Shown one piece after another: positions 1 to 64,000 of a stretch of 64,000 nucleotides of DNA; the first letter of the stretch is position 1, and every line of letters starts with the position of its first letter. The notes below the pieces were generated by a model, which did not search any database, was not told where the DNA came from, and saw nothing but the letters and a program-made list of their open reading frames with translations. The stretch comes from Eledone cirrhosa (taxonomy: Eukaryota), in NCBI GenBank assembly GCA_964016885.1, contig OZ024753.1:13950001-14014000 (forward strand), read 5' to 3'. Both the position numbers and the translations under genes were made by a program.

Positions 1-39089: not shown

Positions 39090-41510
39090 TCAAGATTGTA
39101 AATGAGGGTTGTCATATATCTGTGACTGTTGAGATCCATAGTCGGATGAGGACGAATAACTTTCGTTTGCGTTAAGACTACCGTATTTGTGCGCACCACC
39201 CATTCGTGACATTGCTTCAATTCTTAATAGCTTGTCCCTTATGCTTTTCTCACTCTCAGACGACAGAGATTCAGTCTCAGTTTTCGTAAATCTATGAAAT
39301 AAATTTTGAAATCTATTCTTTTTTAACGATGTATTTGAAAGGACTCTATGAGATTTTCTCAAAGACCTGGTCACGTCATTTTCGGGATATGTCGTTCTCC
39401 ACACTTTCTGCTTATATTCATTTAATATCGCATCCCTTTTTTCCTGTATGTGTTTCGGCAATTCTGACATATCTGATGATAGACAATGAGATGATGGTCT
39501 GTCTAAAGCATGGTGCAGACAAAAATAATCGTCTCCTTCATTCAGCAGATCAACAACTGTACTCACGTTTTTCAAATGTATCTCCGACTTCTTTTTCCTG
39601 ATCTTATGATGTACTAAAATCCAATGAATGCCAATAAAAGGCAAATAAAAGAAGAAGAATAAATTTATAACAAACAACATCTTTCTTGACAGAGCACGAA
39701 CTCTTTCTTTAGTTTTTGGGTGTCTTGGGTAACCGTAATCGTTGTACTCTACATCTTTATTTTCAATATCTTTATCGAAATATTTTGTCTGAAAGTTGCT
39801 TTTTATGAAGACGCACAGCCCAACTTCGCCAATGTAAAGGGGGAAACAAAGGCCAAAGAACACTTTTAGCAAGTTAAGTATCATACAGAAAATCAAGAGC
39901 GCGAAAATAATAACACATGTATCGACGCTATAAAGTATCATTGGAGGATAAATCACTTTCGTTGTTTTGACTTCGCATATATATTTTGGACCACAACTAC
40001 ATTCACAACCGTCCAAGCAAACACAAATATTATTTTCTTCTAAAGTAATATACTTCGATTTCACCGTTTTCTGATCTTCGTTCCATAATTCTAATATACA
40101 TTGCATCGGTATCAGAGTTTTGTCAGAGCTTTCAACGACCATGTCATTATTTTCTCTGTCAACAATTAAATCGATGATTTGATAAAATACCACAGTTTCT
40201 GCTTCCAATGGTGCCAAAGTAGATACCTTGAACTGTTTATCAGGTTCGCAGTTCAATGATAGTTTAAAATGTCCTGTAACTAGTCCTTTATTGATTATAT
40301 TTATACCAATCTCATATTGGTTGTCTTCGTCTGAAAATGGGTGACTATACACAGTTCCAATAGCACCTTCACTTAACAATGGAACAGCGGAAGGAAGAAG
40401 TTTTTTGTTAAGATTTATGATAATATCTAGCTGTGCTTTAACAGAATGCTTCACATTTTCTGTGAATAACATTGATATATTTGGCATCCAGCCAGGAATT
40501 GATCCAATATAAGGAGGTATTGGTTTGATAAAATGCGATAGGAAATATTTTGATTTGTCAATAGTGTCAATGTTGTTAGATTTCTTGAGATGGTCGTCAA
40601 GCCAGAAACTCAGAGGCTGATTCTTGAAACATGTTTTAACAAAGGAATCTAAACAAAGGTCTTTCTTTTGCAAAATAGTTTCGGCTAATATTCCAGTTGT
40701 TCCGCACGAGATTCCATTTAAATCAAAGAACTTCTTCTTAATAAGCAAGTACTCATCAACGCCCCCCAAGGTCTGTTGTGTCTGTATACTTTTCTCTTTT
40801 ACTGATGAACTTGCAACAGGTATCAATAAATATGATACATTTGAACATATCGATCTTTGACAAGTAATATTTGGCTGCCGAATAACGCGGGCCGTGAAAT
40901 GAAGGTCATTGCTTTGTTCATCGACAGTTTTACCGTGAACAAGCAAACGACTGCTTTTCACGAAACTTTCGCTCTCTAAGTTTCCTCCATTATCTGAGTC
41001 CCTTCTAAAGACCTCTACCACAAGGTTTTGAATAATTTTAGGGATGCCGAGCGTATTAACAGAATACCATAAAGGGTCATATAAAACGCAACGAATCTGA
41101 ACATTTAACGGACAACAGTACCCTTTAATTTTGTAGGAACTGCTACCTTTACTATATTTCTGGCAGAAATTGACGAAAGGCTGCTTCTCATCACATGTTT
41201 CATTGAAAACCATTTCGTATGGTTGGTTGTTGACGAATTGCAAAAACTCGAGAGGATAACCGACTATTGCATCGGAAAAATGGAAGCGTAGTATTAATGC
41301 ATCTTTAAAATAAAAGAATTGGTTTGTCGACAAATCAATCATTGTTTCAACTTCGTAGAAACGACCGTAGTTCCAGTGATCAGAATTGCTTATCTCTGCC
41401 AGAAGTTGTAGGGTCAGAAATCGATGGCGATTTGACTTTAAACGTTCCTCGTCTGAATGATGTAGAAGGACGGTAAAAACATATGCGCTTAGCAATGTCT
41501 GTAACTTCAT
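39090..41510 (-). CDS. HAP2: HAP2/GCS1 (hapless 2)-like class II fusogen, ~806 aa, single coding exon
   Basis: Signal-peptide-like MKLQTLLSAYVFTVLL (ATG 41510); YPLEFLQFVNNQPYE; GYCC...RCVLYDPLWY; HAP2-GCS1 signature EYLLIKKKFFDLNGISCGTTG...C...TCFKNQPLSFWLDD; domain III INKGLVTGHF...C...C; CVCLDGCECSC stem; TM; animal-type YNDYGYPRHPKTKERVR..FVINLFFFFYLP; basic tail. Confidence 0.88.
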   Translation of the reverse strand: MKLQTLLSAYVFTVLLHHSDEERLKSNRHRFLTLQLLAEISNSDHWNYGRFYEVETMIDLSTNQFFYFKDALILRFHFSDAIVGYPLEFLQFVNNQPYEMVFNETCDEKQPFVNFCQKYSKGSSSYKIKGYCCPLNVQIRCVLYDPLWYSVNTLGIPKIIQNLVVEVFRRDSDNGGNLESESFVKSSRLLVHGKTVDEQSNDLHFTARVIRQPNITCQRSICSNVSYLLIPVASSSVKEKSIQTQQTLGGVDEYLLIKKKFFDLNGISCGTTGILAETILQKKDLCLDSFVKTCFKNQPLSFWLDDHLKKSNNIDTIDKSKYFLSHFIKPIPPYIGSIPGWMPNISMLFTENVKHSVKAQLDIIINLNKKLLPSAVPLLSEGAIGTVYSHPFSDEDNQYEIGINIINKGLVTGHFKLSLNCEPDKQFKVSTLAPLEAETVVFYQIIDLIVDRENNDMVVESSDKTLIPMQCILELWNEDQKTVKSKYITLEENNICVCLDGCECSCGPKYICEVKTTKVIYPPMILYSVDTCVIIFALLIFCMILNLLKVFFGLCFPLYIGEVGLCVFIKSNFQTKYFDKDIENKDVEYNDYGYPRHPKTKERVRALSRKMLFVINLFFFFYLPFIGIHWILVHHKIRKKKSEIHLKNVSTVVDLLNEGDDYFCLHHALDRPSSHCLSSDMSELPKHIQEKRDAILNEYKQKVWRTTYPENDVTRSLRKSHRVLSNTSLKKNRFQNLFHRFTKTETESLSSESEKSIRDKLLRIEAMSRMGGAHKYGSLNANESYSSSSDYGSQQSQIYDNPHLQS

Positions 41511-42718
41511 AATTCCACCATATTTAATGAAATTAAAATTATCAACAATGTTTGATTGGACAGCGAGCAAGACAGAAGAAGGAAAAGAAACAAGAACAAA
41601 TATATATATATGTGTGTATATATATCGAATTATGCAAATAAGCATACGAGAAATGAAAAGCAAAAGGCTTACTGGTTGATATACCTGCAAAAAGCTGGAT
41701 TATTGGCTATTATGTTCATATTAATATCCATCCTTCATAAAAATGTCAGTCAGTTGGAAATATTGCGTTCGTTTGGCGTCATTCTTTATTTCAAATGACT
41801 TATCTCCTCTTCTCAACGCTGCTATTTTTGAATTCGATTCTCAAGCAGTACTGTTGATAAAATAATTGGTTCTCAATAACTACACGGTATAACATTGTTG
41901 ATTTTCCCCTACTTCTCAGGGCAAGACACCGGAACGGAATAATGAGGAGCTATTTTTGATTTTACTAACGTATCTCCTACACATGGTAATTTTTATATTT
42001 ATTTGTGTTCTTATGTGTATGAAGGAGGGTGGGGGCGGGTGATATTGTCGTTTAGCCCTAGGTCAGTCCTGGTTGGGCGACCTATGATCAAAGGTTTAAC
42101 GGTAAGGATGAATCTCCACGGATATGTTTGTTTTCTTTTTTTGTCTGCTATCTTATATGAAAAACTATATAATCCACTGTCTTCATAGACATCATTTTAA
42201 AGATGGTAGCATCAGATTTAAGGATGTTATTTCTAACAGGCCATGTGACCAAATTGATGTTCCGAGCTCCGGGTTATATATCATTGTTTGTCATATTTTG
42301 TGGGAAATTGGCAAGATGGATTTTACCCGCCATGTCTAGTTTTGTCACACTTGTGTCACGCTGAATCTCCCTGAGAATTACCTTAAAGGTGCACGTGTCT
42401 GTGGAATACTCAGCCACTTGCACGTGAATTTCATGAGTAGGCTATGCCGTTGACTGAACTATTACTTCTTCGGCCGAGTTTACACTCGCAAAGATTCAGC
42501 ACGCCCTCACCAATCGTCCCGGTCGTGTATGACATTTCTCAGTTCATCGAGTGCGTGTGCGTGTCTGTGTGTGTGTGTCTCTGTGTCTGTGTGTGTGTGT
42601 GTGTGTGTGTGTACATTTCCCAAATCTATTTTAAACACATAAATACATGAATCTCTCATATTTGCAATCCAAACCTACATTTCATGTCCTAACTGTTTAG
42701 GTGGTCACTCCAAGAACA

Positions 42719-43172
42719 CAAACACACAGCTATCTTACTATCACCAACATTCTGACCACTACTACAAACACACAGCTATCTTACTATCACCAACGTACTG
42801 ACCACTACTACAAACACACAGCTATCTTACTATCACCAACGTACTGACCACTACTACAAACACACAGCTATCTTACTATCACCAACGTACTGACCACTAC
42901 TACAAACACACAGCTATCTTACTATCACCAACGTACTGACCACTACTACAAACACACAGCTATCTTACTATCACCAACATACTGACCACTACTACAAACA
43001 CACAGCTATCTTACTATCACCAAAATACTGACCACTACTACAAACACACAGCTATCTTACTATCACCAACATACTGACCACTACTACAAACACACAGCTA
43101 TCTTACTATCACCAACGTACTGACCACTACTACAAACACACAGCTATCTTAGTATCACCAGCATGTTGACCA
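42719..43172. repeat. Minisatellite, 46-bp unit, ~10 copies
   Basis: acaaacacacagctatcttactatcaccaacgtactgaccactact repeated. Confidence 0.95.
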
Positions 43173-43301
43173 CTCCTACTTTGATTCTCTTTTTCATTTC
43201 ATTTGATAAGTTTTCACAGCTTAGTCATTGATTTTTCTTTTTCTGTATACTGTGTTTTTTTCTACATTTAATTTGTCTTGTTTATACACCCCTGTATACA
43301 T

Positions 43302-43520
43302 TCATCATCATCATCATTTTACGTCCGCTTTTCCCTGCTTGCAAGGGTTGGACGGGTCCTATTCAGCACAGCATCTCTCCACTTGTCACGGTCGTTCGTC
43401 ATCTCCTTGGTGAGTTTCAGCGAGCTGAGGTCTGTTCTCACCACCTCCGCCCATGTTTTTCGTGGTCTACCTCTACTGCGTCTTCCTTCTATTGGTATTT
43501 CTTGGCACTTCTTTACCCTG
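43302..43520 (-). mobile_element. RTE LINE 3' end
   Basis: (CAT)n + tttacgtccgctttt 3' UTR shared with 57916-60380. Confidence 0.85.
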
Positions 43521-44234
43521 TTTTAGGTGAACATTTTGAGATATTCCATTTCTTTTTCTTTCAACTAGCAAATTTCTGGTATAACAGTCGGTACTGCCAG
43601 CTTGTTTTCTGTCATTCGGTCGAAAAGTTTCGACAGTAGCAGATTTGGTTGAGACTAATTTCCGTTACGTTTATAGATTATCTGTCACTCTTTTACACAA
43701 TAAAACTATATATACACATACATTCTGTAGTTTACAATTTTACTTCTAGAATTTGCCACGAGTCTCTTATAGTCAACCTTGTGATTTCTACAAATTGCTC
43801 CTAAACCTAGTTTCTTATCCAATATTTAACGAAATATCCCTTTTTCTAGAAAAAATAACAGCAACAAAAAACAATAAAAAGATGCATTTGTTTTTTTGTT
43901 TTGATTTTTGTCATAGGTCTCCCACCCCCACCCCCGACAAACAAAAAACAAAAACAGGTGTGAACTGAAATATCCATATCATCATGATAATCCTTGATGT
44001 TGTTGTTGTTTAAAAAAGGTCTGCCGCAGTGTGAATATTTGATCATTTGTGCTGCACCAGGGGCCCAAACCACACTCTTTGCCCTACACTAGGGAGGCTT
44101 AGCAAGGAGATCCCTCTATAATTAAAGCAATCTTCCTTGACTTCATTTTTGAAAATTGGGATTATCACTCCTGATTGCTATTGCTTAGGTGCTTTTCCAG
44201 AGATCCACGCCACCCGGTACACACAAGTCAGTTA

Positions 44235-44348
44235 GAGAATACCGGAGGAGATGACGAAGGACCGTGACGGGTGGAGATATGCTGTGCTGAATAAGACATG
44301 TCTAACCCTTGCAAGCAGGGAAAAGCGGATGTAAAATGATGATGATGA
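44235..44348 (+). mobile_element. RTE LINE extreme 3' end
   Basis: ggagatgacgaaggaccgtgac...aaaagcggatgtaaaatgatgatgat. Confidence 0.8.
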
Positions 44349-44483
44349 TATATCCGTATGTGATTGACGGCTGAAAGGAGTACTCAATACTGAAGTAGAG
44401 TTTTAATATTCAATTTTTATCTGATGACCCTGTAATAAACAGGCAAAACTCCAGAGTAACAAGACTCACTTTTTAGCCTATAT

Positions 44484-45295
44484 ATCATCATCATCATTTT
44501 ACGTCCGCTTTTCCCTGCTTGCAAGGGTGAGACGGGTCCTATTCAGCACAGCATCTCTCCACTTGTTACGGTCCTTTGTCATCTCCACCGTGAGCTTCAG
44601 CGATCTGAGGTCTGCTCTCACCACCCCCGCCTATGTTTTTCCTGGTCTTCCTCTACTGCGTCTTCCTTGTACTGGGATTTCTTGGCACCTCTTTACCCAG
44701 CGGTCATCCTCAATGCGCATCACATGTCCATACCATCGCAGTCTTCTCTCCCGCACACTACAACTTATCCCTCTTATACACAGGTTCTCTCTCAACTCAT
44801 CTATGCTTGGTCGTCCACGCACATTGACATTGCACGTCCAACGGAGCATGCTTGCCTCATTTCTCTCACTACCATGCAGCATCGCGCATCTCACACAGGC
44901 ATCATATAACCGGCCTTTCGTACGCAGGGAGAAACCTTCTTTGCCAACAGAGGAAGCAGTTCCCTAAATTTCTTCCAATCCGTCCTTATTCTAGATACTA
45001 TGGCCTCAAAACACTCTCGCCCATGTTAATCTGATCACCTAGGTACCGGAAGCTATCAGCCACTTCTACAGAACCCACCTGCATTTGAAAAATATGTCTA
45101 TCACTTCGACTTCTACTGTCAAATTCCCCTGTACACTACTGCATACGTAGTTTTCCCTACCTGTTAGTTTGTCTGCTATCCCACTACATCTCTTGTGTAC
45201 CCAAGATCTGCATTGTGTACATTTTATAGAATTTATGCCAGTTTCTTTTCTACATATCTAACATGACCATTTCCCTGATGGAATCAGAGTTGTCC
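44484..45295 (-). mobile_element. RTE LINE 3' fragment incl. PHD-like segment
   Basis: LHGSE, MLRW, RRLRWYGHVMR, GRRSRGRPGKT; homologous to 57916-58760. Confidence 0.85.
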
Positions 45296-45304
45296 CCTTG
45301 TGTA

Positions 45305-45720
45305 TATTGGGATAGCAAGCAGACTAACAGAAAAGGTAGACTTTGCATGTCACAGATGTACAGGGTTAGTTGGTATTAAAAGAATCAGTGAAATAAACTT
45401 TTTCCAACCGAAGAAAGATCCATAGAAGTAGTTGAATAGTGAATGCAGAGGATATATATGATGGCTGGAGAGAAATGAAGTGAGCATACTTCGCTGGATG
45501 TGCAATATTAATGTGTCTGGACAACAAAACATGGATGGGCTTAGAGAAAAACTGAGTATAAAATGAATCAGATGTGTGGATTTGTGCCAAGAAACCCCAG
45601 TGGAAGTAATCTGCAGTAAGGGGACACTAAATAAGACCCAGCAGGAAACTGTGAGCTGATCTCAATTCGAACCAAAGGTTGCAAGTGTGGAAAAGGTGAC
45701 GTAAAACGACGGAGCTGATG
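45305..45720 (+). mobile_element. Older degraded RTE LINE fragment
   Basis: GIASRLTEKVDFACHRCTG; ERNEVSILRWMCNI; diverged relative of the same family. Confidence 0.6.
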
Positions 45721-45746
45721 ACACACACGCACGCACGCACGCACAC

Positions 45747-45838
<92 letters not shown>

Positions 45839-45840
45839 AC

Positions 45841-45929
<89 letters not shown>
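45721..45929. repeat. (CA)n followed by (CT)n microsatellite
   Basis: Direct inspection. Confidence 0.95.
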
Positions 45930-45932
<3 letters not shown>

Positions 45933-45969
45933 TTTAAATAAATGGAAACTATATTTATAAAACCATATT

Positions 45970-46032
45970 TATTTTATTATATATATTTCAAAGGTACCAA
46001 GACACATTGGTACGCTTCCATCAGATACAATA
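45970..46032 (-). ncRNA. Hammerhead ribozyme motif with one core substitution
   Basis: Minus tattgtat-CTGATGG-aagcgtaccaa/ttggtaccttt-GAAA-tatata-TA-ataaaata. Confidence 0.55.
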
Positions 46033-46127
46033 CAAAGTTTGTTTTATAAATAGAGACGTACCCATGGAAATCATACCTTATCGGCTGGAAATTCACTGGA
46101 TAGTCATTTAATATCATTGAATATTTA

Positions 46128-46258
46128 ACGTCCCTTTACAGTCTGAGTTCAAATCCCGCCGAGGTTAACTTTGCCTTTCATCCTTACGGGGTCGATAAAA
46201 TAAAGTACCAGTAATGTACTGGGTAATTGCTGGCCTTGTGCCTAAAGTAGAAACAATT
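46128..46258 (+). mobile_element. 5'-truncated Nin/Deu-domain SINE
   Basis: 22-bp TSD atttaatatcattgaatattta at 46106-46127 and 46259-46280. Confidence 0.88.
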
Positions 46259-46362
46259 ATTTAATATCATTGAATATTTACTCCAGAAAACTGTTGAGTG
46301 CTCTAAATCAGTTATAAACATTTATATTTGTTGGGCTTCCAACAAATTAAATACCACTTCTA

Positions 46363-46446
<84 letters not shown>

Positions 46447-46557
46447 TTCATATTAATAAATATAGACATTCAACGTAATCAAAATATATTAAGAGTGGGA
46501 AATGAAATATCGTTTCATTTTTTCCGTTTAAAATATATTTTATTATATATATTTCGG

Positions 46558-46744
46558 TGAATTGGCAGTATCGGTAGAGGGTCGGACGCCATGCTTTGAC
46601 GCTTAGAGTTACGGCCCTTGCCATTCTGAGTTCAAATCCCGCCGAGGTTAACTTTGCCTTTCATCCTTACGGGGTCGATAAAATAAAGTACCAGTAATGT
46701 ACTGGGTAATTTCTGGCCTTGTGCCAATAGTAGAAACAATTATT
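46558..46744 (+). mobile_element. Nin/Deu-domain SINE inserted in a hammerhead motif
   Basis: TSD tatatttcgg at 46548-46557 and 46745-46754. Confidence 0.88.
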
Positions 46745-46954
46745 TATATTTCGGAGATACTGTGCAGTTTTTTCAGTACGCCCTCATCAGATAAAATATA
46801 TAAATTGATGTATGGCATACCTCAACTGTGCTGATGGTTCAATTCCAGTCTTGCAGTCATATATATATATATATGTGTGTGTATGTGTGTGTGTGTGTGT
46901 GTATACATGCGTACACATAAACACACACACATATATAAATATATAATTAAAATA

Positions 46955-47135
46955 CAGAAAAGAGAGACCCCGAAAAACATGGGCGGAGGCGCTGAGAGCT
47001 GATCTCAGATCGCTGAAGCTCACAGAGGAGATGACGAAGGACCGTGACAAATGGAGAGATGCTGTGCTGAAGAGGACCCATCCCACCCTTTCAAGCAGGG
47101 AAAAGCGGACGTAAAATGATGATAATGATGATGAT
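46955..47135 (+). mobile_element. RTE LINE 3' end
   Basis: gagaccccgaaaaacatgggcggagg...aaaagcggacgtaaaatgatgat. Confidence 0.8.
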
Positions 47136-47403
47136 AATTAAAATATGGAAATACGCAAGACGTCAGATGTTCCCTATTTAATTAGTTCACACAGTGTGAA
47201 ACTCAGATAACGTCCCAGTATTGATATATTTAATATTACGTTACCGAATCCAAATATTTATCTCCTAACACTGTAAAAAAAAATTTGCCCAAAAAGATCG
47301 ATGATAAATCATTGAATATTTAAAAAAATCTATAGCGGAAGTAAATCTCTAATGTTGAGTAATTATATCACTCCCTTCGAAAACGAAAGTAATTTAAACC
47401 GAA

Positions 47404-47418
47404 CCGGAAGTGACGTAA
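47404..47418 (+). promoter_or_regulatory. Overlapping ETS-CRE motif (CCGGAAGTGACGTAA), possible promoter element
   Basis: Exact ETS core plus CRE half-site in non-repetitive DNA between two divergent genes; second gcggaagt at ~47336. Confidence 0.35.
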
Positions 47419-47684
47419 CATTATCACAACTGTTATATTTCATCACCAAAGTAATTAAGACAATATATATATTATACGTGTGTGTAGTTAATTATATAGA
47501 TATATCGGAAAATAAATATTAATGTTTTCTATCTTACACAGTAGCATAATTATTAAAGGCCCTTACTGCAGTTGATATCTGTGATTCGAGATCGATTTCA
47601 CTTGATGCTAACCTCCCATGCATCTGAAACACCAGCTGCAATATCACCCACTGTTAATATACTTGGCCCTTAAATCTTTGTCTC

Positions 47685-47717
<33 letters not shown>

Positions 47718-49564
47718 CCAGTTGAGTCGGCGGTAACCACAGTAAATAAAGTACTCAATACATTAGTAGAATGACGACAGAGGTTTATAGAGAAAAGGCT
47801 TCTACAAAACCACACACACACACACACATATATAATATTACCTTAGCTAAAAGAAATATTTAACATTTTAAAAAAGTAATAGTTGACATTTAATATCAAT
47901 GTTAAAAAAAATTAAGTTTGAAAGACATGTGCGACAAATCTGTTGAGCAAACCGTTCTTCATAACTTATAAACGGAGTAGCATTAAAAAAGAAGAAAAGT
48001 CTGTCTAAAGACCTTATAATAATATTATTGGTTTCTGTTTAATTAGGCACAGACATAACCCTATATTTTTTATACTGAACGTTCAGTTGTGTCTTTCATG
48101 CCTTCCTCGCGTACCCCAGACTGATATAAAACTCGTTTAAACAATAACTATATGGTTATGCTTCACTAAATATTTTATAAATATCACACACACACTATTT
48201 GCTCCATGTGAATGTATTTCAAACTCACAAGAATTTAATCTTAAATTTTTCTATATAAATATTTTATACTATAAACAAAATATTTCGTATATACTATTTA
48301 TTTACTTGAGTGTGCGTGTCTCTCTCAATATATATATACACTAGTATTTAATTAATTTTAGAAGTCTATATATATATTATGTAGGTCTAGAAGCTATATA
48401 ATTATAGTAACTGTTTGTTAGTGTTTTGTCGATAACTGACGTGTCAGGTGGTCTGTCAGAAGGAAGGGAAAAACTTTACTTCGTGTGACTACAAACTTGT
48501 AAGCTGGGCAAGGTACTTTTTACGTTCTCTGATAAATTGCATACACACACATAGAAACCCCTTCAAAAACTACACAAATTACAACATATACACTTAGGTT
48601 GATGCATATAGACATTAATTAATACGTCTACACACAGATATTTGTGTATACTTGACGAAACTTATACGCTGAAATATACACAATATACATATATAGACAC
48701 ACTATACATAGATATATACACAATATACATACACACACACACACACACATATATATATAAGTGTGTGTGTATACACGCATATATGTGTGTGTATATATAT
48801 AATATATATATATACACACACACGCTTAGTTTAGATTCACTGGCAAGGCAAAATTAAACACACATGCATTTCTTAAACTAATTTATGACACACATCGAAA
48901 CAAATACATGGTTACACGTATAATCTAGCCGAAAGTGTTATTTGTTTAGCATCGTCCGAGTTAGCAGATACATTCATGTATATTATATGGGTTTAGATTG
49001 TGACAAAGCCAGCACAATATCACGTAGTATGCCATGCCAGCATGTTGATTTTTTTTCTTCACATCAACAGTTACACTCACAGACTAACACATACCCTAGC
49101 CATAGTGACACGAACACACCAACAACCTACTCAGCAACACTAAGAAGACTTAATGGCCTTGGTACCTACCATAACTAACACCACTAAGACGTCTCGGAGT
49201 ACTTAGATAAGTTCAATCACACAACACGCACATACTGGAAAAAAAAGGTAAAGATATATTTACTGACAATCGATAATGGATCGGTAGCTATATAAATTTA
49301 TTGATAGATCGGCCAGTGTCTTCTTAAGCAGTAGATATTAAAAAAACAAAGGAAATTTAATAAAAGTTTCTTTTAACAGTCTCTGCACGAAAAATAAAAG
49401 ATAAAAAAAAGCCAGGCCAATACTTAAAACAAAAGCATATAAACAACGTCAGCAATTATTAAATACGAAAGTATATATATATATACACTTCTACTCCACT
49501 CTCTACATGTATACATACATTCATATACACGTTTACACTGTTGGCTAAATTTTTTTGTGTGTTG

Positions 49565-49611
<47 letters not shown>

Positions 49612-49625
49612 TATATAATATATAT

Positions 49626-49668
<43 letters not shown>

Positions 49669-49751
49669 TATATATATCTTGTCTCCTTCTATCATTTCGG
49701 GTGAATCCCTTCTTCAAACCCCTGTAAACAACAATAACACCACAACAAAGT

Positions 49752-49923
49752 ATGATCAAGAGAAACGGAGCCGCAATCCGGAATTTACTAGCTGCCGTGG
49801 TTTTAGTGACATTATTATACTTTGTCTATTTGTACCATGACATGCAATCCCGCCTTCGACATTCCGAAATTGTCGGTGAAAAATTTAAAAGAGACAGAGA
49901 GTCATTATCGTCCCAGCTAAACG
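49752..49923 (+). CDS. GOLIM4: First coding exon of Golgi integral membrane protein 4 (GPP130) homolog; intron runs to window end
   Basis: MIKRNGAAIRNLLAAVVLVTLLYFVYLYHDMQSRLRHSEIVGEKFKRDRESLSSQLN: basic tail, type II signal anchor and coiled coil resembling GOLIM4 LYYELQTQLRKAEAVALKYQQHQESLSAQLQ; phase-1 donor G|gtcagt at 49924. Confidence 0.8.
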
Positions 49924-50432
49924 GTCAGTGCTCGAAATTAATTTAATTTATTTTTTATTTATTTTCTGTTCAGTTTATATGTTTTCTCTAAAACTGGGTT
50001 CTTCTCTAAGCAATTTGCTAAAGTGACAATGTTTTCCTCTCTTGTGTGTATAAAACTCGTATTGAGAAAATTCAACAAAAAAGGAAGAAAGCCCTCGTGT
50101 TTTTAGGTTTCTACGTAATGCAGCAAAGTACTTGCACAACTCTCACTCTGTAATACACACACACATACGTCCACATACACTTTCGTACACACCCACACAC
50201 ACACACTTTCGTACAGACCCACACACGCACACTTCCATATACACTCCCACACACGCACACTTCCATATACACACGTCCACATACACTTCCTCACACACAC
50301 ACACACACACTTCCTTACATATACATACACACACGAGCAGGACGTGGCACTCAGAGCATGACGACCCGCCCAACACATGTCACAATAGAAAAAAAAAACC
50401 GAACGTAGGATGATTATTATTAGGAGGTCGAT

Positions 50433-50627
50433 GGGTGGTGGATTGGCAGTATCGGTAGAGGGTCGGGGGCCATACTTTGCAGCAAAGTGTCACGGCCCTT
50501 TATGGTTTGAGTTCAAATCCCGCCGAGGTTAACTTTGCCTGTCATCCTTACGGGGTCGATAAAATAAAGTACCAGTAATGTACTGGGGTAATTGCTGGCC
50601 TGGTGCCAAAAGTAGAAACAATTGTTT
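50433..50627 (+). mobile_element. Full-length Nin/Deu-domain SINE
   Basis: TSD ggaggtcgat at 50423-50432 and 50628-50637. Confidence 0.88.
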
Positions 50628-51054
50628 GGAGGTCGATAAAAGAAAGTACCAGTAATGCACTGTGTCGTTAATGGAATGATTCATAGCTCGCATGGTTAGC
50701 ACTCACACATATACATCGTTCTGGTTTGGTTTGTCAGTAACACCTGGCTTCACAACATACGCGGCATACACCTATATATATATATATATATATATACTTT
50801 TTCCTATTTCCCACTCTACTACCCTAAGTATTGAGTACTCTGGTGCGTTATGATCGATCTGGTTCGTTACCACTATTCCTTTGTTATATATAAATATAAC
50901 ATTTTCAATTTGTCAAAATATTTAAACGTAATGTTATAACTCTCTTATAACATTAAACGTAATATAACACTCTTATTGAGTGCTTTACTACTCATTCCTA
51001 ATTGTAGGTCGACTTTGCTTGGCCACAGCCAAAGCTTCGATTTTACTAAGTTTC

Positions 51055-51113
<59 letters not shown>

Positions 51114-51985
51114 TGGCTGCCAACTCGTTTTCAAGTACGGCCACTACTTTATATCCATGTAGGGGAACCCCAACCGATGCGCTGTACGAGTGTGACTTTT
51201 TAGTCCAGCCAGCGACTTGAAAACTGGTACAAACACTACACTTGTGACACTTATTGACACATAGTGCTGGACCCATGGTACCATGTGACGACAAGTGCAG
51301 AGAGATCTCCAGATATAAGGCAATGCCTGTGCCGTGAAGCTTTTATAGTGAGCAAAGGCACTGCACAAAGCCAGTCCCACTCTCTTAACCAAGATGATAT
51401 TTACCAAAAAGAAGAACATGTCAACATCATTGGATACCATCAGGGTTGCAGGTGTTATATCAGAGTTTTCCTTCTCCTAGAATTCTGCCTTGACAAAGGC
51501 TAAGGGGTCATCTCTCCCGGTGATTTTGGATGGCCATTGACTCTTACGAGCTCCTTTGCCCTTTGACAGGTTTTGTTTTTAGTCCTGCAGGATGTCCAAA
51601 GTCACCCTCCTCACCAAGAAACCTTGGTGGGGTTGCCAGTTTAGTCGCCAACGACCCGACCATGGGACAGGTTGTACTGGGATACATGTTACCAGTAGCA
51701 ACAACTGGTGACCTGACACCAACTCATCCACCCGAGCCAATGACGGAACTGCTAGAAAAAGCAGCCAAATCTCGTTCAAAGGACACGTTGGATAACTTAG
51801 TCCCGGGCTGTCTGTCACTGCACACTGGAAGAAAAACATGACGGGATGGTCACAGCTGGGGTGTCTTTCATCATAGGTCTACTCAACCAGGTTTAACCTG
51901 ATACTAAACAACATTATAACGCTTCACCAGCAATACCCTCAGTCAACTGTTTTAGTTGTACTCACACACACCCTCTCTCTCTCTC

Positions 51986-51991
51986 TATGTA

Positions 51992-52029
<38 letters not shown>

Positions 52030-52257
52030 CTGTATATATATATATATATGTGTATATATATATGTGTGTGTATGTATGTGTGTATGTATATATATATATA
52101 TAGTATATATATATGTGTATATATATGCACAGTATATATATATATATATATATACAGTATATATATATATATGTGTGTGTGTATATATATATATATAGTA
52201 TATATGTGTATATATATATATATATACAGTATATATATATGTGTGTGTATATATATA

Positions 52258-52308
<51 letters not shown>

Positions 52309-52577
52309 TATATATATATATATGTGTATATATATATGTGTGTGTATGTATGTGTGTATGTATATATATATATATAGTATATATATATGTGTATATATAT
52401 GCACAGTATATATATATATATATATACAGTATATATATATATGTGTGTGTGTGTATATATATATATATAGTATATATGTGTGTATATATATATATATATA
52501 CAGTATATATGTGTGTGTATATATATATGTGTGTGTATATATATATGTGTGTATATATATATATATGTGTGTATATA
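51986..52577. repeat. Degenerate (TA)/(TG) array with a ~275-bp internal duplication
   Basis: gtgtgtgtatgtatgtgtgtatg...tatagtata...gcacagta block at ~52064 and ~52338. Confidence 0.9.
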
Positions 52578-53804
52578 TAACTTTGAATAACTTTGAAATG
52601 TTTTGGCCAGTATTGGCCCAGGCCATGTCTAACTTAATAGCACCACCTGGCGAAGTCTTTCAATTCAGGATTTGGGCACCATGGCCCATTCGAGAAGAGA
52701 ATTACTGTTTGCGGAGACATATCCGGGTGTGTGTGGTTTGTCCGGGATTACTTGGAGGAATTTGTCCAAAGACTTCTTGAATTTTGTGTGGTCAGTTTCT
52801 GTTTTGACGTGTCCTGGTGTGATGTTGAAGAGAGCAGGGCCGATTGAGGTGAAATAATTGTGCCGTATTGTTGTTATGAGTTGCGATTTAGATTTTTGAA
52901 TGGGACGGATAGCACGGGGCCCAAGCCTTGGGTGTATCTTGAAGGCGATGCCAACATCATTTGGGCAGTGATGATGGAACATTTTCCACATCATGCAGAT
53001 AATATAACGCTCACGGCGACGTTGGAGTGAGTAAAGTTTCAGGTTTTCTAGTCGACCCCAGTAGTCAAGGTCTGACATGCCATCTATCTTTTTCGTGATT
53101 GCCCTTTGAGGAGCTTCAAGTTTCATGATACTTTGTTTCGTGTGGGGAGACCACAGTGGACAACAGTATTCAAGGTGTGGTCGGGCAAAAGTAGAGAACA
53201 GAAGGATAATGGTGTGGGAATCTCTCGACTGGAAGGTTCTGAGGATCCAGGAACACATTCTGCGGGCCATGTCAACTTTGCTGCTTATATGCGTGGCCCA
53301 GCTTATGTTGCTGTCCACGGTTACTCCCAAGTCTCTGATGTTGTTAGATGCCATGAGAGTTTCCCCGGAGGGAAGGGAGTACGGGAGTTTCAGAGCATCC
53401 TCTTTTCCAAAGTGGATCAGTTCGAATTTGTCTTCGTTCAGTAACATGTTGTTCTTTTCCGCCCATTGGGTAACAGCCAGTAGGTCTGACTGAAGGCTTA
53501 TCCGGTCATCCACGCCATTGATGACCTTTTGGAGCTTGGAATCATCAGCGAAAATTTTAATGTTGCTGTGTTTGATGATGCCAGTGATGTCATTAATATA
53601 GATGATGAAGAGAAGTGGGCCCAACACAGTGCCTTGTGGGACCCCCACTACTGACTTTGGCTGGGCTGGATTTGACTCCTTCAACTACAACATGTTGGGT
53701 TCTATTTGACAGGAAGCTCTTGATCCACTGCAGCAGCTTTCCAGTGACACCAATATTGGACAGCTTTCTCAGTAGAATGTTATGATCAACCCTGTCAAAG
53801 GCCT
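52578..53804 (-). mobile_element. CR1-type LINE family B, 5'-truncated copy (in GOLIM4 intron)
   Basis: ORF 52665-53684 near-identical to the other family B copies; same tail. Confidence 0.95.
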
Positions 53805-54080
53805 ATATATATACAGTATATATATATGTGTATATATATATGTGTGTGTATATATATGTGTGTGTATATATATATATATATATATGTGTGTGTATATATA
53901 TATATATGTGTATATATAGTTATATATATGTGTATATATAGTTATATATATATACAGTATATATATATATGTGTGTGTGTATATATATTGTATATATATA
54001 CATAATGTATATATATACATATATATATATATACATAATGTGTATATATATATTGTATATATATACATATATATATATAC

Positions 54081-54113
<33 letters not shown>

Positions 54114-54350
54114 CATATATATATACATATATATATATATATACATATATGTATATATATATGATATATATATGTATGTATATATGTATATATATATGTA
54201 TATTTGTATGTATATATGTATATATATATGTATATATATATATGTATATACATATATGTATATACATATATGTAAATACATATATATATACACATATATA
54301 TATATACATATATATATATACACACATATACTGTATATATATCTATATAT
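53805..54350. repeat. Degenerate (TA)n array
   Basis: Direct inspection. Confidence 0.93.
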
Positions 54351-55966
54351 TGACTCCCTCACTTTCCCACCCGGCCCACACTCCCTCCTCTCCACCCTAG
54401 TCATTAAGTCACTTTACACCGTCATCCCCCACGCCAACGGCCTACGCGCCCTCCGGCACTACCTCGACCTTCGCCCCTCCCCCATCCCATCCCCCTCCAA
54501 CCCTCCCTCGCCTCGCCGAGCTGGTCCTCACCCTTAACTGCTTCTCCTTCTCGGGTGAGTTTTACCAGGAGGTCACTGGGGTAGCCATGGGCACAAGAAT
54601 GGGCCCCAACTATGCCAACCTTTTCGTTGGCCATGTTGAGGCCCAAATCTTTGCCCAGAATACCGGCCCCACGCCCGAACTGCACGGTCGGTACATCGAC
54701 GACTGCATCGGAGTCGCGACCCTCACCCGAGAGAACAGCTCGACTCCTTTCTCTCCTTCTTCTGCTCCTTCCACCCCTCTCTCCCTCCACTTCTCCACCA
54801 CCCGCGTCCACTTCTTCGACATCTCCGTCGCCATCGACCCCATCCCACCGCTCCCTCATCACCTCCGCCTTCTTCAAACCCACCTCCTCCCACTCCCACC
54901 TCAACTTCACCTCCTCCCACTCCGATTTCACCTCCTCCCACCAAACACTCCATTCCCTACTCCCAACTCCTCAGGATCTGCCACCTCTGCAGCCGAGATG
55001 CTGACTTCGAGACTCAGGCCCTGTCTCTGGTCAGCCATTTCACCCTCCCCCTCCCTCGTCCACGCCGCCCTCACTCGTGCCCGAGCACTCCACCGCCCTC
55101 AACCCATTCCCCCTTCCCCCACCCGTCGTCTCCCCTTCCCCCACCTACCATCCCTCCACCTTACCCCTCCACTGCACCGTCTGACCACTCCACCCCTCCC
55201 CTTCAAATGCGTGCGCAACCTCCTCGTCTGCAGCTCCCTACCCCCGACCCCTGGACACTCCGCCCACCACCTCACCGTCTGTGGCCTGATCGAATGCCAT
55301 CGGACACCCGCCCCACAGTCACGCAACACACCACCTTCAGCCTACAGACCCACACACTCCTCGGCCTGAACTCCTCACCCCTCTTCCTTTAGCCCCCACC
55401 CCACCCTTACTAACACCACTAAAACACTCCCTAGTTTCACTGACCCTTCTACTTCCAGCCACCCCCCACCCCACAACTAATAATATTAACACCCCCCAAC
55501 CTCCCCCTATCACGCGCACCCGCACCCTCAACACACACACACATCAGGACCTATATACACTCCACCACACACACACCAGTACATTACACTCACTCATACT
55601 GTCCCCAGCACCTTCTCTCTCTCCTCGCACTACCCACACACACACATATTATTAAGCCCCCCCATCACACACACACCGCCACACTCTCCGCCACACTCTC
55701 CCCCTAGCTTTCACACATACCCACCCCTTCCCCTGTCCACCACACCTCCGCACACACACATACACACATTCCACACCACATACAGACCATCTCTAACACC
55801 CATCCGTCTGTCACCTTCCACCCTACCACTGCCCGTCTGTCACCTTCCTCTCTGTCACCTTCCATACCAAGGGTTCTACACCACTGGCCCCCCACTCCAG
55901 GCATCCACCCTACTATACTTGGAATTTTCAACATCCATTCCTATACTCTGCGGGAAAACAGTCAGG

Positions 55967-56006
<40 letters not shown>

Positions 56007-56430
56007 GGCTTACACTATTTTAGCGCACACACAACCATACACCCACAGCACACAAAAATACACACACACTCAGCCTCCGTGCGTATCCTCACACACACAC
56101 ACACACACTGACTGACTCACACCCCACCACATGTACACACCACCTTCCGCCCTCCCTGTCTCCCACTCCCCTCTCCTCCACCACCACCCCACACACCTCA
56201 CTCTTTCACCGCTTGTTTCCTTTTAATTTTTTTACCCTCTTTTTAATCCCCCCCCTTTAATGTCTTTCCACCAGTCCCCCTCACACCCTCGAAACTCTTT
56301 TCCTTCCCACTTTTCTCCTGATGAAGGGCTTATGCCCGAAACCTCCCCCCCCCCTACTCATGCGTGAACCTAATACTATCACTTTGTACTGCACTCTTCG
56401 TTATTGTTTTTGTTTTCTGTTTTAACTATT
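54351..56430 (+). mobile_element. Degraded C-rich Penelope-like element with hammerhead remnant in its 3' pLTR
   Basis: [16 protein letters not shown]; GVAMGTRMGPNYANLFVG; RYIDDCIG; CTGATGAagggcttatgcccGAAAc at 56318-56342. Confidence 0.8.
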
Positions 56431-56445
56431 ATATATATATATATA

Positions 56446-57150
56446 TCATCATCATCTAACGTCCATCTTCCAAGCTAGCATGAGTTAGACGGGCGTTGTC
56501 CCACGTGAGGCAAGATTGGTTGTCTTGCTCGTATAGGACTGTCTGGCAGGTTTTCTATGGCTGGATGCCCTTCCTAACACCAACCATGTTTACAGTGTGG
56601 ACTGGGAGGTTTTTACCGTGTTACCTACACGGCCACATTACAGTGTGGACTGTGTTTTTTTTGTCGTGACACCTACACGACCCCATTTATCTAGGACTGG
56701 ATGTTGTGGTACCAACATAACTTTACATTGAAAGGGGTGGTTTGGATGGGGTGGGGGTAGTGGGATGGGGTGTGTGTTTTTGTTAGAGGTGCCTACTGAC
56801 TGTAGGTTTCGCTTTGTAATTAGGTAAGGCGGGTCTTCTGTATTATTCTGTAGCGCCAAAGATCTCGGTCCAGTGACATTGTCTTGGAGAGGTGTAAGTG
56901 TGTGAGGTCGGAATTTATCAAGTCGTCCCAGGTTTTTCTGGGTCTGCCTACTCCGTCTATTTTTATCGCCCTGCACTTTTTTATACAGTTGTCGTCTTTC
57001 ATGCGCATCACGTGACCGTACCAACGTAGTCTTCTCTCGAGTAAACATCATCTGATCCCTCTTATTCCTAATTTCTCCCTTAGCTCGTTTATGCTTTGCC
57101 GTTCACGTATATTACTATTACACATCCAATGGAGCATGCATGCTTCTCCG
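56446..57150 (-). mobile_element. RTE-tailed SINE-like element (56446-~56690) plus RTE LINE 3' fragment (~56820-57150)
   Basis: (CAT)n tail and ggatgcccttcctaacaccaacc body; RRLRWYGHVMRM...GRPRKTW. Confidence 0.7.
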
Positions 57151-57176
57151 CTGGATGTGTAATATATATATATTAA

Positions 57177-57368
57177 TAATTGTTTCTACTTTTGGCACAA
57201 GGCCAGCAATTACCCCAGTGTATTACTGGTACTTTATTTTATCGACCCCGTAAGGATGAAAGGCAAAGTTAACCTCGGCGGGATTTGAACTCAGAATGGA
57301 AAGGGATTTAACTCTTTGCTGCAAAGCATGGTGTCCGACCCTCTACCGATACTGCCAACCCACCACCC
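57177..57368 (-). mobile_element. Full-length Nin/Deu-domain SINE
   Basis: Reverse complement of 50433-50627; flanked by tatatatatattaataat on both sides. Confidence 0.88.
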
Positions 57369-57422
57369 TATATATATATTAATAATAATGAGTTGATGGA
57401 CCCAGCATATATATATATATAT

Positions 57423-57452
<30 letters not shown>

Positions 57453-57461
<9 letters not shown>

Positions 57462-57563
57462 GGGGAGTCCTTCATCAGGACCCTGACCCTCCAACCGTCC
57501 CAGGCATTTCATCGCTTTAAGGGCGGTTGGAGGGTCACTGATGAAGGACTCCCCCCCTTTTTT
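57453..57563. repeat. 111-bp hairpin (inverted repeat) in (TA)n
   Basis: Perfect 26-bp outer arms and 17-bp inner arms. Confidence 0.9.
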
Positions 57564-57600
57564 ATATGTAACCCATTTGCAACGCCGCAGCTCCATTATT

Positions 57601-57656
<56 letters not shown>

Positions 57657-57915
57657 CAAAGGGGATATTCAATTTGCTGGTAATTCAACAATAAATGTTT
57701 ATAACTGATTCAGAGCCTCAAAATGATATTAAATAAATGGAAACGAAGGAAGTGTGGTAAGAAACCAGGTGGACCATAAGGCACCAGAGTACTCAATACT
57801 TAGGGTAGTAGAGTGGGTAATAGGAAAATGTTCAACCCCGGAGGCAGAGCTCAAGCTGTTTCGACGGCTATTTCTGGACTAAATTAAATTTTTAGCGTGC
57901 TAATAAATAGCCCAT

Positions 57916-60380
57916 ATCATCATCATCATCATCATTTTACGTCCGCTTTTACCTGTTTGCAAGGGTGGCACGGGTCTTATTCAGCACAGCATCTCTCCAC
58001 TTGTCACGGTCTTTCGTCATCTCCACCGTGAGCTTCAGCGATCTGAGGTCTGCTCTCACCACCTCCACCCATGTTTTTCGTGGTCTTCCTTCATCCTTCA
58101 ACTGGTATTTCCTGGCACTTCTTTACCCAACGGTCATCCTCCATGCACATCACATGTCCAAACCATCACAGTCTCCTCCCCCGCACACTACAATTATCCC
58201 TCTCAGACACAGTTTCTTTCTCAACACATCCATGCTTGGTCGTTCACGCACATTGACATTGCACATCCAACGGAGCATGCTTGCCTCATTTCTCTCCAGC
58301 TGTCGCATATTCTCTGCAGTTGCTGCCTATGTCTCACTACCATGCAACATTGCGCTCTTCACACAGGCATCATATAACTGGCCTTTCGTACGCAGGGAGA
58401 AACTCTTCTTCGTCAGCAGAGGAAGCAGCTCCCTAAACTTCTTTCAACCCGTCCTTATTCTAGATACTATGGCCTCGGATCACCCCCCTCCCATGCTAAT
58501 CTGATCACCTAGGTACCAGAAGCTATCAACCACTTCTATTGCACTCACCTTTATTTGAAAAATGTGTCTATCAATGCAACTTCTACTGTCAAATTTCCCT
58601 GTACATCTACTGCATAAGTATTTCTCTCTACCTGTTAGTTTGCCTGCTATCCCACTACATATCTTGTGTACCCAAGATGTGCATTGTGTACATTTTATAG
58701 AATGCACCAGTTCCTTTTCTGCATATTAAACATGGTCATTTCCCTGACGGAATCAGAGTTTTGTCCTCTTTTCTACTCATCAACACTTAGCTGGGTTCAC
58801 TCTCAGTCTTGCTTCCAACTGCTGTTACCATAGCCAGAATTTATTCTCTAGCTCCTTTACTGATTCTGCTATAAGAACCAGATCGTCAGCATAGAGAAGT
58901 TCCCATGGACAGCCAGTCTTAAACTCCTCTGTTATGGCTTGGAGGACTATAATGAACAAGAGCGGGTTGAGGACTGAACCCTGATGTACTCCTACTTGTA
59001 TCTGGAATTCCTCACTAAACTCCATTCCTACCCTCACTCTACTGACAGCACATCTGTACAAAGCTTGCACTGTCCTCACAAGCCATTCCTCAACTCCTAG
59101 TTTCCTTAGGGACCACCAGATGACAGATTGGGGTACCCTATCAAAGGCCTTCTCTAGGTCAATAAAAGCTAAGTATAGTGGCTTATTCTTCTCTAAGAAC
59201 CTCTCTTGTAATTGTCTCACTACGAAGAGGGCATCTGTTGTACTTTTCCCAGGCACAAAACCAAACTGCATCTCATATAGTTTGACCCTTTCTCTAATTA
59301 GTTGTGCTAACATCCTTTCTGCCACTTTCATAATCTGATCCATCAGTTTTATGGTCCTATAATTGCTCCTCTCCAGAGCATCCCCTTTACCTTTGTAGCA
59401 ATTTATGAGAATACTGCTGCACCAGTCTTTGGGTATGACATTGCTATATATAGCCTGATTGATGATGCGTGCAACCAGTTTAGTGCCTACATCCCCTGAT
59501 GCCTTCAGCATCTCAGCAACTATCCCTGACAGTCCAGCGGCCTTACCATATTTCATTTCCTTAATTGCCTCTTGGACCCTATATTCATCAATCTTAGTAG
59601 CTGGTCCCTCTGTCGGATCTACTGGGGTGTAATTTCTCTCTCTCCCATTCGTTCTCCACATTCACCAATCTCTCATAATGACATTTCCAGGCCTCCTTTT
59701 TCTGATCATTCATGCCATTAAGTACACCGGCATCATACCAGACACATTTATCTCCAACAACATCCTGATTTGCACTGACACACTGCCTTGCAATGCAGAA
59801 TACCGCATGTTTCTGATCTTCCCGTCGCAGAACATTGGCAAACCTCCTTCTCTCAGCCTCCCTGTGTGCTAAGTACACCTGACGTCTAGCTTCTCTCTTA
59901 GCGGCTGTATATCCTTCTCTACTCCCACCATTTTTCCAAGCATTACATGCTAGTCTTTTATCTCTAATGGCCTTATCTACTGTGCTGTTCCACCACCAGG
60001 TCACTCTTTGTCTGGTTGGAGCTCTGCTCCAGCCACAATTTTCTTCATTAGCCTGCAGTAAGTTGTCACGTAAGAAATTGCAGTTATCATCTATGTCATA
60101 CAACTCTAAATCATCTTCTTTTTCATCATACACATCTTGAAGGGCTTTCCTAAATTTATATTTTAGTGAAAGGTCTTTTAGCTTTCTTCGCCACACCTTC
60201 CTGTATGTCTCATTCTGTCTCTTGCTTACTGAGATATCACTAATGACTAACCTATGCTGTGGGGTACATTCTTCCCTGGGGTATGCCTTGGTATTTGACA
60301 CCATCTGTCTGTCCCGCTGCCTAACTAACAAGAAGTCAATCTGGCTTATGTGCTCGCCTGATTTGTAGGTTATTAGGTGT
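57916..60380 (-). mobile_element. 5'-truncated RTE-clade LINE (APE end, RT, PHD finger, C-terminus), degraded
   Basis: QIDF, PQHRLV, TWWWN, NYRTIKL, QFGF, FIDLEKAFDRV, GVHQGSVL, YADD, DSFWYLGD; (GAT)n tail; frameshifts and stops. Confidence 0.92.
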
Positions 60381-60423
60381 TAACAGGTGTGTGCAAAAGG
60401 AATTTATATGTATATATATATAT

Positions 60424-60560
60424 ATCAAATTTCATATAGAAATGGCTTCTACAGGACTAGAACTGTTTCATTCATCAGAAATCATCAGGACTTTCTTGAT
60501 GATTTCTACTGAATGAAACAGTTCTAGTCCTGTAGAAGCCATTTCTATATTAAACTTGAT
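60424..60560. repeat. Inverted repeat (~65-bp arms) of a pLTR-like sequence with hammerhead-like cores
   Basis: atatagaaatggcttctacaggactagaactgtttcattca / tgaatgaaacagttctagtcctgtagaagccatttctatat; related to 47717-47810. Confidence 0.8.
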
Positions 60561-61254
60561 GTTTATACTCTACTAATGTCTTGAGTACCTTTCTAACTGT
60601 GGTTACCTCCGATTAAACCCGGGGCACACACAGACACACACATATATAATAGTAATATTAATGAGAGCAAATTTTACTCATTTACTATGTTTTTTTTAGC
60701 TCAATGCAATGATAGGATAATGCAGAGCTATTATAGAGTTACAGTTTGTTTACAAACCAAAGAATTTAAACTCTTAAATTCTTTGGTTTGTAAACAAACT
60801 AACTATATATATATCATTATCACCGTTTAGCATCCTTTTACCATGCCTGCATGGATTAGATCGGTTGTCCACGCCAGGAGGTATGTCTGGCTATAGTTGG
60901 CCATGTTGCACCATGCTCTGGTGAGGACTGTAAATTTGGCAGGGTATTTTACAACTGGATGCCCTTCCTAACACCAACCACATTTTCAGTGTGGAACACT
61001 ATGGCTCTGTTGGGAGGAGGGACAAGCCAGTTGGCTGTGCGGAACCTGTCTCACAACTGAACCATAGTTTTGGAGCTGGACACATCTCACAGAGGAACCA
61101 TAGTTTCGGAGCTGGTACTGGATGGCACCGTTAGGAGGAGCCTAACCCTATATATACGTTAAACAAACATGAATGGACCTGTTATTTTTATCTAAAGAAA
61201 CTTTTTCCAATTCTAACCCACCTGTCCCTTCAATCTATCTTATTTCTCATTCTT

Positions 61255-61290
61255 TCTTCTGATGAAGGACTAGTGTCCAAAACGTCAAGA
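61255..61290 (+). ncRNA. Minimal hammerhead motif with GAAA>AAAA substitution
   Basis: tctt-CTGATGA-aggactagtgtcc-AAAA-cg-TC-aaga. Confidence 0.5.
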
Positions 61291-61377
61291 CCATCTTCCT
61301 GCTATTTCAAGTATTAACCTAATATATTCCTTTCATATACTGTACCGATTGTGTTGTTATTTCTGTTTACCTTTTTC

Positions 61378-61434
<57 letters not shown>

Positions 61435-61504
61435 GATACACACACCTATGGTTCCCAACCTGGTTCGGCAAATGTAAATTACTATACATACATATATCCA
61501 GACC

Positions 61505-62085
61505 TTACTGTAAAGTGGTCATGTAGGTGTCACAATGAAAAGCACCCAGTCTACACTATAAAGTGGTTATACTGGTGTCACAATGAAAAGCACCCAGTCC
61601 ACACTGTAAAGTGGTCATGTAGGTGTTACAACAAAAAGCACCCAGTCTACACTATAAAGTGGTTATACTGGTGTCACAATGAAAAGCACCCAGTCCATTC
61701 TGTAAAGTGGTCATGTAGGTGTCATGACAAAAAGCACCCGGTCCACACTGTAAAGTGATCATGTAGGTGTCACAACAAAAAGCACCCGGTCCACACTGTA
61801 AAGTGATCGTGTAGGTGTCACAACAAAAAACACCCAGTCCACACTGTAAAGTGGACATGTATGTGTCACAACAAAAAACACCCAGTCCACACTGTAAAGT
61901 GATCATGTAGGTGTCACAACAATAAGCACCCAGTCCACACTGTAAAGTGATCATGTAGGTGTCACAACAAAAAATACCCAGTCCACACTGTGAAGTGATC
62001 ATGTAGGTGTCACGACAAAAGCACCCAGTCCACACTGTAAAGTGGTCGAGTTGGTGACACGATAAAAAGCACATAGTCAACGCTG
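61505..62085. repeat. 48-bp minisatellite (~12 copies) inside an RTE-tailed SINE ending ~62253
   Basis: gtccacactgtaaagtgatcatgtaggtgtcacaacaaaaagcaccc unit; then ggttggcactaggaagggcatcc and a (GAT)n tail. Confidence 0.9.
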
Positions 62086-62433
62086 TAAAGAAGGTTGGCA
62101 CTAGGAAGGGCATCCTGCTGTAGAAACCAGGCCAAAATCTGTTCTGTGTGAGCTAAACATCCTCCTCTGATCTGGCTTGTCTCACAACAGTACCGCTTGT
62201 CTAACCCATGCTAGCATGGAAAATGGACGTTAAATAATGAGGATGATGATGATATATATCATCATCATTGTCGTCGTTTAATGTCCACATTCCTCACTAG
62301 CATAGGTTAGACTGTTGGGATGTCCTGAAAGTTAGAAGGGAGTGGGCACTCAAAGCAAAAATTTACATATTTTTTTAGTCCACTCCCTTCCACCCAAAAT
62401 TACCTCAGAAATGTTATCTTTTAATCAATTTTT

Positions 62434-62481
62434 GCTGTCTGATGAAATCACGATGTCTACCATTGAAATACGTTTAACGGC
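62434..62481 (+). ncRNA. Hammerhead ribozyme motif, intact core
   Basis: gctgt-CTGATGA-aat...att-GAAA-tacgtt-TA-acggc followed by AATAAA; same type as 30020-30094. Confidence 0.55.
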
Positions 62482-62671
62482 TCAATTAATAAAAGACCCT
62501 AACATCTTCAACTTCGCATTTTCCTCTTTATTAGTATACTCCTTCATCCTTGTTTTTAGGAAGTAGTATGACGTTGAGTGCTAGAAGTGAATTGCATCCC
62601 TATATACCGAATATATATATATTTACTCAGCTGTAGAAATGAGATGATAGGGACTGGGGACCCTATCATTC

Positions 62672-62835
62672 CACTGCAAAGTGGTCGTGGAGGTGTCAGG
62701 GCAAAAAAAGCACCCAGCACCCACTGTAAAGTGGACGTGTGGGTACCACGGAAAAAAAGCACCCAGCACTCACTGTAAAGTGGATGTGTAGGGGCCACAG
62801 AAAAAAAGCACCCAGCACTCACTGTAAATGAGGTT
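62672..62835. repeat. ~50-bp tandem repeat x3, related to 61505-62085
   Basis: cactgtaaagtgg...aaaaaaagcacccagcact unit. Confidence 0.8.
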
Positions 62836-63065
62836 GGTGTTACTGTAGAAATCAAGCCAGAATCAGTTCCTGTCCCACCCTTGCAAACAGGGAAAAGCAG
62901 ACGTAAAATGATGATGGTGATGACGATGATGATGATATCACCATTTTATATCTCTTTTCCACACTGGCATGGGTTAGACTGGTTGCTACGGGGTCTGAAA
63001 CTTGACATGTCGGAGCAACCAATTTTGCTTCTGGCATTCCTTATTTAGCATGGGTTTCACAGCAG

Positions 63066-64000
63066 ATGCCCTTCCTAACACCAACCACCTTACAAGCTAT
63101 GCTGGGTGGCTAAAATGCCCTTCCTAACACCAACCACCTTACAGGCTGTACTGGGTGGCTTAAATGCTCATCTTAACACCAACCACCTCACAGGCTATGT
63201 TGGGTGGGTTAAATGCCCTTCCTAACACCAACCACCTTACAGGCTGTACTGGGTGGGTTAAATGCCCTTCTTAACACCAACCACCTTACAAGTTATGCTG
63301 GGTGGGTTAAATGCTCATCTTAACACCAACCACCTTACAGGCTGTACTGGGTGGGTTAAATGCTCATCTTAACACCAACCACCTCACAGGCTGTACTGGG
63401 TGGGTTAAATGCTCATCTTAACACCAACCACCTCACAGGCTGTACTTGGTGAGTTAAATGCCCTTCCTAACACCAACCACCTTACAGGCTGTACTGGGTG
63501 GGTTAAATGCCCTTCTTAACACCAACCACCTTACAAGCTATGCTGGGTGGCTTAAATGCCCTTCCTAACACCAACCACCTTACAGGCTGTACTGGGTGGG
63601 TTAAATGCTCATCTTAACACCAACCACCTTACAGGCTGTACTTGGTGAGTTAAATGCCCTTCCTAACACCAACCACCTTACAGGCTGTACTGGGTGGGTT
63701 AAATGCCCTTCCTAACACCAACCACCTTACAGGCTGTACTGGGTGGGTTAAATGCTCATCTTAACACCAACCACCTTACAGGCTGTACTTGGTGAGTTAA
63801 ATGCCCTTCCTAACACCAACCACCTTACAGGCTGTACTGGGTGGGTTAAATGCCCTTCCTAACACCAACCACCTTACAGGCTGTACTGGGTGGGTTAAAT
63901 GCTCATCTTAACACCAACCACCTTACAGGCTGTACTTGGTGAGTTAAATGCCCTTCCTAACACCAACCACCTTACAGGCTGTACTGGGTGGGTTAAATGC
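63066..64000. repeat. 49-bp minisatellite (~19 copies, runs off window) derived from a minus-strand RTE-tailed SINE
   Basis: aaatgcccttcctaacaccaaccaccttacaggctgtactgggtgggtt unit; SINE 3' end at ~62935-63065. Confidence 0.95.

Follow-up and report, generated by a model that had tools for sequence, protein, structure and literature searches.

A HAP2 orthologue in octopod repeat DNA

Does an intact HAP2/GCS1 fusogen persist in octopod repeat DNA? We addressed this question in a window of 64,000 nucleotides from Eledone cirrhosa (the whole stretch that was analysed), for which an earlier note had proposed such a gene from the letters of the DNA. The minus strand carries an open reading frame that runs from an ATG at 41510 to a TGA at 39090 and translates into 806 aa with 0 stops or frameshifts; 806 codons would stay free of stops by chance with a probability of about 1e-26 at the base composition of the window. 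The earlier note was right about this frame, but it gave neither the strand nor the second copy and the fusion-loop gap described below. The motifs that it quoted are all found in the translation (YPLEFLQFVNNQPYE, GYCC, CVLYDPLWY and EYLL..DLNGISC..C..CFKNQP..W.D, with YNDYGYPRHPKTKERVR..INLFFF after the transmembrane region), and the ORF flanks hold microsatellites and retroelement fragments. The gene and its main parts are as follows.

39090..41510 (-), HAP2/GCS1 orthologue, short-tail copy, loop-less, single exon, 806 aa (ORF and PF10699)
41448..41510 (-), probable signal peptide, residues 1-21 (from hydropathy)
39936..41447 (-), class II fusexin ectodomain, domains I-III and Cys-rich stem, residues 22-525 (AlphaFold2, Foldseek, VIA)
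40035..40367 (-), domain III, Ig-like (VIA to P. berghei HAP2 D3 7lr4: Z 12.2, rmsd 2.0, 92 aligned)
39858..39914 (-), first transmembrane helix, residues 533-551 (KD19 2.77)
39696..39803 (-), post-TM block common to animal HAP2s (motif and alignment)
39624..39680 (-), second hydrophobic helix, residues 611-629 (KD19 1.99)
39093..39620 (-), 176-aa tail resembling O. vulgaris CAI9731296.1 (42% over 116 aa, E=1e-24)

Profile, structure and phylogeny agree on the identity of the protein. The window copy matches PF10699 at E=1.1e-25 (90.7 bits against a curated cut-off of 27.4, residues 42-494), the sole Pfam family that it matches at E up to 1. An AlphaFold2 model of the ectodomain (mean pLDDT 84.2, pTM 0.72) found HAP2 structures as its top matches, and the eight best Foldseek rows were all HAP2 (7s0k, E=3.8e-22; VIA Z 19.8, rmsd 8.3, 405 aligned; 5ow4 in VIA, Z 16.5, rmsd 2.8, 196 aligned). 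Searching PDB sequences with the window copy as a single sequence gave 0 matches; a profile search recovered 6 HAP2 sequences. In a tree of 23 rows, the window copy, a second, longer copy from the same genome, O. vulgaris CAI9731296.1 (P0002) and the Logan protein P0003 form a four-protein clade (100/100) inside 8 molluscan-type rows (96/98). The window copy is nested among bivalve HAP2s, and the stem branch of the clade is long (1.09-1.18 in two trees, which disagree on the branching order of the three octopod proteins). We conclude that the ORF is a molluscan HAP2/GCS1 orthologue by profile, predicted fold and tree. The presence of HAP2 in an octopus is already on record at the database level, where CAI9731296.1 carries an automatic HAP2-domain annotation and 'hapless 2-like' entries are listed for bivalves and nemerteans.

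The gene belongs to the animal and not to a contaminant, as the earlier note had argued. It sits on a 47-Mb contig, and positions 38858-41473 are matched without difference by contigs from three public runs of one sample, which may be the assembly's own. These raw-data contigs continue into high-copy host repeats, which, with the molluscan tree position, supports an animal origin.

Membrane attachment was assessed by hydropathy, which yields two clear helices, as claimed, and a weaker segment between them (about residues 550-568, KD19 1.95), giving two or three membrane helices. N-terminal hydrophobicity is modest (KD11 maximum 2.31 at residue 6). A basic cluster follows the last membrane segment, and the motif of the post-TM block, which the earlier note had likened to animal HAP2s, matches 54/117 stored proteins. 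The window copy lacks a C-terminal domain of about 100 aa that is found in other lophotrochozoan HAP2s, and no remnant of it occurs in the 64-kb window. This domain is kept by P0003 and the long copy, and also by the HAP2s of bivalves, nemerteans and brachiopods. In the long copy it had no Pfam match and no Foldseek match at E up to 0.001; its best Atlas value was 0.78, and its best VIA matches were Tudor-like barrels (Z 4.8, rmsd 2.4, 57 aligned). The tails within the clade have diverged and expanded, reaching 176, about 500 and about 3,500 aa, with a 17-residue period.

The fusion loops are missing

PMC6089408 calls the cd-loop Arg and the tip Cys (seven in the b-c-d tip) invariant across eukaryotes. 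Mutagenesis that removes the Arg or residues of the loop abolishes fusion in Chlamydomonas and Arabidopsis (PMC5332557, PMC6089408). The corresponding region of the window copy is altered at the following positions.

41214..41216 (-), E99, equivalent of Chlamydomonas E126, kept though its Arg partner is lost (alignment)
41091..41111 (-), cd connection of 7 residues that links C133 to C141 and lacks the fusion loops, the conserved Arg and a pair of conserved Cys (alignment)
40617..40706 (-), ij loop C269-Q298, remodelled; F376 equivalent is I279, Q379 equivalent is K282 (40665-40667)
40638..40643 (-), Phe290-Val291, clade-specific, ij segment one residue longer (4/61 rows, exactly the four clade members)

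In the two copies of this genome and in P0003 the cd connection spans 7 aa, versus 25-502 aa in 35/42 aligned rows; an R-[GAS]-x2-3-C motif matches 31/42 rows. The predicted model shows it as a short turn joining strands (block pLDDT 91), and across the three covering proteins the turn is not conserved and contains no aromatic residue. Five Cys of the b-c-d tip are present (106, 116, 132, 133, 141). The two within the cd connection are absent, from columns that hold Cys in 39/49 and 45/54 rows, and their joint loss points to a clean excision; the assignment to the seven invariant Cys is our own reading of PMC6089408. Of the invariant salt bridge (Cr E126-R185, At E117-R163), the Glu is retained and the Arg segment deleted. 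The bc stretch from Glu to Cys is shortened as well (6, 6 and 8 residues versus 12-13 in 28/42 rows).

Changes in the ij loop accompany the deletion. Phe occupies the F376-equivalent column in 59/63 rows and Gln the Q379-equivalent column in 54/63; the latter holds Lys in the three octopod rows and Asn in P0003, which has also lost the Glu. The Arg docks at a site composed of E126, Q379 and carbonyls 382 and 389 (PMC6170185), and the change at the Q379 equivalent is correlated with Arg loss. Judged from the alignment, Phe290-Val291 is a candidate new tip surface. Domain III, the stem Cys and the membrane helices are retained in all four clade proteins. The description of this gene as intact therefore does not hold: the cd loops, the conserved Arg and two Cys are missing, and the F376 and Q379 equivalents are changed. 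Loop-less forms also occur in other long-branched lineages (ticks and P0104), and a single-clade origin was rejected (p-AU 0.00012).

A second copy and selection

The second HAP2 copy of this genome is also a single exon; its tip is the same, and its 4,138-aa ORF includes a huge repetitive tail (PF10699, 90.7 bits). It shares 63% protein identity with the window copy, and all length differences between the two are in frame. Their 5' ends are far more alike.

41406..41940 (-), upstream region and first 35 codons, near-identical to the second copy (sequence comparison)

Identity here reaches 420/427 and 100/105 nt, against 158/199 just downstream, a contrast that likely reflects recent gene conversion. 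Such conversion could also help to keep the frame of the window copy open. We rejected the second copy (C1061) as an allele of the window copy, given the 63% protein identity and the lack of long shared flanks other than repeats.

Two HAP2 loci were found in the genome: PF10699 was recovered in 2/15 candidates scored and the C-terminal domain in 1/2. A strand-d pattern gave 1 match and its control 0. No loop-bearing copy was found by exon-by-exon searches, which could miss an intron-rich copy. A bivalve cd-loop stretch gave one match (E=1.23) and recovered neither known copy, so this search was uninformative.

The two copies are under purifying selection. Between them, dN/dS is 0.54 (bootstrap CI 0.43-0.68, excluding 1; 605 codons; dS 0.43), which supports maintenance of the gene by selection. 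In a neutral simulation, 0/1000 frames stayed open, and about 20 stops are expected on the window-copy branch, whose frame is open. Constraint is nonetheless relaxed, given this ratio and the long stem branch; domain III alone (residues 350-520) gives 0.85.

The spread of the variant in cephalopods rests on four sequences, since word-seeded protein searches proved nearly blind. The full window protein found none, and the four-sequence alignment found none either, even though the collection contains two of these sequences; residues 540-640 found P0002 only. A sequencing-run look-up for the gene listed no RNA run. HAP2 terms had 0 occurrences in the supplements of two octopus gonad transcriptome papers (1 and 6 files); other tables may list the gene under a locus id. 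Our literature search, covering neither subscription journals nor theses, turned up no publication that describes HAP2 in cephalopods or a loop-less HAP2 in nature.

Comparison with known fusogens

We compared the window copy to HAP2s from Chlamydomonas, Arabidopsis, Trypanosoma cruzi and Cyanidioschyzon (PDB 5MF1/6DBS/6E18, 5OW3, 5OW4, 7S0K). It shares with them PF10699, a predicted three-domain ectodomain, the strand-b Glu, five tip Cys, the ij-loop Cys, domain III and an anchor. It differs in several ways: two of the tip Cys are missing, as is an N-terminal Cys pair, F376 and Q379 are replaced, Phe-Val is added, and there is a single exon and an extra hydrophobic helix. Chlamydomonas HAP2 has a cd loop of about 40 residues, as opposed to 7, and the window copy has no Arg185 equivalent.

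The nearest loop-bearing relatives are lophotrochozoan 'hapless 2-like' proteins (Solemya KAL5009314.1, Pecten XP_033735139.1, Mytilus CAC5374079.1 and Lineus XP_064623729.1; 26-28% identity). These share the post-TM block and second helix with the window copy and the C-terminal domain with the long copy, but they keep a 27-38-residue cd loop with an R-G-G-Q-x-C type motif that the window copy lacks. Within the clade, the Phe-Val ij segment occurs in P0002 (50% identity) as well as in P0003 (36%). The cd connection of P0003 is likewise 7 residues long; this protein retains the C-terminal domain but not the Glu. The annotation of P0002 begins at residue 245 and thus leaves out the cd region. 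Tick HAP2-like proteins (Rhipicephalus KAL1487266.1, Ixodes CAN8032015.1) have an 11-residue cd connection, a lost Arg and a changed Q379 equivalent; they differ in keeping both loop Cys, lacking Phe-Val and arising separately in the tree.

Two other families share the predicted class II fold. Nematode EFF-1/AFF-1 (4OJD, Foldseek E=1.3e-11) have no bona fide fusion loop (PMC8777248), a trait common to them and the window copy. They belong to a different family, PF14884, which the window copy, a descendant of HAP2, does not match; we propose them as functional analogues of the loop-less protein. Archaeal Fusexin1 (7P4L, E=2.7e-12) has a very short cd loop and is bilateral in cell assays. Its short loop, however, is a required Ca2+-shaped fusion loop, and it has a domain IV and no descent link within animals.

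Mechanism and alternatives

The protein is best read, from its sequence, as a selected, loop-less HAP2 with putative activity. Because the membrane-piercing loop is gone, engagement of a partner protein is more plausible than membrane stabbing, and by analogy with nematode EFF-1/AFF-1 fusion or joining would likely proceed through such a partner. Taken whole, we tentatively favour a vertically inherited, intron-free HAP2 with the predicted fold, kept by selection, that probably sits in a gamete membrane, where its grip on a partner protein would drive or assist merger. Retroposition may have given the intron-free gene, followed by loss of the intron-containing parent; an exon-skipped mRNA is a candidate source of the cd-less retrocopy, and introns are common in the cd region of HAP2 (PMC6089408). 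No clear poly-A remnant was seen at the window copy. At the tip, Lys282 may fill the vacant Arg pocket beside the retained Glu99, and Phe-Val could form a binding patch on the exposed surface. The protein, presumably expressed in gametes, would grip a partner on the opposite cell, with no insertion of a loop into lipids, and, as in EFF-1/AFF-1, the force would come from fold-back of domain III. The two copies, one with a short and one with a giant tail, may be each other's partners. Precedents against this favoured reading are that Cyanidioschyzon HAP2 loop mutants trimerise poorly (PMC9279424) and that archaeal Fsx1, though bilateral, still requires its short loop (PMC9259645). Other points against it are the mutant results from Chlamydomonas and Arabidopsis, the relaxed constraint, the start of the P0002 annotation at residue 245, the missing C-terminal domain of the window copy and the chance that the searches overlooked an intron-rich, loop-bearing copy.

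It is rather unlikely that the class II rod has been co-opted for adhesion, spacing or scaffolding on sperm or on a different cell while another fusogen merges the membranes, the giant tail of the second copy being the functional part. All three known membrane-contact elements are trimmed, the tails have diverged and expanded and constraint is relaxed, and the separate loop-less lineages would be expected if the fusion duty can be dropped. Retention of domain III, the stem Cys and the fold-back helices throughout the clade argues the other way, as do the new conserved features on the tip and the failure of genome searches to find an alternative HAP2.

One-sided lipid insertion through a flat, rebuilt tip (the ij Phe-Val, the short cd turn and an aromatic after strand b) is unlikely. 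Phe-Val is present in every clade member, in a segment on which the cd loop rests in solved structures, and would thus be uncovered once the loop is gone, but it may simply pack into the hole that the loop vacated. HAP2 tips vary widely: T. cruzi has three small loops, Cyanidioschyzon has a third loop in bc (PMC9279424), and Fsx1 works with a 6-residue cd loop (PMC9259645). The unconserved cd turn, without an aromatic, and the shortened bc stretch count against a substitute surface.

Doubtful, too, is the bolder version of the partner-protein reading, in which cephalopods swapped the ancestral HAP2 for a loop-less, intron-free form that converged on the two-sided EFF-1/AFF-1 mechanism, with the octopod short-tail and 4,138-residue copies as partners on opposite membranes. 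These membranes could be those of sperm and egg, or of somatic cells such as fusing neurons. If true, it would give the first demonstration of a natural HAP2 that fuses although it has no fusion loops.

Slow decay of the window copy as a redundant duplicate, with only the long copy mattering, is improbable. It would fit the missing C-terminal domain, as well as the short N terminus and long branch of the O. vulgaris entry, whose tail is of the same kind; against it stand the open frame, the in-frame length differences and a tail still 42% like that of O. vulgaris. Contamination, a viral or mobile-element envelope gene, or an assembly error that deleted the loop is scarcely credible: the gene is intron-free with a virus-like fold amid repeats, but it lies in a 47-Mb contig, is joined to host repeats in raw data, nests among molluscan HAP2s, has no flanking terminal repeats or linked element genes in view, and shares its deletion with P0003 and a 63%-identical copy.

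Significance

An open question is whether HAP2 works by one-sided loop insertion or through protein partners on both sides (PMC6504885, PMC8777248). The sole detectable HAP2 genes of this lineage lack loop features, are selected and carry new conserved tip residues, and thus amount to a natural deletion mutant with which the question becomes testable in a standard cell-fusion assay. If the loop-less HAP2 fuses, the view of the mechanism would change. If it does not, it would represent a step on the way by which HAP2 drops out of animal fertilisation, and would suggest that cephalopods use another fusogen. Ticks and one further lineage, with their parallel losses, serve as replicates.

HAP2 identity of the window protein

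HAP2 ORF (window copy): 41510 to 39090, minus strand, 806 codons, no break in frame

A stop-free run of 806 codons has a chance expectation of ~1e-26, and every motif that an earlier note quoted for this ORF was found in it. The assignment to HAP2/GCS1 was borne out by profile, phylogeny and fold. The window protein matches a single Pfam family, PF10699 HAP2-GCS1 (E=1.1e-25, residues 42-494). HMMER, run in full against 1.84 billion representatives, found 105 matches at E<=0.001. The top match, P0002 from Octopus vulgaris (CAI9731296.1, 50%), is already named as a HAP2-domain protein (database names were retrieved for 30 proteins). The Logan protein P0003 (36%) came second, followed by Solemya, Lineus, Pecten and arthropod proteins (23-32%). 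A tree of 23 rows joined the window protein, a paralogue from the same genome, P0002 and P0003 in one clade (100/100) with a long stem (1.09); this clade falls inside a group (96/98) that also holds Solemya, Pecten, Mytilus and P0006. A quick tree of 38 rows agreed. The tree neighbours point to an octopod host and suggest that P0003 is another cephalopod protein.

Residues 22-525 were modelled with AlphaFold2 from an alignment of 79 sequences (pLDDT 84.2). The model's eight top Foldseek rows were all HAP2 structures (7s0k, E=3.8e-22), with Fsx1, hantavirus Gc and EFF-1 below them. VIA comparisons aligned the model with 7s0k (Z 19.8, rmsd 8.3, 405 aligned), Trypanosoma cruzi HAP2 domain II (Z 16.5, rmsd 2.8, 196 aligned) and Plasmodium HAP2 domain III (Z 12.2, rmsd 2.0, 92 aligned). 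The window protein is HAP2 by descent.

Contigs of three runs from one sample, which may be the assembly's own, match window 38858-41473 without difference and extend past the ORF into host repeats, and the window sits within a 47-Mb contig. Contamination or a local assembly slip is therefore unlikely. By eye, translations also reveal LINE-type endonuclease/reverse transcriptase ORF fragments at window 7201-10425, 15327-17006, 23809-26130, 52665-53684 and 58825-60379, several of them near-identical, separated by very long AT-rich microsatellite tracts (11-30 kb).

HAP2 in molluscs and O. vulgaris is already in databases, and orthologues are described from almost all metazoans (excerpts of PMC6826153). 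Literature searches, at the level of titles and abstract openings and outside subscription papers, found neither cephalopod HAP2 nor a natural loop-less HAP2 described, and excerpts of PMC7688107 and PMC13601591 did not change this.

The fusion-loop tip is deleted

Solved HAP2 structures place the fusion loops in the connection from strand c to strand d (~40 residues in Chlamydomonas). A conserved Arg there (Chlamydomonas R185) forms a pair with E126 and is docked against the ij loop at F376, Q379 and carbonyls 382 and 389; when its charge is removed, fusion is blocked in both Chlamydomonas and Arabidopsis (excerpts of PMC5332557, PMC6089408 and PMC6170185). Nine tip residues, namely this Glu and Arg along with seven Cys, are given as invariant (PMC6089408, same excerpts). 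We located them on our alignment via profile-to-PDB alignment.

The cd connection was counted in the 42 of 79 rows with its flanking Cys in place; the other 37 do not cover or align there. It is 7 residues long in the window protein, the paralogue and P0003. Two ticks have 11 residues, the near-identical Logan pair P0104/P0116 has 12, and the remaining 35 rows have 25-502. The strict Arg motif occurs in 31 of the 42. The window protein has neither the Arg nor either Cys of the cd loop and retains the Glu (E99), so the fusogen that had been called intact has lost its tip. The domain I N-terminal Cys pair is also missing. The model bridges the missing loop by a short turn (block pLDDT 91).

The F376 column holds Phe in 59 of 63 rows and Ile/Val in the three octopod proteins. 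Q379 is Gln in 54 of 63 and Lys in exactly these three; in P0003 the position is Asn, and the Glu is gone too. As read from the alignment, the Arg-docking site on the ij loop is altered in step with loss of the Arg. The inter-Cys segment that follows has six, mostly polar residues in 54 of 61 rows, and seven with an invariant Phe-Val in the clade of four alone. The bc loop is also short in its initial part, with 6, 6 and 8 residues in the clade members covering it versus 12-13 in 28 of 42 rows; four unrelated rows are equally short.

A second copy and selection

Long HAP2 copy (the paralogue): G000:C1061:18929-6513, minus strand, single exon, 63% identity to the window copy over residues 1-684
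C-terminal domain of the long copy: G000:C1061:6516-6845 (L010:1492-1821), minus strand, ~100 residues, conserved in lophotrochozoan HAP2s
Near-identical 5' block of both copies: window 41406-41940, minus strand, from nucleotide comparison

The earlier note overlooked the long copy. Its open frame of 4,138 codons encodes an ectodomain and helices as in the window copy, a Gly-Pro-Ser-rich stretch and, beyond it, ~1,800 residues showing a period of 17 residues. The whole tail (~3,500 residues) is rich in Ser, Arg, Glu and Gln, shows periods of 6/12 and 17 residues and is far longer than the tails of 500-plus residues that have been cited for HAP2. The C-terminal domain recurs in P0003 and in HAP2s of bivalves, nemerteans and brachiopods (11 stored proteins at E<=1e-3). 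It matched no Pfam family, and its model (pLDDT 90) resembles Tudor/Sm-like barrels only weakly (Z 4.8). This domain is missing from the window copy and P0002, which have a short tail in common (42% over 116 aa). A further open frame of 1,024 codons lies at G000:C1061:53735-56806 (L022, minus strand).

Upstream of the gene, 98% of 427 nt agree between the copies; identity is 95% over codons 1-35 and drops to 79% directly after, which suggests recent gene conversion. Beyond the gene they have only repeats in common. Within the 5' block, 66 nt match G000:C15:25859390-25859455 at 94%, and a 46-nt minisatellite (window 42672-42993) lies directly upstream. Because the copies are intron-free, retroposition is suggested as their origin. 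The b-c-d region of HAP2 genes usually holds an intron in intron-rich genomes (excerpts of PMC6089408), so an exon-skipped template is a possible source of the loop loss.

Between the copies (codons 36-645), dN/dS was 0.54 (bootstrap 0.43-0.68, 0/1000 >= 1) at a dS of 0.43. The ratio was uneven: 0.30-0.51 in most blocks, 0.85 at residues 350-520 and 1.2 across 40 codons around the first helix. No third locus was found with PF10699 (2 of 15 scored candidates match), the Solemya protein (3 matches in a strict first look, all at the two known loci), the C-terminal domain (1 match) or a strand-d DNA pattern (which hit the long copy once and nothing in the control). A loop-bearing copy is probably absent from the genome, as far as searches that ran exon by exon and may miss an intron-rich gene can tell.

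Possible functions

The class II force-generating parts (domains I-III, Cys-rich stem and anchor) are kept. What is deleted is the part gripping target lipid, whose docking site has been rebuilt and then conserved. The window protein is therefore not classed here as a canonical loop-inserting HAP2 fusogen. Hydrophobic helices number two or three, so the tail may lie on either side of the membrane.

Our tentative preference is that loop-less HAP2 would mediate, or help with, fusion through a partner. Against this, the tested HAP2 loop and Arg mutants in the literature excerpts retain little or no activity, with the exception of Tetrahymena R164A, and selection on the copies is relaxed. A non-fusing adhesion or scaffold protein is a less probable reading. 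Somewhat less probable again is lipid insertion through a substitute surface, for which there is precedent in the 6-residue loop required by Fsx1 (PMC9259645, in part) and the bc loop used in Cyanidioschyzon (PMC9279424, in part). Decay of the window copy is improbable; neutral simulation at half of the observed dS gave a mean of 20 stops and left 0/1000 frames open.

A gamete location would be expected from the family only. Cell fusion gives rise to the giant axons of squid (excerpts of PMC12407032), so a somatic role may also be considered.

Loop loss in other lineages

A tree constrained to unite all loop-less rows was rejected (p-AU 0.00012, for a group picked from the alignment and involving long branches), which indicates that loop loss happened more than once. 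The ticks P0025 and P0098 have an independently shortened 11-residue connection without the Arg or a Q379 equivalent; other chelicerates retain the loop. P0104 and P0116 represent a third loop-less type, with a 12-residue connection, neither loop Cys and a very long branch. The insect HAP2-like proteins P0008 (Megachile), P0017, P0051 and P0060 reach ~2,450-2,560 aa, and the cd connection of P0008, at 1,716 residues, is the opposite extreme to the loop-less forms.

Follow-up and report, generated by a model that had tools for sequence, protein, structure and literature searches.

A HAP2/GCS1-family protein of Eledone cirrhosa with seven residues where most relatives carry a long cd fusion loop

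The fusion loop of HAP2 and its Arg have been described as invariant and essential in the HAP2 proteins studied so far (PMC6089408, PMC5332557 and PMC8777248, in excerpt). An earlier note on a 64,000-nt stretch of Eledone cirrhosa DNA (GCA_964016885.1 OZ024753.1:13950001-14014000; hereafter the window, that is, the whole stretch analysed, with positions counted from its start) had described a HAP2 gene in which this loop is essentially deleted. Is the loop truly missing, and what might a HAP2 protein do without it?

The gene, its support and its family

The coding sequence and its parts are as follows.

39090..41510, minus strand: HAP2/GCS1 coding sequence, the short-tailed paralogue; intronless, 806 aa from MKLQ, PF10699
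41451..41510, minus strand: likely signal peptide, ~residues 1-20 (hydrophobic N-terminus aligned to that of P0003, judged by eye)
41400..41450, minus strand: shortened mature N-terminus without the domain I Cys pair (Cys count; first model strand at model residue 11)
41214..41216, minus strand: Glu of strand b (QPYE), salt-bridge partner of the missing Arg (alignment)
41163..41195, minus strand: bc connection, its Cys pair kept (alignment)
41088..41117, minus strand: CC, 7-residue cd-loop remnant and strand-d Cys; predicted tight beta-hairpin (sequence, model)
40629..40706, minus strand: ij loop, three Cys kept; D/N, Phe and Gln replaced by Gly, Ile and Lys (alignment)
40020..40367, minus strand: Ig-like domain III (model strand pattern, residues 363-479; Foldseek matches to full HAP2 ectodomains)
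39975..40025, minus strand: six-Cys membrane-proximal stem motif of animal HAP2s (sequence)
39843..39929, minus strand: transmembrane segment (Kyte-Doolittle, 19-residue windows, maximum 2.77)
39612..39683, minus strand: second hydrophobic segment, conserved among animal HAP2s (alignment, hydropathy)
39093..39611, minus strand: 173-aa short tail without the conserved C-terminal domain (a domain search matched other HAP2s, not this copy)

The gene occupies a single stop-to-stop frame of 869 codons with the ATG at 41510 as its likely start, and its MKLQ is aligned with the Met of P0003, a homologue placed below. The ATG at 41645 was rejected as a start, the paralogue being out of frame there (4 extra bases, TA repeat). 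An upstream exon spliced before DEER was also rejected, because neither the loop nor the second N-terminal Cys would be regained by it and the alignment of P0003 begins at MKLQ. The sequence contains zero N in 38000-43000, and in each of three short-read runs one contig of ~2.8 kb covers 38858-41473 with 0 differing letters and 0 gaps; all three runs come from a single sample, possibly the one from which the assembly itself was made, so that an assembly slip is excluded but a second individual is not represented. No sequence is therefore missing from the assembly, and misassembly was rejected as the cause of the missing loop. The frame has no break where a loop exon could be spliced in. Elsewhere in the window, a 46-bp unit present in 10 tandem copies (97% matches) occupies 42718-43179, 1.2 kb upstream of the gene. 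Frames at 7201-10425, 15327-17006, 23809-26130, 52665-53684 and 58825-60379, which we take from their motifs to be LINE-type reverse transcriptase/endonuclease, are surrounded by very long TA microsatellites.

PF10699 (HAP2-GCS1) is the sole Pfam family in the protein, matched at E=1.4e-25 and 90.3 bits (curated cut-off 27.4) over profile positions 17-469 of 515; the Pfam scan gave no match to PF14884 (EFF-1/AFF-1). An N-terminal signal (inspection and alignment) and a C-terminal transmembrane anchor (hydropathy) are present. AlphaFold2, given a 72-row alignment (mean pLDDT 84.6, pTM 0.71), predicts a three-domain class II fold with a closed c-d hairpin, strands 110-114 and 119-124 being joined by a 4-residue turn with pLDDT 91-93 there; a single-sequence fold (pLDDT 29.8) was discarded. 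In Foldseek, PDB ranks 1-8 were all HAP2 chains (E 1e-22 to 8e-20; top 7s0k, E 1.1e-22) and Fsx1 and EFF-1 ranked below them (E 4e-13 to 8e-12, ~10% identity), in a comparison that leans toward HAP2 as the alignment behind the model consisted of HAP2s. TM-scores were <0.5 with large rmsd, as expected when domain III sits differently. Against PDB sequences, a single-sequence search with this copy gave 0 matches and a profile search six HAP2 sequences, and an atlas search provided leads only, namely HAP2 at 0.93 and, for P0003, mixed class II matches under 0.9.

Trees were calculated from 36 rows (FastTree) and then from 18 rows (LG+G4). In the latter, the octopus-type clade is placed with bivalve HAP2 (SH-aLRT 98) and sits on a long stem. 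Among named proteins, the closest is P0002, a 561-aa gene model of Octopus vulgaris without the N-terminal half, at 49.5% identity. P0003, 33% identical to the window copy, is sister of the three octopus-type sequences with 100% support in the 36-row tree, and presumably comes from another cephalopod. By profile, fold and descent the protein belongs to HAP2, and it lacks the three canonical-fusogen hallmarks that were tested.

The missing loop and its surroundings

On the minus strand, 41123-41064 encodes GYCC-PLNVQIR-CVLYDPLWY, in which CC occupies 41117-41112, the seven residues 41111-41091 and the strand-d Cys 41090-41088. When both genomic copies (this gene and the paralogue described below) served as HMMER queries, 126 proteins were returned, of which 50 matched a two-anchor pattern (CC, strand-d Cys) and 76 were fragments or lacked the anchors; after four false anchors (P0046, P0048, P0079, P0086) were dropped, 46 were kept. 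The interval between the anchors spans 25-408 residues in 40 of these, 38 of which have the motif R-[GS]-x(1-5)-C; the median of all 46 is 38. It measures 38 in Solemya, Pecten, Lineus, Ptychodera and the spider Uloborus, 35 in Actinia and 33 in Tubulanus; in solved chains, counted from the profile alignment, it is 44 for Chlamydomonas and 31 for 5ow4. Intervals of 12 residues or fewer occur in six of the 46, namely P0003 (7), four ticks (11) and P0123 (12). Short loops are therefore not general among animals, which the earlier note had seen as a possible objection, and its claim that the cd loop is essentially deleted holds. The deletion is also shared beyond the window copy (CC-PLNVQIR-C), for the paralogue (CC-PANAQIH-C) and P0003 (CC-PHVLEAH-C) have the same seven-residue interval.

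The other losses that had been listed alongside the loop were recovered as well, with one qualification. The window copy, the paralogue and P0003 are all without the third (CxC) Cys, the Arg motif and the Cys belonging to it, and the N-terminal Cys pair. Ahead of the YP motif these three have no Cys (in the window copy, the first 82 residues contain none), whereas 10 of 10 named animal HAP2s have 2-4 there, and strand A0 was probably lost with the shortened N-terminus. The His of AHC is replaced by Arg, but this change is private to the window copy, the paralogue and P0003 keeping His. At the ij loop, the KIG motif has degenerated to TTG (within CGTTG). The ij-loop Gln and Phe, mapped through the profile alignment to Chlamydomonas Q379 and F376, are present in 50 and 54 of 68 other alignment rows, respectively; the four clade members, O. 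vulgaris included, have K, K, N, K for the Gln and I, I, F, V for the Phe. The strand-b Glu of QPYE (41216-41214), which the note had read as kept, occurs in 50 of the 68 other rows and in both genomic copies, P0003 having Asn at this place. In the window copy, the Glu(b)-Arg(cd) bridge and the ij cage have thus kept the Glu, lost the Arg motif, and exchanged Gln for Lys and Phe for Ile. Five Cys are left in the b-c-d region (106, 116, 132, 133, 141), two of seven being missing, and 18 remain in ectodomain and stem, an even number; the two lost tip Cys were presumably disulfide partners. An extra Cys pair in domain II (40845-40862, minus strand; residues 217-222) occurs in both paralogues and P0003 and not in Solemya, and may form a new disulfide of the clade.

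In the excerpted text of PMC6089408, loop deletions and insertions are described around an invariant Arg and seven Cys, and not the loss of these residues. In Chlamydomonas HAP2, Q379 cages the Arg, and once the Arg is stripped of its charge, fusion no longer occurs and co-flotation with liposomes is impaired (PMC5332557, in excerpt). An Arg mutant of Arabidopsis HAP2 is sterile (PMC6089408, in excerpt), and the loop helices of HAP2 are required in vitro and in vivo (PMC8777248, in excerpt). Unlike fusion in Chlamydomonas and Arabidopsis, mating in Tetrahymena does not strictly need the Arg (PMC6089408 and PMC5332557, in excerpt). Because loss of the Arg abolishes fusion in Chlamydomonas and sterilises Arabidopsis, canonical insertion appears unlikely here; judged by these analogies, direct lipid insertion has very probably been lost.

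The remaining turn might still serve as a minimal fusion loop that inserts directly, as in viral class II proteins or Fsx1. The seven-residue cd segment of the window copy has an apolar turn, the turn is uncharged in the window copy, the paralogue and P0003, and loops of 10-15 residues work in viral class II proteins (PMC5332557, in excerpt). In Fsx1, which fuses bilaterally, the cd loop has 6 residues and is still needed (PMC9259645, in excerpt). However, none of the three turns contains an aromatic residue, that of the paralogue being PANA, and the bc connection has no conserved bulky residue, so that direct insertion by so short a turn seems improbable.

Two loop-less copies under partial constraint

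A PF10699 search of the E. cirrhosa genome, with 15 of 15 candidates scored, found two HAP2 loci, both loop-less, and a search with bivalve HAP2 returned only the same two, although a many-exon copy could have escaped. A tip-only search aimed at a loop-bearing copy returned a single match (E=1.26) and recovered neither of the known loci. A search of the genome for EFF-AFF gave no match, with a control search equally silent, and word-index protein searches were blank, also for P0002 and P0003, which the searched collection contains. The second locus and the region that it shares with the window are as follows.

Contig C1061:6516-18929, minus strand: intronless HAP2 paralogue, 4138 aa, with the same loop-less tip
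41400..42021 of the window, minus strand: 5' flank and N-terminal codons near-identical to those of the paralogue (94% over ~620 bases)

The paralogue is 64% identical to the window copy over the ectodomain, and each of the three runs yielded a 2,089-nt read contig that confirms its loop-less locus. Its tail consists of ~3,370 low-complexity, repetitive residues rich in Ser, Arg, Glu and Gln, followed by a conserved C-terminal domain common to the paralogue, P0003, bivalves (Solemya, Pecten), nemerteans and a hemichordate; in its own genome this domain was found once, in the paralogue. The window copy lacks it, and its short tail resembles that of O. vulgaris P0002. Nevertheless, the paralogues are closer to each other (62% identity) than either is to P0002 (48-50%). 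Between them, dS is 0.09 in codons 1-50 and 0.51 in codons 51-370, and a shared 168-nt read contig has a depth of 12.5, about the sum of 7.67 and 5. The near-identical 5' region is likely a product of gene conversion. Their mutual closeness despite the P0002-like tail, together with the 94% identical flanks, suggests an old duplication with gene conversion. Since HAP2 genes usually carry introns between strands b, c and d (PMC6089408, in excerpt), the intronless copies might have originated by retroposition of a loop-skipped transcript.

Selection between the two paralogues was estimated by the Nei-Gojobori method with bootstrap. Over codons 51-650, dN/dS is 0.55 (0.43-0.70). In domains I and II it is 0.45 (95% bootstrap 0.32-0.63) with both frames open, and in domain III and stem it is 0.96 (0.61-1.53), near neutral. 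Domains I and II are under selective constraint. These values bear on whether the two genes are remnants of a retroposed HAP2 that are in decay and have little function, as their intronless structure, the loss of hallmark residues, an only moderately low dN/dS that approaches 1 in domain III, and the partial O. vulgaris model (561 aa) might suggest. On the other hand, frames of 806 and 4138 aa have stayed open at a dS of ~0.4-0.5 and dN/dS is below 1 in domains I and II. The seven-residue spacing survives in P0003 at 33% identity, and the C-terminal domain of the paralogue is still in frame 3,400 residues downstream. Decay is hence regarded as highly unlikely.

The earlier note had also offered that the protein modulates a canonical paralogue, and here its interpretation divides: the structural part stood, whereas the modulator found no support, both HAP2 loci found in the genome being without the loop. 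A dominant-negative or chaperone-like action on a loop-bearing HAP2 elsewhere in the genome would agree with the existence of two paralogues, and a third copy with many introns could go unnoticed in a search made one exon at a time. Yet the PF10699 and bivalve HAP2 searches gave only two loop-less loci and the conserved C-terminal domain was found once, in the paralogue, which leaves such a modulator hardly any credence.

Parallel tip losses, a candidate mechanism and known systems

Two other groups resemble the octopus-type clade. Tick HAP2-like proteins (Ornithodoros, Ixodes, Dermacentor, Rhipicephalus; P0076, P0094, P0107, P0023) have an 11-residue polar cd segment and two Cys. Like the octopus-type proteins, they show a degenerate tip, have lost the Arg motif and the ij-loop consensus, and sit on a long stem branch. 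A grouping of octopus-type and tick sequences was rejected (p-AU 0.0006, 18 rows), and their short loops therefore arose separately. In lepidopteran HAP2-like proteins (Manduca, Maniola, Pectinophora; P0049, P0059, P0065), the Cys-knotted tip of domain II is replaced by long hydrophilic sequence, and the tip and ij Cys are all lost in the three named and six similar proteins, which are gene models only. They keep domain I, domain III, stem and transmembrane segment and nest in insects on both trees. HAP2 can therefore persist without any insertion tip. Ticks and Lepidoptera keep the N-terminal Cys pair, unlike the octopus-type proteins (one species of each), and stem branches are ~1.0-1.15 in all three tip-degenerate clades. 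The loss being common to the paralogue and P0003, with tip loss also in ticks and Lepidoptera, the state is not unique among animals. In the beetle Henosepilachna (P0124), a gene model only, the tip is likewise replaced by long hydrophilic sequence. P0123 and P0132, divergent HAP2-like proteins of 608 aa with a 12-residue Cys-free cd segment, lie on a long branch outside bilaterians and are possibly another independent loop loss.

What the octopus-type protein may do can be approached through EFF-1, whose acidic cd loop is unlikely to insert and which needs both membranes (PMC8784728, in excerpt). By analogy, we tentatively propose, at somewhat less than an even chance, that this HAP2-family protein, lacking the lipid-inserting module, is a partner-anchored, EFF-1-like fusogen on the gamete surface. 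It would hold on to the facing membrane by way of a protein partner in trans and, after partner binding, would refold as EFF-1 does, instead of inserting a loop into lipid. Partner-anchored fusion is favoured by the retention of the refolding parts (domain III, stem and transmembrane segment) and by the fact that no canonical copy was found. The loop and its organising elements were lost together while domains I and II are constrained, which also speaks for it. The near-identical 5' flanks suggest that both loop-less copies may be co-regulated, which would argue against one sperm copy and one egg copy. Against partner-anchored fusion, domain III and stem are near neutral between the paralogues, which fits recognition or a relaxed fold-back better than a conserved fusion hairpin. 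Moreover, a fusion-loop mutant of Chlamydomonas HAP2 trimerises without fusing (PMC13601591, in excerpt), and strand A0, whose region is apparently lost here, stabilises the post-fusion trimer in Chlamydomonas HAP2 (PMC5332557, in excerpt).

Fusion may instead have been lost altogether, the protein being kept for gamete docking, recognition or membrane organising while an unrelated fusogen merges the membranes. The relaxed or fast domain III and the lost region of the N-terminal Cys pair would fit such a role, as would the persistence of lepidopteran HAP2s whose Cys-knotted tip and ij loop have given way to hydrophilic sequence, and the long stem branches of all three tip-degenerate clades. 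The three domains, the stem, the transmembrane segment and the remaining tip Cys are all kept, however, and EFF-1 fuses with a non-inserting tip. To our knowledge, no class II fold protein is known as a pure adhesin, which was also counted against docking. We regard docking as possible and on the whole unlikely. It nevertheless stays close behind partner-anchored fusion, given a domain III that is near neutral, the loss of the N-terminal region, a tip that is apolar, and the trimers of the Chlamydomonas loop mutant, which are uncoupled from fusion.

Extended to the whole group, partner-anchored fusion would mean that the HAP2 by which cephalopods fertilise has exchanged virus-like lipid insertion for protein-anchored fusion in trans, carried by a co-regulated loop-less pair, one short-tailed and one with a 3,400-residue tail, with a similar independent switch in ticks and Lepidoptera. 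This extension is doubtful. If true, nature would have passed more than once from HAP2-type to EFF-1-type fusion, which would provide a model for the shedding of the ancestral gamete fusogen by animal lineages. With a constrained loop-less HAP2 as the sole HAP2 type recovered from an animal genome, natural deletion mutants are available for the question of unilateral versus bilateral fusion, and three independent tip losses make the fusion question comparative. The loop-less state is relevant, too, to the ways in which HAP2 was lost or replaced among animals. Subscription papers and the supplements of structure papers aside, no published report on the HAP2 loops of cephalopods, ticks or Lepidoptera was found; a gonad study of O. 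sinensis contains no HAP2 term in its text or single supplement (PMC11202624), and PMC7688107 (in excerpt) and PMC2766252 (by term search) added nothing on cephalopod HAP2.

Among known systems, the nearest named relatives outside cephalopods are the HAP2s of bivalves and nemerteans (Solemya velum KAL5009314.1, Pecten maximus XP_033735139.1, Mytilus coruscus CAC5374079.1, Lineus, Tubulanus), which share the stem Cys motif and the juxtamembrane block with the window copy at only ~23% identity; they keep loops of 33-38 residues with CxC, R[GS]GQxC and [AT]HC, the Mytilus loop being read by eye. The best Foldseek and profile matches are the solved HAP2/GCS1 structures of Cyanidioschyzon (7s0k), Arabidopsis (5ow3), Chlamydomonas (5mf1, 6dbs, 6e18) and T. 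cruzi (5ow4). Like these fusogens, the window copy has a signal, domains I, II and III, stem, transmembrane segment and strand-b Glu, as well as the bc, CC, strand-d and ij cysteines. Unlike them, it is intronless and lacks the Arg, the CxC Cys with its presumed partner, and the N-terminal Cys pair. The class II fusexin fold is shared by C. elegans EFF-1/AFF-1 (PF14884) and archaeal Fsx1 (PDB 7p4l), which provide a functional analogy only; the tip of EFF-1 is acidic, whereas those of the window copy, the paralogue and P0003 are apolar (PLNV, PANA and PHVL).
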